Positions 1 through 64,000 of a stretch of DNA of 64,000 nucleotides are shown here, one piece after another; the stretch's first letter is position 1; each line of letters begins with the position of its first letter. Made by a program: the position numbers and the translations under genes. The notes beneath the pieces are model-generated. The model did not search any database, had not been told where the DNA came from, and was given only the letters and a program-made list of their open reading frames with translations. Source of the DNA: Gemmatimonadota bacterium (GTDB lineage: Bacteria; Gemmatimonadota; Gemmatimonadetes; Palauibacterales; KS3-K002); NCBI GenBank assembly GCA_039586795.1, contig JBDHJS010000001.1, forward strand, positions 32,001-96,000, given 5' to 3'.

Positions 1-462
1 ACGCGACGAGGCTTCTTCCGGCAAGCCTGGCTGGTGCTGGCGGGGCTGGCGGTGCTGGAGTACGTGTGGGTGGCGCTCAACTTCTTGCGGCCGCGGCTGA
101 CCCCGGAGCAGGCCGCCGGTGTGGTGGTCGCCGGACCGGCGGAGAACTTCGAGCCCGGCAGCGTGACGCCCTTCCCCCGGGGCAAGTTCTATCTATCGAG
201 GTTGGACGACGGTGGCTTCCTGGCTCTATCCCGCGAGTGCACGCACCTGGGATGCACCGTCCCCTGGCTCGACGACGAGGGACGCTTCATCTGCCCTTGC
301 CATGCATCGGAATACGATCAGCGAGGAGTCGTCGTCAGTCCGCCGGCGCCGCGACCCCTCGACCTCTTCGCCGTTCGCATCGAGAACGGCGTGGTCAAGG
401 TGGATACGAGCGAACCGCTGAAGCGGTCGATCTTCGAAGACAGCCAGGTCACGGAGGCCTGA
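1..462 (+). CDS. Rieske [2Fe-2S] protein (QcrA/PetC-like), 5'-partial, Tat-exported
   Basis: Frame open from base 1 (TRRGFF twin-arginine motif); Rieske boxes CTHLGC and CPCHAS; PAPRPL motif. Confidence 0.9.
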   Translation, partial: TRRGFFRQAWLVLAGLAVLEYVWVALNFLRPRLTPEQAAGVVVAGPAENFEPGSVTPFPRGKFYLSRLDDGGFLALSRECTHLGCTVPWLDDEGRFICPCHASEYDQRGVVVSPPAPRPLDLFAVRIENGVVKVDTSEPLKRSIFEDSQVTEA

Positions 463-465
463 GAC

Positions 466-2871
466 TTGAGCGACGGGACGACCGAACGCACTTCGCCCAC
501 GGATACCCAGCCCGATGACCTTCGCAGCTGGCGCGTCGCTGGATTGATCGCTCTGGCCGTCATCGTCCTCAGCGTCCCCGTCCACCTGATGAAAGAAGGT
601 CGATCCCGTACCGTTCCGGTGACGCTGGAAACCGGCGCGACGTTCGTGGGCAGCGACGCCTGCGCCGATTGCCACGAAGAAGAATACGAGGCCTGGATTG
701 GCTCAGATCACGACAGAGCCACGGAACTCGCGAGTGACCGCACCGTGCTCGGCGACTTCAACGATGCCGAGTTCGCCGACGGCGATGTCTTCGCCCGCTT
801 CTACAACAGAGCCGGTCGGTACTTCGTATACACACACGGTCCCGACGGTGAGCTAGCGGAGTTCGAGATCACTCACACGCTGGGCTTCAATCCGCTGCAA
901 CAGTATCTGGTTCCCTTCTCCGGCGGTCGCCTACAGGCGCTGACGATCGCATGGGATACCGAACGCGGCGTGTGGTTCGACATGATCCCCGACCGGGCAA
1001 TCGATTCCAATGACTGGATGCACTGGACGCGAGGCGGCCAGAACTGGAACAGCATGTGCGCCGAGTGTCACTCCACCAACCTGGCCAAGGGCTACAACGC
1101 GCTGACCCGCGAGTACGCGACGACTTGGTCGGAGATCGACGTCGGTTGCGAGTCGTGTCATGGACCGAGCTCGCTCCACGTTGCATGGGCCGAAGTGACG
1201 CCCATGGCACGCCTGCGGTCGGAGAACTACGAGCTCGTGATCAACACGTCGGAGATCGGCCCGGCGCAGGAAGTCGAGATGTGCGCGCCTTGCCACTCGC
1301 ACCACGTAGATTTCGACAGACATGATCACACGCAGACGGAACTGATGCAGGAAGGGGTACCGTCTCTCCTGCGAGAAGATCTCTACTTCCCCGACGGACA
1401 GATCATCGGAGACGTCTACGACTACGGTTCGTTCCAGCAGAGCAAGATGTACCGCAAGGGTGTGCGCTGCGGCGATTGCCACGACGTCCACGATCTGGAG
1501 CTCACCGCGGACGGCAATGATCTCTGTCTGCCCTGCCATCAGGCCAGCATCTACGACAGCTACGACCATCACTTTCACGAGGAACGCGTCGACGGTGCGC
1601 TGAACGAAGGCAGGCTTTGCGTTAAGTGCCACATGCCGGAGCGGAGCTTCATGATCGTCGACCGGCGCGCCGATCACAGCATCCACGTGCCGCGGCCAGA
1701 TCTGACGATAGAGCTCGGCGTGCCGAACGCGTGCGCTTCCGCCGGGTGCCACGACGGCGAGAGCGATAGGTGGAACGCCGACTATTTCCGGCAGTGGTAC
1801 GGCGAACACGCCCGGTCGCACTTCGGGACCACGCTGGCGGCGGGCCGCGAGGGACGCCCGGAAGCGCACGAAGGCTTGATCGAGATCGCTGGTGACACGC
1901 TGTATGCGGGCGTGGTCCGCGCCACGGCGCTCTCGCTGCTCTCCTCCTACTCCGGCGCCAGAAACGCCGAAGCGTTCAAGCTGGCGCTCGCCGACGAGGA
2001 TCCGCTGGTTCGTTACACGGCGGCGGAGTTCGCCAACAGTCTCACGCTTGCCGAGCTGGTCGAAGCGATGACTCCGCTGCTCTTCGACCCGGTCAAGGCG
2101 GTTCGATTGCAGGCGGCGCTTCGGCTGGCGGGAACGCCCGCCGGGATGCTTCAGGACTACCAGCGCGCGCAGCTCGACGAATCGCTGCGCGAGTTCCGGG
2201 ACGCGATGACGCACTCGCTAGAGTTCCCGTTCGCCGAGTACAACCTCGGGACACTACACCTGGCGGAGCGAGACACGGCGGGCGCCGAAGAGCACTTTCG
2301 AGCGGCGATCGAACTGGACGAGCGCTATTTCCCGGCGAAGTTGAATCTAGCGCAGTTGCTGTGGTCATCCGCGCAGTACGAAGAAGCCGAGCGATTGCTC
2401 CGGGAAGTGGTGAGCGACGCGCCTGAGCTGGGCGAAGCCTATTACTCACTGGGGCTGCTGTTGGCGGAGATGGAGCGCTATGCGGAGGCTGAGTCATTCC
2501 TTCGTCGAGCGGCGGAGGCGATGCCGGGACGATCGCGGGTCTATCTCAACCTGGGGCTGGTGGAGCAGGCGGCGGGGCAAACGGCGTTGGCGGAAGCGGC
2601 GCTGCGGCGCGCGTTGGAGATGGAGCCGGGGAATCTCGATTATCAGTTTGCCCTGGCGGATCATTTTGTGCGGCGTGGTGAGTTTGGGCGGGCGCTGGAG
2701 GTGGCCGAGCGGATGGTGAATAGTCATCCGGGGAGTGAGGTGGGTTTCCAGGTGAAGATCTATATCGAGGAGATCATGCAGAAATCGGCTGACGGTGTGG
2801 TTGGGTATGGGTCTTATGATCTTCGCGGGATTAGTGATTATTACATTCGGGTGGGTGGGGCTTCTCGGTGA
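466..2871 (+). CDS. Multiheme c-type cytochrome with HEAT and TPR repeats
   Basis: Seven CxxCH motifs (CADCH, CAECH, CESCH, CAPCH, CGDCH, CLPCH, CVKCH) plus CASAGCH; N-terminal TM helix; C-terminal TPR-like repeats. Confidence 0.85.
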   Translation: MSDGTTERTSPTDTQPDDLRSWRVAGLIALAVIVLSVPVHLMKEGRSRTVPVTLETGATFVGSDACADCHEEEYEAWIGSDHDRATELASDRTVLGDFNDAEFADGDVFARFYNRAGRYFVYTHGPDGELAEFEITHTLGFNPLQQYLVPFSGGRLQALTIAWDTERGVWFDMIPDRAIDSNDWMHWTRGGQNWNSMCAECHSTNLAKGYNALTREYATTWSEIDVGCESCHGPSSLHVAWAEVTPMARLRSENYELVINTSEIGPAQEVEMCAPCHSHHVDFDRHDHTQTELMQEGVPSLLREDLYFPDGQIIGDVYDYGSFQQSKMYRKGVRCGDCHDVHDLELTADGNDLCLPCHQASIYDSYDHHFHEERVDGALNEGRLCVKCHMPERSFMIVDRRADHSIHVPRPDLTIELGVPNACASAGCHDGESDRWNADYFRQWYGEHARSHFGTTLAAGREGRPEAHEGLIEIAGDTLYAGVVRATALSLLSSYSGARNAEAFKLALADEDPLVRYTAAEFANSLTLAELVEAMTPLLFDPVKAVRLQAALRLAGTPAGMLQDYQRAQLDESLREFRDAMTHSLEFPFAEYNLGTLHLAERDTAGAEEHFRAAIELDERYFPAKLNLAQLLWSSAQYEEAERLLREVVSDAPELGEAYYSLGLLLAEMERYAEAESFLRRAAEAMPGRSRVYLNLGLVEQAAGQTALAEAALRRALEMEPGNLDYQFALADHFVRRGEFGRALEVAERMVNSHPGSEVGFQVKIYIEEIMQKSADGVVGYGSYDLRGISDYYIRVGGASR

Positions 2872-2901
2872 TCGGCGGTCGACGGTCGTCGTTCGACGGG
2901 T

Positions 2902-2996
2902 TCGACGCTCGGACTATTTCGACAGCCGACAGCCGACAGCCGCGTATCGGCGGCCGAGTCCTGTTGGGCGATCGACGTTCGACGCGCGACGTTCGT
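2902..2996. repeat. Left arm of ~95 bp inverted repeat built of degenerate 7-mers (CGACAGC/TCGACGT-like)
   Basis: Manual alignment with right arm. Confidence 0.9.
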
Positions 2997-3017
2997 CGGT
3001 CGGCGATCGTGAGTTGG

Positions 3018-3407
3018 TCAGCTTTTGAGTTTTTCGTTGCGTTTTGCGGTTCTTATGCTGGTGAAGACTATTGCGATAGCCCGGTCCGTGTCCTCCACGG
3101 CCTGGTCAACGGTATCGGCGTCTCCCAGTTCCAGGCGTTGGATGTAGCAGAGCCAGCTCATCGTCTCGCGTAGCTCCTTTAGGCACAGACCCAATTTGTG
3201 GATGAAGTCCTTGCGGGATTCGGCAGCGTTGGCCTCGGCGTGTAATGGCGCTGGCGCGGTGGAGCACCGCACCAATTGGCCCGCTACGTGTTTGCCCACC
3301 CGAGTCGGCGGCAGATCCTCACATATCGCGGCCACCTTCACCGCCAACCCGATCAACCGATCCTGCAAGTCGTAATACGTGGTAACCGTCTCCGGCAGCG
3401 TCTCCAT
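3018..3407 (-). CDS. Four helix bundle protein (23S rRNA intervening-sequence protein family)
   Basis: QLVRCSTAPAPLHAEA..AESRKDFIHKL..CLKELRET..WL pattern; GGAGGG RBS upstream. Confidence 0.9.
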   Translation of the reverse strand: METLPETVTTYYDLQDRLIGLAVKVAAICEDLPPTRVGKHVAGQLVRCSTAPAPLHAEANAAESRKDFIHKLGLCLKELRETMSWLCYIQRLELGDADTVDQAVEDTDRAIAIVFTSIRTAKRNEKLKS

Positions 3408-3435
3408 ACACCCCTCCCAGAGGGAAAGTCCAACA

Positions 3436-3530
3436 ACGAGCGTCGCGCGTCGGGCGTCGATCGCCGAATTGTCCTCGGTCGTCGGTACGCGGCTGTCGGC
3501 TGTCCGCTGTCGAAATAGTCCGAACGTCGA
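3436..3530. repeat. Right arm of ~95 bp inverted repeat
   Basis: Reverse complement of 2902-2996. Confidence 0.9.
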
Positions 3531-3595
3531 CCGCCGACCCCGACCGCCGATTGTCGAACGTCCAAGCTACACCCCACCATCAACAATCCCTCAAC

Positions 3596-3630
3596 AAGAA
3601 AAAGCGCGGCCCAAAGCCGCGCCTTTCCCA
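3596..3630 (-). terminator. Intrinsic terminator downstream of the SRPBCC gene
   Basis: Minus strand GCGCGGC-TTTGG-GCCGCGC followed by TTTTTCTT. Confidence 0.75.
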
Positions 3631-3658
3631 AACAACACCAACCAGCAAGAACCACCAC

Positions 3659-4093
3659 TCAGACAAACAACCTCTCGAGCCGGTTCAGGCAGCTCGTCCA
3701 GCCTTCCTCATGCCCAACCTTCGCCTCACCATTCGGAAACAGTTCATGGCTCAGCATAACCTCAGTGGATTCTCCAACCTCATTGAACTCCACCGTAACG
3801 ATCGTCTCCCCGATCGATTCCTCCTGCCAATCCCACGTATAGACCAAACGACTCGGCTTCTCGATCTCACGATAGATGCCCACCGCCGTGTGCACCTTGC
3901 CTTCTGGCGACTCCATGCGGATCAGGTAGCGGCCGCCCACCGTCAGATCGACCTGTGCGTCTCCAACGTTCATGCCTTCGGGACACGACCACTTCTTCAT
4001 ATGCTCCGGCTGGGTCCATGCCTCGAACACTTTTTCACGACTGGCCTTGATCACCCGGGACAGTCGCAGTGTGGTTCCGGTGTCTGTGCTCAT
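3659..4093 (-). CDS. SRPBCC/AHSA1 (START-like) domain protein
   Basis: SRVIKASREKVFEAWT.PE..KKW, D..VGGRY, GW..CL..L. Confidence 0.9.
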   Translation of the reverse strand: MSTDTGTTLRLSRVIKASREKVFEAWTQPEHMKKWSCPEGMNVGDAQVDLTVGGRYLIRMESPEGKVHTAVGIYREIEKPSRLVYTWDWQEESIGETIVTVEFNEVGESTEVMLSHELFPNGEAKVGHEEGWTSCLNRLERLFV

Positions 4094-4464
4094 GATTCGT
4101 TCTCCTTCGGGTTGGTTGGGGCCTCGGTTTCTGCGTCAGGCGCGGCGTTTTCCAGGTAGCGCGCCAGCGAGTCCAGTTGCTCTTCCCAGAACTGCCGATA
4201 GCGCTCGATCCAGTCCGCGGCATCGCGCATCGGCTCGGCATCCAGCTCGCAACGACTGATCCGCCCGTCCCGGGTGCGCTGGACCAGGCCGGCCCGCTCC
4301 AGCACCCGGAGGTGCTTTGAGATGGCCGGTCGCGAAACGTCGAACGGTCGCGCCAGCTCACCGACGGTCGCCTCCCCTTTCGCCAGGCGCGCGAGAATAG
4401 CGCGGCGGATCGGGTCGGCGAGGGCGCCGAAAGTGAAGTCGAGTCTTCTGCCATTGGTAACCAT
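4090..4464 (-). CDS. ArsR/SmtB family transcriptional regulator paired with SRPBCC gene
   Basis: FGALADPIRRAILARL, SRPAISKHLRVLERAGLV; start set at ATG 4464. Confidence 0.9.
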   Translation of the reverse strand: MVTNGRRLDFTFGALADPIRRAILARLAKGEATVGELARPFDVSRPAISKHLRVLERAGLVQRTRDGRISRCELDAEPMRDAADWIERYRQFWEEQLDSLARYLENAAPDAETEAPTNPKENES

Positions 4465-4502
4465 ATGGTTACCAATATAGCGGCACCCCACCTCTACGTC
4501 AA
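4453..4502 (-). promoter_or_regulatory. Sigma70-type promoter and perfect 24 bp palindromic operator overlapping the ArsR start codon
   Basis: ATTGGTAACCAT/ATGGTTACCAAT at 4453-4476; -35 TTGACG (4502-4497), 17 nt spacer, -10 TATATT (4479-4474). Confidence 0.7.
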
Positions 4503-4625
4503 GCGCAGCCTCTCTTCAGGCTATTGTCGATCTGAATGCTCCAAAAAGGATAGAAGGAGGCTCGACTACCCTACCTGTCGAGCCTCCCTCCACTCGCTGT
4601 CTACCGCTGGCGTGGTGCCACGAGA

Positions 4626-5053
4626 TCAGCCGACGCCGAACAACAGCGCCAGCGCCCAGGTCCGGTTCTTCACCGAAGCCGCGTCGGTCTCCGCGATGTC
4701 CGTCAGGCCGTGTGTGTAGGAGAGGTCGAGACCGAGGAACATCACCTGCAATCCCAGGCCGCCCTTCAAGGCAAAATCGAAGCTGTTGGTCTGGGCGCAG
4801 GAAAAACCGCCGAGGCCAGCCAACAACCCGCTCTCGCTGCAGTTCACTTCGAAGTTGAGATCGACGCCCCCGTACAGCCGGGGCCCAAGCAAGCGACCGA
4901 TGATCGGCAGCTTGAACACGGCCATCACGGGAACTTCGATGTATCCCGGCTGCACCTCCGAGCTCGTGCAGCGATTCCAATCTGGGCGCTACCCGAGCTC
5001 GCCAAGAGAAGAACGAATGCTGCCGCCATACCCGAAGCAGTGATCGCACGCAT
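4626..5053 (-). pseudogene. Outer-membrane beta-barrel (porin family) gene with internal deletion and frameshift
   Basis: RBS + signal peptide MRAITASGMAAAFVLLLASSGSAQ from ATG 5053 is in a different frame from the barrel C-terminal half (YIEVPV...YTHGLTDI...NRTWALALLF, 4626-4955). Confidence 0.65.
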
Positions 5054-5110
5054 TTCCTTCCCAGCCTTTCAGACAAGTGTGGATGCGGCCAGCAAATGTC
5101 GCGGCACAGT

Positions 5111-5806
5111 CTATCTCTTCTTCAAGATCTTCTCAATTCTCTTCCAAGGGGTGTTCCATACCAGCAAGCCGTTGAACGCCGATACGTGGGTGATCGAGCC
5201 GACGATCTTGAACCCGGCTCTCAACGACGACTTGAGCGACGGGATCTTCGAAGGCGCGATCACGCTGCAGCGGACATTAATGCCGTTTGCCCGGCAGTGC
5301 TCCTCGATCTCGTGTCGGATCATGTCCGCCAAACCACGCCCGCGATACTCGGGTGTAACTTCTATGTAGTGAGTGAACATGATGTCGGCCGCTAAAATCC
5401 GCTTACGACCCAACGCAGAGAAGACCCCGCGCTCACAGATACAGTAGCCCACCACGTTCTTCTCACTCTCGAGACCAGGCGACCGCGTCGCCAGAAAGAC
5501 CAGACAACCTTCCTCCAGCCTGCCTTCGAGATCTTCGAATGAATCGCGCAACGAAGGCGGCATCTCCACCCGCCCCTCTCGTAGCGCGGCCACCGATTCA
5601 AAAAGAACGCATTCAGCGTCGCCCGAGGCCGCTACACCCGGCGGCACATCGACGGCGTCCACCGCTTTCGCGACGATGTATTGCTTTCGGCGACGATAGA
5701 GCCAAGACATAAGATCGAACTGCCATAGTGAGGGCGGCCACGTCAAAAATACCGCCACCGAGACAGTCAGGAAACGAGAAGCCCCCGCTTGCCGAAGGCC
5801 CATCAT
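5111..5806 (-). CDS. GNAT family N-acetyltransferase (start uncertain, ATG 5710 possible)
   Basis: IEVTPEYRGRGLA acetyl-CoA motif A; SLRAGFK. Confidence 0.7.
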   Translation of the reverse strand: MMGLRQAGASRFLTVSVAVFLTWPPSLWQFDLMSWLYRRRKQYIVAKAVDAVDVPPGVAASGDAECVLFESVAALREGRVEMPPSLRDSFEDLEGRLEEGCLVFLATRSPGLESEKNVVGYCICERGVFSALGRKRILAADIMFTHYIEVTPEYRGRGLADMIRHEIEEHCRANGINVRCSVIAPSKIPSLKSSLRAGFKIVGSITHVSAFNGLLVWNTPWKRIEKILKKR

Positions 5807-5868
5807 TCGTGTCTCTTGTGAACGGAATCGCTAGCCCGTCGGCGTGACAACCTTTGGAGAGCGTGTGG

Positions 5869-8205
5869 ATGAAAACGTTCGTGTCCTGCATTCCCGCAAC
5901 GATCCTGTGCGGTGCCGTCTTCGGCATCGCCAGCGTTGATCACGTCGCAGCTCAGGCCACCGACCCGCAGACACGCTCCGCTTCGTGGGATCGACACGTC
6001 GCGCTTGAGCGCGAATCGCCGTTGAGTGAATTCCCCTGGAAGGCCGTCGGTCCGAAGCAGGCAGGGGCCCGGGTGGAAGCGATCGCCGTGCCGCCCGGCA
6101 ACCATGGAACCATCTACGTTGGCGTCGGTTCTGGCAACCTGTGGAAGACGGAGAACAACGGGCTCACCTGGCGACCCATCTTCGAGAAGCAATCGACGTT
6201 CACCATCGGCGATGTCGCCGTCTCACCTTCGAACCCGGACGTCGTCTGGGTGGGCACCGGCGAGACGCAACCGCGACATAGCGGCTACTCGTATGCGGGG
6301 ACCGGCGTCTTCAAGTCGACCGACGCCGGTGAAACCTGGCGAAACATGGGGCTCCGAGACACGCATCATATCGGGAAGGTCCTCATCCACCCCACCGATC
6401 CGTCCATCGTTTACGTCGCCGCCATCGGCCACTTCTGGTCGCGCAACGCGGAGCGCGGCGTGTTTCGAACCAGCGATGGCGGTGAGAGCTGGGAGCACGT
6501 CCTGTCCGTCAGCGACCGAACCGGCGCCGTGGACCTGGTCATGGATCCCTCAGATCCCGCGACTCTCTACGCATCGGCGTGGCAGAGTGTGAGTGGCGAG
6601 CCAACGGTGGCCGGCCCGGAGAGCGGGATCTACAAGAGCACGGACGGTGGCACGTCATGGACGAAACTCACCGCAGGTCTGCCCGCCGGCCCCCTCGGCC
6701 GTATCGGTCTCGACGTCGCGCCCGGCAGGCCGAACGTCGTCTACGCCTTCATCGACAACTGGAACGAGTACACCGGCGAACAGGACCCCGACCGGCCGCG
6801 GGAGATCATCGGCGGCGAGGTCTACCGGTCCGACGATCGCGGCGCTTCCTGGCTTAAGGTGAGCGGCGACGACGTCTACCAGGTCTTCCGAATCTACGGT
6901 TGGAAGTTCACCGACATCCGCGTGTTTCCGGATGACGAAGACGAGATCTTCATCCTCGGTCTGCGCGCCTTTTATTCTGCCGACGGCGGCCGCACCTTCG
7001 AGCGCATCGGCGAGCAGATCATCCGCATGCACGACACGCAGGGACTGATCATGCATCTCGATCACCACGAGATCTGGATCGATCCTCTGAACCCTGACCG
7101 CATCCTGCTGGGCAACGACGGCGGCCTCTTCCAATCCTATGATCGTGGAAGAAGCTGGCTGCACATCAACAACATCCCGGCGGCGGAATTCTATGCGGTG
7201 TCCGTCGACATGGCCGAGCCCTATCGGATCTACGGCGGCACCCAGGATAACGCGGCGCTCTACGGTCCCAGCGATACCGAGCTCGAAGACGCGACGGATG
7301 ATCCGTGGGAAAACGTCTACCTGGATCGCTGGACGGGCGGCGACTCGTTCGATACGTACCTCGATCCCACCGACAGCACCATCGTCTACTACGAACACCA
7401 GCACGGCGCTATGCGTCGCATGGACATCACGGATGATTCGGTGCTCACCGGCTCCGCGGAGGGCATCCGGCCCCGGCCGCCGGAGGACAGCGAGGAGCAT
7501 TGGCGCTTCGGTTGGTACACGCCGATCGTAATCTCGCACTACGATCCGTACACGCTCTACGTCGGCGGTAATCGCCTCTTCAAGTCGACGAACCGCGGCG
7601 ACGAGTGGCAGCCGATCAGCCCCGACTTATCCGACGAGGCCGGCGGCCAGCGCGCCGTCGTTCCCTTCGGCACGATCACCATGATCTCGGAATCCCAATT
7701 GCAGCCCGGGTTGATCTACGTGGGCACGGAGGGCGGCAGCGTTTGGCTGACGCGTGACGAAGGCGAAAACTGGACGAAGGTGAGTGACGGGCTTCCGAAG
7801 AAGTGGGTGAGTCGCGTCGTCGCGTCAGAGCACGATCTGGGGACTGTCTACGTCTCGCTCACCGGTTTCCGAGAGGATGATTTCCGAACCTACATCTACC
7901 AGTCGAAGGACTTCGGAGAGTCATGGAGATCGATTTCCGGGAACCTCCCCGACGAATCGGTCAACGTGATTCGAGAGGACCCGCTCGAGTCGTTCATCTT
8001 GTATGCGGGGACCGATCTGGGCGTTTACGTCTCTCTGGACCGCGGAGGAAGCTGGCACTCGCTGTGCGCGAACCTGCCGACGACGCCGGTGCACGATCTC
8101 GTCATCCATCCAAGGGACGATGAGATCGTCATCGGCACTCACGGTAGAAGCGTCTTCGTGGCGGACCTGGCACCGCTTAGGGAGCTGACCGCACGCCGAC
8201 GTTAG
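5869..8205 (+). CDS. Secreted VPS10/BNR-repeat (sortilin-like) glycosyl hydrolase family protein
   Basis: Signal peptide; many Asp-box repeats (S.DGG.TW); D.H.IWIDP, GTHGRS. Confidence 0.85.
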   Translation: MKTFVSCIPATILCGAVFGIASVDHVAAQATDPQTRSASWDRHVALERESPLSEFPWKAVGPKQAGARVEAIAVPPGNHGTIYVGVGSGNLWKTENNGLTWRPIFEKQSTFTIGDVAVSPSNPDVVWVGTGETQPRHSGYSYAGTGVFKSTDAGETWRNMGLRDTHHIGKVLIHPTDPSIVYVAAIGHFWSRNAERGVFRTSDGGESWEHVLSVSDRTGAVDLVMDPSDPATLYASAWQSVSGEPTVAGPESGIYKSTDGGTSWTKLTAGLPAGPLGRIGLDVAPGRPNVVYAFIDNWNEYTGEQDPDRPREIIGGEVYRSDDRGASWLKVSGDDVYQVFRIYGWKFTDIRVFPDDEDEIFILGLRAFYSADGGRTFERIGEQIIRMHDTQGLIMHLDHHEIWIDPLNPDRILLGNDGGLFQSYDRGRSWLHINNIPAAEFYAVSVDMAEPYRIYGGTQDNAALYGPSDTELEDATDDPWENVYLDRWTGGDSFDTYLDPTDSTIVYYEHQHGAMRRMDITDDSVLTGSAEGIRPRPPEDSEEHWRFGWYTPIVISHYDPYTLYVGGNRLFKSTNRGDEWQPISPDLSDEAGGQRAVVPFGTITMISESQLQPGLIYVGTEGGSVWLTRDEGENWTKVSDGLPKKWVSRVVASEHDLGTVYVSLTGFREDDFRTYIYQSKDFGESWRSISGNLPDESVNVIREDPLESFILYAGTDLGVYVSLDRGGSWHSLCANLPTTPVHDLVIHPRDDEIVIGTHGRSVFVADLAPLRELTARRR

Positions 8206-8210
8206 TTCTG

Positions 8211-8795
8211 CTAGCGGCTCCCGCCCAGCTGCTTGCCAACCACCAGCCGGAACTGCAGGGAGTTGTTCTTCGTGCTGCTGTTCTCGAACACGTCGGACAA
8301 TCCCCACACCCAACGCGTATCGATTCCGACGAACACTCCGTTGTCCATCCACTTACCGAACATGAGTCCGACCGGTATCGTCCACTGCGTGCTCTTGACG
8401 TCCGGACACGCATCGACAACCCCGCTCGTGCTACACGACACCTCGAACCCGACGCTGACGCCGCCGTAACCCCGGACGATCGTCCCCCAGCCCCCGACGA
8501 TCCCTCCACCGATCAACAGCGGAATGTCGATGTAACTCACGCGGGTGTTGTTGCCGCCCATCTGGACCCAGTTGGCTTCCAAGTTCGCCTGGACGTTTTG
8601 GCCAAAAGTGCGGCCGATCATCAGGCCGGCTGTCCCGCCCCAGATGGTGTTGCTGAAGAACCCACTAGTAGATGAATAGCTCACCGTGGCTCCACCCTGC
8701 ACGCCGGCTAGTGTGACACCGCTTTGCGCTTGCGCCAACGTCGCGACCGTCAGGGCGAGAGCGAGTGTCAGTCCGAGTATCTTTGACAATGTCAT
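8211..8795 (-). CDS. Outer-membrane beta-barrel (porin family) protein
   Basis: Signal peptide, alternating beta strands, YIDIPLL, WGLSDVF. Confidence 0.7.
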   Translation of the reverse strand: MTLSKILGLTLALALTVATLAQAQSGVTLAGVQGGATVSYSSTSGFFSNTIWGGTAGLMIGRTFGQNVQANLEANWVQMGGNNTRVSYIDIPLLIGGGIVGGWGTIVRGYGGVSVGFEVSCSTSGVVDACPDVKSTQWTIPVGLMFGKWMDNGVFVGIDTRWVWGLSDVFENSSTKNNSLQFRLVVGKQLGGSR

Positions 8796-8974
8796 CCTCT
8801 TCGTCTCCCACGTGTTGATGTTCGTGTCTGTCCGTCCAGTACACTTTCCCGCATGGTTTGGGCGTCCAATTTCGCGACAGGAGAGGTCAGCGGCAAGGAG
8901 GGTCTAGCCTCTGGCACTCGGCAAGGACGCTGGAGTATTGCGCTCCCCTTACCTTCGTTCCAGACTGAAGGCCC

Positions 8975-10441
8975 ATGAGCCACGAGACCGAGATCCGTTC
9001 CCTGCCCTGGCGCTACCGGCTAGACGTGCTATCGCCGGATGAGCTCGCCGAAGTCCACGGCCGGACGGTGGATGTCCTCCACGAGATCGGCATCGAGGTG
9101 GGCTCGCCGGCAATCCTCGAGCAGCTTGCGGCAGCCGGAGCCGCCATCGACCTGGAGTCGAGACGTGTGCGCTTCCCCCGCGAGATGACCGAGACGGCGG
9201 TCGCTCGCGCGCCACGTAACATCACCTTCGCGTCTCGATCACCGGGCTGCGATTTGGAACTGGACGGCCAGCGCGGATACATGAGCGTCGATGGCTGCGC
9301 CTCCGATGTCATCGACCTCGACACCGGCGATCGTCGACCCTCTACGAAAGCTGATGTGGCCACCATCACACGGGTCGCCGATGCATTGCCAGAGATCGGA
9401 TTTGTCTGGCAGCCGGCAGCGGCCCGGGATGTGCCGGCCCCGGTCCAATCTCTGCACGAGTTGCACGCCCAGTTGGCCAATACCGGCAAGCACATTCAGA
9501 TGATGACCGCGGCCGAGCCGAACGCTGCCCGGGGTGTGGTCGAGATCGCTCGGCTGGCGGCCGGCGGTGACTCGGAGCTACGGCAGCGGCCCATCATCTC
9601 GAACTTCCAGTGCAGCACCAGCCCGCTGATGTACGACGGCGGCGCCGTGGAGGCCGCCATCATCTTCGCCGAGGCCGGCGTGCCCTGCGGCTTCGTCGTC
9701 ATGCCCATCGCCTGCGCGACGGGGCCGGCCACATGGGGCGGCACGCTGGTCCAGTCCAACGCGGAGGTGTTGGCCGGGATCGTGATCCTCCAGACGCTGG
9801 TGCCTGGAGCGCCGACCTTCTACGGGTCGTGCGCGACGGTGATGGACCTGCGGTCCGGCGCCGCGGCGTGCGGCGGACCGGAAGATCTGCTGCTGCAGAT
9901 GGCGTCCGCTCAACTGGCGCGTCACTACGAAGTGCCTTCCTCCATCGGCACGTTCGCCACCGGTTCGAAGTCGCCCGACTGGCAGGCGGGACTGGAGAAC
10001 GGGCTGTCGGGTTTGGCCAGCGTGCTCTCCGGCGCCGACATGCTGTGCGGCGCCGGTCTGCTGTACGGCGCCCGCGTCTACTCGGCGGAGCAGCTGGTCC
10101 TCGATACGGAGATCTTCTCTCTGCTGAGGCACATGGTGGGTGAACCCATCGATGCGGGCGCGGGTCTGCTGGACGTCCTCGACGCCGCGGGACCGGGCGG
10201 AGAGTTTCTGAGTCAGCGGCACACACTAGAGACGATGCGCAGGTTATGGCTACCTCGGATGTTCGACCGCAGCGAGTGGTCGGAATGGGAGGCGGCGGGC
10301 AAGCCCGACCCGCGTGAGGCGGCGCGGGCGCGGTTGCGTCAGATCCTCGACGAACACAAACCCGACGTGCTGGATGCGGAATTGGACGCGGAGATTCGCC
10401 GCGTCATCCAACGCTATGAGGAACAAGGAGACAGCATCTGA
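8975..10441 (+). CDS. mttB: Trimethylamine methyltransferase superfamily protein (MttB, non-pyrrolysine; MT1)
   Basis: TSPLMYD, GPAT..GTLVQSNAEVLAG, MDLRSG, SK.PDWQAG.E, GPGGEFL..HT; no in-frame TAG. Confidence 0.9.
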   Translation: MSHETEIRSLPWRYRLDVLSPDELAEVHGRTVDVLHEIGIEVGSPAILEQLAAAGAAIDLESRRVRFPREMTETAVARAPRNITFASRSPGCDLELDGQRGYMSVDGCASDVIDLDTGDRRPSTKADVATITRVADALPEIGFVWQPAAARDVPAPVQSLHELHAQLANTGKHIQMMTAAEPNAARGVVEIARLAAGGDSELRQRPIISNFQCSTSPLMYDGGAVEAAIIFAEAGVPCGFVVMPIACATGPATWGGTLVQSNAEVLAGIVILQTLVPGAPTFYGSCATVMDLRSGAAACGGPEDLLLQMASAQLARHYEVPSSIGTFATGSKSPDWQAGLENGLSGLASVLSGADMLCGAGLLYGARVYSAEQLVLDTEIFSLLRHMVGEPIDAGAGLLDVLDAAGPGGEFLSQRHTLETMRRLWLPRMFDRSEWSEWEAAGKPDPREAARARLRQILDEHKPDVLDAELDAEIRRVIQRYEEQGDSI

Positions 10442-11082
10442 TGGAAGAGCTACTTGCATCCCTACGACAGGCAATCCTCACGCAAGATGAGGAAGGTGCG
10501 CTGAAGGCGACCCGCAGCCTGTTGGAGTCGAGCATCGACCCGCAGACGATCCTCGAGTCGGGTCTTACCGAGGCGATGCTCGAGCTGGGACGCAGGTGGA
10601 AATGCGGCGACGCGTTTCTTCCCGAGGTGGTCGTCGCCGCCGACATCTTCGCGCGCTGTAGCGAGCTGGTGGAGCCCGCCCTGCTCGAGCGTCGCGACGA
10701 TCGACTCCCCGCCCACCGCCTCGTGCTGGCCACGGTCCAGGGCGACCTGCACGACCTGGGCAAGAACATCGTGGGTGCGATGGCAAAGACCGTCGGCTTC
10801 GAGGTGGTCGACCTGGGCAAGAACGTGCCGACCGACCAGATCGTCGCCGCCGCCAAAGAGGCGAGCCCGTGCATCGTTGGGCTGAGCGCGCTGTTGACCA
10901 CCACCATGCCCCAGCAGAAGGTCGCCGTCGAAGCGATCAAGGCGGCGGGCCTCGGGCCGGCGGTGCGAGTGATCATCGGCGGAGCGCCGGTCACCAAGGA
11001 ATGGGCTGACGAAATTGGCGCTGACGGCTACGCGCCCGACGCCGCCAGCGCGACCGAGCTCGCGCTGTCACTCGTCGACTAG
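10441..11082 (+). CDS. Cognate corrinoid protein (MttC/MtbC-like)
   Basis: B12-binding DxHxxG motif GDLHDLGKN; LSALLTTTM; GGAPVT..WADEIGADGY. Confidence 0.92.
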   Translation: MEELLASLRQAILTQDEEGALKATRSLLESSIDPQTILESGLTEAMLELGRRWKCGDAFLPEVVVAADIFARCSELVEPALLERRDDRLPAHRLVLATVQGDLHDLGKNIVGAMAKTVGFEVVDLGKNVPTDQIVAAAKEASPCIVGLSALLTTTMPQQKVAVEAIKAAGLGPAVRVIIGGAPVTKEWADEIGADGYAPDAASATELALSLVD

Positions 11083-11095
11083 CCGGGGAGTTCAG

Positions 11096-11959
11096 GTGGA
11101 GACCGTCCTGCAATCACGCACTCGTTCCGTCACGATCGGACCGGAACACCCGTTCGTGATCATCGGCGAACGGATCAATCCCACCGGCCGGAAGCAGCTG
11201 ACCGAAGAGTTGCTCCGCGGCGACATGGAGACGGTGCGTGCGGACGCCATCGCCCAGGTTGGAGCCGGTGCCGATGTTCTCGACCTCAACGTCGGGGCGG
11301 TGGGCGCAGACGAAGTGCGCCTCTTGCCCGACGTGGTCACCGCCGTACAAGACGTCGTCGACGCGCCGCTCTGTATCGATTCGCCGAAGCACGATGCGTT
11401 GGAGGCGGCGCTGAAGGCCTGCGACGGCAAGCCGCTCGTCAACTCGGTTACCGGCGAAGATCACAGCCTCGATCGCATCTTGCCTAAGGTGCGTGAGCAC
11501 GGCGCGGCGGTGATCGGCCTGGCGCATGGCGACGCGGGCATCTCGATGAACCCGCCAGATCGCCTGGACGCGGCGCGCCGCATCGTGGAGCGAGCCGACG
11601 AGCTCGGCATCTCGGCCGAAGACGTCATCATCGATCCGCTGGTCATGTCGGTGGGCGCCGACCCGCAGGCGGCGGACATCGCACTCGAGACAATGCGCCT
11701 CGTACGTCAGGAGCTTGGCGCCAACCTCGTGTGCGGGCTGTCCAATGTCTCTCACGGCCTACCGGGTCGCGCCGATCTCAGCTCCGCGTTTCTCGCGATG
11801 GCCATCCAGGCCGGGCTCACGTGCGCTATCGCAAACCCGCAATCTCCGCAGGTGATGCGGATGGCCCGCACGGCGGAGGTGCTCGCCGGTCGCGACCCCT
11901 ACGCCAAGCGGTGGATCCGCGCCTACCGGGAGGAGATGGGCAGATCGGGGGGCGACTGA
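11096..11959 (+). CDS. Methyltetrahydrofolate:corrinoid methyltransferase (pterin-binding, AcsE/MetH-like; MT2)
   Basis: IIGERINPTGRK, LDLNVG, IDS, LVNS, GLSNVSHGLP.R; GTG 11096 with GGGGAG RBS. Confidence 0.9.
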   Translation: METVLQSRTRSVTIGPEHPFVIIGERINPTGRKQLTEELLRGDMETVRADAIAQVGAGADVLDLNVGAVGADEVRLLPDVVTAVQDVVDAPLCIDSPKHDALEAALKACDGKPLVNSVTGEDHSLDRILPKVREHGAAVIGLAHGDAGISMNPPDRLDAARRIVERADELGISAEDVIIDPLVMSVGADPQAADIALETMRLVRQELGANLVCGLSNVSHGLPGRADLSSAFLAMAIQAGLTCAIANPQSPQVMRMARTAEVLAGRDPYAKRWIRAYREEMGRSGGD

Positions 11960-11964
11960 CCGGC

Positions 11965-13650
11965 ATGGGTTCGCCCGATCACGAGGTCCGCTTCCAATCC
12001 TCAGGAAGAACCGCTCGCGTGGCGAGCGAGACCAGCGTGCTGGCCGCGGCGGCCTGGGCCGGCGTCTCCGTCGATTCCGCCTGCGGCGGACACGGAACGT
12101 GCGGAGACTGCCGGGTCAGGATCGTCGAAGGCGCCGTTCCGATCACGCCCGCCGACGAACAACATCTCTCTGAGGCCGAACGCGTCGACGGCTGGAGATT
12201 GGCCTGCCGCGCGATGGTCCGCGGTGACGTTCTCTGCGAAGCCCCGGAACTCTCCGAGCACCCTCGCGCCGCGGTAGAGGGGATCGGACGCGACATCGCG
12301 GTCGAGCCGGCGGTCAGGCTCGAAACCGTCCCGACGGGAACCGCAATAGTTTGCGGCGACCACCAACTCGACGTCATCGAAGTCGGGTCACCCCGGGGGC
12401 TCTACGGCGTGGCTTTCGACCTTGGCACGACAACGGTAGCCGGCGCGCTCGTCGATCTCGTCGAAGGCGACGTCGTGGCCGCGACGAGCATGGTCAACCG
12501 ACAGGTCACCGCCGGGGCAGATGTAATCAGCCGTGCCGCCTTCGCCCGTGCGAACGCCGATGGCATCAGCCAGCTTCAGAGCATGGCCGTGCAAACTCTG
12601 AACGAACTGGTGCTCGTGTTGTGTGGTCAGGCAGGAATCTCGTCGGCTGGCGTGTACGAGACCGTCGTGACTGGCAACGCCATCATGCTTCACATCCTGC
12701 GTGGCCACGACCCGCACCCGCTGGCCGTGGCGCCATTCGAGCCGGCGTTCCGGGAAGCGCTCGACACTGAAGCCGCCGAGATCGGACTCGCCGGCCATCG
12801 ACAGGGACGACTGCAGACCTTCCCGATCATCGGAACGTATGCGGGCGGCGATACCGTGGCCGGCCTTCACGCCACCGACCTGGTACGAGGTGACCGCCCA
12901 CGGCTCCTGATCGACCTAGGCACGAACACCGAGGTGGGGCTCGGATGGAGCGGACGGGTCGTCGTCGCTTCGGCGCCCGCCGGACCCGCTTTCGAGGGCG
13001 GAAGCGTCCGCTGCGGGATGCCCGCGGTACGCGGGGCGATCGTTCGGGTGAAGATCGGCTCGGATGTCGACCTAGAAGTCATCGGCGGCGTAGCGCCGCG
13101 GGGCATCTGCGGCTCCGGGCTGGTGGACGCCGTCGCCCAACTGCGTCGCGCCGGTCTCCTCGATCGAACGGGTTTGCTGACTTCGAAAGATGAAGCGCCG
13201 GACCATCCACTGGCTGATCGCCTGAACACAATAGACGGCGCGCGGGTTTTTCGCCTGACCGACAACATCTACTTAAGCCAACTCGACATCCGGGAGTTGC
13301 AGTCGGCGATCGCCGCGGTGGCGGCAGCCACCCGGATCGTCATGGAGGAAGAAGAGGTCGATCCCGCCGATCTCGCCGACGTCTTCATTGCCGGCTCGTT
13401 CGGCGCCGCACTCGACCCGGCCAGCGCGAGGATCGTCGGGTTGGTGCCTTCCGTTTCTGATCACGTGGTTAGCAGCGTAGGCAACGCGGCGATCGAGGGC
13501 GCCAAGGCAGCGCTGATCTCGTTCCGTGAACGCCAGGTCGCGTTCCAGATTCCTTCCCACGCTGAATACGTGGAGCTGTCAGCCCACCCGAAATTCAACG
13601 ACACGTTCCTCGATGCGATGAAGTTCCCTGACTTGGAGGCGTTGTCATGA
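11965..13650 (+). CDS. Reductive activator of corrinoid enzymes (RACE/RamA-like, ASKHA ATPase with N-terminal 2Fe-2S domain)
   Basis: CGGHGTCGDC..RLAC ferredoxin; DLGTTT, DLGTNTE, AGPAFEG, GICGSG, AGSFG. Confidence 0.9.
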   Translation: MGSPDHEVRFQSSGRTARVASETSVLAAAAWAGVSVDSACGGHGTCGDCRVRIVEGAVPITPADEQHLSEAERVDGWRLACRAMVRGDVLCEAPELSEHPRAAVEGIGRDIAVEPAVRLETVPTGTAIVCGDHQLDVIEVGSPRGLYGVAFDLGTTTVAGALVDLVEGDVVAATSMVNRQVTAGADVISRAAFARANADGISQLQSMAVQTLNELVLVLCGQAGISSAGVYETVVTGNAIMLHILRGHDPHPLAVAPFEPAFREALDTEAAEIGLAGHRQGRLQTFPIIGTYAGGDTVAGLHATDLVRGDRPRLLIDLGTNTEVGLGWSGRVVVASAPAGPAFEGGSVRCGMPAVRGAIVRVKIGSDVDLEVIGGVAPRGICGSGLVDAVAQLRRAGLLDRTGLLTSKDEAPDHPLADRLNTIDGARVFRLTDNIYLSQLDIRELQSAIAAVAAATRIVMEEEEVDPADLADVFIAGSFGAALDPASARIVGLVPSVSDHVVSSVGNAAIEGAKAALISFRERQVAFQIPSHAEYVELSAHPKFNDTFLDAMKFPDLEALS

Positions 13651-14252
13651 CCCGCCCGGCCCGGCCGGCGCCGCTGGCGATCATCGTCTGCGGGGCGCTC
13701 GCCGTGGACGTGCGGCGCATCCTGGACGAACGCGATTGGCAGGCGGACGTGTACGGCGTGCCGGCGATCCATCACATGCACCCGCCGAAGATCGTCGAAG
13801 CTGTGGATACGCTGCTGGGCGAAGTAGCGGATCGCTATGACAAGGTGATCGTGGTCTACGGCGACTGCGGTACCTCGGGCGCGCTGGACCGAATGCTCGA
13901 ACGCCACCGCGCCGAGCGGACGGCGGGCGAGCACTGCTACGAGATCTACTGCGGATGCGGGTTCGGCGAACTGGCCCAACGCAGCCCGACCACCTATTTC
14001 CTCACCGACTACCTGGCCAAGAACTGGGACGAAGTCGTGGCCGCGGAGATGGGGTTCGATGAGAACCCAGCTCTCAAGGAGCGGTTCTTCGCCGGGTTCA
14101 CCTCGATGACCTACCTGAGACAGTCAGAGGACCCCGATCTGCTGGAGGCGGCAGAGCGCGTTGCCGCCTCGCTGGGTCTGCCGCTGGAGATCGAGACCGT
14201 CGGCCGCCGTGAACTCGAGGCCGAACTCGAGCGTTTGATCAGCAGCCGCTGA
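13647..14252 (+). CDS. DUF1638 family protein
   Basis: CGALA, H.HP.KI, YGDCGT.G.LD, HCYE, YFLTDYL. Confidence 0.8.
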   Translation: MTRPARPAPLAIIVCGALAVDVRRILDERDWQADVYGVPAIHHMHPPKIVEAVDTLLGEVADRYDKVIVVYGDCGTSGALDRMLERHRAERTAGEHCYEIYCGCGFGELAQRSPTTYFLTDYLAKNWDEVVAAEMGFDENPALKERFFAGFTSMTYLRQSEDPDLLEAAERVAASLGLPLEIETVGRRELEAELERLISSR

Positions 14253-14330
14253 CCCTGTCCGGTCACGCCCGGCTTCTGCGCATAAGGAAAGTAGGACCGC
14301 AGAAGGCCCCAATTACCAAGGAAGAGGCAC

Positions 14331-15116
14331 GTGACGCACGCACCTCCAGTACCCGACGTTGACGTCGAAACGCTCCGTTGCGAGATCCGCAACGAATACG
14401 CTGAAGTCGCCGAGAATCCCGGCCGCGGCTTCCATTTCCACACGGGCCGGCCCCTGGCGAAGATCCTCAGTTACGAAGAAGCTTTGCTAGACGCCGTACC
14501 CGAGAGCGCCATCGAGTCGTTCGCCGGCACCGGCAACCCGTTCAGCCTGGGCGCGATCGCGCCGGGCGCTCGGATCGTCGATATCGGCTCCGGCGCGGGA
14601 ATCGACTCCCTCATCGCCGGACACCTAGCCGGCACCTCCGGCCACGTCATCGGGGTCGACATGACACCCGAGATGCTGGAGAAAGCGACACAGGCCGCGG
14701 AACAGGCGGGCATGGCCCAGGTCGAGTTCCGAGAGGGCTACGCCGAGGCGCTGCCGGTCGACGACGGCTGGGCGGATCTCGTCATCTCGAACGGCGTCAT
14801 TAACCTCTGCCCGGACAAGGTTGCCGCATTCGGCGAGATGCACCGCGTCTTGAAGCCGGGCGGCCGTATCCAGATCGCCGACATCCTGGTGCAGAAGGCC
14901 GTTCCCCTCGATGCGAAGCGCGACATCGATCTCTGGAAGGGTTGAATCGCGGGCGCTCTGCTGGAGGCAGAGCTTCAGGCGACGGTGGAGGCGGCGGGCT
15001 TCCACGGGTTCGAGATCACCTGGCGCGATGACGTCTTCGCCGGCGCACCACAGCAGTCGAGCGCCGCCGCTTTCGGGACGCTGGGGATCAACTTCCGCGC
15101 CGCGAAAGCCCGATAG
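14331..15116 (+). CDS. ArsM-like SAM-dependent methyltransferase, probable selenoprotein (Sec at codon 205, TGA 14943-14945)
   Basis: VDIGSGAGID, GVDMTPEML, ISNGVINL; LWKG-TGA-IAGAL continues in frame 56 codons to TAG 15114-15116; hairpin after TGA. Confidence 0.85.
14946..14982 (+). promoter_or_regulatory. Candidate bacterial SECIS element
   Basis: Stem GCTCTGC (14955-61)/GCAGAGC (14967-73), loop TGGAG starting 16 nt after TGA; lower TCGC/GCGA pairing. Confidence 0.75.
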
Positions 15117-15206
15117 TCCGGTCTTCAGAGCATCCGGCTCGGGAGTGAGTTCCGAAGTGCTCAACGCAACATGGACTTCTCGGCCCCGCGGAGCCCGGGC
15201 CGCGAG

Positions 15207-16667
15207 TCAGAGATTCAACGCCCCGTAGAGGAAGCCGGTAAGAGCGGACATCGCTACGACCAGAACGATGAAAACCGCGGTCTTCTTGGTACCGATCACA
15301 CTTCGGATCACCAAGATGCTCGGCAACGATACCGCTGGACCGGCCAACAAGAGCGCCAGTGCCGGACCGCTCCCCATACCGCTGCTCAACAGGCCGTCGA
15401 GGATCGGAACCTCAGTCAGCGTGGCGAAATACATGAACGCCCCGGCGACCGATGCGAACAGATTCGCCAACGGTGAGTTACCACCAACCGCGTCGGCCAC
15501 CCAACCTGACGGAATCAGACCCTCGTGTCCCGGGCGCCCTAACAGAAAACCCGCTACCAGCACACCCGCCAGTAGCAGCGGAAGAATCTGTTTGGCATAA
15601 CCCCAAGACGAAGCGAACCACTCTCCCAACTCGCCGTCGCTGGTGCTCGCCACAGCTGAGAGCCCCACGGTCGCCGCGACGAATGGAACGGAGGGCCGTC
15701 CGGGAAAGGCCAACGCGAGCCCGACAGTGGCTATAGACACGGCCAGCAACTGCCAGACCCTCATTCCGAACCAGCGTACGAGAACGATGCCCAATCCAGC
15801 GGCGAGCAGAGCCGTGATCGTCCACTTGGCGGCGTAGATCTCGTGCCAGATCCCCGCCGTCATCCCCGGTCTGCCCCAGTTGGCGAAGACCAGAATGCCG
15901 ACCAGCAGCATGAAGTAGAGAGCCGTCTTCCAAATGGGCCGGCCTTCGTCCGATACGGGAAGCTCGGCCTTCGTCCTTTCCCGTTGGCTCTCTCCGCGAC
16001 GGAAGAACGCGTGCATCAACAGACCGATGACCACCGCAAATACGATGGCTCCCACGGCCCGGGCAATCCCGAGGTGCGGGCCCAGTATTCGAGCCGTCAA
16101 GATGATTGCCAGAACGTTTATCGCCGGACCCGAGTACAGGAATGCGGTGGCAGGCCCGAGGCCGGCGCCCGTCGCGTAGATCCCCGCAAACAGCGGGAGC
16201 ACGGTGCAGGAGCAGACGGCTAGTATCGTACCCGATACTGAGGCCACGCCGTATGCAAGTGCTTTGGGAGCTCGCGGCCCGAGGTAGCGAAGCACTGACT
16301 GCTGACTGACGAACACTGAGATCGCACCGGCGATGAAGAAGGCCGGGACCAGGCACAACAGTACATGCTCGCGGGCATACCACTTGGTGAGCTCGAGGGA
16401 CTCGTTCACCGCCCCGTCGAATCTCGCGTTACCCACCGGTAGGTACCAAGCGGCGATGAAGACGCCGACGATCACAACCAGGGGCTTCCACTCTCGCCCC
16501 CACTCCAGGGCCACGGTCCGTCGCTTGCGACGGCTCCACCAGTTGGCGAGGCGTTCCCGCGCACTCAGCCTGGACTCGCCTACCTCGGCTGCCGGGCCCG
16601 GCGCCTGCCCAGTCGCACCGGTGTCCGCGACCGTCGTTGCTCGCCTCGGCTCCGTCACCGAACCCAT
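15207..16667 (-). CDS. arsP: ArsP/DUF318 family permease
   Basis: HVLLCLVPAFFIAGAI, LAVCSCTVLPLF, FLYSGPAINV, MYFATLTEVPI, LLAGPAVSLPS. Confidence 0.8.
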   Translation of the reverse strand: MGSVTEPRRATTVADTGATGQAPGPAAEVGESRLSARERLANWWSRRKRRTVALEWGREWKPLVVIVGVFIAAWYLPVGNARFDGAVNESLELTKWYAREHVLLCLVPAFFIAGAISVFVSQQSVLRYLGPRAPKALAYGVASVSGTILAVCSCTVLPLFAGIYATGAGLGPATAFLYSGPAINVLAIILTARILGPHLGIARAVGAIVFAVVIGLLMHAFFRRGESQRERTKAELPVSDEGRPIWKTALYFMLLVGILVFANWGRPGMTAGIWHEIYAAKWTITALLAAGLGIVLVRWFGMRVWQLLAVSIATVGLALAFPGRPSVPFVAATVGLSAVASTSDGELGEWFASSWGYAKQILPLLLAGVLVAGFLLGRPGHEGLIPSGWVADAVGGNSPLANLFASVAGAFMYFATLTEVPILDGLLSSGMGSGPALALLLAGPAVSLPSILVIRSVIGTKKTAVFIVLVVAMSALTGFLYGALNL

Positions 16668-16676
16668 GTCAGAGAA

Positions 16677-16919
16677 TCAGGATCGGGGGTATGTGAGTAT
16701 CGCCTTGATCTCTTTCACGCTCGGCACCCGACCTGCAACCCTGACCCGTCCATCGACCAACAGTGCAGGCGTAAGTGTGACACCTCGTTTGGCGATCTCG
16801 GCCACTTCATGCACGTACTCGACCTCGGCGTCGAGGTCCAACTCAGCTACCGCATCAAACGTGTTGCGTTTTAGAGTCTGACACCTCGAGCAGCCGGGGC
16901 CGATCACCTCAATCCTCAT
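16677..16919 (-). CDS. Small redox-active disulfide protein (thioredoxin-like, MTH895 type)
   Basis: MRIEVIGPGCSRC, TPALLVDG..GRVPS; GGAGG RBS before ATG 16919. Confidence 0.85.
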   Translation of the reverse strand: MRIEVIGPGCSRCQTLKRNTFDAVAELDLDAEVEYVHEVAEIAKRGVTLTPALLVDGRVRVAGRVPSVKEIKAILTYPRS

Positions 16920-16949
16920 TTCGAGAACCTCCGACATCATTCGAATTCT

Positions 16950-17663
16950 CTAGGGTTCAAACAGCGCCGTGAGCCGGCGCCTGAGCTCATCGCGCACTCC
17001 GCGGAACGAGTCGAGGATCTCCTCATCGCTCCCTTCTGCGGCGGCCGGATCGGAGAGCGGCCAGTGGACACGCTGCGCTTCGCCCAGCCACACCGGACAG
17101 ACCTCCTCAGCGCACAGCGTGATAACAGCGTCCACGTCGGGTCCCTCGAGCTGACGGATATCGTCGATCGCTTTGGAATGCTGGAACGCAGCATCTATAC
17201 CCGTTTCTTCCAGCGCACGAATGGCGAAAGGGTTGACCCGGGACGGTGCCGACCCGGCGGATGAGATGACGACGGTATCCGGCGCCAGGTTCCGGGCGAT
17301 TCCTTCCGCCATCTGACTGCGCGCCGAGTTTGCAACGCAGAGGAAGAGCAGATGTCGTGGTTGCAGTGCGCGAAGTATGCGAGCTTCGATCAACCACTGG
17401 GGAGGTACGCCATCCCCGTCATCGTAACGGCGGCAGGCGAAGGCCGGCGGACCGACGTCGGGCCCGGCCACATCTTCGCCGTTGACCCGCACCGTGGGAG
17501 ATCCGGGAAAAGCGAGTTGCTCAGCTTCCGTGACGTCTCGGATTTCCTTGTGAATGACCTCGGCATCGGGCGTCAAGAGAGCCGTCGTCTCCTGCACGAG
17601 CCGCCGTGCCGGCTCGGCATTGGGACAGTCGGGTGTGGTGAGGACTTCCAGGCGCAGGGTCAT
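16950..17663 (-). CDS. arsC: Arsenate reductase (LMW-PTPase type) fused to an N-terminal thioredoxin-fold domain
   Basis: LFLCVANSARSQMAEG P-loop, TLCAEEVCP, HW..DP; N-terminal DCPN...FPGSPTVRVNG...ACRRY. Confidence 0.85.
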   Translation of the reverse strand: MTLRLEVLTTPDCPNAEPARRLVQETTALLTPDAEVIHKEIRDVTEAEQLAFPGSPTVRVNGEDVAGPDVGPPAFACRRYDDGDGVPPQWLIEARILRALQPRHLLFLCVANSARSQMAEGIARNLAPDTVVISSAGSAPSRVNPFAIRALEETGIDAAFQHSKAIDDIRQLEGPDVDAVITLCAEEVCPVWLGEAQRVHWPLSDPAAAEGSDEEILDSFRGVRDELRRRLTALFEP

Positions 17664-17666
17664 TCT

Positions 17667-18758
17667 CTACTCATCTCCTCCAGCCATTGCCGCGGCCGGG
17701 GCCGCTTCGCCAAAGAAACGACGTTTCAACCACAGCGACACTTGCACGAGGCCGATCATCACCGGCACCTCGACTAGCGGGCCGATGACCGTCGCGAAGG
17801 CCGGCTGTGACGCGATCCCGAACACGGCGATCGCCACGGCGATGGCGAGCTCGAAATCGTTGCTGGCCGCTGTGAGCGCAACCGTCGTGGTCTCCGGATA
17901 CTCACCCCGCAGGAAGCGCGCGGCGAAGAAGGTGATCACGAACATCGCCACGAAATAGATGGCCAATGGAATCGCGATCCGAACCACATCATACGGAAGC
18001 TGCACGATCAGCTCGCCCTTTAGGGAGAACATCACGACAACGGTAAACAGCAAAGCCGCCAAAGTGATTGGGCTGATGCGCGGGATGAATACCCGCTCGT
18101 ACCATTCCCTTCCTTTGAGCTTCAGCAGTGAAAACCGCGTGATGAGACCCGCTAAGAACGGGATGCCCAGGTAGATGAACACGGTACGGGCGATCTCTCC
18201 CACGCTCACATGCATCTCCGCACCCTGAAACCCGAAGAGCGGCGGCAGCAGCGTGATGAAGAACCAGGCGTAGAACCCGTAGAACAGCACCTGGAAAACG
18301 GCATTAGCCGCCACCAGACCTGCCGCCAAGTCGTGGTCACCCTCTGCCAAGTCGTTCCACACCAGCACCATGGCGATACACCGCGCGAGTCCCACCAAGA
18401 TCAAGCCGACGGCATAGCCCGGCATGTCGCGCAGCAACAGGACGGCTAGGAAGAACATCACCAGCGGCCCGATGACCCAGTTCTGCAACAGCGACAGCGC
18501 CAGTATCCGCTTGTGCCGCAGGACCACCCAGAATTTCTCGTAGCGAACTTTGGCGAGCGGCGGGTACATCATCAGGATGAGGCCGATCGCAATAGGAATG
18601 GAAGTCGTCCCGATCTGGGTCGCACGATTGAGCGCCTCGACCGGCTCGGGCCACAGATAGCCGATCGCGACTCCCAAGGCCATGGCGGCGAAAATCCAGA
18701 CCGTCAGATAGCGGTCGAGAAACGAAAGTCGCCGCGCTACGGAACTGTCAGCAGCCAC
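17667..18758 (-). CDS. acr3: Acr3 arsenite efflux transporter
   Basis: [47 protein letters not shown]. Confidence 0.95.
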
Positions 18759-19144
18759 TATGAACTCACTTTCGATCTAGAAGGCGCCACCTCCCGCGGG
18801 GCCGCGGCCGGATGACAGCGCTTGGCTCTCATCTCGTCCAGTTCACCCGCGACCTCCGGAACCGGGACATCAGCCAGCACCCGCCGGAGCATCTCGAGCA
18901 GGGTCCGCTGTTCTTCGCGCGTCGGCTCCGCGGGATGGTAGTAGACCCACAGACCATCCCGACGGTCCTGCAACAACCCGGCGTTGAGCAGGTAACGAAG
19001 GTGCCGGGACGCCTTGGACTGCGAAATCTCGAGAAACCGCTCAACCTCGCAGACGCAAAGTTCCCCGTGGCGGAAGATGAGAGCGAGGATCTGAAGGCGA
19101 ACGTCTTCGGAGAGCGCCTTGAACTGCTGCGTCAGCTGGAGCAT
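18758..19144 (-). CDS. arsR: Arsenic-responsive ArsR repressor
   Basis: ELCVCE metal site, [19 protein letters not shown]; start ATG 19144. Confidence 0.9.
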
Positions 19145-19145
19145 G

Positions 19146-19175
19146 ATTATACCCGTGTATGCGGTTATACATGAC
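19146..19175 (-). promoter_or_regulatory. Candidate ArsR operator/promoter
   Basis: Imperfect inverted repeat ATACCCGTGT/ATGCGGTTAT (19149-19168) and TATAAT just upstream of arsR. Confidence 0.4.
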
Positions 19176-19254
19176 AAACATACCCCAGCCTGGCCCTCGC
19201 CACAAGAACGTGGGCCGCACGCGCGGGCAATTGCAGGCACGCGCGCTCCTGGCT

Positions 19255-20985
19255 TCATTGGCTGCCGAGGCGCACTTCCATTCGCGTCATGCCGCCCTTT
19301 TCAGAACGCACCGTAATCGAGAGACGCGGGTCACTTCCCGCCGAGCGTACCACGTACTCGAAGGTCCGGCGCGCGGCGGCTGTCCCAGTCCGGCCCTGGG
19401 TGTCCCGCGTGCCGAGAAGGTGGCCGAGGTCGGCCCGCGCCTGACCTGAGACCAGCTCTGCATCGGATAGGTCTAGAGTCACGCGGACCGGCACCGCGAC
19501 ATTCGCGTCCAGCGCCCGCCGTGTGATGTTCGTCGGCAGATAGCCTTCGTTCTCGACGACGCCGGTGATCTTGAACAGGCCGGAGCCCAACGACTCGGTC
19601 TCCACGTCCTTGAGAACCACCCGAGGGCTGATCTCAGCCAGCCACAGCATCCACGGCACGTACAACTCGAGCTCGCCCTTCAAGAACTGCGACGGTGGGT
19701 TCTGGCGCGTGAACTTGCTGCGCCAGCCGCCGATCTCGACCCGGCCAAGCTGGGGATGGTCGTAGGCCGTCCAATCGGCGAAGCCTTCACCGTCCAGCTC
19801 TTCCTCGTTCCATCGGTGCCGCTCGGCTTCCGAGACGTTGCCGTCATCATCGTAGTCGCGACCGAAGCCGCCCCAGAACTCGGGGACGAAGGCGACAACA
19901 CCGAAGTCCCAGTACGACCACGAAATCAAAGTGCCGTAACGGTGGATGCGCGGGTTGCTGTAGCTGGGAATTGCTCGTTGCCCGGTGGTCGATTCGTACT
20001 TACGCGACATCTCCAAGATCAAGGACTGGTCAGACAGAACGTAGTCGTCCCACGATGTAGTGGACGGGAGTCGGAACAGGAAGCCACCGGACGTGTGCCC
20101 ATGGAACACTCCGGTGATGTTGCGGTGCGAATTGAGGAACTCGATCGTCGCCCGGGTCTCGGGCTCAGACAATGGATAGGGTCCTGCACCGGTCTGCTCG
20201 AACTCCATCCCCCAGTTGCGCGGGAAGTTACGATTCATGTCGATGCCGCCTGGCCCATCTTCGTTGAACAGGCCGTCGTCATCGTCATCGATTCCCTCTG
20301 AGTAAACCGCGAAGAACTCGCCCTCGAAGTCCTCATCGCCGCGGCGCTCCATGATGCGCGAGTCGGACCGGTTCACCTTCCAGCGACCGTTGGCATTGGG
20401 CACACGCATCTGCGTGATGGCGCCGTCGCCGTCCAGGTCGTTCCCCGGATCCTCATCCAGTAATCCATCGCCGTCCTGGTCGTACGGGCGTGGGGTGCTC
20501 CGCAGGTTCTGCTCAGTATTCAGCGCGATGTCCGCGCCATCCGGATTGAACTTCGGCCGGACGTACAGCGTCCTCGTATCGACGAGGCGAGTGACCCGGT
20601 CATCACTGCCGTAGTTGGAGAGGAGATACCAGGCGAAGTGAAGCGCCACCTCGGCACCGGTCAGCTCGCCGGCGTGGATATTCCCATCGTAATAGTAGCC
20701 GGGTTTCTCGCCCGCTGCGCCCGTACCCTTGTTCGTGATCTCCAGGACGAGGAGCGGCGTACCCTCCAGCGTCTCACCGATGGAGTACAGCCGGGTTAGC
20801 TGCGGATACGCTTGCGCCCAATCCTCGAGCAACGCGTATGCCCGCTCGGTGGAGTGGTAGGTGTTCCAGCTGGGATCGCGGGGGTTCTCATCCTGGGCGA
20901 ACAGCGGTACCGCCGAAGAAGGAGCGAGCACCAGGCTCCAGCAGGCGAACACAATCAGATAACGCCTAATGGCATCAGCAGGCAT
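19255..20985 (-). CDS. Secreted M14 family zinc carboxypeptidase
   Basis: GNIHAGE (HxxE), NPDG, DMNRNFP, SEPET, GHTSG; acidic EF-like loops. Confidence 0.85.
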   Translation of the reverse strand: MPADAIRRYLIVFACWSLVLAPSSAVPLFAQDENPRDPSWNTYHSTERAYALLEDWAQAYPQLTRLYSIGETLEGTPLLVLEITNKGTGAAGEKPGYYYDGNIHAGELTGAEVALHFAWYLLSNYGSDDRVTRLVDTRTLYVRPKFNPDGADIALNTEQNLRSTPRPYDQDGDGLLDEDPGNDLDGDGAITQMRVPNANGRWKVNRSDSRIMERRGDEDFEGEFFAVYSEGIDDDDDGLFNEDGPGGIDMNRNFPRNWGMEFEQTGAGPYPLSEPETRATIEFLNSHRNITGVFHGHTSGGFLFRLPSTTSWDDYVLSDQSLILEMSRKYESTTGQRAIPSYSNPRIHRYGTLISWSYWDFGVVAFVPEFWGGFGRDYDDDGNVSEAERHRWNEEELDGEGFADWTAYDHPQLGRVEIGGWRSKFTRQNPPSQFLKGELELYVPWMLWLAEISPRVVLKDVETESLGSGLFKITGVVENEGYLPTNITRRALDANVAVPVRVTLDLSDAELVSGQARADLGHLLGTRDTQGRTGTAAARRTFEYVVRSAGSDPRLSITVRSEKGGMTRMEVRLGSQ

Positions 20986-21064
20986 ACGTGGGCTCCTGTG
21001 AGAAATGGGGGCTAGTCTGGGATGGCTAAAGATGCAGGCTGACCGGCCGCGCCGCGAGTGCGCG

Positions 21065-23965
21065 CTAGCGATGCTCCCGGCTGGCGAGCAGCGTCAGGCG
21101 CTCCGCCGCGTAGTCGACCAGCGGGCGAAGTTCGGGGTCGCAGTCGCGCCACAGCGCGATGAAGGTTTCGTAGTGATGGGCAGCCAGGGCATCGTCGCCC
21201 AGGCGCTCGTAGATCTCGGCGCGCTTGAGATGGGAAGGGGCCAGGTAGATCAACTCGCGCGACGAGCTGGCGGTGAACGAACTATACCAGTTGAGAGCTT
21301 CCTCTTCGCGACCGGCGGCGGCGAGCAACTCGGCCCGGGTATAGCGCTCGAAGGCCTGCGCGTAGAAGAGTGAGGCGGCCATGTTCTGGTACCAGCTTTG
21401 TACCGTCGCCTGCTCCAACTCGTGGATGGCATCCTCAGGTTCTCCCTCGGCGATAGCGACCTGAGCGCGGATCGACTGGGCGAGGTCGCCCGCCAGCTCG
21501 GTCACCTCGTCGGGTCCGTCGAGCTGCCCCAACTCCTGTGCGTACTGCAGCGCCGCGCCGCCGTCATCGAGTCGCGCGCTCAGAAGTCCCAGCAGGTAGA
21601 GCCTCAGGTGCGCGTGCGCTTCATCGTGAACGCTGGACCACGTCATGCGCGCCGCGCTCTGGCGCCACTCGTCTGACGTCCAACCCCGAAGCTCGGATCG
21701 AATGGCTTCCAGCTCCGCGTCAGTTGTACCCAGAAACGGAGTGGCGGAAAGCAGCGCCCTGTACTCGAGCGCCGAAACGGCATCAAGGGAGGACGCGATA
21801 TTCAATTCTACCCTGGCGTCCCGCCATTTCCCCTGAGCCAGGAGCAGCGATGCGCGGATCGTGTGTCCCAGCGCGCGTACATCGGAGGGGTAGGCGGGGT
21901 CGGTGAGCATGCCGACGACTCCCACGGCGCCATCCAGGTTGAGCGTGAAGACCGGGACGCTCCAACTCATGACCATCAACTGGTCGAGCTCGGCGAATCG
22001 CATCTCGGACATGACTTGCTGCTGACCCTGCTCGTCACCGATCACGAACTCCCGCAGCGCGCGAACCTCGAGCGCCCTGTCGTCGTCGGGATGAAGCGCC
22101 AGGTAACGTTCGACCAGCTCTACCAGCTCATCCGCATCCCCTTCCAGGGCGGAAATCCGGATCAAGTGCGTTAGGGCGTGGACTTCGTTGGGCTCGAAGA
22201 ACAGGACGCGCTCGAAGGGCGCTCGGGCCTCACCGATGGAGCGACCGTAGTACGGAGCGAAGTGGAAGAGAAGCTCACCCAGCTGGATCCACGCCTCAAC
22301 GTCATCCGGGTGCGTGCTGAGGATCGCGCGGTAGAGACGCTCCGACTCCCTGGGATCGCCCAGCCGGTAGGCGTGAAACGCCTCGAACAGGTCACGGTCG
22401 TGATCGGAGAGCCGACTGCTCAGGCGGTAAGCCTGTTGGGCGCTGAGTTCGACGAGATCGGAGCGCACCATCCAGTCGGCGGCGACGCCGAGGCGATACC
22501 AGGCGAGGGCGAAGGTGGTGTCGAGCTCGGTAGCGAGCTGGAACGCTTCGGCCGCCGGCGCGAAGTACCCCGCGCGAAACGCCCGCTCCCCCTCCAGGTA
22601 AGCCTTGAGCGCCGGTAGCGAGCTGGTCGTCACTTCGGCGATGCGAGTCGCGCCGCTCCCAAGGCTTTGGCCGACGAGAAGCTGCGCGGCTACCTCGTCG
22701 ACGAGATCGAAGAGACTCTCAGCACCGCCCTCGGCAGATGCGTGGGCGACGGCGTCGAGCCCCGCATTCGGATCGAACAGCGACGCGTCGAGCTTCAAGT
22801 TTCCGCGCACCTCGACGATACTGCCGAGCACGTAGAGGCCAGCGCCCAGACCGCTTGCAATACCCTGCGCCTCCTCAGGATCCGGCACGCCCAGGCCTTC
22901 TTGCTCCACCAGGCTCAGCACGGCGCGCGGGTCGGCGCTGCGCAATTCTCCCGCGCCGTCCAGCGCGGTGCTCAGCAAGTCGACCATCCCCATGCTGAGA
23001 TAATCGAAGCTGCTGCTGCCACCCACCGAGAACGGCAGCACGGCGATCCGCATCTGCGAGACCGGCGGCGATCGTGGCATCCACAGGTCACGCAACCCCC
23101 AGGCGCCGCCGACGACGATCACCAGCGCGAGCGTCGCGGCCAGCGCTTTCGACAGCAGCGTGGCATGGCGTGCGGCCGATCCTTCCTGCGCTCGGTTGAG
23201 CGCAGCGCGAAAGGCGCCCGCGTCGGCCCAGCGGTCGGCCGGCTTCATGGCGAGGGCGCGCTTAAGGACTCGAGCCAGATTCTGGGGTACGCCCGTCCAG
23301 TCCGCCTCCTTGACCGGCGTGAGCATCGACCAGCGGCGGCCGGTGAGGGAGTCGTAGAGTACCATTCCGACGGCATAGAGGTCGGTTTGCGTCGTGACTT
23401 CATCACCCGTGACCTGCTCCGGCGCCATGTGGCCCGGCGTCCCCACCCGCTGGCCCGGCTCGGTGATGGTGGAATCTCTATCGTGGTGCTTGGCGATCCC
23501 GAAGTCGCCGAGCAACGCATGGTCGTCAACGAGGAAGATGTTGCTCGGCTTGATGTCGCGATGGACGATGCCGCTCCCGTGCACCGTTTCCAGCGCCGAG
23601 AGCATGTCGTTCCCCAACTTCACCGCCTCTTCACGGGGCAGCGGGCCGCGATCCAGCCGCTCCTTCAGCGTCTCCCCTTCCACATAGTCCATGATGTAGT
23701 AGAAGGACTCGCCGATCTCGCCGGCGTGGTAGATGGAAACGACGTTGGGATGCCGGATGCGAGCCAGGATTCGGGCTTCTTCGAGGAGACGTTTCGATGC
23801 CCGGGGGTCATCGAGATCGTGACGGTGGACCTTCACGGCGACGGTCCGGTCCAGCACCGTGTCGTGGGCCAGGAAGACCGTCCCCATCCCACCGCTCGCC
23901 AGCTCCCGCTCCACCTCGTACTGAGGCGGAAGAGCTTCGCGCAGCCGCTCGAGCAGAGAGCTCAT
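21065..23965 (-). CDS. Hanks-type Ser/Thr kinase with TM helix and TolB-like/TPR C-terminal region
   Basis: GGMGTV, VAVK, HRDIKPSN, DFG, GTPGHMAPEQ; IAVLPF. Confidence 0.9.
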   Translation of the reverse strand: MSSLLERLREALPPQYEVERELASGGMGTVFLAHDTVLDRTVAVKVHRHDLDDPRASKRLLEEARILARIRHPNVVSIYHAGEIGESFYYIMDYVEGETLKERLDRGPLPREEAVKLGNDMLSALETVHGSGIVHRDIKPSNIFLVDDHALLGDFGIAKHHDRDSTITEPGQRVGTPGHMAPEQVTGDEVTTQTDLYAVGMVLYDSLTGRRWSMLTPVKEADWTGVPQNLARVLKRALAMKPADRWADAGAFRAALNRAQEGSAARHATLLSKALAATLALVIVVGGAWGLRDLWMPRSPPVSQMRIAVLPFSVGGSSSFDYLSMGMVDLLSTALDGAGELRSADPRAVLSLVEQEGLGVPDPEEAQGIASGLGAGLYVLGSIVEVRGNLKLDASLFDPNAGLDAVAHASAEGGAESLFDLVDEVAAQLLVGQSLGSGATRIAEVTTSSLPALKAYLEGERAFRAGYFAPAAEAFQLATELDTTFALAWYRLGVAADWMVRSDLVELSAQQAYRLSSRLSDHDRDLFEAFHAYRLGDPRESERLYRAILSTHPDDVEAWIQLGELLFHFAPYYGRSIGEARAPFERVLFFEPNEVHALTHLIRISALEGDADELVELVERYLALHPDDDRALEVRALREFVIGDEQGQQQVMSEMRFAELDQLMVMSWSVPVFTLNLDGAVGVVGMLTDPAYPSDVRALGHTIRASLLLAQGKWRDARVELNIASSLDAVSALEYRALLSATPFLGTTDAELEAIRSELRGWTSDEWRQSAARMTWSSVHDEAHAHLRLYLLGLLSARLDDGGAALQYAQELGQLDGPDEVTELAGDLAQSIRAQVAIAEGEPEDAIHELEQATVQSWYQNMAASLFYAQAFERYTRAELLAAAGREEEALNWYSSFTASSSRELIYLAPSHLKRAEIYERLGDDALAAHHYETFIALWRDCDPELRPLVDYAAERLTLLASREHR

Positions 23966-24121
23966 GCGCGCTCTAACCTATGGAATGGGAGAGCACGAAC
24001 CCAGGTATGGGGCCCAGGAAGGCGCAAAAGGACCGATCGCAGCGAGGACCTCCGGTGTCGGGGCGTCGTTCGGGAACTGCTGGCCGCCAAGAAGATGGGG
24101 CTTTGGGGGATTTAAGGCCAG

Positions 24122-25045
24122 TTATCCCGCACAATTCCGCCAGGCGATGCCCAGCGCGACGATCACAAGGGCGGCGACTGCTGGAAGAACCCAGGCGGGC
24201 ATTCTCGAGCGCGAGCCTTCCCCTGAATTCCGGATCGACGCGGCGAACTCGCCAACGCTACCCTGCCGTTCCGCCGGGCGTTTGCTCAGCGCTTTCATCA
24301 GCGCCCCCCGCATGCCCCCGGGAACGGAGCCGGGAAGCGGCTCGGGCCTCTCGTAGATGTGCTGTTTCAGAATGTCCGAGATGTTCGCTCCCACGAACGG
24401 TGGTTGCCCGGTCAGCAACTCGTAGACCACGCAGGCCAGGCTGTAGAGATCGGTTCGCGCGTCAATCGTCTCCAACCCCGCCAACTGCTCAGGGCTGACG
24501 TAGAGCGGCGTCCCGACGATGGAGCCGGTGGCGGTAAGCGTGGCCTGATCGGCACCGCACATCGCGCGCGCCAATCCGAAGTCGGCGACGATCGCTTCGC
24601 CGTTGGAGACGAGAATGTTCTCCGGCTTTATGTCCCGATGCACGATACCCTGTTGGTGCGCGTGCTCGAGTGCCTCGGCCACATCAATAGTGAGCTTGAT
24701 CGCCTCCTCCACCGGCAGCTTCCCGCGGCGTCGAATCAGGTCACGCAGCGATTCACCATCGACGAACGGCGTAACGTAGTAGGCCAAATCCCCCGCCGTC
24801 CCCGAGTCGAGGAGCGGGAGGATGTGGGGGTGCTGCAGCTTCGCGGTCACTCGAATCTCACGCTCGAATCGAGTCAGCTCGGCGCCCGAGGCAAGCTCCG
24901 GGTGGATCACCTTGATCGCGACGGAACGTTCGTGCTTGCGATCGCGAGCGCGGAAGACCGTCCCCATGCCGCCGGCGCCGATCTCGTCCTCCAGCTCGTA
25001 GGTATCGGACAGCGCTTCGTGGATTATCTCGTGGGGATCGCCCAT
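24122..25045 (-). CDS. Hanks-type Ser/Thr kinase with C-terminal membrane anchor
   Basis: GAGGMGTV, HRDIKPEN, DFGLA, GTPLYVSPEQ. Confidence 0.9.
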   Translation of the reverse strand: MGDPHEIIHEALSDTYELEDEIGAGGMGTVFRARDRKHERSVAIKVIHPELASGAELTRFEREIRVTAKLQHPHILPLLDSGTAGDLAYYVTPFVDGESLRDLIRRRGKLPVEEAIKLTIDVAEALEHAHQQGIVHRDIKPENILVSNGEAIVADFGLARAMCGADQATLTATGSIVGTPLYVSPEQLAGLETIDARTDLYSLACVVYELLTGQPPFVGANISDILKQHIYERPEPLPGSVPGGMRGALMKALSKRPAERQGSVGEFAASIRNSGEGSRSRMPAWVLPAVAALVIVALGIAWRNCAG

Positions 25046-25146
25046 GCTAGCCCGGGAGCGTGTAGTCTTTGAGGTTCAGCCGTCGCGATTGAACACCGAA
25101 TGATGACTGCAGATATCGACTCGACGCAACCGGTGCCGCTGACGCC

Positions 25147-26415
25147 TCAGGCCGCGTCGGTGCCTTCGTGATCGATGGAAGGTGGCTTGCCGTACTCCCT
25201 ACTTCGTAGCGTGAGAACCGTGACCTCGGGAGGCGTGCCGATGCGAAACGGGATTCCCCAGTAGTTGGTGCCCGGGTTGATGTAGAGCAGCGATTCCCCC
25301 TGACGATGGACTCCCATCGACAAAGCCAGGAATGGTGAGGCGGCGTTCCAGTTGCGGCTGGGAATTGCCAGCTGGCCGTAGTGGGTGTGACCGCTGAGCG
25401 TCAGGTCGACTCCGCGAGCGGCGAGTTCCGGCCACAAGGCGGGGTTGTGCGCCAGGGCGAGAACCGGCTCGCCCTTCGGAATACGAGCGAGCGTGCGATC
25501 GATATCGGGCGCCGCATTCCGACCTTCGTGATTCCACGCTCGTCCGGCGGGGTCGCCGGCACCGGCGACCCAGAGCCGGTCGCCGCCGCGCTCAACCGCA
25601 ACGGCCTCGTTCACCAGCACGGTGAAGCCGCCATCCAACAGCCCCTGCCGCACCGGACCCCAACCCGCGTAAACATCGTGGTTGCCCGCGATGGCGAAAA
25701 CGCCGAGCGGAGCATCCAGGTCGCTGAAGGCTTCGTTGAAGTACTCGACATCGCGTGGGAAATCGTCGACCTGGTCGCCGGTGAAGACGATGATGTCGGG
25801 ATGCGCGTTCCGCGCCGCATCCGCGACACGCGTCAGGTAGCGCCGCGACGTGTGCGGACCGACATGTAGGTCGGAAATCTGGACGATACGCAGCCCATCG
25901 AAGTCGTCGGGCAAGTTTGGCAACAAAACATCGAGGTGCCGCACGACCAGTCGTCGTGATCCTAGATAACCGGCCAGCGAAACGATACCCAGCAACGCAC
26001 CGACCGTCGCCAAACCCCAGCGGCCCGCCACGCCTCCTGCTCCGAACCACACACCCACGGCGGCCACCGTCACACCCGCCACGGCAAGCAGCGGCATGAC
26101 CAGCATGGCGTACCAAAACGGCCGGAGCACGAACAATCGAGTGAGCGCGGAGGGATAGGTGGCGCCGCCCAGGCCACGCACCAAGACGAACACCGGTAGG
26201 CCGCCCAGCATTGCTACGCCGGCGACCGTCACCCACCCGCCGGGCAGGACGGGTTGGAGCAACGAACCCACCACCAGCCAGGACCCGCCGAGCCATACCG
26301 CGATGAACGTGAGCACCCGGCGAAGTGGAAACGTCCGCCTTCGCTTCACTTCAGCGCTCTGAGCGCGCTCCGATTCCGGCCGCTGGATCGTGTCCAGCGC
26401 TCTGTCTCCCGTCAC
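25147..26415 (-). CDS. Membrane-anchored metallophosphoesterase (YkuE/YaeI-like)
   Basis: SDLH, GD.VD, GNHD, AHNP, GHTHYGQ. Confidence 0.9.
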
Positions 26416-28928
26416 CGGGTCGCCCCGCTGATATCGACCTTTCTGAGGCGCGCGCTGTTGCTGACGACGTTGATGGAGCTGAAAGCCATGGCGGCTTCGG
26501 CGATGGCCGGGTGGAGGAAGCCCAGAATCGCGACGGGTATCGCGATCACGTTGTAGAAGTAAGCCCAGAACAGGTTCTGTCGGATCTTGCGGAACGTGGC
26601 CCGAGATAGACGGATCGCTTTCACAACCGCCGACAGATTGCCCTGCACGAGGGTCACGTCTGCGGCCTCGATGGCGATATCGGTGCCGGTGCCGATGGCG
26701 ATACCCACGTTCGCTTGCTTGAGCGCCGGCGCGTCGTTGATGCCATCGCCGACCATAGCGACGTCGCGGCCTTCGCTCTGCAACCGACGCACCTCGTCCA
26801 CCTTCTGATCGGGCAGTACCTCGGCGATCACACGATCGATGCCGACTTCTCGGGCAATGGCGTTCGCGGTGCGTTGATTGTCGCCGGTAAGCATGACGGT
26901 CTCGAGGCCGAAGCGCTTGAGCTCCGCGATGGCTTCCTTCGAGTCGTCTTTCAGCGTATCGGCCACGGCGATCACCCCCGCAAGTCGATCGCCGACCCCA
27001 ACAAACATTGCGGTCTTGGCCTCATCCTCCAGGCGATCCAGTTCCGTGGCCAGCTGATCGAGCGTGATATCGTGTTCCTCCATCAACCGGGCGTTCCCGA
27101 CGACCACGAGCTGCCCCTCGATCGTCGCGACGACGCCGCGACCGACGGCCGCTTCGAACCGTGATGCGCTACTGGCAGTCACACCGCGCTTCAGCGCTTC
27201 AGCCACGATGGCGCTACCCAAAGGATGTTCGGATCCCAGCTCGGCGCCGGCAGCGTACCTGAGCACTTCGTTCGCATCTCGGCCCGCCGCCGGCACGATA
27301 TCGGTCACACCCGGTTCGCCCCTGGTGATAGTGCCTGTCTTGTCGAGGACGATCGTGTCGACCTCTTTGAGAGTTTGGATCGCCGCTCCGCTCCGGAACA
27401 ACACACCGTTCTCGGCGCCCATGCCGGTACCGACCATCAGCGCCGTAGGCGTGGCGAGGCCGAGGGCGCACGGACAGGCGATGACCAACACGGCCACTGC
27501 GGCGAATATCGCCAGCGAAACGCGACTCAAGCTCGGGTCGACCCACGGCAGAAAGCCCGAAGCCCATTCGGCGATCGAAGCGAAGGCGCCGGGGAAGATG
27601 AGCCAGGCGAGGAACGTGGCGGTGGCAACCGCCAGAACCGTCGGAACGAAGACGGCGGTCACACGATCGGCGAACTGCTGTATCGGGACCTTCGTGCCCT
27701 GGGCCTCTTCCACCATGCGGATGACGTTGGCCAGGAAAGTGTCCTCGCCGACGCCGGTGGCCCGGACCCGAAGCAGTCCTTCTTTGTTGATCGTGGCACC
27801 GATGACCCGGTCGCCCTCAGCCTTCTCCACCGGCATCGATTCGCCCGTAGCCAGTGACTCATCGACTGAAGAGTGGCCGCCAATCACTTCGCCGTCGGTG
27901 GGAATCTTCTCGCCGGGCCGCACGATCATCACGTCGCCGACTTCAACCTCTTCGATGGGCACCTCGACCTCGGCACCGTCCCGCTCGACGCGAGCGGTCT
28001 TCGCCTCCAACGACAGCAGCTTCTGAATCGCGGCGGACGTACGACCGCGGGCCCTGGTCTCCACGTAACGGCCGGTGAGGTGGATGGCCATGATCATTCC
28101 ACCGACGCCCGCATAGTTGAGCAGCTTGGGCGCAAAGCCCAGATCGTAAGCGACGGTGACGAAACCAGTGGCGAAGGCGACGGTGGAGCCGATGGCGATG
28201 AGGGTGTCCATCGTCGGCGTGCCGTTCACCAGACTCCGGAAGCCAGCGCGAACTGTGTCCCAGCCCCAAACGAACAGGACCGGTGCGGCGAGGACGATCA
28301 TCCCGATGTCATAGGCGAGCGCGGAGGGCCACATGACACCGAAGAACATGTGGGGGATCATCCAGGCGATGATCGGCGCGGTCAGCACCCAGGCGAAGAC
28401 CATCCGGCGTTGCGCATCATCGACCTTACGCTGGTCTTCCTCGAGACGCTCCCGCTCCCGTGCCAGACGGCGCTCGGCGCCCGCGCGCTCAACAGAAGCC
28501 ACGCCGTAGCCCGCGGCCTCCACCGCGGCACGCATGTCATCGACGCGAACCTGACCGGGGATGTGCGACACGGTCGCCTTGTGAGTCGCGATGTTCACAG
28601 CCGCCGAGTCCACGCCATCCAGTTCGGCCAGAGCCTTCTCTACCGCTGCCGAGCACGAGGCACAGTGCATCCCCTCAACATCGAGAACGACCGTCTGCGG
28701 CTTCGCCTTGACCTCAAAGCCCGCCTTCTCCACGGCACGGCGAAAGTCATCGAGCCCGACCTGGCCGCCGTAGTATTCAACCGTCGCCTTTTCGGTTGCC
28801 AGGTTCACACTCGCCTGCTCCACACCGTCCAGTCCGGCCAGCGCTTTCTCCACCGCCGCGGAACACGACGCGCAGTGCATGCCGCCGATCTCGAGCGTCT
28901 CTTTCTTCAATGTTCGTTGAGCCATCAT
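26412..28928 (-). CDS. copA: Cu(I)-translocating P1B-type ATPase
   Basis: Two GMHCASC HMA domains, [42 protein letters not shown]. Confidence 0.95.
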
Positions 28929-28939
28929 CAGATTCCGCC

Positions 28940-28986
28940 AAAACAACGGGCGCCGGCCCCGGAATGTTCTCCGGAGCCCACGCCCG
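28940..28986 (-). terminator. Terminator-like hairpin between Spy-like gene and copA
   Basis: Minus strand CGGGCG..CTCCGGA-loop-TCCGGGG..CGCCCG followed by TTGTTTT. Confidence 0.5.
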
Positions 28987-29005
28987 AGTCTATTCAGTTC
29001 AGACC

Positions 29006-29061
29006 GCTTACTGCTTAGCGCTTACCACCCACTACCTACCACCTACCACTCACCACCTACC
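29006..29061 (-). repeat. Eight degenerate tandem 7-mers starting at the stop codon
   Basis: Minus strand GGTAGGT GGTGAGT GGTAGGT GGTAGGT AGTGGGT GGTAAGC GCTAAGC AGTAAGC. Confidence 0.8.
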
Positions 29062-29713
29062 GACCGCCACCGCCCTCTTCGTGGTGCACCCGATGCCGCA
29101 TCCGCATACCCTGCCCATCGCCCTCACCTTCCATATGCATACGCATCTGCCGCATACCCTGACGGCGAAATACCTCGGCGCCTTCCTTCCAAGTCTCGAA
29201 CTTCTGGCGCTGCGCATCGTTCAGCACGCCCAACGTCTGGCGCTCCACGTCGATGAAGCTCTTGGCCTGGGCGGTGCGGAGTCGAGCCAGCTCGTCGATG
29301 GCGCTCTCCATCGCGTCGTAGTCGTCGGCTCTGCGGGCTTCGGCGAGCGCTTCGGCCTGCTTCTGCATCTGCTCGCGCATGCCGGTCATCAGCGCCTGGT
29401 GGCTGGTGTGTACGCCCTCGAGCTGAGTGACCTGCTCCTCGGAGAGCTCGAGATCGTCCTTGAGGCCGATCAGGAAATGCGGGCCGAGGTGCGCCGCTCC
29501 CATGCGGGCGCTGGTCCTCATGTGCCGCATGCCCTGCCGCATACCCCGCATGCTCATCCGGCCCTGTCGGCCCATCTGGCGCATCATGCCGCGGTGAGCG
29601 CGCCGCATCTGCGCCGTGGTATCCTGCTCTGCTTCTTGAGCAGCGCCAACCGCAGGTAGCGCCAGGAGCGCCGCCAACGCGAGTGCTGCTGCTGCTGGGA
29701 ATCGCATATTCAT
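29057..29713 (-). CDS. Periplasmic Spy/CpxP-fold protein with Met/His-rich arms (putative copper-binding)
   Basis: Signal peptide; LELSEEQ and LNDAQRQ LTxxQ-like motifs; Met/His-rich N- and C-terminal stretches. Confidence 0.75.
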   Translation of the reverse strand: MNMRFPAAAALALAALLALPAVGAAQEAEQDTTAQMRRAHRGMMRQMGRQGRMSMRGMRQGMRHMRTSARMGAAHLGPHFLIGLKDDLELSEEQVTQLEGVHTSHQALMTGMREQMQKQAEALAEARRADDYDAMESAIDELARLRTAQAKSFIDVERQTLGVLNDAQRQKFETWKEGAEVFRRQGMRQMRMHMEGEGDGQGMRMRHRVHHEEGGGGR

Positions 29714-29804
29714 CTTGCCCAAACCTCCATCAAAGCTGTCGGTGCCGCGTCTACAATACTGACAGCTAACGATCCGAAAACGCTAGCTGACGGTCGGCGC
29801 CCGA

Positions 29805-30107
29805 TCAGCGAACGTAGCGGCCCAACAGGTCGACGATCTCCTGCCTCACCTGCTCCGCCGCCGGACCGCCCTCCATGATGGCGTGGGCGGCGCAGCGATC
29901 CAGGTGGTTCCCCAGCAGTTCGCGCTCCACGGCCCGGAGCGCCGAATGGACGGCGGTGCACTGCTGGAGGATGTCGGGGCAGTATCGCTCTTCGTCCACC
30001 ATGCGCTGAATTCCTTCCACCTGCCCGCGGACTCGGGCAAGACGCTTGAGCAGGTCGCGCTTGGTGTTGTCGGCGATACCCATTGCATGTGAGGGATTCT
30101 CTGTCAT
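29805..30107 (-). CDS. csoR: CsoR family copper-sensing repressor
   Basis: RLARVRGQVEGIQRMV.EERYCPDILQQ...NHLDRC (C-H-C ligands). Confidence 0.9.
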   Translation of the reverse strand: MTENPSHAMGIADNTKRDLLKRLARVRGQVEGIQRMVDEERYCPDILQQCTAVHSALRAVERELLGNHLDRCAAHAIMEGGPAAEQVRQEIVDLLGRYVR

Positions 30108-30134
30108 CCGGCAGGGCCTCCTCTGTAGAGAGTA

Positions 30135-30158
30135 TATGCTATACTGGGGTATAGTATA
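30135..30158. promoter_or_regulatory. CsoR operator
   Basis: TATGCTATAC-TGGG-GTATAGTATA: AT-rich inverted repeat around a G tract, just upstream of csoR. Confidence 0.75.
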
Positions 30159-30281
30159 AGAAACCCGTCCCGTCTGCAACCCCCTCCCTCCTGCTAGTGC
30201 TCACGCTCGTGACCCTGTTCAACTCTATCACGAGCAGGAGATGAAAAGAGATACGGCCGGCCCCGTGACACGAAGCCGACC

Positions 30282-30316
30282 GTCTACTGTCTACCCTCTA
30301 CTGTCTACCGTCTACC
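30282..30316 (-). repeat. Five tandem 7-mers (GTCTACY) starting at the stop codon
   Basis: GTCTACT GTCTACC CTCTACT GTCTACC GTCTACC. Confidence 0.85.
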
Positions 30317-31058
30317 GCGCCGATCGCTCCCGTAGGTAGTTCGCGATGGCATCCGCCTCACGGTCTGTGAGCGGCGCGATATCCATGGCGTTCATCAAGC
30401 CACGCATCCGGGCAACGATGGCGTCCCACCCGGCGGCGGTGTGTGCGCGCGGCGACGGCGGCGCGTGACAGATGGCGCACCTCTGCATGAAGAGGTCGAG
30501 GCCGGGTCCGTCCGTCAGTTCGCCGGGTTCGGCTTCCGGCAACGCGTTCCTCTGCAGGTAAGAGAGGATCGAGTCGGTCTGCTCCGGCGTCGGGTACTCG
30601 GCCGTCTCGAGTCCAGCCATCACCACGTCGCCGATCAGGCCGGTTGTGAGCGGGCCGCCTAGTCGGTACTCCAGGGTCTGAGCCCGGTAAAGCATGTTGC
30701 GCAGCAAATACGGCCATTCGGTCGCAGTATGCATCTTGGGTGACGGCAGCCAGTGGCACTGGATGCAGTAAACTTGGAGAAGGCCGGCGCCGCGCGAGCC
30801 GGGTTCGGGCAGCTGCTCCGGTGTGTAGTTGATGGGCGGCAGACCGGAACCGACGGACGCGATCAAGCGCCAGCGCGTACCGCGTTCCATGGCGGCGGTG
30901 GCGGTTCCACCGAGCTCGGCGAGCACGCTGTCGACGACGGCGATGTCGACCTCCTGGTTCGCCTGCTCCTGGACGCAGCCGGCCGCCACTACCGTGAAAG
31001 CAAGCGCGGCGAGGACACCACCCAGTCGCGACCACTTCTCCCGGCTCTGTCTGTGCAT
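30312..31058 (-). CDS. Diheme c-type cytochrome, probable lipoprotein
   Basis: CIQCH and CAICH, each followed by P.P..HTA..W; lipobox AAGC. Confidence 0.8.
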   Translation of the reverse strand: MHRQSREKWSRLGGVLAALAFTVVAAGCVQEQANQEVDIAVVDSVLAELGGTATAAMERGTRWRLIASVGSGLPPINYTPEQLPEPGSRGAGLLQVYCIQCHWLPSPKMHTATEWPYLLRNMLYRAQTLEYRLGGPLTTGLIGDVVMAGLETAEYPTPEQTDSILSYLQRNALPEAEPGELTDGPGLDLFMQRCAICHAPPSPRAHTAAGWDAIVARMRGLMNAMDIAPLTDREADAIANYLRERSAR

Positions 31059-31068
31059 TCTGACTCCC

Positions 31069-31620
31069 TCACGCCTCGTTTCGTCGTTCTCTCAAGCTGG
31101 CGATGCCAGCAACCGTATAGTCTATGATCGCGATGACGGACGCCACGGCGACGACCACCACGAACAGTCCGACCTGATCCGGCGCAAAAAGCAGCACGCC
31201 CAGCGTCACGATCTGCAATACCGTGACCAGCTTGCCGCCGGGTCGGGACCGCGCCACGACATCGACGCCGATCACCTCCGCAACCAGGAATCCCAGCCCC
31301 ACATAGAGGTCGCGGGAGATCAGGATCGCGAATTCCCGCCACCCTAAATAGGGTCCCGGGAGGAATGCCGCCAGAGCGATCAGCACGAACAGCTTGTCGA
31401 ACAGCGGGTCGAGCAGCGCGCCGGTTCGGCTCTCCACGCCCAGCTTCCGGGCGAGCCAGCCGTCGAGAAGATCGGTGACGGCGCTCAGGAACAGCAAGAT
31501 GCCGCGCCAGAGAACCGTGTTGGTCGCGAGGAAGATGAGCGCCAGGGGGAGCCGCAGAGCTGAAATCAGGCTGGGCAACGCAGCCAGCGATGAGCGACGG
31601 GCGCCTGCAGCTGCGTTCAC
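31069..31620 (-). CDS. CDP-alcohol phosphatidyltransferase (PgsA-like)
   Basis: TDLLDGWLARK...GALLDPLFDK. Confidence 0.9.
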   Translation of the reverse strand: MNAAAGARRSSLAALPSLISALRLPLALIFLATNTVLWRGILLFLSAVTDLLDGWLARKLGVESRTGALLDPLFDKLFVLIALAAFLPGPYLGWREFAILISRDLYVGLGFLVAEVIGVDVVARSRPGGKLVTVLQIVTLGVLLFAPDQVGLFVVVVAVASVIAIIDYTVAGIASLRERRNEA

Positions 31621-31774
31621 TGCTCTTCGCCTCCGCCGGACCCGCGGTCAGGTTCCCCTGCCCCGATCATACTCCCTCCTCCGCTCCTCCCTCATTCGCG
31701 ATCGCTGTAGTCCAGTGCCAGAACAATACGCCCCCGTCCGCGCCGCCGCGAGACCCGGCGGTCGTATTTCGCGG

Positions 31775-32692
31775 TTACGCCTGGCGAACCCGTTGAATGA
31801 CGGACCTGAAGGCCGCCGGCTCGTACCCAAAGACCTCGTGAATCGCATTGCCGGCGCCGGGCACGATGCTCTCGTGCATGAGCATCTCCAGCTGGTCCGA
31901 GGTCAGCGGAGTCGGCAGCCGCCAGCTCGAGGCGAGATCGACGAAGGGGCGGACCAGCGATACCGGAACGTGTAGGAACTTCCTGCGCACGCCATACTCC
32001 TCGCATACGATCTCGAGCAAGCGGTTGTAGGTCAGCTTGTGAGGCCCGCCGATGTCATAGCGCGTCCCGGCGAGGTCCGAGCGTTCGGCGGCCTGTACGA
32101 AGATGTTCGCCACATCCTCCACATCGACGGGCTGCAGCCTGTAAGTGCCGTCACCGATCACCGGAAGAACGGGCGCGTGGCGCACCAGCCGCACCAGGAG
32201 CTGAGTGAATTCGCCTTCCGGCCCAACGATGACCGACGGGCGGAAGATCACTGACGGGATCGCGGAGCGCTGTACGGACTCCTCAGCCTCGTGCTTCGTT
32301 CGCATGTATTCCGTGCCCTCTGAATCGGAGCCCAGGGCGCTCATGTGAACGAACTTTGAGACGCCTGCTCGCTCGGCTGCTTCGAGGATGCGCGCCGTAC
32401 CTCTCGTGTGCACGGCCTCGAAGGTCACGTTGGGCGGTTTCTCCCTTATGATGCCCACCAGGTGAATGACCACGTCGCACCCGTCGATCGCGTCCGCGGA
32501 CAACGCGCCAACGAGATCGCCCGTGACAAGCTCGACACCGAGCTCGCGAAGCTCTTCGCTGCCTGCCGGCGAGCGGACCAGCATGCGAACGCCATGGCCA
32601 CGCTCCGCGAGACGCCGGACCACGTAACGGCCGACGAAGCCGGTCCCGCCGGTGAGGAATACCGTTAGCCGTCGATCCGCCGTGCCGTTCAT
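31775..32692 (-). CDS. NAD(P)-dependent epimerase/dehydratase, NDUFA9-like SDR
   Basis: TGGTGFVG, HLVGII.E, MSALG, Y..TK, LQPV; start ATG 32692. Confidence 0.85.
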   Translation of the reverse strand: MNGTADRRLTVFLTGGTGFVGRYVVRRLAERGHGVRMLVRSPAGSEELRELGVELVTGDLVGALSADAIDGCDVVIHLVGIIREKPPNVTFEAVHTRGTARILEAAERAGVSKFVHMSALGSDSEGTEYMRTKHEAEESVQRSAIPSVIFRPSVIVGPEGEFTQLLVRLVRHAPVLPVIGDGTYRLQPVDVEDVANIFVQAAERSDLAGTRYDIGGPHKLTYNRLLEIVCEEYGVRRKFLHVPVSLVRPFVDLASSWRLPTPLTSDQLEMLMHESIVPGAGNAIHEVFGYEPAAFRSVIQRVRQA

Positions 32693-32699
32693 ATTCGGG

Positions 32700-33194
32700 T
32701 TATTTCCCCTTGGGCCGGGAAGGCGTTCGAAGCACCGTTGGTCGCCGAGGCCTCCGCAACCCGGATCGCCCCATCGCCCGACCGAGCACCTGACGCGCAT
32801 TCTCGTAGGTCACTCGAGCCACCGCCTCCATCGGGTCCAGCCAGGCACACTCCCGGATCCCCTCGGCTAACTGCGGGCGCGCTTCTTCGTCCGGGTCGCC
32901 GATCAACAAGAAGTAGTCGCAGAACTTATGCACCAACGCTTTGCTCGACCGAAAGTACCAGTCCGTAGTAGCAAGCTGATCGGCGATTTCCAGGCGTTCC
33001 AACCCGGTTTCCTCGCGACACTCGCGAAGCGCGGCGTCTCGATTCGTCTCACCGGCTTCGACGTGTCCCTTTGGAAAACCCCAGTTGCCGTAGCTGTCCT
33101 TTATCAACAGAAATTCGATGTCCCCAGCCGCCGTCTGCCGTTGAATGACACCACCAGCACTGAACTCGATCCGCACGGGCCGCAGACCCACCAT
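32700..33194 (-). CDS. NUDIX hydrolase (Ap4A hydrolase-like)
   Basis: SAGGV, WGFPKGHVE.GE...AALRECREETGL Nudix box. Confidence 0.9.
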   Translation of the reverse strand: MVGLRPVRIEFSAGGVIQRQTAAGDIEFLLIKDSYGNWGFPKGHVEAGETNRDAALRECREETGLERLEIADQLATTDWYFRSSKALVHKFCDYFLLIGDPDEEARPQLAEGIRECAWLDPMEAVARVTYENARQVLGRAMGRSGLRRPRRPTVLRTPSRPKGK

Positions 33195-34013
33195 TCAGAC
33201 CTCCACGAAACTGGGCGCGGGAGCCCGCTGGAGGGCGCCGAGCTCGGCGGCGCGCTTGAAGAACTCCTGGAGCCCGGCGGCGAGCTCCGCGTTCCAACCG
33301 TATTCAAGGCTTCGCCAGTAATCGAGCAGTCCCTCTGTCGTCCAACCGAACCCGGCGGCCAGACGGCCGGCGAGCTCCGGCAAGCGCTCCATCGACCAGT
33401 CGCGCGACGCGTGCAGCGCACCGGTCAGTCGGGTCAGCTCCTCGTCGCGTTCGCGGCCCGTGGCGGTCTGCCAGAGCGCGAAGACGAAGGGGAGGCCCGT
33501 CCAATCCTGCCAGACGCTTCCCAGGTCGTGAGCGCTCAAGCCGTCTCTCGTTGACTGGCGATGCGCGATGTCGCCGATGAACAGCGCGCCGTCGGCGCCG
33601 GAGGCCAGAGGGTCTTCCGATTCCTGGTCGAACCAGGAGTACTCCGGACGGATGCCGACACGCTGCGTCAGTATTATCTTGAGCAACACCACCGAAGTGG
33701 CGGAGGATGTGGGTATCGCGATCCGCGAGTCATCGGTCAGTTGTTCGATCGGCACTCGGGTCAGGAACTGGATCGTCCGGACCGGCCCATTCGCCGAGAT
33801 CGATAGACCCGGCAACGCGCGGTAGCGGTCGGCGTGTCTGCCGTACTCTATGCTGGATGCCGGCGCGACATCGATCGCGCCGCGCTCCAGCAGGGCGTTC
33901 AATTGGCCGGGCACACCGTGGACCAGCTGGACGGACGGCGGCGGTCCGACCTCCAACAGCTGGCCGTGCACGGGATAGCAATTGCTGTAGTTTATGTGTC
34001 CTAGCCTGAGCAT
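33195..34013 (-). CDS. mqnA: Chorismate dehydratase (futalosine menaquinone pathway)
   Basis: LGHINYSNCYP, P.QLN..L, SATSV.L, IGD.A, DLG..W..WTGLPFVFALW; start ATG 34013. Confidence 0.85.
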   Translation of the reverse strand: MLRLGHINYSNCYPVHGQLLEVGPPPSVQLVHGVPGQLNALLERGAIDVAPASSIEYGRHADRYRALPGLSISANGPVRTIQFLTRVPIEQLTDDSRIAIPTSSATSVVLLKIILTQRVGIRPEYSWFDQESEDPLASGADGALFIGDIAHRQSTRDGLSAHDLGSVWQDWTGLPFVFALWQTATGRERDEELTRLTGALHASRDWSMERLPELAGRLAAGFGWTTEGLLDYWRSLEYGWNAELAAGLQEFFKRAAELGALQRAPAPSFVEV

Positions 34014-34114
34014 AGTTGAGCAAGCTAAGTTGAGTCCGTGTTGGCGGGCAACGCCGATGGTGTGACGAGCCGGACAGCAGCCCGCACCGGAGAGAGGAGC
34101 CGATACCGTTGTCG

Positions 34115-35050
34115 ATGGCACACATACGTTGGTCGCAGCTCCGCATCGGGCTGTTTGTAACGGTGATCTCGATCGCATCGGCCATCGTCGTGTTCTTCAT
34201 CGACCGCTTCAGCGATATGCTCTCCGAGCCCTACACGCTGTATTTTCACACCCTCACCAACCAACCGCTAGCACGGCGGGCGCCCGTATGGCTGGCCGGG
34301 CAGCCGGTTGGACACGTTCAGAGCTTGAGGCTCTTCACGCCCGAGATAGGTCAACAAGACGTGTTGAGCGTCGAGATGGCCATCGACCAGAGCGCCATGC
34401 CTTTCATCACAGAAGGCGCCGGCGTACGGGTCACCAGCGCCGGCCTGCTGGGAGAGGCCATCGTGAACATCACGCCGGCCACGGAGCCGGGACCGCCGGT
34501 GCCGGAAGGATCGGTGCTTCCCGCCGCGTACTTCATCGACCCGCAAGAGGCAACCCACAAGTTCAGGGCGATCTCCGACTCGCTGAAGCCGGTTATCGAT
34601 CGGTGGGGCGAGGTGCTTCAACTGGCGCGGCACGGAGACGGTACCCTGAGCAGGTTGATGCGCCAACCGAGTGACCTACTGGACCTACACGCCAATCTGC
34701 AGGCCGCGGCCGTGACGCTCGACACGGTGGGCCGGGTGGCGGGTGGACTGGCGGGACTATTCAGCGAACCCGACGTGCGCGGCGCGCTCGACCAACTCGG
34801 TCCCCGTCTCGAGACGCTGATGAACCGTTGGAACGACCCGACCGGAAGCGTCGGTCAATTCAGCAGCGACACGACGCTCGCCACACACCTGGAGAGCATT
34901 CAGCGCACCGTGGCGCAGGTGAACGAGCGCCTGGAAACGGGAGACGGGACGCTGGGCCGATTCAAGTCCGATCGGGCCCTAGCCGAGGAGTTAGAGCGGA
35001 CACGGGAACTACTTCAAGCCCTGCGGCGGGACCTCTCCGGGGGAGGCTAA
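34115..35050 (+). CDS. MlaD/MCE family protein
   Basis: N-terminal TM, APVWLAGQPVGHV, GLLGE..VNITP, GDGTL repeats. Confidence 0.85.
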   Translation: MAHIRWSQLRIGLFVTVISIASAIVVFFIDRFSDMLSEPYTLYFHTLTNQPLARRAPVWLAGQPVGHVQSLRLFTPEIGQQDVLSVEMAIDQSAMPFITEGAGVRVTSAGLLGEAIVNITPATEPGPPVPEGSVLPAAYFIDPQEATHKFRAISDSLKPVIDRWGEVLQLARHGDGTLSRLMRQPSDLLDLHANLQAAAVTLDTVGRVAGGLAGLFSEPDVRGALDQLGPRLETLMNRWNDPTGSVGQFSSDTTLATHLESIQRTVAQVNERLETGDGTLGRFKSDRALAEELERTRELLQALRRDLSGGG

Positions 35051-35051
35051 C

Positions 35052-35091
35052 AATCCCCGAACCTCGTAATCCCCGAACCCCCGAATCCCAT
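35052..35091. repeat. Five tandem degenerate 8-mers (AATCCCCG) between convergent genes
   Basis: AATCCCCG AACCTCGT AATCCCCG AACCCCCG AATCCCAT. Confidence 0.8.
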
Positions 35092-35477
35092 CACCTCCCC
35101 CGCCGACGCCCCCTCCTCGCCTTACCCAGATCCCCTCTCTTCGGCAGCGACCCATCAATGATGAACGTGATGTCGCCTTTGCCGTCTGAGGAGCGGGAGG
35201 TGACCACGATCTGATCGACCTGGCTCTTCGCATCGTCCACCGTCACCTCGAAGTTGACCTTCCCGTCGGCCGATGTGATTCGCGTCCGTACTTTGTCGCC
35301 GGGATCGCGCTCGGCACAGGTCGCCGGATTCCGAAACAGCGTCTTGGTGGACTGACGGTTACCCGCCGACAGCGTGCGGGAGATCTTGATCTGCCGCAGC
35401 CAGTCGGGCTGGTAGCTGATTTTGTACTTGGCACCGTGCTGATCGATGCCTTCTCCATCGCGATTATGCCGGGCCAT
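35091..35477 (-). CDS. Hypothetical protein with basic C-terminal tail
   Basis: GGGGGAG RBS, coding-like codon usage; no family recognised. Confidence 0.65.
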   Translation of the reverse strand: MARHNRDGEGIDQHGAKYKISYQPDWLRQIKISRTLSAGNRQSTKTLFRNPATCAERDPGDKVRTRITSADGKVNFEVTVDDAKSQVDQIVVTSRSSDGKGDITFIIDGSLPKRGDLGKARRGRRRGR

Positions 35478-35593
35478 GCGGTAAGGCTCCCCCCAGGATG
35501 CGGCGCGGCGGTGTCGCCAAGAATAAAGAAAGGGCCTTCAATTTTTGCGGAGAGTCGTCGCGCGTCAAGTCACCGCGGTCTGTTTCTTCAGCC

Positions 35594-36766
35594 TCATATG
35601 CGGAACGGAACCGGAACGAAGCAGAGCAAGAACACGATCGCCGTCGCCAGACCGACATAAGCTCTCTCTCGGTTCAGCCCCTCCCGCGCATCGAACAGCG
35701 GCGGATGCTGGATCTTGCCGCGACCGACCGCGAAGACCAGCGCCGCCCAGACCCACCATCCGGCCCAGAGGAAGCCCAGCGGAATCAGCGCCAGGAAGAA
35801 GGTCCAGGCCAGCGCCCGCTGTCGTTGGCCCACGACCGCGTAGAGGATGTGCCCACCGTCCAGTTGCGATATGGGGAGCAAGTTCAACGCCGTGACGAAC
35901 AGCCCCAGCCAGCCGGCGAAGGCGACGGGATGAAGCTCCAATACCTGGCCGGGCCCAGGGAAACCGAGCAGCGCACGGGTCATCGCGAGGAGAATCGGCG
36001 AGCCTCCCAGCCAGAAGACCTCCGTTCCCGCGAACCGTACCATCAAGAGACCGGGCAGCTCCGCCGTCACGTTGAGCACCCTACTGTGCGCCAGCCCCCA
36101 CCAGAGTACGGGTATCGACACGAGGAAGCTCATCAGTGGGCCGGCGACGCCGACATCGAGCAGTTGCCGACGGCTGAGGACCGGCGATCGCAATCGAATG
36201 AACGCGCCCAGGGTTCCGATCACAGAGATGTAGGGCGGAAACGGAATGAAGAACGGAGGGGTCACGCTGATCCGGTAGTGCCGCGCAGCGAAGTAGTGAC
36301 CGGCTTCGTGTAAGGCGAGGATACCTACCAGCGTGAGTCCGAACGGGAGGCCGGCCGGCAGCTGACCCAAATCGATGCCCACCGGAACCGGTATCCACCA
36401 ACCGCCGAACAGCGTCAGCGCGATGAACTCAACCGGTTGATGGCCCGACAACAGACTCCCGGCTATGACCGTACTGAACAACGTAGCGAGAAAGAGCAGG
36501 CTGTGCAGCCACCAGCGCTCGCGCCGCGGCGCCGCCTGGAAGAGCAGCATTTCGTACCCGAAGGCACCTTTCCGAAAGGCGTGCGAGCCTTGCCAATCGG
36601 CAAGCACTTCCCGAACCTCTGGCGAACGGGGGTCCAGGCCCGGCAAGAGAGTGCCAGAAACGATTCGACCCTTACGCACGGGCTCGACGCTATAGAAGGC
36701 GAGGATCCGGGCAAGCTCGGGTAGCACTTGACCCGCTGGTGTAGGGCTGTTAGTATGCGAAGTCAC
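35594..36766 (-). CDS. Site-2 protease (M50) family intramembrane metalloprotease
   Basis: HEAGH, GTLGAFIR, AGPL, NLLPISQLDGGH. Confidence 0.92.
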   Translation of the reverse strand: MTSHTNSPTPAGQVLPELARILAFYSVEPVRKGRIVSGTLLPGLDPRSPEVREVLADWQGSHAFRKGAFGYEMLLFQAAPRRERWWLHSLLFLATLFSTVIAGSLLSGHQPVEFIALTLFGGWWIPVPVGIDLGQLPAGLPFGLTLVGILALHEAGHYFAARHYRISVTPPFFIPFPPYISVIGTLGAFIRLRSPVLSRRQLLDVGVAGPLMSFLVSIPVLWWGLAHSRVLNVTAELPGLLMVRFAGTEVFWLGGSPILLAMTRALLGFPGPGQVLELHPVAFAGWLGLFVTALNLLPISQLDGGHILYAVVGQRQRALAWTFFLALIPLGFLWAGWWVWAALVFAVGRGKIQHPPLFDAREGLNRERAYVGLATAIVFLLCFVPVPFRI

Positions 36767-36976
36767 CGACCAGCACCCCGCGTCACTGCGCCGCGACCAA
36801 TTACTCCAGAAAACAACAGAAAGCAGCTTTCGAGTAGAGCACGTAAATCCGAGGAGTTCAATAAGTTAACCCTCTCCGCCTTTCACGTCTGGCGGTAGGT
36901 GATTCCAAGCCAGGGCCCCTATCAAAAAACGAACTCCCCAGCCTAGAAACTGAACGACCACCACACGAGAAGCATC

Positions 36977-38239
36977 ATGAGTAACTCCCTAGACATAGCC
37001 GAGCTTAAGGCCAAATCGGTACAAGACCTCCATGAGATGGCCGAGGAGCTCAACATCCAGAACTACTCCGGCCTGCGCAAGCAGGACCTGATCTTCCGCA
37101 TCGAACAGAACTTGCTCGACTCCGACGTGATCCTCCGCGCCGAAGGCGTGCTGGAGATTCTGCCGGAGGGCTACGGTTTCCTGCGCAGCCAGGACTGGAA
37201 CTATCTGTACGGTCCGGATGACATCTACGTGTCTCCATCACAGATCAAGCGATTCGATCTGCGGACCGGCGATACCGTATTGGGCCAAGTGCGGCCTCCC
37301 AAAGAGGGCGAGCGATACCTGGCGCTGCTCAAGGTGGAGGTCGTCAACGGTGAGGATCCGGAGAAGTCGAAGCATCGGATCAGCTTCGACAATCTGCGGC
37401 CCCGTTATCCGGAGGAGCGCATCACCCTGGAGCGCAAGAACGGCGACATCGCCAACCGGATCATCGATCTGGTCGCGCCCACCGGGAAGGGTCAGCGCGG
37501 CCTCATAACCTCGCCGCCGAAGGCCGGTAAGACAATCCTCCTGCAAAAGGTCGCCAATGCGATCACCGAAAACCACCCCGACGTTCACCTCATCGTTCTG
37601 CTCATCGACGAGCGTCCGGAAGAGGTGACGGACATGGAGGAGCACGTCGATGCTGAAGTGATCGCGTCGACGTTCGATGAGCCAGCCGATCGTCACACTC
37701 AGGTCGCCGAGATGGTGATCGAGAAGGCCAAGCGTCTCGTAGAGCACAAGCACGACGTTGTGATTCTGCTCGACTCGATCACTCGATTGGCTCGCGCCTA
37801 CAACGTCGTTGTGCCCCACTCGGGTAAGATCCTGTCCGGTGGTGTGGACGCCAACGCGCTTCACAAGCCGAAACGGTTCTTTGGCTCGGCGCGTAACCTG
37901 GAAGAGGGCGGCAGTCTGACGATCATCGCGACGGCGCTCATCGAGACCGGTTCCCGAATGGACGAGGTGATCTTCGAGGAATTCAAAGGCACCGGCAACA
38001 TGGAGATTGTCCTCGATCGACATATCGCCGACAAGCGCATCTTCCCCGCAATCGACATTAACCGATCCGGAACGCGCCGCGAAGAATTGCTGCTCGACGA
38101 GAAGACTCTCAACCGGATGTACCTGCTCAGAAACTTCCTCGCCGATATGCCGCCGGCGGAGTCGATCGAGTTCTTGATTCAGAGGATGAAGCGGGCGGAG
38201 AATAATGACGAGTTCTTGGATTCGATGCAGGAAGGGTGA
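36977..38239 (+). CDS. rho: Transcription termination factor Rho
   Basis: [41 protein letters not shown]. Confidence 0.98.
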
Positions 38240-38241
38240 TT

Positions 38242-38386
38242 GGGCGTAGGGGGTTGAGGGTAGAGAGTAGAGGGTAGGAGGCGGACGCGCAGCTGACAGT
38301 CAAAGAACAGAAACGGCCGGACGTGCTTGCCGCGCGCCGGCCGTCTTCTTTCCCCCTACTCCCTACCCTTCACCCCCTACGCCCTA
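38242..38386. repeat. ~34 bp inverted repeat of TAG-containing 7-mers enclosing a terminator hairpin
   Basis: 38242-38275 vs reverse complement of 38351-38384, about 29/34 identical. Confidence 0.8.
38303..38351. terminator. Bidirectional intrinsic terminator between rho and the PRTase gene
   Basis: ACGGCCGG (38313-20)/CCGGCCGT (38337-44), A-rich 5' and T-rich 3' flanks. Confidence 0.65.
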
Positions 38387-38932
38387 CGCGTCACCACTCT
38401 CCCCAAGCAAATCTTCATACTCCGGATTAACCACCAGCCGTCCCGACTCACTCTCAACCACCTCCCTATCCCAGGGGAAGACAACAATGCCGTCCGTGGC
38501 AAGGGCGAAGTAATCGGGCTGGTAGCCGCCTTCGCGGACCAGAGACGTGGCGGTGCGCACCTCCGTGGGCCCGACGTCGCGTACGGCGGCGAGGGCGAGG
38601 CGCATCGTGTCGCCGCTGTCACAGATTTCATCGACGAGTAGCACATTGCGGCCCGCCAGTTGCGGCGGTGCGACGGACAACACCTCCGGGCGCTGAAGCG
38701 AGCCATCGTCGTCCTCGCGGCGGGTGATCTTTATGGCGTAGAACGGCTTCTGAAGCATGGCGGCAACGACAGCGCCGGGGATCACGCCGGCGGCGGCGAT
38801 CCCGACAACGACATCGGGCTCGAAATCGCGAGCCACGGTAATCCCGAGAACGCGGCAGAGCTCGCCGAACAACTCCCAAGAAAGCTCCAGAACGCCATCG
38901 CCGTGCAGGTCGGTGAAATCGAGTTCGGCCAC
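38384..38932 (-). CDS. Type I phosphoribosyltransferase (xanthine/guanine PRT-like)
   Basis: VLLVDEICDSGDT PRPP motif; VVFPWD. Confidence 0.88.
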   Translation of the reverse strand: MAELDFTDLHGDGVLELSWELFGELCRVLGITVARDFEPDVVVGIAAAGVIPGAVVAAMLQKPFYAIKITRREDDDGSLQRPEVLSVAPPQLAGRNVLLVDEICDSGDTMRLALAAVRDVGPTEVRTATSLVREGGYQPDYFALATDGIVVFPWDREVVESESGRLVVNPEYEDLLGESGDA

Positions 38933-39100
38933 GCTCGCTCCTATTGTTAGAATGAAGTCGAAGATTGCCGGTTTGTAAGAGGCCAGTCAACAGATACGAA
39001 ATACCCTCCCCCTGTTGGAGCGCTCGAGCATCCACTATTTTGCAGGTGTCTTCGGTGTCTCTTCGCGACACGATCTTGTAGGGGACGGGAGAGTGGTGTT

Positions 39101-41563
39101 GTGACCAAGATCGCCAGCGCTCGACGCGAGCGCATCCTGAATCGATTCCTTGAAGAAGAGCTGCGCGAGTCGTTCATCGACTATTCGATGAGCGTGATCG
39201 TGCAACGGGCGTTGCCAGACGCGCGCGATGGGCTTAAGCCGGTTCAACGGCGCATCCTCTACGCGATGCACGAGCTGGGGCTTGCGCCCGAGAAGGGCCA
39301 CAAGAAGTGCGCGACCGTCGTTGGTGACGTGCTGGGCAAGTACCACCCGCACGGCGATGCGGCGGTATACGAGACGTTAGTGCGGATGGCGCAGCCGTTC
39401 TCGATGCGCTACATGCCGGTCGACGGCCAGGGGAACTTTGGCTCGATCGACGGCGATCCGGCGGCCGCTTATCGCTATACCGAGGCGCGGTTGGCGCCGA
39501 TCGCCACCGACCTGCTCCGCGATCTCGAAAAAGACACCGTCTCCTTCAAGCCGAATTACGACGGGCGCCTCAAAGAGCCCGAAGTGTTGCCGGCGGGCTT
39601 TCCGCAGCTCCTGGTTTGCGGAACCGACGGGATCGCGGTTGGCATGGCGACAAAGATACCGCCGCACAACCTGGGCGAGATCGCCGAAGCGGCGGCGCAG
39701 ATCCTGGGGCGACCCAACACATCGATGAACAAGCTGCTCGAGATCGTGAAGGGTCCTGACTTCCCGACCGGCGCCTATATCTGGGGCCGCGAAGGGATCG
39801 AGGGTGCGTATCGGACGGGCCGCGGCCGAATCATCATGCGGGCCCGCGCTCACGTCGAGCAGGGCGCCTACGGCAAACCATCACTGGTGATCACGGAGCT
39901 GCCGTATCAGGTGAGCAAGCAGCGCGTGATCGAGAACATCGCTGACCTGGTCCGTAAAGGCACGCTGCAAGGCGTTACCGATCTGCGCGACGAAAGCGAT
40001 CGGGACGGCGTGCGAGTGGTGTTGGAGCTGAAGCGCGACGCACAACCGAGGAAGCTGTTGGAGAAGCTCTTCACCAAGACACAACTCCAGTACACCTACG
40101 GCGTGATCGCCCTCGCCCTGGTGAACGGTGTACCGACCCAGCTCAACTTGAAAGAAGCGCTAGAAGTCTGGATCGATCATCGTCTCGACGTAATCGTGCG
40201 CCGTTCCCGCTACAACCTGGCGAAAGCCGAGGAGCGCGCCCACATAGTCGCCGGTTTGTTGATCGCTCTCGATGACATCGACGAGGTCGTGCAGATCATC
40301 AAGTCGAGCCGCACGCCGGAGACGGCAGCGAAGAACCTGCGTTCGGCACTCAAAATCACAGCGCGTCAGGCGGCGGCCATTCTGGCGATGCGATTGAGCC
40401 AACTGACAAATCTGGAAAGCCGCAAGCTCAAGGAAGAGCTGGCGCAACTGGAGAAGCGGATCAAAACCCTGAAAGCGCTGCTGGCCGATGAGAAGAAACG
40501 TCGCGACCTGGTGCGCAGGGAGCTGTTGACGATCGCCGAGCGCTACGGCGACGCGCGGCGAACGGAGATACTGGAGGACGGCGGTCGTTTTCCACTGCCC
40601 AGCGGCGGCGCGGAGCAGGAAATGCACGTCTTCCTCACCCATCACGGGTACATCAAAGCGCTTCCGGCGCGGAGCGCCGACAACGACGGCGGCAGAGCCG
40701 CCGCGGAGAGCCTGGAAGCGGGTCGCAAGGATTTCGTGACCCGGCTGTGGCTCTGCAAATCGGATGAGCAACTTCTGGCGTTCACGCGCGATGGTAACGT
40801 GTACGCGTCGAAGATCGGCGATTTGCCGCAAGGTACGCGATCGTCTCGGGGCCAGAAGCTAGTGGACGTGCTGGATCTCGATGAGGAGATCGCCGCCGTC
40901 CACACGGTTCGTGATTTCGCCGCCGATCGTTACGCGGTGTTCGCGACGCGAAAGGGTCGGGTGAAACGGACGGCGCTTTCCGAGTACAAGAACATCCGGA
41001 GCGGCGGGATCATCGCCACCGGTCTAGAGAAGAAGGACGAAGTCTACGACGTCTGCATCGCCGGCGGCGGCGATCAGATCGTGATGGCCACCGTCAAAGG
41101 ACAGATGATCCGCTTCGAGGAATCAGCGATCCGGCCGATGGGTCGCTCAGCTTCTGGTGTGAAGGGGATCGAGCTGGCGAAAGGCGACAGCGTGGCGGCG
41201 ATCGTCGTCCCGCGACCCGGCTCCGCCACCATAGGCGCGACCGCCGGAGGCTACGCTCGCATACTCGGACACGACGAACCCCGCGTCCAGGCCCGGGGAG
41301 GCAAGGGCGTGTTGTTCCTGCCCTCCCGCATCAAATCCGGCCCAGTCATCGGCATGCTCGACCTCTTGCCCGACGACATCGTGGTTGCCATCACCGTCTC
41401 CGGCGACGTGATCGCCATCGACCATCACGGTGGTAATGGCGGCCAGCCCGGGAAGCCGGTGCTGCTGCCGCTGCGCGGTCGCAAACTGACCGGAATAGCC
41501 CGGGCGCCCATCTGGCGGTCGGCGCCGACTTCTGGCATCGTGCAGATGAGCCTGCAGATTTAG
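39101..41563 (+). CDS. Type IIA topoisomerase A subunit (GyrA/ParC family, probably ParC-like paralog)
   Basis: [29 protein letters not shown] catalytic Tyr, GPDFPTG, C-terminal beta-pinwheel. Confidence 0.92.
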
Positions 41564-41603
41564 ATCGGGCAACAAGCACGCGAACAGATCGGAGATCCAG
41601 CTG

Positions 41604-42392
41604 ATGAGGAGAGCTCCGCAGCTCCTGCTGACCTTTTGCGCCCTGGCCATGATAGGATGCGCCACACCGGAGCCCGAGGGGACCGCACTGGCCTGGCATG
41701 ATTCGGTGATGGTAGCGATGGGTGGCAAGAAGGCGTGGGAGCGAACCCGCTTCCTACAGTTCCGCTGGAACGTGATCAGAGATGGTCGAGTCGTTTCCCA
41801 ACGCATGCACTACTGGGACTTGTGGGACGGCCGCTATCGCCTGGAGACCACCTTCCAGACGGGCACGGGGCCGCAGCACGGCGGCGGCCAATCGCTAGTC
41901 GTCTATTTCGATGTGAACACCCGAGAGGGTCAGGCCTTCATAGGCGGAATGCAGTTCGGCGGAGCCATGGGCGACACGCTGGTGAAGCGGGCCCACGCCT
42001 GGTTCGTCAACGACAGCTTCTGGCTACTGATGCCCTACAAATGGAGGGACCCGGGTGTGCTTCCGGAGTACTTGGGTAACGAAACCAACGAGCACGGCGA
42101 CTGGGAAGTCGTACACCTTTCGTTCGATGAGGTCGGGCTGACACCGGGTGATCAGTACTGGGTCTACATCGACGCCGAATCGCCGCACCTGGTTCGCATG
42201 TGGCGGTACCATCTACAAGGACGCGATGACAAAGGCCCGTTCATTCGTTGGCAGAACTGGCAACAGTTCGGCGACATCCTGCTAGCGACACGGCGCGAGT
42301 CGGTGGACGGCGGTCTCGTGATCGAGTTTTCGGACATCAAGGCGGAACGCAGCGTGGATCCAAGCGTGTTCACGCCGCCGACAACCAACTGA
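41604..42392 (+). CDS. Hypothetical lipoprotein
   Basis: Lipobox MIGC; AMGG..AW, FVNDSFWLLMPYK, GLTPGDQYW. Confidence 0.7.
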   Translation: MRRAPQLLLTFCALAMIGCATPEPEGTALAWHDSVMVAMGGKKAWERTRFLQFRWNVIRDGRVVSQRMHYWDLWDGRYRLETTFQTGTGPQHGGGQSLVVYFDVNTREGQAFIGGMQFGGAMGDTLVKRAHAWFVNDSFWLLMPYKWRDPGVLPEYLGNETNEHGDWEVVHLSFDEVGLTPGDQYWVYIDAESPHLVRMWRYHLQGRDDKGPFIRWQNWQQFGDILLATRRESVDGGLVIEFSDIKAERSVDPSVFTPPTTN

Positions 42393-42399
42393 GGTACCG

Positions 42400-43353
42400 A
42401 TGCAGTATCGACCATTGGGCAGGTCAGGAATCAAGGTCAGCACGATATCGTTGGGTAGCTGGCTCACGTTCGGGCACAAGACGGACGAGTCGGCGACGGT
42501 GAAGTGCGTGCAGCGTGCGTTCGACCTGGGGATCAACCTGTTCGACACCGCCAACGTGTACGCCGCGGGCCGCGCCGAGGAAGTGCTGGGTGCGGCGCTG
42601 GCTCCGCTTCCCCGCCACGAGTACGTGCTCGCCACCAAGGCCTACTTCCCCGTCGGGCCCGGTCCGAACGATCGGGGGTTATCGCGCAAGCACATCTTCG
42701 AGCAGGTGCACATGAGCCTGAGGCGGCTCGGCACCGATTACGTCGACCTGTTCCAGTGCCACCGCTACGACGACGAGACGCCGCTGGACGAGACGCTCCG
42801 AGCCATCGACGACCTGATCACGCAAGGCGAGGTACTGTACGGTGGGGTGAGCATGTGGTCAGCGGAGAACATCGGCGCAGCCGTCAAACTGGGCAACGAC
42901 CTCGGGCTCCGCCGCCTGATCTCGGACCAGCCCCAATACCACATGTTTCAGCCCGAAATCGAAACAAACGGCGTACTGGACGTGTGCGCCCGTGAAGGAC
43001 TGGGCCTGATCGTTTACTCGCCACTGGCCAGAGGGTTACTGACCGGGAAGTACTCGTCGATCGCGGATGTACCTGACGACTCCCGCGCTGCTGACGAGAT
43101 CGGGAAGACGTTCATGGGCCCCTGGTTCAGCGACGATGGGCTCCGGAAAGTCGAACGACTCAAGAGTATTGCCGACGGAGCGGGCATCACGTTGACCGAG
43201 ATGGCCCTGGCCTGGTGCCTGCGACTGCCGGAGATCACATCGGCGATCATCGGCGCATCGAAGATCTCGCACGTTGAAGAGAACGCGGCCGCGTCAGGGA
43301 TAGTGTTGTCCGAGGACGTGCTGGCAGCGATCGACGACGTGCTGACCGGGTGA
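42400..43353 (+). CDS. Aldo/keto reductase (Kv beta-like)
   Basis: LGSWLTFG, FDTANVY, GLSRKHI, SPLARGLLTGKY. Confidence 0.92.
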   Translation: MQYRPLGRSGIKVSTISLGSWLTFGHKTDESATVKCVQRAFDLGINLFDTANVYAAGRAEEVLGAALAPLPRHEYVLATKAYFPVGPGPNDRGLSRKHIFEQVHMSLRRLGTDYVDLFQCHRYDDETPLDETLRAIDDLITQGEVLYGGVSMWSAENIGAAVKLGNDLGLRRLISDQPQYHMFQPEIETNGVLDVCAREGLGLIVYSPLARGLLTGKYSSIADVPDDSRAADEIGKTFMGPWFSDDGLRKVERLKSIADGAGITLTEMALAWCLRLPEITSAIIGASKISHVEENAAASGIVLSEDVLAAIDDVLTG

Positions 43354-43357
43354 CGGC

Positions 43358-43852
43358 TTACTCAGCTCCCCCAATCGAGGTTCCCTTACTCCTCTCAATC
43401 GACTGTAGGGCAAGGTACCCGTCCCCGTACTTCTGAATGTTCTCCACTTCGTTCGTGAACTGGTCGTGGTGGCGCTCCTCGTCGGCGACCATGTCCTCGA
43501 ATAGGCGCTTGGTTGCGGAGTCCGCGTTGGCGCCGCACTCGTTGGCCCACTCGTTGTATTCTCTGGCGCTCTGCGACTCCATCGCGGCGGCCTTCTCGAG
43601 CATCTTCTTCACATCGTGAGTTTTCTCTACTTCCTCGGAGGCCTTCATCTCCACTTCGCCACCCAGGAACAGGATGCGCTCCGCCGCCCTCTCGATGTGG
43701 ATCATCTCCTCGATCGCCGTCCGCCTGAACAGGCCGGCGATGAGATCGTATCCCTGATCGTCACAGTGGAAATGGAAGTACATATAGTAATGTACGGCTG
43801 ACAGCTCCTCGGCGACCGTCTTGTTAAGTAGCGCGATGCTCCCCTCATGCAT
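43358..43852 (-). CDS. bfr: Bacterioferritin
   Basis: EELSAV, EEMIH (heme Met), ERILFLGG, DEERH ferroxidase ligands. Confidence 0.88.
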   Translation of the reverse strand: MHEGSIALLNKTVAEELSAVHYYMYFHFHCDDQGYDLIAGLFRRTAIEEMIHIERAAERILFLGGEVEMKASEEVEKTHDVKKMLEKAAAMESQSAREYNEWANECGANADSATKRLFEDMVADEERHHDQFTNEVENIQKYGDGYLALQSIERSKGTSIGGAE

Positions 43853-43883
43853 CTCGGGACTCCCTCCAATGAACCGGGGCTAT

Positions 43884-44204
43884 CTATCGGGGCACGAGTT
43901 CCACGAACACTTCCATGACCCCACCGCACACGGCGGGGCTAAATGACAGGTAGTCGTCTGTGAGATCTACGCGAACCAATTTGGGCGCGCCAGTGGCGAT
44001 CACTTCCTGCGCCGCGGCCAAAACCTCCGCTTCGCCGCAGCCGCCGCCGATCGTTCCGATCAGAGTGCCGTCCCCTCCGATGAGCATCTTGCTGCCGGTA
44101 TCCCGCGGTGTCGAACCTTTCACGCGGACGACTGTCGCCAGAGCGACGTTTCGGTCGGTTTCGGTCCCGGCTATGAGCGCTTCATAGATCTCGCGATCAT
44201 CCAT
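43884..44204 (-). CDS. XdhC/CoxI family N-terminal domain protein
   Basis: ATVVRVKGSTPR, GTIGGGCGE, CGGVMEVFVE. Confidence 0.88.
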   Translation of the reverse strand: MDDREIYEALIAGTETDRNVALATVVRVKGSTPRDTGSKMLIGGDGTLIGTIGGGCGEAEVLAAAQEVIATGAPKLVRVDLTDDYLSFSPAVCGGVMEVFVELVPR

Positions 44205-44219
44205 GTATCAATAGACCCC

Positions 44220-45032
44220 TCAGAGCTTGCGTTTCACCTTCTCGATCACTCGTTCTTCCCGGCTAAGTTGTCCGCCGGAACCGCCGCGCCTTACGGCCAC
44301 TAGTTCAGCAGCGATGGCCAGCGCGATCTCTTCCGGCGTCTCAGCCGCGATGTCGAGACCGATCGGCGCGTGCACGCTCTCGAGGCGCGCCGGATCCACA
44401 CCGTCGCCGACCAGGGCCTCGAACGCCGCGCGGACCCGTCGGCGGCTGCCGATCATGCCCAGGTACGCGGGCTCCGCTTTCATCCGTAGCAGTTCGAGTA
44501 TGCAATCGTAGTCGTACTTGTGCCCGCGAGTCACCAGAACAACGTAGCTATTTTCGCTGACGCTCAGGTCGACGAACGGCTCGCCGAAATCGATGAGCAC
44601 GACTTTGGTCGCCTCGGGAAAGTGCTGTCGATCGGCATACTCAGGGCGATCATCGGCTACCGTCACCCGAAAACCGAGCAAAGCGCCGAGGCGACAGAGC
44701 GGCCGCGCGATGTGACCGGCGCCGATAATCAGTAGATCGGGGACGGCCAGCTGCGGCTCGACGTAGAGCTGCCAGGCGCCGCCTTCCATCTCGAGTTCGT
44801 GGAGTCCGCGCTCTCCGTTTGCCAGTGCATCACGGGCGAGGGCTGTCGCTCGCTCATCAGGCTCGGGCGCGCCAAGTCCGCCGTCAACGGACTGTGCGGT
44901 GACAAGGATTCGTCGGCCCACGGCGCCGGCAACTGGAGCGCTCACAACCGTGACCACGACCATCGGCTCACCCCCTTCCTGAGCCGCAAGCGCCCGGCGG
45001 GCCGCGTCTACGGCACTGACGTGTTCGCTCAC
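44220..45032 (-). CDS. xdhC: XdhC family Moco chaperone (Rossmann domain)
   Basis: IIGAGHIA, TRGHKYD, YLGMIGSRRR, APIGLDI.AETPEEIA. Confidence 0.88.
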   Translation of the reverse strand: MSEHVSAVDAARRALAAQEGGEPMVVVTVVSAPVAGAVGRRILVTAQSVDGGLGAPEPDERATALARDALANGERGLHELEMEGGAWQLYVEPQLAVPDLLIIGAGHIARPLCRLGALLGFRVTVADDRPEYADRQHFPEATKVVLIDFGEPFVDLSVSENSYVVLVTRGHKYDYDCILELLRMKAEPAYLGMIGSRRRVRAAFEALVGDGVDPARLESVHAPIGLDIAAETPEEIALAIAAELVAVRRGGSGGQLSREERVIEKVKRKL

Positions 45033-45616
45033 TAGCGATCCCTCACATAGCGGTCGTAGTCGTCGGGTGTGTCCACGTCGGCAAGTACACCTGGATCGTC
45101 GATCTCGACGCCCACCGATCGGTCCGCATGGCGGCGAACCACGGTCCGAGCGCCTTCCGGAAGATCCTCGTCGAGCAGCTCGCTGAACAGCGAGGCGTCG
45201 AAAATGACCGGGTGGCCGTGGCGTCCCTGATGGACGGGCCTGACGATGGGCGCGCCGCCTGTCTCAAATGCCTGGATCAACGCCGTCACGGTTGCGGGCC
45301 GGACAAGCGGGTGATCGACCGGGAGGACGACGGCAGCCGCGGCGGTCTCATCCACCGCTCTCAGCCCGGCACGCAAAGAGTCGATCTGCTGGGTGCCGGA
45401 GCCTCCGCCCCAGGTGGTATGTGCGGAGCCCTCAGGAACCAGTCCGGCAATCGCCGGCTCGTCCGGGTTGAGCACGACGACCACCTGCGCGCACCCTCCT
45501 TCGACCAGCGTGCGCACAGCGCGCTGCAAGAAAGTCTCGTTGTCTACAGGCAGCGATGCCTTCGGCCGGCCCATACGCTCCGAGCGGCCGCCGGTCAGGA
45601 TGATACCGACGATCAT
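45032..45616 (-). CDS. mocA: Molybdenum cofactor cytidylyltransferase-like nucleotidyltransferase
   Basis: GGRSERMGRPKASL, PVDHP, GHPVIF, DVDTPDDY. Confidence 0.75.
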   Translation of the reverse strand: MIVGIILTGGRSERMGRPKASLPVDNETFLQRAVRTLVEGGCAQVVVVLNPDEPAIAGLVPEGSAHTTWGGGSGTQQIDSLRAGLRAVDETAAAAVVLPVDHPLVRPATVTALIQAFETGGAPIVRPVHQGRHGHPVIFDASLFSELLDEDLPEGARTVVRRHADRSVGVEIDDPGVLADVDTPDDYDRYVRDR

Positions 45617-45664
45617 ACGTTGAAGATGAGACGCTGGGGGTGCAGCGTCAAAAGCCGAGACCCG

Positions 45665-46495
45665 TCACTCGAGAGGTAGTTCGAAAGATGGCGCTCCCTC
45701 GGTGGGATCGGCGCTCAGAGGACCCGGGTCGCACATGCGTACGAGGGGCACGACGCGGTCGGGATCGGTTCCACCTGACAAACCGAAGAGTAGGATCGTC
45801 CGTGGAACCCATTTGTCGCTCCCGTGGATGCCCAGTCGGATTTCTCCCGCGTCGTCCTGGGCTTCCTTCTTGGTGAACGGGCGATCGACGGGTACCTCGT
45901 AGATATTCGCCGTGTTGATCTCCAGGTCAGCTTGAGGCGTGTCACTGATCGTTTGATGAACGGCGGGACCATCTGGCGTGACGACGCGTAGCCAGATCGG
46001 GTCGTCCGTCCCCGCATAAGGCGCAGCATACGTGACGACGACGAGCAGTAGCTTTTCGATGGGCGTATTAGCGTCGCCCTTGGAAACGTATCGGATATGA
46101 CCCGAGCTAACCCCTTCTCGCGGGTCGAGACTCAACGTGAAAGTCGGGCTCATGTCCAGCGCTAGCGGGATGGTCTTCTTCTCCCGCGACCAACCCCAGA
46201 CCATGATCAAGTCGGGCCGCCAAAGGTCCGTCGACGTGGTCACCAGCCTGACGTAGAGTTCACCGGGGTCGACCTGATCGTCGGCCAGCTCCGTCTTCGG
46301 CATATCTCTGAGCGAGTGCATCGTGTAGATCGATTGCCCCCGCTTCAGCTCGCCTACGGTCGTAGGCGCGAAGAGCGGGCAGTTGACCCGGTCGGCGCCC
46401 CGCTGATTGACGACGAGCCAGGGTCGGGCACCGGTTCCGCTGAAACGCTCATTGGCGGTGCGGATAGCGACGGATAGAGAGGCGAACGCGCCCAT
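45665..46495 (-). CDS. Hypothetical protein with two tandem PLAT/LH2-like domains
   Basis: Internal duplication: T....SGT/AGTDD, D.W.P..I...G, LS.DP.EG. Confidence 0.6.
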   Translation of the reverse strand: MGAFASLSVAIRTANERFSGTGARPWLVVNQRGADRVNCPLFAPTTVGELKRGQSIYTMHSLRDMPKTELADDQVDPGELYVRLVTTSTDLWRPDLIMVWGWSREKKTIPLALDMSPTFTLSLDPREGVSSGHIRYVSKGDANTPIEKLLLVVVTYAAPYAGTDDPIWLRVVTPDGPAVHQTISDTPQADLEINTANIYEVPVDRPFTKKEAQDDAGEIRLGIHGSDKWVPRTILLFGLSGGTDPDRVVPLVRMCDPGPLSADPTEGAPSFELPLE

Positions 46496-46773
46496 TCTGG
46501 TCCCCTTTCAGAGATACAAGCCGACGCGACAGAGCAAGTCGCTGTACGGCACTGAGCCGTCAGGATCAGGGGACGACATTGCGGGCAAGAGACGGCGTCG
46601 ATCGGCCCGCCAGGGATGGGCCCCAATAGTGGGATGTTGCCTTGGCCGAGGCCTCACGAGAGCGACGCAACGTCGGTCCGGCCTCAACCTGTCTGCCCGC
46701 GATGTAGCAAATATAGAGCGCCAGCGTCTGTGGCGACACAACTGGTGTGTCGCCGGAATCTTGACCAAACCGG

Positions 46774-48171
46774 TCAGCGGCCGAGCGCCGTCAGCATCTC
46801 CTCGACCGAGGCGATCTTGACCCGCGGGCGGCCCTGCTGGGCGCCGTTCGCGTCTTCCAGGTCCTTTATCCGCTGCCAATCCTGCCAGGTCACGAGATCG
46901 GGCTGCGCCTGACGGACGAAGCTCTCCGTGGCCGCCGGATCTGCGTTCGCCGGCTCGAGGACCCTACCCTTCGCCACGTCCTCCAGCATGCACTCGACGG
47001 TCTCTACGGCGCATGCCTTGTTCGTGCCGATCACGCCGGACGGCCCGCGCTTGATCCAGCCGGCGACATAGAGGCCCGGCACGGGTTCGCCGGTCTCGGT
47101 GTCGGTGACACGGCCGTTCTGGTTGGGGATCACACCCCAACTATCATGGAAGGGCACATCGGGCACGGCGACACCGCGGTAGCCGACCGAACGAAAGACG
47201 ATATCGACATCGATCTCCTCGGTTTCGTCGGTCGCCCTTGGCCTCAGCGAACCGTCGTCGCTCTTGTACAACTCGTTCTTGACGATCTTCATGTTGCCGA
47301 CGCCGCCCGCTCCGTCGTCGTGGAGCTCGACGGGCGAGACGAGGAAGCGCATGTGGAGCTTCTTGGGCTTTCCGGCGGCCTCGGCGCCGACGAAAGCGTT
47401 GAGGATGTCGATCTTCTTCAGATCTTCCTTGGACGCGGACTCGAACTGCTCGGCGCTTAACGCATCGAGCTCGATCTCGTCCGCCACGACTTCGAGGTCG
47501 GCTCCGGCGAGCTCGCCCAGCTCCTTGAGCTCGGGATTGGTGAACTTGGCCTGGAGCGGTCCCCGGCGACCGAGGATATAGACTTCTTTTATGTTCGAGT
47601 TGGCGAGCGCCTCTAGGGCATGGTCGGCGATGTCCGTGGTCACCAGCTCGTCCCGGGTCCGACACAGAATGCGGGCAACATCGGCGGCGACGTTGCCGAC
47701 GCCAACGACGGCAGCCTTCTCAACCGACAGATCGAATTCGTAATCCTTGTAGTCAGGGTGGCCGTTGTACCAGGCGACGAACTCGGTCGCGGGGTGACTA
47801 CGATGGAGATCCTCGCCCGGGATCCCCATCAAGCGATCGGTTTGGGCGCCGGTGGTGAAGCAGACCTCGTGGTAGTGGCTCTGGAGATCGGCGACCGTGA
47901 TGTCTTTGCCGACGTCGACGTTTCCGAAGAACCGGAACCCCGGGTTCGCGGCGATCTTCTCGTAGACCCGCGTGACGTTCTTAATCTTCTCGTGGTCGGG
48001 GGCCACGCCGAACCGGACCAGCCCGAATGGGACCGGTAGACGGTCATACATGTCGACCTGAACCGAGACATCCTGTTGCTTGAAGAGCTTCTCGGCGGCG
48101 TAGAAGCCGGCGGGTCCGGAGCCGACGATCGCCACACGTATAGGTTGAGACTCGCTGCCCAGCTGGGTCAT
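46774..48171 (-). CDS. fprA: Ferredoxin-NADP+ reductase, adrenodoxin-reductase/FprA type
   Basis: GSGPAGFY, PFGLVRFGVAPDH, FVAWYNGHP, GVGNVA.D, GWIKRGPSGVIGTN; start ATG 48171. Confidence 0.88.
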   Translation of the reverse strand: MTQLGSESQPIRVAIVGSGPAGFYAAEKLFKQQDVSVQVDMYDRLPVPFGLVRFGVAPDHEKIKNVTRVYEKIAANPGFRFFGNVDVGKDITVADLQSHYHEVCFTTGAQTDRLMGIPGEDLHRSHPATEFVAWYNGHPDYKDYEFDLSVEKAAVVGVGNVAADVARILCRTRDELVTTDIADHALEALANSNIKEVYILGRRGPLQAKFTNPELKELGELAGADLEVVADEIELDALSAEQFESASKEDLKKIDILNAFVGAEAAGKPKKLHMRFLVSPVELHDDGAGGVGNMKIVKNELYKSDDGSLRPRATDETEEIDVDIVFRSVGYRGVAVPDVPFHDSWGVIPNQNGRVTDTETGEPVPGLYVAGWIKRGPSGVIGTNKACAVETVECMLEDVAKGRVLEPANADPAATESFVRQAQPDLVTWQDWQRIKDLEDANGAQQGRPRVKIASVEEMLTALGR

Positions 48172-48336
48172 CCGATGCGCCTCCTGAGGGCTGAAAAGGG
48201 ACTTGTCGCCGCGAGGATCGGCGCCGAAATGATAAGCTACGAGGGGCCAGCGGGCGACCCCGTTGCCGCCAGCCCGGCCCTTCCCTAGCATTCCTTCGCC
48301 CTACCACCATCACCCAGCGAACCGGAGGCCCGCACC

Positions 48337-49716
48337 ATGATCCGCACGAAACGGCTGCTTCTTCCTATCGCCATCGGTGTAATGCTCGTACTCGGCACCA
48401 CGCCAGCTGCGCTGTCGGGACAGGAACGCCCCCTGGGCACGCTCCGCGACCAGGCGCGGATCGAGCAAAGTTGGCTCGAGCTGCGACTCGAGCGCGTGCT
48501 GCCCCGCTTGATGCGCGAGTACGACGTCGACATGTGGATCATCCCGATGCGGGAGTACAACGAGGATCCGGTCTTCGTCGGCCTCGTGTCGCCCACTACG
48601 TTCGCGGCGCGGCGCCGCACGATCTACGCGTTCTGCGATCGAGGAGTTGAAGAAGGCATCGATCGCATCGCCGTCGGCGGTAGCTCCCAAGGCGGCCTGT
48701 ACCGCGTGGTTCGCGATCCAAATGCAGCGACCGGCGCCGCCGCGGGCCAGAATCGCCAGGCCGAGCCCTGGGGCCCGGATCAGTGGAACCTGCTTCCGCC
48801 GATCATCGAGGCCTGCGACCCGGACAGGATCGCCGTGAATATCTCGCACACGTTCGCCTTCTCGGATGGTCTGTCGGCGGGCGAATGGGAGCAGATGTCG
48901 GCCGCGATACCCGAGATGTACAAGGATCGAGTCGTACGAAGCGAGCAGCTCGCCCTCGACTACATCTCGGAGCGACTACCCGAGATGCTGCCGATCTACA
49001 TCGAGATGATGGAGATCGCCCACGAGATCATCGCGACGGCGTTCTCGAATGAGGTGATTACACCCGGCGTCACTCGAACCCAGGATGTGGTCTGGTGGAT
49101 GCGTCAGCGTCTGAACGACTTGGGGCTGGGCACATGGTTCCAGCCATCGGTCGATGTGCAACGCCGCGGTGGATTGGGCGACGACGCAGGGAACCCAGTC
49201 ATCATCCACGGCGACGTCCTGCATTGTGATTTTGGCGTCACGGCGCTGGGACTCAACACCGACACGCAGCACATGGGCTACGTGTTGCGGCCGGGTGAAT
49301 CAGATGCACCCGCCGGTTTATATGCCGCGCTGGCCAACAGCAATCGAATGCAGGACATCACGATGGACGAGCTGGAGCCGGGGCGAACGGGGAACGAGGT
49401 ATTGGAGCGGTCGCTACGGCGGATGAGAGACGAAGGCATTGATGGAACGCTCTACAGCCATCCGGTGGGCGATCACGGGCATGGTGCCGGTCCGCTGGTC
49501 GGGTTGTGGGACCGGCAGGACGGCGTGCCGGGTCGCGGCGATGTGCCGGTGAAGGTGAACACGTGGTATTCCATCGAGCTGCAGTCGGGGACGCCGGTGC
49601 CGGAGTGGGATGATCAGGTGGTGCGGATGGCTTTGGAGGAGGACGCGTATATCGATGGTGAGGGGAAGCGGCATTGGGTTTTGTCGCGGCAGGAGAGGTT
49701 TCATCTGGTGAAGTAG
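48337..49716 (+). CDS. Secreted M24 family metallopeptidase (Xaa-Pro aminopeptidase-like)
   Basis: HCDFG, NTDTQH, YSHP.G.HGHGAG, SIEL, LEED. Confidence 0.85.
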   Translation: MIRTKRLLLPIAIGVMLVLGTTPAALSGQERPLGTLRDQARIEQSWLELRLERVLPRLMREYDVDMWIIPMREYNEDPVFVGLVSPTTFAARRRTIYAFCDRGVEEGIDRIAVGGSSQGGLYRVVRDPNAATGAAAGQNRQAEPWGPDQWNLLPPIIEACDPDRIAVNISHTFAFSDGLSAGEWEQMSAAIPEMYKDRVVRSEQLALDYISERLPEMLPIYIEMMEIAHEIIATAFSNEVITPGVTRTQDVVWWMRQRLNDLGLGTWFQPSVDVQRRGGLGDDAGNPVIIHGDVLHCDFGVTALGLNTDTQHMGYVLRPGESDAPAGLYAALANSNRMQDITMDELEPGRTGNEVLERSLRRMRDEGIDGTLYSHPVGDHGHGAGPLVGLWDRQDGVPGRGDVPVKVNTWYSIELQSGTPVPEWDDQVVRMALEEDAYIDGEGKRHWVLSRQERFHLVK

Positions 49717-49791
49717 AGTGGGAATTGTCGAAGAGGATTCAACGATTCACTCATTCTGGATTGGAGTTTGGAGTGGCATGAGGGGTGAGCT

Positions 49792-50916
49792 GTGAGGCGC
49801 AGAGCGGTCTGGGCGGGCGTCGGTACTGCTGCGTTGGTGCTGGTTTATTTCCTGGCGTGGCCGGTGCCGATCGATCCGGTGGAGTGGGAGGCGCCGGTGA
49901 ACCCGGGGTATACAGGCGCGTTTGAGGTTAACGAGAGGTTGGCGCAGGTCGAGACGTTCTCGATTGGGGATAATGTTGGGCCGGAGGCGGTGGCGGTCGA
50001 TGGTGAAGGACGTGTTTACGTCTCGACGAAAGACGGGTGGATCGTGCGGTTGCAGTCGGATGGGTCAGCGGCGGAGAACTGGGCGAATACCGACGGCCGA
50101 CCGCTGGGGATGGAGTTTGACGCCGCCGGCAACCTGATCGTCGCCGACGCCCATCACGGTTTGCTTTCGGTCGCGCCAGACGGAAGCGTCAGCTTGCTGG
50201 TGATGGAGGCCGACGGGATACCGATCCGTTTCGCCAACGATCTGGACGTCGCGCCCGACGGCCGGATCTACTTCACGGACTCGTCCACCAAGTTTGCGCC
50301 CATCGATTGGGAAGGAACCACAGCGGCGGCGTTACTCGAGCTGATGGAACATGGCGGCAATGGACGCCTGCTGGTCTACGACCCCGAGATCGGGAGCGCC
50401 ACGGCGGTGATCGACGGCCTCAGTTACGCCAATGGAGTCGCGGTCGCTCACGATGGATCGTTCGTGCTGGTGAACGACATGGGGAGTTACAGAGTGCTTC
50501 GCGTCTGGCTCAGAGGACCCTACACGGGATCCAGCGAACCACTCATCGAGGAGCTGCCCGGTTTCCCGGACAACCTGTCCCGTGGCCTGGACGGCCGGTA
50601 CTGGGTGGCGTTCATCTCGCCGCGCAATTCGCTTGTCGACGCGCTCTCTGACAATCCATTCCTTCGCAAAGTGGTGCAGCGACTCCCCGCGTTCCTTCGA
50701 CCCGCCGCGACCCACTACGGTCATATCATCGCCGTGGATCATAGCGGTCGAGTGATAGAAGACCTGCAAGACCCGAGGGGAGCGCTACCGATGATCAGCG
50801 GCGTGCGCGAGACCGAAGACTTCCTTTGGTTGGGGAATGTGGAGTCACCGGTGGTGGGACGGATCAATAAGACGCAGGTTCAATGCTGCAAAGCAGCTCT
50901 CACGGACCACGAGTAG
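49792..50916 (+). CDS. Strictosidine synthase/SMP-30 family beta-propeller
   Basis: GPE, GRPLG, FAND.D, IYFTDSS, ANGV, LPGFPDN. Confidence 0.9.
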   Translation: MRRRAVWAGVGTAALVLVYFLAWPVPIDPVEWEAPVNPGYTGAFEVNERLAQVETFSIGDNVGPEAVAVDGEGRVYVSTKDGWIVRLQSDGSAAENWANTDGRPLGMEFDAAGNLIVADAHHGLLSVAPDGSVSLLVMEADGIPIRFANDLDVAPDGRIYFTDSSTKFAPIDWEGTTAAALLELMEHGGNGRLLVYDPEIGSATAVIDGLSYANGVAVAHDGSFVLVNDMGSYRVLRVWLRGPYTGSSEPLIEELPGFPDNLSRGLDGRYWVAFISPRNSLVDALSDNPFLRKVVQRLPAFLRPAATHYGHIIAVDHSGRVIEDLQDPRGALPMISGVRETEDFLWLGNVESPVVGRINKTQVQCCKAALTDHE

Positions 50917-50948
50917 CCTACGAAAACAAACCGCTAGGAGAACGACCG

Positions 50949-52043
50949 ATGCCCGGAATCACACGACGCTCCTTTTTCAGGAATAGCATCCTAGCTGGCG
51001 CCGGCGCCGCCGTCTGGCAGAGACTCACCCCATCCGCCCAGGCGAGCGCGCCCGCCCCGACGTTTGGCCGAAAGTCAGCCACCACGCCGATGGTCGTCAC
51101 AAGCCATCCGAACGACACCGGGCGCCGGGCGCTGGAGATCGCCTGGGAGATCCTTGCGGATGGTGGTACTGCGCTGGATGCGGTCGAGAAGGCGACGAAC
51201 CACATCGAGTTGGACCCGAACGACTGGAGCGTAGGGTATGGTGGCCTTCCCAACGAGCGCGGTGTGGTACAACTCGACGCTTCGATCATGGACGGCAAAA
51301 CATACAGCGCCGGATCGGTCGCATCTCTGGAGAACATCGTGCATCCATCATCGGTGGCGCGACTGGTTATGGAGCGCACCGACCACGTGATGTTGGTGGG
51401 CCCCGGCGCTCTCGAGTTCGCCACGTCCTGGGGCTTCGAGGAGCAAGAGCTGCTCACAGAACGGGCGCGGGAGCGTTGGCTGCAGTGGCGTGAAGAACAC
51501 AGCGAGCGGGACGACTACGGTCCGCCCGACCATGTCAAGACGGGCAGCGACGAGCGCGGAGCTTCCCTCCCCGGTAGCGATCCCGAGACGTATGGGACGG
51601 TTAACGTGCTGGCGGTCGACAACAACGGTGATGTCGCCGGGATCACGAGCACCAGCGGTTTGTCGTGGAAGATCCACGGCCGTATCGGCGATTCGCCAAT
51701 CATCGGCGCCGGTCTCTATGTGGACAACGATGTCGGCGCCGCCGGCGCCACCGGTCGCGGCGAAGACGTGATCAAGGCCTGCTCGTCGTACTACATCGTC
51801 ATGCGGATGCGTGAGGGTCGGTCACCGCAGGAGGCGTGCGAAGACGCGCTCCACTACATCGCCGACCGCTACCGGTCGGTGGGGCTGGACTACCTCCCGG
51901 GCGAGAAGTTCGTGGCAATGAACCGGGACGGCGAGGTAGGCTGCGCCCAGACGTTCGGGCGGAATGCCCCGAGGATGACGGTGGCAGGCGGATCCGGGAT
52001 CGAGGTTTATTCCGGGGAGACGGTCTTCAGCCGGGAAGACTGA
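50949..52043 (+). CDS. N4-(beta-N-acetylglucosaminyl)-L-asparaginase (Ntn hydrolase), Tat-exported
   Basis: TRRSFF, SVGYGG.P, LDASIMDG, GTV nucleophile, GRIGDSPIIGAG. Confidence 0.9.
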   Translation: MPGITRRSFFRNSILAGAGAAVWQRLTPSAQASAPAPTFGRKSATTPMVVTSHPNDTGRRALEIAWEILADGGTALDAVEKATNHIELDPNDWSVGYGGLPNERGVVQLDASIMDGKTYSAGSVASLENIVHPSSVARLVMERTDHVMLVGPGALEFATSWGFEEQELLTERARERWLQWREEHSERDDYGPPDHVKTGSDERGASLPGSDPETYGTVNVLAVDNNGDVAGITSTSGLSWKIHGRIGDSPIIGAGLYVDNDVGAAGATGRGEDVIKACSSYYIVMRMREGRSPQEACEDALHYIADRYRSVGLDYLPGEKFVAMNRDGEVGCAQTFGRNAPRMTVAGGSGIEVYSGETVFSRED

Positions 52044-52196
52044 TGATTCGGGGATTCGCTCAGCCAATCGCCGAAGCCGCGAATCTGGTGACCCCCGAAT
52101 CGCTCCAATCCCTCCGAGTAGACGTGGCGGGCCGTATATAGTTATATTTAGATATAGGCATTATAAATGACAGTAACCCATAGAGAGATAAACACT

Positions 52197-52415
52197 TTGC
52201 CTACATACGATTACGTTTGCCTTGAGTGTGGCCGGCAGTTCGACGTGAGGGCCTCGATTTCCGCCTACTCGGCCGGTCTTTCGCCCCACTGCCCGGACTG
52301 TGGATCGGACAACGCGGATCGGAGGTTCTCCTCAGTGAACGTGCTCACGGGGTCGCAGGAGTCGGCAGGCTCGCCGCCGAATTGCGGTCCATCGGGCTTC
52401 AGTTGAGTGAACTGA
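52197..52415 (+). CDS. FmdB family zinc-ribbon protein, probable C-terminal selenocysteine (CGPSGFS-U-VN)
   Basis: MPTYDYVCLECG...CPDCGS; TGA 52404-06 followed by SECIS-like hairpin; TTG start at 52197; ends at 52406 if not recoded. Confidence 0.75.
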
Positions 52416-52434
52416 AGCCGCCCAGGTTGGGCGG
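52407..52434 (+). promoter_or_regulatory. Candidate bacterial SECIS element
   Basis: CCGCCCA-GGT-TGGGCGG perfect 7 bp stem, loop 18 nt after TGA. Confidence 0.6.
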
Positions 52435-52685
52435 AGATCGAGCATGTCACGGGTCAGCCCTGTGGCTGGCCCGTCGTGCATCTGCGATGCGGCGCCGGGG
52501 TAGTTGGATCTCAGCCTCGTGTGAGGTATCCTATTAGCATCATCAGTCGCGCTGACCGAGCTGTTCCGTAGCCCATCACCGAGGTGGGCGGCTTGGGAAA
52601 GAGCAGCCGCCGCTCCAGACTCCGAACTCAAAGGCGAGCAGACCAAGGTGCGGGCAAGCGCACGAGTGGCCGTCGGAGGTTCAGA

Positions 52686-53057
52686 ATGCCGATAGAGACG
52701 CGGATCGACTCAGCCGCGGGCTTGAGGACGCACATAGTCAGCGGAGAGATGGACTTTGACGCTCTCTCTTCCACGCTCGAGGGCGTCTATTCGGACCCGG
52801 ACTTTCTTCCCGACCTCAACGTGTTGTGGGATCTTCGAGACGCGATCCTGACGGTGTTTTCTTCCGGGGACGTCAGCCGAGTTGTTGACGTGGTGAAGGG
52901 GAACTGGACGGGGGCCCGGGCGGCGCTTGTGGTTGGGCGCGACGCCGACTTTGGAATGGCACGAATGTACGAGCTGCAGCACGATACATCGTCATCGGGC
53001 GAAGTGCGTGTGTTCCGAGATTTCGAAGAGGCGACGGCATGGGTAATGGAGAAGTAG
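52686..53057 (+). CDS. Hypothetical STAS/SpoIIAA-like protein
   Basis: GGAGG RBS; LWDLR, A.VV..FGMARMY, VRVFRDFEEA.AW. Confidence 0.7.
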   Translation: MPIETRIDSAAGLRTHIVSGEMDFDALSSTLEGVYSDPDFLPDLNVLWDLRDAILTVFSSGDVSRVVDVVKGNWTGARAALVVGRDADFGMARMYELQHDTSSSGEVRVFRDFEEATAWVMEK

Positions 53058-53183
53058 CTCGGATGCGCAGTTTCCGTCTTCTTGCACTCGTTCCAGTATC
53101 GCTATTCCTGTTCGGCGTGCCAGCGATCTTCTCCAAACAACAGCTCAACCGCTCACGCACCACTCAGATGCAAGGATCGACGA

Positions 53184-53243
53184 TTGGCGTACGATGAGAA
53201 GCTAGCTCAACGGATCCGGGACGTTCTCGGTGACCGGAGGCCT
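53184..53243 (+). pseudogene. N-terminal remnant of a TfoX/Sxy-family gene
   Basis: AAGGA RBS + TTG, MAYDEKLAQRIRDVL, then similarity stops before the expected EKKMFGG motif. Confidence 0.5.
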
Positions 53244-53364
53244 GATCTACAGAGTACGGCCAGTCAAACGTCGAGCGAGCGACGAACGTCACCCACGAGA
53301 TGGCAAACGCGAGGCCGAGGTAAAGCCAAACCTGTTTGGAGATACGGTCTTCCTCTTTGATCAT
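53240..53364 (-). pseudogene. N-terminal remnant of a membrane protein (CPBP/Abi-protease-like start)
   Basis: MIKEEDRISKQVWLYLGLAFAISW, then loses coding character. Confidence 0.4.
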
Positions 53365-53533
53365 CGCTCGTACGTGAAAACGGACGACTGGCGTTCCCGC
53401 CGCTCGAATCTCCCTGCTGCTTGACGCTAAGCTCAAGCTCGGCTTACGATTATGGGTTAATATGACCTGCCGGCGCCATCCATAGGACGCCGATCGGTTG
53501 ACTCGAAAGCCCCAGGATACGAGCGGAAGCACT

Positions 53534-53920
53534 GTGCCGTTCAGTTACGAGATTGACAGGGGCCGCGACTTCGTCTCGATAGTCGCAAGCGGCAAGATCA
53601 CGACCGAAGAAGCGTTGGCGACTTTCGACGCGATCGTCGGTGAACCCGGCTTTCATCCCGGAATGAAGATCCTGAGCGATCACCGGGACCTGGAGACGGT
53701 AGTACCGATAGCGTTCATAAAGGCGTGGATCAGCCGTATCGAGGAGGCCGGCAAGCTGTTTCGGGGGACGCGGGCGGCGCTGGTCGAGTCGGGGACCGTG
53801 AGATACGGAATGGCGCGCATGGCATCGATTCTCACAGAGCCGACGGCGATCGAGATGCGCGTGTTTCGCGACGTCGAGGAAGCCCGGAACTGGCTCGAGT
53901 CACCGGCGGTCTTGTTATAA
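53534..53920 (+). CDS. Hypothetical STAS/SpoIIAA-like protein, paralog of 52686-53057
   Basis: LSDHR, AALV..YGMARM, MRVFRDVEEARNWL. Confidence 0.7.
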   Translation: MPFSYEIDRGRDFVSIVASGKITTEEALATFDAIVGEPGFHPGMKILSDHRDLETVVPIAFIKAWISRIEEAGKLFRGTRAALVESGTVRYGMARMASILTEPTAIEMRVFRDVEEARNWLESPAVLL

Positions 53921-53931
53921 GAGGCATCGAT

Positions 53932-54426
53932 TTGATCGAGGCTATAGAACTTACGGTAAACGGAGATACCCGCGAGCTTGGCGTCCCGAGTCATTACACG
54001 CTCCTCGAGACGCTGCGCTATGTGCTGGGGTACACCGGATCCAAACAAGGCTGTGACAAGGGCGACTGCGGAGCCTGCACGGTACTGCTGGACGGAGTAC
54101 CCACCCTCTCCTGCATACTCCCAGTCCAGGAAGCGATCGGAAGAGAGATCACAACGATCGAGGGACTAGCAGAAGCCGACGGGCTTCACCCGCTTCAGGA
54201 TTTCTTTGATGTCACAGGCGGTGCGCAGTGCGGGTTCTGTACGTCTGGAATCATCATGTCGGCGGCGGCCTTGTTGTCGGAGAACGACGATCCAACGCGA
54301 GATGAGATTCGGGCGGCGCTGTCCGGGAATCTGTGTCGCTGCACGGGTTACACGAAGATCTTCGAGGCCATCGAGCTAGCCGCGCGCTCGCTACGTGAGA
54401 GCGCGGCGGAGAGTGTGGAATCGTGA
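53932..54426 (+). CDS. hcrC: Molybdoenzyme 2x[2Fe-2S] subunit (HcrC/CoxS-like)
   Basis: GCDKGDCGACTV, QCGFCTSG, NLCRCTGY; TTG start at 53932. Confidence 0.8.
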   Translation: MIEAIELTVNGDTRELGVPSHYTLLETLRYVLGYTGSKQGCDKGDCGACTVLLDGVPTLSCILPVQEAIGREITTIEGLAEADGLHPLQDFFDVTGGAQCGFCTSGIIMSAAALLSENDDPTRDEIRAALSGNLCRCTGYTKIFEAIELAARSLRESAAESVES

Positions 54427-56855
54427 AGCTTGAGGACTTCCGTGAGAGGCAAGCGGCGGCCGCGCTGAGCGAGGAAGAAATCCGCGCAGCCGTCGAGCGC
54501 GAGTTCCAGGTGATCGGGCGTCGACTGCGCCGAACCGATGGCATCGCCAAGTCCACGGGACGAGCAGTCTACACTGACGACATCACACTCCCTGGGATGC
54601 TGCACGGCAAGATCCTGCGCAGCCCTCACGCACACGCCCGTATCATGTCCATCGACGTATCGAGAGCCCTGCAGCTCGAGGGCGTGCACGCGGTGATCAC
54701 CGGCAGCGACATGCCAGAACTTTACGGGATCATTCCGTGGTCACGGGACGAATACGCGCTGTGCGTAGACGTGGTGCGTTACATCGGCGACGGGGTGGCG
54801 GCGGTAGCGGCCATCGACGAAGAGACGGCGAACGCGGCGCTCGACCTAATCGAAGTGGAGTACGAGGTCCTTCCCCACTTTCTGGATCCGAAAGAAGCGC
54901 TAACGAACGCGGATACGCCGATCCACGAGCCGAAGAAGCCGGGCGAGAACGGGAACATCTCGAAGCGTGTGCAGCTGGAGTTCGGCAGCGTCGATGCGAA
55001 GATGGCGGCGTCGGATGTAGTGGTCAAAGACGATTACTTCTTCGAAGGAACGACGCACACGGCGATCGAACCGCACTGCGCCATCGGCTATTGCGACGCA
55101 GGCGGCAAACTGACGGTTTGGTCGGCCACTCAGGTACCGCACTACCTGCACCGCGAGCTGGCGCGAGTGCTCGATCTGGATGTCGCCAAGGTCAGGGTCG
55201 TGCAGCCACCCATCGGTGGGGCGTTCGGCGGCAAATCGGAGCCGTTCGACCTGGAGTTCTGCGTAGCGAAGCTGGCGATGATCACCGGCCGCCCGGTGAA
55301 GATCCTTTATACTCGCGAGGAGGTATTCTACGCTCACCGCGGTCGGCACCCGATGTTCATGCGTTACGAGACCGGGGCCGACGCCAACGGACGAATCAAG
55401 GCCGTGCACGCGCGGACGATTCTGGACGGTGGCGCCTACTCCTCGTTCGGCCTGGTCACGACGTACTACTCGGGACAGTTGATCACGGCGCCGTACGCGA
55501 TGGAGTCGTACCGATTCGACTCGATCCGAGTTTACACGAACAAGCCGTGCTGCGGGCCGAAGCGAGGGCACGGGTCGGTGCAGCCGCGGTTCGCGATCGA
55601 GGTCCAGCTGGACAAGATCGCCGAACAGCTCGAGATGGATCCGATCGAACTTCGTCGTCGCAACATCATCGGCTCGGGCTCGCGGACCGTGAACGAGTTT
55701 CGCATCACGTCCAACGGCTTCGCGGAGTGTCTGGCCGAAGTCGAGAAAGCATCGGACTGGAAGAACAAGCACCGACGTTTGCCTTACGGCCGCGGCGTAG
55801 GCGTCGCCGGCTCGTGCTACATCTCCGGAACCAACTATCCGATCTACCCCAACGAAATGCCGCAGTCTGCAGTCCAGCTGCAGGTCGACCGGTCGGGGAG
55901 GGTCGCTGTGTTCAGTGGCGCATCCGAGATCGGCCAGGGCTCCGACTCGATGCTCGCCTACATCGTGTCAGAGGAACTGGGTGTTCCCCTCGACTACGTT
56001 CGAATACTGTCGGCGGACACCGATCTGACGCCCGTGGATCTGGGCGCCTACTCGTCGCGGGTCACGTTCATGAACGGCAACGCTTGCATCGACGCGGCCC
56101 GCAAGATCAAGACGCAAGTACAGCAAGCGGTTGCCGATCAATGGCTCTGCAAGCCCAAGCATGTGATGCTGGTGGGCGGCTGGGCGTTCTACGGCCTGGA
56201 CACCGAGACAAAGATGCCGATCTCGGAGGCGTTCAACCTGGCCGAGGCGAAATACGGCGCCCTGGGCGCTACCGGGTCCTATAACACGCCGAAGGATATC
56301 CACGGCGAGTATCGGGGCGGGACGATCGGCTCGTCGCCGGCGTACTCCTTCACGGCCCACGTGGCCGAAGTGGAGGTCGATCCGGAGACCGGATTCGTCG
56401 AGGTGCAGAAGATCTGGATCGCCCACGATTGCGGCCGGGCGCTGAACCCGGTGCTGGTGGAAGGCCAGATGGAAGGCTCGGCCTACATGGGCTTTGCCGA
56501 GGCGATCATGGAGGCGCATGTCTTCAAGGAGACGGGTCTGCACAACGCGCCTTCGCTGCTCGACTACAAGATCCCGACCAGCCTGGACACACCCGAGATG
56601 CGCTCGCTCATCGTCGAGTCGATCGATCCAGAGGGCCCCTACGGGGCAAAGGAAGCAGGGGAAGGCCCGCTGCATCCGTCCATACCGGCTATCGCGAACG
56701 CGATCTACGATGCGGTGGGCGTGCGCATGGACCGCATGCCGTTCGCACCGCCAGCCGTCTGGAAGGCGATACGAGCACGCGCCGAACGGGAGCGCTCAGG
56801 TGGTTTGACGCCGTGGAAGAGAGACGACGCGTCTCTCGCAGCGGCGGGAGATTAG
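54423..56855 (+). CDS. hcrA: Xanthine-oxidase family Mo subunit, 4-hydroxybenzoyl-CoA reductase alpha-like
   Basis: TQVPHY.H..LA, GGAFGGK, RGHG, LP.GRG.G.A, IGQGS, LTP.D.G.YSSRVTFM.GNA, GAKEAGEG. Confidence 0.75.
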   Translation: MKLEDFRERQAAAALSEEEIRAAVEREFQVIGRRLRRTDGIAKSTGRAVYTDDITLPGMLHGKILRSPHAHARIMSIDVSRALQLEGVHAVITGSDMPELYGIIPWSRDEYALCVDVVRYIGDGVAAVAAIDEETANAALDLIEVEYEVLPHFLDPKEALTNADTPIHEPKKPGENGNISKRVQLEFGSVDAKMAASDVVVKDDYFFEGTTHTAIEPHCAIGYCDAGGKLTVWSATQVPHYLHRELARVLDLDVAKVRVVQPPIGGAFGGKSEPFDLEFCVAKLAMITGRPVKILYTREEVFYAHRGRHPMFMRYETGADANGRIKAVHARTILDGGAYSSFGLVTTYYSGQLITAPYAMESYRFDSIRVYTNKPCCGPKRGHGSVQPRFAIEVQLDKIAEQLEMDPIELRRRNIIGSGSRTVNEFRITSNGFAECLAEVEKASDWKNKHRRLPYGRGVGVAGSCYISGTNYPIYPNEMPQSAVQLQVDRSGRVAVFSGASEIGQGSDSMLAYIVSEELGVPLDYVRILSADTDLTPVDLGAYSSRVTFMNGNACIDAARKIKTQVQQAVADQWLCKPKHVMLVGGWAFYGLDTETKMPISEAFNLAEAKYGALGATGSYNTPKDIHGEYRGGTIGSSPAYSFTAHVAEVEVDPETGFVEVQKIWIAHDCGRALNPVLVEGQMEGSAYMGFAEAIMEAHVFKETGLHNAPSLLDYKIPTSLDTPEMRSLIVESIDPEGPYGAKEAGEGPLHPSIPAIANAIYDAVGVRMDRMPFAPPAVWKAIRARAERERSGGLTPWKRDDASLAAAGD

Positions 56856-56859
56856 CATC

Positions 56860-57864
56860 GTGCTCAGGCTCCACCCTTATCACTACCATCGCCCGGCCAC
56901 CCTGAAGGAGGCCCTGGGTCTGCTGAAGCAGCACACCGGCGATGTGATGGCGATCGCGGGTGGCACGGACCTGGTCCCCAACATGAAGCACAGGCTCTTC
57001 ACGCCCAGCCACCTTGTCGCGTTGAAAGACCTCGCGGAGCTTCAGGGGATCGAAGAGCGGGACGGTGAACTGGTCATTGGCGCCGCGGAGAGCCTGACCA
57101 GCGTGGCGACGCATCCGCTGGTGAAGAAGCACCTCCCCGCGCTGGCGGATGCCGCCGCCGCCATAGCCCATCCGATGATTCGCAATCAGGGCACGATCGG
57201 CGGCAACATCTGCCTGGACACGCGGTGCACGTACTACAACCAGACGCATTTCTGGCGAAAGGCGCTGGGATACTGCCTGAAGAAGGACGGCGACGTCTGC
57301 CACGTGGTGAAGGGTGGCACCAAGTGCGTCGCCGCGCACTCGGCGGACACACCGCCGATCCTCATGGCGTTGGGCGCATCGATCGACATCGCCTCGGCGG
57401 ATCGGGAGCGGAAGTTGCCGCTGGAAAGTTTCTTTGTCGCTGATGGTATTTGGAACAAAATGATGGCGCAGTACGAGCTAGTGACTCGCGTTCGCGTACC
57501 TCTCCCGCCGCCAGGGCAGCGTGCGGTCTATGTGAAGGTTCGGGAGCGCAATGCAGTGGACTTCCCGCTACTCAGCATCGGGTTGGCGGTCGAACTGGAC
57601 GAGACCGACTCGTTGGCGCAGAGAATCTCGCTGGTAGTCGCCGCGCTTGGCGCCAAGCCTCGGGTCATCGGCGGCCTCGACAAGATCACGGACGGAAAGA
57701 AGCTCACGTCTGATGTGATCGAGGAGATCGCACAACAGGCGTTCCGTCAGTGCAATCCCCTCGAGAATATCATCGTCGAGCTGGAGTGGCGGCGCGCTAT
57801 GGTTCCGGTCTATGTGCGCCGCGCTTTCAAGCAGCTGCTCGCTCAGCCGCGGGCCGTCGCGTAG
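56860..57864 (+). CDS. hcrB: FAD subunit with [4Fe-4S] insert, 4-hydroxybenzoyl-CoA reductase beta-like
   Basis: AGGTDL.PN; CLDTRC.YYNQ..FWR....YCLK..GD.CHV.....KC insert. Confidence 0.8.
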   Translation: MLRLHPYHYHRPATLKEALGLLKQHTGDVMAIAGGTDLVPNMKHRLFTPSHLVALKDLAELQGIEERDGELVIGAAESLTSVATHPLVKKHLPALADAAAAIAHPMIRNQGTIGGNICLDTRCTYYNQTHFWRKALGYCLKKDGDVCHVVKGGTKCVAAHSADTPPILMALGASIDIASADRERKLPLESFFVADGIWNKMMAQYELVTRVRVPLPPPGQRAVYVKVRERNAVDFPLLSIGLAVELDETDSLAQRISLVVAALGAKPRVIGGLDKITDGKKLTSDVIEEIAQQAFRQCNPLENIIVELEWRRAMVPVYVRRAFKQLLAQPRAVA

Positions 57865-58854
57865 CTAGCCCCCGACGACGGACTCCGCGAAGATCTCGAC
57901 CGGCTCGACTATCGCATCCATCGGACTGAACTTCCATACTAGCACTTCGTCATCGCGTTCGTGCGCGTTCGACGTGATGATCCGACCCGGCATCCTCAGC
58001 CGGAAATGGATCTCCGTGCTGCCCGCAACGTTCAGACCGTCCAGCTTGTCATCGATGAAGTCGCCAAGCCTGTCCGCCTCGTCATCGTAGATCTCGGCGA
58101 GCATGGCCCTGAGGAATTCTTCATCAGCGTCCGGGTAGCTGCGGCGCACGATGCGGGTCGCCTGCCTGGCTGTCCGGTCGACAACCTGCTCGAGCATCCG
58201 ATCCTCCTCCTCGCCGCTGAGCTCGAATAGGCCCTGGTCGATAGCGGCCCACGCCTGCCCTCTAGCAGTACCTATGATCTCAGCGACGGCCTCATCCGAG
58301 AGATCCGGGTATTCCGTCACGACTCGCGCTTCGACGAGGCTCATCATGTATTCGACGAGAGCATCGAGGGCGTTCTCCCATTCGAAGCTCTCTCGATAGG
58401 TGAATGACGTCGCGTCGCCGACACGGCCTGTCTCGACCTTTACCGTGTTCCAGAAGTGAACTTCGCCCAGCCTGACGTACCCGACTTTCGTGTCTACGTT
58501 GGCCCTGGTGGCGCCGGCAAAGTGCATGCTACGAGTGACATCTTCCCAGCCGGACAGGTTCCTGACACGAGTCTGGCGTGTGAACACCTCGGTGGTGTCC
58601 GTGCCGTCCACTTCGATCTCGTGGGCCCAACCGCGCTGGCCCGTGACGACACCCGTGACTTCTTGAAACTCGCCGATCGAGATTTCGAATCCCGGGCTGT
58701 CGGCATCTGAAACAACCATCTTCTCGCTGCGAACACCACTGCCATCGGCATTCAGGGTGGTCTCTACCGTGTACTCGATGCAGCCGCCCAAGCCGAAGGC
58801 CGCAAACGCCAACCCGGCAAGACCGACACGTTTTCCGCTCTTTATCCACTTCAT
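57865..58854 (-). CDS. Hypothetical lipoprotein
   Basis: Lipobox LGGC; LNADGSG; MPG.I..SNA..L.W; start ATG 58854. Confidence 0.7.
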   Translation of the reverse strand: MKWIKSGKRVGLAGLAFAAFGLGGCIEYTVETTLNADGSGVRSEKMVVSDADSPGFEISIGEFQEVTGVVTGQRGWAHEIEVDGTDTTEVFTRQTRVRNLSGWEDVTRSMHFAGATRANVDTKVGYVRLGEVHFWNTVKVETGRVGDATSFTYRESFEWENALDALVEYMMSLVEARVVTEYPDLSDEAVAEIIGTARGQAWAAIDQGLFELSGEEEDRMLEQVVDRTARQATRIVRRSYPDADEEFLRAMLAEIYDDEADRLGDFIDDKLDGLNVAGSTEIHFRLRMPGRIITSNAHERDDEVLVWKFSPMDAIVEPVEIFAESVVGG

Positions 58855-58892
58855 GGTCCTCACCTCTCTATGACCAGTACACTCTCGACGTC

Positions 58893-59675
58893 TCACGACC
58901 GGACGCTTGCATCAGATAGCGCAAGCAGTCGAGCCACGGGAATCTGCAACTCTGGATCGAGCGCCAGGGCGTCCAGCAGACGAACCAACTCTGCCACCTG
59001 CACACCATCCGCACCGCGCAGCTCATCCAGTGCTGTACTCCGGCCGGCAAGCGCCCAGAAAGGGGCACCTGCGAGCAGGCTTTCCAGCCTGGCAGCATCG
59101 ACGATGGTCGTGCTGGGAGGCAACCGCTCCAGCATGCTAATCAGTTCAGCGACGCTCACGCTTTCGCGCCGGGAAAGCGTACGCTCCCACGCTCTTCGCC
59201 CCACCAACCCGGTCGCCACGGACGATGTTGTGACCTCCAGGCTGGCGAGCCGCTGCTCGTGCTCGGCAATTCGTTGCACGAGGAGCTCTTCGCGTCCACG
59301 CAGCTCGCCCAGCTCACCGAGCAAGAAGCCAGTGGCGACAAGGAGCAGCACGGAAGCGGCGGCGAGGGACGGTGCCAACCAGCGCGATGATCCCCAGCCT
59401 CGCGGGCGCGTGATATGTCGTGCCTCCTGAATCGCGATCTCGGCCTGAACCGAATCCCACATCGACGCTACATAGACATCGGGCACCTCCACCTCGAGAT
59501 CCTCTAGAGACGGCAAGGCGAGGTGTTCGTGCATGCGCAGAATCGCGTCGCACTCGACGCAGGCCTCGGCGTGAAGCTGAAGCTGGGCCATGCCGTCCTC
59601 GCCAAGTCTTCCCTGTTTGAGCGAGTCCAGCTGGTCCTGGAAAACCTCACAGTCGATGTTCTTCTTCACGTTCAA
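58893..59675 (-). CDS. Anti-sigma factor (zinc-finger HxxxCxxC, single TM)
   Basis: C...HAEACVEC; TM helix; downstream of ECF sigma. Confidence 0.75.
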   Translation of the reverse strand: MNVKKNIDCEVFQDQLDSLKQGRLGEDGMAQLQLHAEACVECDAILRMHEHLALPSLEDLEVEVPDVYVASMWDSVQAEIAIQEARHITRPRGWGSSRWLAPSLAAASVLLLVATGFLLGELGELRGREELLVQRIAEHEQRLASLEVTTSSVATGLVGRRAWERTLSRRESVSVAELISMLERLPPSTTIVDAARLESLLAGAPFWALAGRSTALDELRGADGVQVAELVRLLDALALDPELQIPVARLLALSDASVRS

Positions 59676-60235
59676 TTCTCCGTGCTGCTGAGCGCCGCGG
59701 CCAGCCGCTTGCGCGCGAAATGTAGCGTTGCCCTGAGCGTGCCATTCTTGATTCCGAGCTCGCGCGCCACGTCCTTCTGCTCTCTCTGCTCCATATCAAC
59801 CCTCACGAAAACCTGGCGCTGGCTCTCGCTCAACTCGTCGAGCGCGACCAACAGGCGCTGGTGGAACTCGCGACGCTCGAGCTCCTCTTCTGGCCCAATA
59901 TCTACGGAGGCGATCTCAAGTATGCCCATTTGCTCGTCATCGTTGGGGGTCATTTCGCGTTTGACCCAAGCTTTGCGCAGGTGACTGAGACAGCCGTTCC
60001 GGTGGACGGTGAGGAGCCAGCCGCGGAAGGAGCGATCCGGGTCGTAGCTGTCGATCCGGCTGTGGACCCTGACCCACGTTTCCTGTGTCAGGTCGCGTGC
60101 CCACTCCCAATCCGCGGTGTAGCGGTAGGCGACGGCGATCAGCGTCCGGGTCAGCGACTCGACCAGGGTCCGAAATGCCCGCTGATCTCCGCCCTTCACG
60201 GCTACCGCGAGTGCTCTCAGCTGCTTCTCGTCCAA
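59672..60235 (-). CDS. ECF RNA polymerase sigma factor
   Basis: GDQRAF..LV, DLTQETW, F.GWL..V.RN, region 4 GTLRATLHFARKRL; TTG 60235 likely start. Confidence 0.88.
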   Translation of the reverse strand: MDEKQLRALAVAVKGGDQRAFRTLVESLTRTLIAVAYRYTADWEWARDLTQETWVRVHSRIDSYDPDRSFRGWLLTVHRNGCLSHLRKAWVKREMTPNDDEQMGILEIASVDIGPEEELERREFHQRLLVALDELSESQRQVFVRVDMEQREQKDVARELGIKNGTLRATLHFARKRLAAALSSTEN

Positions 60236-60384
60236 GCGCGATTTCCTCCGTCGTATTCGCGCCAATGCGCTTCCTCTTGGTATACGCAACAACCACAAGA
60301 TGTGCTTATGGGAAAGAATCGGAAATCGTGATTGGAAATAGGAACTGTTATCGGGATTCGCGAGACCGGGATCCTGAACTGGGG

Positions 60385-60426
60385 AATAAAAGACGCCGCC
60401 GGCCTTCCCTCAGCCCGGCGGCGTCT
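60385..60426 (-). terminator. Intrinsic terminator after PDZ gene
   Basis: AGACGCCGCCGG/CCGGCGGCGTCT 12 bp stem, T-rich flanks. Confidence 0.75.
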
Positions 60427-60444
60427 CTTCTTGTTGATTCCCGA

Positions 60445-61398
60445 CTAAGGTTCGCGGGTGCGTATTCCGAAGGCGCCGCCGAAGAAGTTCTCAGGGACCT
60501 TTCCGGTCACGGTTCGCGACCGTTTCTGCCGGTAGATCTGGAACGTGACCTCTTCATCTTCCTCGTAGGAACGGAGGATGCGCATCGCGTGACTAGGGCT
60601 CTGTACCGCGCGGCCGTCGATCGCCTGAATCACGTCGCCGGCAATGAGGCCCAACTCACTGTCTTCGGGAGCGCTGAGGACCAGCAGGCCTTCGTCTGTG
60701 CCAAAGTACTCGCCGAGATCCGGATTGAGCTCGACAAGCTCTAATCCCGGGACGCGCTCGCCGATGGCGATGGCGAAATTGCGGGGCGCCTGGATCTGAA
60801 CCTCGGGAAGTTCGCGCAGGCGGTATGACAGCGTGCGGAACCGATCGCTCATCGAGTCGTTGAATTCGCTGGTCCAGCCGATGGCGTAACCCTCAAAATC
60901 ACCAACGACCAACTCCGCGGTGTGCTCGTCCCCGTCACGCCGGTACTTGACGGTAACCGTGTCGCCCATCTCCAGCTCCCGGGCAAGCGCCGATAGCCGC
61001 TGTCCCGGACCGGAGAGCTCCTGACCCGGAGCGCCTTCCAGGTCGTAGTCCTCGAATCCCTCGAGCACGCTGTTGCCGTCGAGCTCGATGATGATATCGC
61101 CGGCGCGAATGCCTGCCTTGTCGGCGGGGCCATCCTCGCTCACGTCATCGATCAACGCGCCGTAACGGTCGGTCTCCGGGTTGGCTTCGGTGTGGATGTA
61201 GACGCCCAGCCGAGCCCGCTGCCCGAAGTAGAAGACGTTGCGCCCGGCATCGCCCAGGCGGGGAGCGACATAAACGCCGCCCACGTTGACGCGGGGGCAA
61301 ACGCAGTCCTGATCTCTGTCTTCATCCTGCGCTTGCGCCGGCACCGACGTCGCCGTGGCTATCAGCGCTCCCACGAGTAGAAACTGTACCCACCTCAT
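60445..61398 (-). CDS. Secreted protein with two PDZ domains
   Basis: Signal peptide; RLGV, GPADKAGIRAGDII.LDG, LGEYFGT..G.LV, AGDVI.AIDG. Confidence 0.85.
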   Translation of the reverse strand: MRWVQFLLVGALIATATSVPAQAQDEDRDQDCVCPRVNVGGVYVAPRLGDAGRNVFYFGQRARLGVYIHTEANPETDRYGALIDDVSEDGPADKAGIRAGDIIIELDGNSVLEGFEDYDLEGAPGQELSGPGQRLSALARELEMGDTVTVKYRRDGDEHTAELVVGDFEGYAIGWTSEFNDSMSDRFRTLSYRLRELPEVQIQAPRNFAIAIGERVPGLELVELNPDLGEYFGTDEGLLVLSAPEDSELGLIAGDVIQAIDGRAVQSPSHAMRILRSYEEDEEVTFQIYRQKRSRTVTGKVPENFFGGAFGIRTREP

Positions 61399-61457
61399 CT
61401 CGTTCTGCCTCCTGTCATGTATGCGCTTCATACTTGACCCTGTGTTCGTCTCTCGGC

Positions 61458-62129
61458 CTATCGCCAGACCGAAGTGGATGTTTGAACCGGTGTGTCCACC
61501 GGTCGCGCTTCACCTAACTGGATGCCGACAAGGGTCTCAAGCGTCGCAGTGCGCTCGTTCCACAGATTGACAAGGACGCGGCGGTCAACGCCGAGCTGGC
61601 GGCTTTCATGGATCATGCCGTCGAGAATCAGGATCCGATCCTCGAGCGCGGAAACGGCGATCGCCGTCGGCGCGTCGTAGACGCGGTACTGCGTCGGGTA
61701 CGTTTGGAGAAGTGTTTCAAGCTCACGCGAGCGGTTGATGTACAGCTCGAGGTCGGGAGTCGCTTCGGCCACCCGGCCCTCCTCAACCGGGGCAACGGTT
61801 CCGTCCACGACGGGACCCGGTGTAATCGGTTCGCCGCCACGCAGCAAGATGAAGCCGGTCAACGCGGCTGCTGCAGCGAGCCCAACCGTTCCGGCGCCCC
61901 ACCAGCGACGCTTTCGCCGCTGGCTCACATCGGCGGCAACGTTCGTCCACAAGTCTCGCGGCGGCGTGAACGCGGGTAGCGCCTTCAGTTCCGCCCTGAC
62001 TCTGAAGAGGCGCTCCAGTTCGCGCCGGCAATCCTCGCACGACTCCAGATGCGTCTGAGCATGCGCCGACCCCTCACCATCTCTCTCGGCCAGCAGTTCG
62101 TGCATCTCCAGATGTCGCAAGTTTACCAT
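61458..62129 (-). CDS. Anti-sigma factor (zinc-finger HxxxCxxC, single TM)
   Basis: HLESCEDC; TM helix; TGATG coupling to upstream sigma. Confidence 0.78.
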   Translation of the reverse strand: MVNLRHLEMHELLAERDGEGSAHAQTHLESCEDCRRELERLFRVRAELKALPAFTPPRDLWTNVAADVSQRRKRRWWGAGTVGLAAAAALTGFILLRGGEPITPGPVVDGTVAPVEEGRVAEATPDLELYINRSRELETLLQTYPTQYRVYDAPTAIAVSALEDRILILDGMIHESRQLGVDRRVLVNLWNERTATLETLVGIQLGEARPVDTPVQTSTSVWR

Positions 62130-62665
62130 CAGTCCAACCACTCCCGCAGACGTTTGTGCGCTCTCGATAGCTGTGACTTCGAGAAGCTGGCTGTCTTGCC
62201 CATCATCTCGCCAATCTCTTCGTGCGTGTAGCCTTCCACGTCATGCAGCCAGAGCACCGAACGGGTCACCGGAGTCAAACGCCCCAGGGCGGCCTCCAGA
62301 TCGATCGGTCCCGTCGGCTCCGGTGGATTCGTGCCGATCAATTCCAAGCTAATCACCTCGCCAGAGACCGTGCGTCGCGAACGGTTCCGTTCGCGACGCA
62401 GCAGCATGAGCGCCTTGCTGACCGCCACCTGGCGGATCCAGCCCCAGAGGGAGCCGTCACCGCGATAGCGCCTGATGGACCGACACACCTCGACAAACGT
62501 GTCCTGCAGCACATCTTCCGCATCCTCTTCGTTGCCACAGATTCGGCGCCCCAGGTTGTAGACCTGGGTTCGATAGGCGCGGTAGACGCTCTCCAGGGCC
62601 TCGAGGTCCCCAGCCCGGGCGCGCGCCACCAGGGCATCGGCCAGCACTAAAGCATCGCTGCTCAT
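62129..62665 (-). CDS. ECF RNA polymerase sigma factor
   Basis: AEDVLQDTF, WIRQVAVS, LHDVEGYTHEEI, SKSQLSRA. Confidence 0.9.
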   Translation of the reverse strand: MSSDALVLADALVARARAGDLEALESVYRAYRTQVYNLGRRICGNEEDAEDVLQDTFVEVCRSIRRYRGDGSLWGWIRQVAVSKALMLLRRERNRSRRTVSGEVISLELIGTNPPEPTGPIDLEAALGRLTPVTRSVLWLHDVEGYTHEEIGEMMGKTASFSKSQLSRAHKRLREWLD

Positions 62666-62775
62666 TCCACCCTGTATAGATGCGTGAAGGGCCCAAACCG
62701 TCGCCCCTATATAGGTGAAGTTTCGCCCTATGTCCCGAGCACCTAGTTTTTAGGGGTCCCAAGCCCTGACCGGGG

Positions 62776-62908
62776 GGATTCCGGGTTTCGTGGGTTACAA
62801 GGCTCGGGGATTCGGGGGGAATCGGGGATTGCTTCGCAGGCGGTCCAGGTTTCCCCGGATAATCCCAGAATCTCGTAAGCCCCTAATCCCAGAATCCCCG
62901 AATCTTCA
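62776..62908. repeat. Inverted arrays of degenerate 8-mers (CGGGGATT ... AATCCCCG)
   Basis: Right arm AATCCCAG AATCTCGT AAGCCCCT AATCCCAG AATCCCCG AATCTTCA (62861-62908); left arm GGGGATTC-type units. Confidence 0.75.
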
Positions 62909-62957
62909 GGGCGTGTGACCTTCGCGACCGTTCATCCCCCGACGGGAGGGCCGTCAA

Positions 62958-64000
62958 ATGGGTCTCGACGCCAAAGCCGAGCGCGAGCCGGAAGCCATCC
63001 GGGAATTCACCCGCAGCATGCTGAAGGATCTTCGCGCGCTGGAGCGGATCATCGACGAGGGGATGATCGAGTCCGGCGTGCGACGAATCGGCATGGAGCA
63101 GGAGATGTTCCTCGTGGACAGCGGATACCGGCCGGCCCCGGTCGCATTGGAGGTCTTGGCCAGGTTGGGCGAGGGCGGAGCGTATACGACCGAGCTGGCG
63201 CGGTTCAACCTGGAGGTGAACCTGGCGCCGCTGGACCTGCAGGCCGACTGTTTCTCACAAATGGAGAACGAGCTCTCGCGGCACGTGGAGGAAGTGCGTG
63301 AGGCGGCGCGCAAGGAGGGCGCCGAGATCTTATTGACGGGAATTCTTCCCAGTCTGGCCAAGTCCGATCTCAGCCTCGAGAACATCACGCCCAAGGATCG
63401 CTACTACGCCCTGAACGAGTCGATGACGCGCCTGCGGGGCGGGCCGATGCAGCTACAGATCCTGGGGATTGATGAGGTGAACATCGAACACGACTCGGTG
63501 ATGTTGGAGGCATGTAACACCAGTTGTCAGGTCCATTTGCAGGTCGCGGCGGACGAGTTCGCCCGTTTTCACAATGCCGCCCAGGCGGTACTCGGCCCGG
63601 TGTTGGCAGCCTGCACCAACTCTCCGCTGTTGTTCGGTCGTCGGCTGTGGTACGAGACGCGCATCGCGCTTTTTCAGCAGTCGGTGGATACGCGGAGCGC
63701 GCTGTCGCACCTTCGCGACCAGACTCCCCGGGTCCGATTCGGCGATGCCTGGGTGAAGGATTCGGTATTGGAGCTCTTTCAGGAGGATATCGTCCGCTTC
63801 CGAGCATTGATGCCGATGGTTCCGGACAAAGACCCGTTGGCCGAATTGGACGAGGGCCGAATCCCCGAACTGTCGGCACTACAGTTGCATAACAGCACGG
63901 TGTACCGCTGGAACCGTCCCTGCTACGGGCTGTCGAACGGGACGCCGCATCTGCGCATCGAGTGTCGGGCGATTCCGGCCGGCCCAACAATCGCTGATGA
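62958..64000 (+). CDS. Glutamate-cysteine ligase family 2 (GCS2-like) protein, 3'-partial; absent from the ORF track
   Basis: Own translation from ATG 62958 (GGGAGG RBS): IGMEQEMFLVD, TTELARFNLE, EACNTSCQVHLQV, NSPLLFGRRLW.ETRI, HNSTVYRWNRPCY, HLRIECR. Confidence 0.85.
   Translation, partial: MGLDAKAEREPEAIREFTRSMLKDLRALERIIDEGMIESGVRRIGMEQEMFLVDSGYRPAPVALEVLARLGEGGAYTTELARFNLEVNLAPLDLQADCFSQMENELSRHVEEVREAARKEGAEILLTGILPSLAKSDLSLENITPKDRYYALNESMTRLRGGPMQLQILGIDEVNIEHDSVMLEACNTSCQVHLQVAADEFARFHNAAQAVLGPVLAACTNSPLLFGRRLWYETRIALFQQSVDTRSALSHLRDQTPRVRFGDAWVKDSVLELFQEDIVRFRALMPMVPDKDPLAELDEGRIPELSALQLHNSTVYRWNRPCYGLSNGTPHLRIECRAIPAGPTIAD

What the first reader, a model, noticed from the sequence alone, without database searches (positions are those of the whole stretch)
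14331..15116. Hidden selenoprotein: ArsM-like methyltransferase whose apparent stop is a Sec codon
Seen: the ORF track ends the gene at TGA 14943-14945 (LWKG*), but the frame continues IAGALLEAELQATVEAAGFHGFEI...RAAKAR to TAG 15116. A perfect 7 bp hairpin (GCTCTGC-TGGAG-GCAGAGC) has its loop 16 nt after the UGA, with G at loop position 2. Known: ArsM/AS3MT enzymes have LW.GC(I/V)AGAL at this position, the Cys being an arsenic-binding residue; bacterial SECIS elements have this geometry. Also seen: the other canonical ArsM cysteines are replaced (LGCGNP is AGTGNP; SNCVINL is SNGVINL, with a new Cys in INLCPDK). Inference: a Sec enzyme with a remodelled active site, so its substrate may differ from arsenite.
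Basis: partly seen in the sequence, partly recalled or inferred. Interest (0 to 1): 0.85.

Follow-up and report, generated by a model that had tools for sequence, protein, structure and literature searches.

The report
Selenocysteine methyltransferase lacking arsenic-binding cysteines
The apparent stop codon in this methyltransferase gene is almost certainly read as selenocysteine, a type of selenoprotein already catalogued; the enzyme lacks the other cysteines that arsenic-methylating enzymes use, and it likely methylates a sulfur or selenium compound instead, which is untested.

Summary
Observation confirmed. TGA 14943-14945 lies in frame in a 261-residue ArsM-fold methyltransferase, at the position of CmArsM Cys224. 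Of 80 related loci, 67 have TGA, 12 TGC and 1 TAG there. The 7-pair hairpin is complete in 53 of 67 TGA loci and 0 of 12 TGC loci. The genome has selA, selB, selD and tRNA-Sec. Recoding is about 97% likely.

This is a known kind. ArsM-like selenoproteins (Sec motif UxxG) are catalogued, and members of two NCBIfam selenoprotein families share the same SNC-to-SNG change. This stand-alone branch passes no NCBIfam cut-off among the 25 best hits shown, and databases cut it at 204 residues. The 'new' Cys160 is not invariant (48 of 80).

Substrate unknown. Rhodanese, DsrE, TusA or metallo-beta-lactamase genes lie near 34 of 80 loci, ars-operon genes near 1, and 17 of 120 homologues are TusA fusions. 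A sulfur or selenium acceptor is my best guess (about 40%). The corrinoid and ars operons flanking this copy recur only in one same-genus genome. The scan has reported this family before in other genomes (8 reports shown, 13 windows matched).

The parts
14331..15116 (+). Full gene: 261-aa class I SAM-dependent methyltransferase of the ArsM fold, read through TGA as Sec
   Evidence: model pLDDT 87.6; 13 best Foldseek matches are ArsM/AS3MT chains
14318..14327 (+). Purine-rich ribosome-binding-site-like stretch before the GTG start
   Evidence: sequence; function inferred; the 204-aa length to the TGA matches 21 other database homologues
14943..14945 (+). In-frame TGA = Sec205, aligned with CmArsM Cys224
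   Evidence: an independent sequencing contig covers 14836-14999 with no difference
14955..14973 (+). Bacterial SECIS hairpin, 7-pair stem, loop TGGAG, 16 nt after the UGA
14946..15116 (+). 56-codon read-through part; supplies a helix and two strands of the model; under purifying selection
14430..14450 (+). FHFHTGR motif (34-40), family signature lying roughly where canonical bacterial ArsM has its N-terminal Cys pair
   Evidence: F36, T38, G39 in 80 of 80, H35 75, H37 73 of 80; alignment to the genome's own ArsM is gapped here
14523..14540 (+). AGTGNP (65-70); T67 replaces CmArsM Cys72
   Evidence: V 51, T 20, M 7, I 2 of 80; never C
14580..14600 (+). SAM-binding motif DIGSGAG (84-90)
14787..14810 (+). 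SNGVINLC (153-160); G155 replaces CmArsM Cys174; Cys160 is variable
   Evidence: G155 in 80 of 80 loci and 120 of 120 proteins; C160 in 48 of 80 and 22 of 120
8975..14252 (+). Context, upstream: corrinoid methyltransferase operon (MttB family, corrinoid protein, methyltetrahydrofolate methyltransferase, RACo-type activator, DUF1638), ending 78 bp before the gene
   Evidence: same order in G002 only; 0 of 80 wider loci
15207..19258 (-). Context, downstream and convergent: ars operon (ArsR, Acr3, ArsC, ArsE-type thioredoxin, ArsP-type permease)
   Evidence: Acr3 and ArsC also beside the gene in G002; ArsC near 1 of 80 wider loci, Acr3 and ArsP near 0

Best explanation
The gene continues through an in-frame TGA that is almost certainly decoded as selenocysteine, and its ArsM-fold product likely uses that one selenol to hold and methylate a sulfur or selenium acceptor rather than arsenite. 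Shown: the open frame, the hairpin, the Sec machinery, the TGA/TGC pairing in relatives, the loss of the Cys72 and Cys174 equivalents. Inferred from established knowledge (about 97%): SelB-Sec-tRNA binds the hairpin 16 nt after the UGA and inserts Sec205. Inferred from the family's neighbours (about 40-45%): Sec205, beside bound SAM, would take a sulfane sulfur or selenium from a carrier such as rhodanese, TusA or DsrE, or from sulfide stress, as a Se-S or Se-Se adduct; SAM would methylate the outer atom; a thiol partner would release the methylated product (methanethiol, methylselenol or a methylated thiol) and regenerate the selenol. The confidence below is for the whole statement, substrate class included.
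For: Recoding: 67 TGA, 12 TGC, 1 TAG among the 80 best loci, each with an open frame of 54-85 codons behind the site (one TGC locus is cut at 22); all 10 close orthologues among 40 related genomes have the TGA; downstream codons differ 174 synonymous to 93 non-synonymous, upstream 666 to 487, summed over those 10 non-independent pairs. Hairpin: 7 of 7 pairs in 53 of 67 TGA loci, at least 6 in 65 of 67, at least 6 in 0 of 12 TGC loci; two stem pairs switch on both sides (TA/CG, CG/GC); rare Ala codons GCT and GCA (12% and 9% genome-wide) are fixed in 15 of 15 loci with the ALLEAE peptide. selA, selB, selD above cut-off, tRNA-Sec, and selD itself carries a TGA at its motif. selA above cut-off in 34 of 37 TGA genomes against 4 of 12 TGC genomes (50 of the 80 loci submitted). 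Substrate: Cys174 and Cys224 form the arsenical site of CmArsM (PMC6138428) and Cys174 is Gly in 80 of 80; the genome has a separate ArsM above the PRK11873 cut-off with all cysteine motifs; rhodanese, metallo-beta-lactamase, DsrE or TusA genes within 6 kb in 34 of 80 loci against 7 of 337 tiles of this genome; 17 of 120 homologues fused to a TusA domain; DsrE directly downstream in 3 of 10 close orthologues.
Against: No assay, proteomics or labelling. This copy has no sulfur-relay neighbour; its neighbours are a corrinoid operon and an ars operon. 46 of 80 loci show no sulfur-relay gene (19 of the 80 are under 8 kb). The neighbour profiles were built from these same loci and the baseline is one genome, so the enrichment is overstated; related loci are not independent. 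The fold is closest to ArsM/AS3MT. A single-cysteine arsenite methyltransferase with two histidines is reported in Thermus (bioRxiv 10.1101/2021.07.12.452139), and this family has two conserved histidines. Known H2S/methanethiol methyltransferases MddM1, MddM2 and MddH are described as UbiG/UbiE-family enzymes (PMC12904073), with no sign in the passages read that a catalytic Cys or Sec is needed. 11 of the 12 TGC loci form one clade, so the TGA/TGC contrasts rest on about two events.
Confidence: 0.42

Rival explanations
1. It is a Sec enzyme that still methylates an arsenical or a related metalloid, using Sec205 as single anchor (enough for a dimethylated species) or Sec205 with His35/His37, or Cys160 where present.
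For: ArsM fold and Sec at the Cys224 position; precedent of a one-cysteine, two-histidine arsenite methyltransferase; H35 and H37 conserved in 75 and 73 of 80; an ars operon ends 90 bp downstream here and Acr3/ArsC lie beside the orthologue in G002.
Against: Cys72 and Cys174 equivalents absent in 80 of 80; below the PRK11873 cut-off, 221.9 against 263; ars-operon genes near 1 of 80 loci; the local ars operon is on the other strand; a canonical ArsM exists elsewhere in the genome.
Confidence: 0.25
2. It is a Sec enzyme serving the upstream corrinoid methyl-transfer system, for instance by SAM-dependent remethylation of the corrinoid or by making or removing a methylated thiol.
For: Same strand, 78 bp behind DUF1638, no terminator-like site on the + strand in 8600-15500; same order in G002.
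Against: Corrinoid genes near 0 of 80 loci and absent from 17 kb around the orthologues in G023 and G015; only 47.9 bits against 180 on the corrinoid-associated methyltransferase model CpaM.
Confidence: 0.08
3. It is a Sec enzyme acting on some other small molecule or a protein thiol; the sulfur-relay neighbours only reflect shared redox-stress regulons.
For: Neighbours are varied: ECF sigma and zinc-finger anti-sigma genes, MFS transporters, OsmC, other methyltransferases; related catalogued forms are fused to AhpD or UXPK-star modules.
Against: Does not explain the TusA fusions (17 of 120) as directly.
Confidence: 0.23
4. The TGA is a true stop: a truncated pseudogene or a 204-residue protein.
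For: Databases list 204-aa products for this gene and 21 close homologues; one locus has TAG at the site.
Against: Conserved TGA/TGC pairing, conserved downstream frame and hairpin, complete Sec machinery; the cut would remove the conserved residue and two strands of the fold.
Confidence: 0.02

Closest known systems
Arsenite methyltransferase selenoprotein (NF008823/PRK11873, motif UxxG; listed in PMC13188914 Table 1 and PMC9312934, credited in the former to Fomenko et al. 2007)
   Same: Sec in a UxxG motif (UIAG) in an ArsM-type domain; same homologous site by alignment to ArsM.
   Different: Scores 221.9, below the 263 cut-off; lacks the Cys72 and Cys174 equivalents. I could not fetch the listed representative protein, so its motifs were not compared.
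NCBIfam selenoprotein families ArsM/AhpD (NF041537), ArsM/DUF2284 (NF041536), methyltransferase/UXPK-star (NF047649) (credited to Haft and Tolstoy 2025 in PMC13188914)
   Same: Three of the four best NCBIfam hits (233, 219, 215 bits); the protein scores higher on them than the genome's canonical ArsM does (182, 169, 172). Four members above cut-off (L114, L115, L126/L118, L127/L119) share ISNG, the W..U.GGA Sec site, an F.YPTG motif matching FHFHTG, and a hairpin-like sequence after the TGA.
   Different: Those are fusions with a second Sec module and keep a Cys in FCGVGNP; this protein stands alone, has FAGTGNP and two histidines; 36-43% identity; far below their cut-offs (510, 575, 460). NF041536 members were not fetched.
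CmArsM / CrArsM / human AS3MT (PDB 4FR0, 4KW7, 5EVJ, 8XT7)
   Same: Fold (TM-score 0.64-0.72), SAM motif, position of the C-terminal catalytic residue.
   Different: Three of four catalytic cysteines missing; Sec for Cys224; shorter C-terminal part.
Thermus thermophilus TtArsM (bioRxiv 10.1101/2021.07.12.452139)
   Same: Reported to work with one cysteine and two histidines.
   Different: Its cysteine is residue 77, near the N-terminus, not the C-terminal site; no sequence comparison was made here.
H2S/methanethiol S-methyltransferases MddH, MddM1, MddM2 (PMC12904073)
   Same: Class I SAM methyltransferases in overlapping phyla; the reaction proposed here is similar.
   Different: About 204-210 aa, UbiG/UbiE families; not described as ArsM-like or Sec-containing in the passages read; no sequence comparison was made.

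Membership tests
Bacterial selenoprotein gene | In-frame UGA aligned with Cys in homologues and conserved sequence on both sides | tested here: met
Bacterial selenoprotein gene | bSECIS: loop 3-9 nt, stem 4-16 bp, G in first two loop positions, 16-37 nt from UGA, at most -7.5 kcal/mol | tested here: met
   against the model (checked by my own script, not by bSECISearch)
Bacterial selenoprotein gene | selA, selB, selC, selD in the genome | tested here: met
Bacterial selenoprotein gene | Selenium shown in the protein | not testable with these tools
   needs 75Se labelling or mass spectrometry
ArsM / AS3MT arsenite methyltransferase | Class I SAM methyltransferase fold closest to ArsM | tested here: met
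ArsM / AS3MT arsenite methyltransferase | At least 3 of the 4 cysteines at CmArsM 44, 72, 174, 224 (criterion of PMC5552862) | tested here: not met
   T67, G155, U205; no Cys pair at the N-terminal site; criterion read
ArsM / AS3MT arsenite methyltransferase | NCBIfam NF008823 score at or above 263 | tested here: not met
   221.9; four Cys homologues 215.6-242.9; the genome's canonical ArsM 352.6
ArsM / AS3MT arsenite methyltransferase | Methylates As(III) | not testable with these tools
   needs an assay
ArsM-like selenoproteins NF041537 / NF041536 / NF047649 | Methyltransferase domain with Sec in UxxG and the SNG motif | tested here: met
   compared with four members above cut-off of NF047649 and NF041537
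ArsM-like selenoproteins NF041537 / NF041536 / NF047649 | Fused C-terminal module with a further Sec; score above cut-off | tested here: not met
   frame ends at TAG 15116; 233/510, 219/575, 215/460 bits
Selenoprotein methyltransferase MduS | CxxU motif, two Sec residues (PMC13188914 Table 1) | tested here: not met
   one Sec, context LWKGU; not among the 25 best NCBIfam hits shown of 47
Corrinoid-associated methyltransferase CpaM (NF043040) | Score at or above 180; conserved linkage to corrinoid genes | tested here: not met
   47.9 bits; linkage in 0 of 80 loci and 1 of 3 close genomes fetched at length
Mdd-type H2S/methanethiol S-methyltransferases | Sequence membership and S-methylation activity | not tested
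   no Mdd sequence was available from a tool; activity needs an assay

The most novel reading that the evidence does not exclude
A widespread, stand-alone branch of Sec methyltransferases (Gemmatimonadota, Chloroflexota, Actinomycetota, Dormiibacterota, Acidobacteriota and others) has left arsenic chemistry and methylates sulfane sulfur or selenium handed over by rhodanese, TusA or DsrE carriers. It would be a hidden source of methanethiol, dimethylsulfide or methylated selenium in soils and sediments, overlooked because databases cut the gene at the UGA.
Probability: 0.3. Interest if true: 0.65.

Novelty: new variant of a known kind. Interest (0 to 1): 0.3.

Why it matters
Practically: this gene and its Sec orthologues are recorded as 204-residue proteins without their catalytic residue (22 of 120 hits), some Cys forms are named 'arsenite methyltransferase' although they lack the arsenic-binding cysteines, and no NCBIfam model among the best hits covers the branch. 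That affects selenoproteome catalogues and arsM counts in metagenomes. Scientifically: natural Cys versions at 60-70% identity make the substrate question easy to test without Sec expression. If the acceptor is sulfur or selenium, it adds an enzyme class to methylated-sulfur and selenium cycling. The recoding itself would not surprise a selenoprotein specialist.

Tried and rejected
Cys160 as a conserved replacement ligand: rejected as general (48 of 80 loci; 8 of 80 loci have no other Cys in the aligned part). Functional link to the upstream corrinoid operon or the downstream ars operon: not supported beyond the genus. Folding energy of the 45 nt after the codon separates TGA from TGC loci only weakly (p = 0.06); the fixed-register pair count does so clearly. 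Promoter scan found 0 sigma-70 sites and 3 terminator-like sites against 4.2 expected: uninformative. RNA runs: four runs hold 0.11-0.24 of the words; only scattered short contigs match, which cannot show transcription or operon structure. The careful tree did not finish; the quick tree was used, and the TAG locus L063 was grouped with the TGA loci in it. The recurrent-neighbour clustering of raw ORFs was noisy and was replaced by Pfam scans (136 upstream ORFs; the 76 downstream ORFs listed were not scanned) and profile counts. Distances between His35/His37 and Sec205, SAM placement and dimer state were not obtained; no language-model look-alike search result is available. Literature: searches listed no paper that assays this branch; the library lacks most subscription journals, and Haft and Tolstoy 2025, which may discuss it, is not held.

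Full report
Observation. The window has GTG at 14331 behind a purine-rich stretch, TGA at 14943-14945 and TAG at 15114-15116. Read with TGA as Sec the frame gives 261 residues with U at 205; the standard ORF ends at 204. The hairpin lies at 14955-14973 with loop TGGAG starting 16 nt after the UGA and satisfies the bSECIS model given in PMC13188914 section 5. By itself it is modest evidence: z -2.21 in the best-fitting window, 118 of 3000 random TGA sites and 35 of 2000 synonymous recodings do as well.

Sec machinery. The genome (4.68 Mb, 97.8% complete) has selA (560.6 bits), selB (364.3), selD (375.1), each above cut-off, and a tRNA-Sec with anticodon TCA. selD has its own in-frame TGA in HGAG-U-ACK, so the organism likely uses Sec.

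Homologues. A scan of genome contigs found 504 relatives in the part scanned and kept the best 80 (one of its six seed patterns required Cys at the site, a bias towards Cys if any). At position 205, 67 have TGA, 12 TGC, 1 TAG; the frame then runs 54-85 codons, except one TGC locus cut by its contig end. Among 40 related genomes, 10 hold an orthologue at 71-85% identity, all with TGA and 56-58 further codons. Against those 10, codons after the TGA differ synonymously 174 times and non-synonymously 93 times; before it 666 and 487 (pairs share ancestry). In the protein search, 22 of 120 other hits end exactly before the site and 93 have Cys there. A contig from an independent sequencing run covers 14836-14999 without a difference, so the TGA is not an assembly error.

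Hairpin conservation. In a fixed register the 7-pair stem is complete in 53 of 67 TGA loci and has at least 6 pairs in 65; no TGC locus has more than 5 (0 of 12 at 6 or more). Two pairs change on both sides between subgroups, though these changes go with amino-acid changes. In the 15 loci encoding ALLEAE the stem codons GCT and GCA are invariant, against 12% and 9% use among alanine codons of this genome. selA passes its cut-off in 34 of 37 TGA genomes (two more have partial or split hits, one none) and 4 of 12 TGC genomes; the TAG genome gave no hit (50 of 80 loci submitted). In a quick tree of 125 rows, 11 of the 12 TGC loci form one clade nested among TGA loci and the twelfth groups with database Cys proteins, which suggests Sec-to-Cys changes but means these contrasts rest on few events.

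Protein. Pfam gives Methyltransf_31. The model from 79 sequences has pLDDT 87.6 and its 13 best structural matches are ArsM/AS3MT chains. Against CmArsM, T67 stands for Cys72, G155 for Cys174 and U205 for Cys224. The FHFHTGR motif lies about where the genome's own ArsM has its N-terminal Cys pair, in a gapped part of the alignment. CmArsM needs four cysteines for As(III) and the Cys174/Cys224 pair for MAs(III) (PMC6138428, passages); G155 is invariant (80 of 80), so that site is not intact. Cys160 is present in 48 of 80 loci, and 8 loci have no other Cys in the aligned part. The genome also encodes a canonical ArsM on another contig (352.6 bits on NF008823).

Neighbours. Upstream on the same strand is a corrinoid methyltransferase operon, downstream and convergent an ars operon. 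Both recur beside the orthologue in the same-genus genome G002, neither within 17 kb in G023 or G015. In the 80 wider loci corrinoid genes occur 0 times and ars-operon genes once; rhodanese occurs in 24, metallo-beta-lactamase of the rhodanese-linked type in 17, DsrE in 16, TusA in 7, OsmC in 7, and any of the first four in 34 of 80 (30 of 61 loci of 8 kb or more), against 7 of 337 tiles of this genome. The profiles came from these loci, so the contrast is inflated; Pfam finds 8 rhodanese, 2 DsrE and 0 TusA matches in the whole genome, a similar low baseline. Many rhodanese neighbours are ArsR-rhodanese fusions. 17 of 120 homologues end in a TusA domain. Calling these genes 'sulfur relay' and the lactamase-fold protein persulfide-dioxygenase-like rests on recalled knowledge of the Pfam families.

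Mechanism. Recoding by SelB at the hairpin is the standard pathway and about 97% likely. For catalysis I commit to a single-selenol methyltransferase acting on a sulfur or selenium acceptor: Sec205 would capture a sulfane atom, SAM would methylate it and a thiol partner would release it (about 40-45%). The main rival is arsenical or metalloid methylation with one anchor plus histidines (25%), for which a one-cysteine Thermus enzyme is precedent (bioRxiv 10.1101/2021.07.12.452139, passages). A role in the corrinoid operon (8%), another acceptor (23%) and a true stop (2%) make up the rest.

What is known. Reviews list an arsenite methyltransferase selenoprotein with motif UxxG and three fused ArsM-like selenoprotein families (PMC13188914, passages and section 5; PMC9312934, passages; PMC2398784, passages); algae have a methyltransferase selenoprotein (PMC2375036, passages). 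Fomenko 2007 and Haft and Tolstoy 2025 I saw only as citations. Members of NF047649 (2 of 201 genomes searched) and NF041537 (2 of 201) above cut-off have ISNG, the same Sec site and an F.YPTG motif, so the remodelled site belongs to a catalogued clade. This protein is not an ArsM by the cysteine criterion of PMC5552862 (passages) or by score, and not a member of the fused families; it is a stand-alone variant of that kind. Mdd S-methyltransferases (PMC12904073, passages) are functional analogues only. No supplementary files were read; catalogue supplements may already list members of this branch.

Verdict. Real selenoprotein gene, correctly spotted; known kind, unmodelled branch, substrate open. 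The scan has reported the same family in other genomes. Interest 0.3; the novel case (sulfur or selenium methyltransferase) has probability 0.3 and would merit 0.65.

Noticed in passing
L063 (Geodermatophilus sp. record), codon matching residue 205: TAG instead of TGA at the Sec position, with the downstream frame and hairpin-type sequence kept; no selA found in that incomplete genome. Pseudogene, sequencing error or another recoding is undecided.
   Followed up: partly
L102-L108 and G010:C7 (related genomes): A second, distant Sec paralogue (42-43% identity, FHF.HGR, LWAS-U-IGGAL) in 8 places; in the 7 loci fetched, TGA is followed by a hairpin of the same geometry.
   Followed up: partly
L007:1186-2163 (G000 contig C80): Canonical four-cysteine-type ArsM behind a MarR-like regulator ORF, away from the ars operon of this window (regulator name from recall).
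   Followed up: partly
window 16950-17663 (-): ArsC carries an N-terminal domain like the DF-family (seleno)protein model NF049942 (62.8 bits, cut-off 70), here with Cys and no TGA.
   Followed up: no
G000:C11:23933-24220: A rhodanese-domain match with one in-frame TGA: another selenoprotein candidate in this genome.
   Followed up: no
window 8975-14252 (+): Complete non-pyrrolysine MttB-family corrinoid demethylation operon with DUF1638, in an organism whose closest named relatives are Gemmatimonadota.
   Followed up: no
P0004 and other database proteins: 5 of 120 homologues show W, Y or R at the Sec position; W may come from genes called under a TGA=Trp code.
   Followed up: no
L016:3936-5285: selB lies next to the methyltransferase gene in one Dehalococcoidia locus.
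   Followed up: no
L062, L074, L077, L078, L090: Cys-form members sit in tandem with a second methyltransferase gene, in most of them behind an ECF sigma factor or zinc-finger anti-sigma gene.
   Followed up: no
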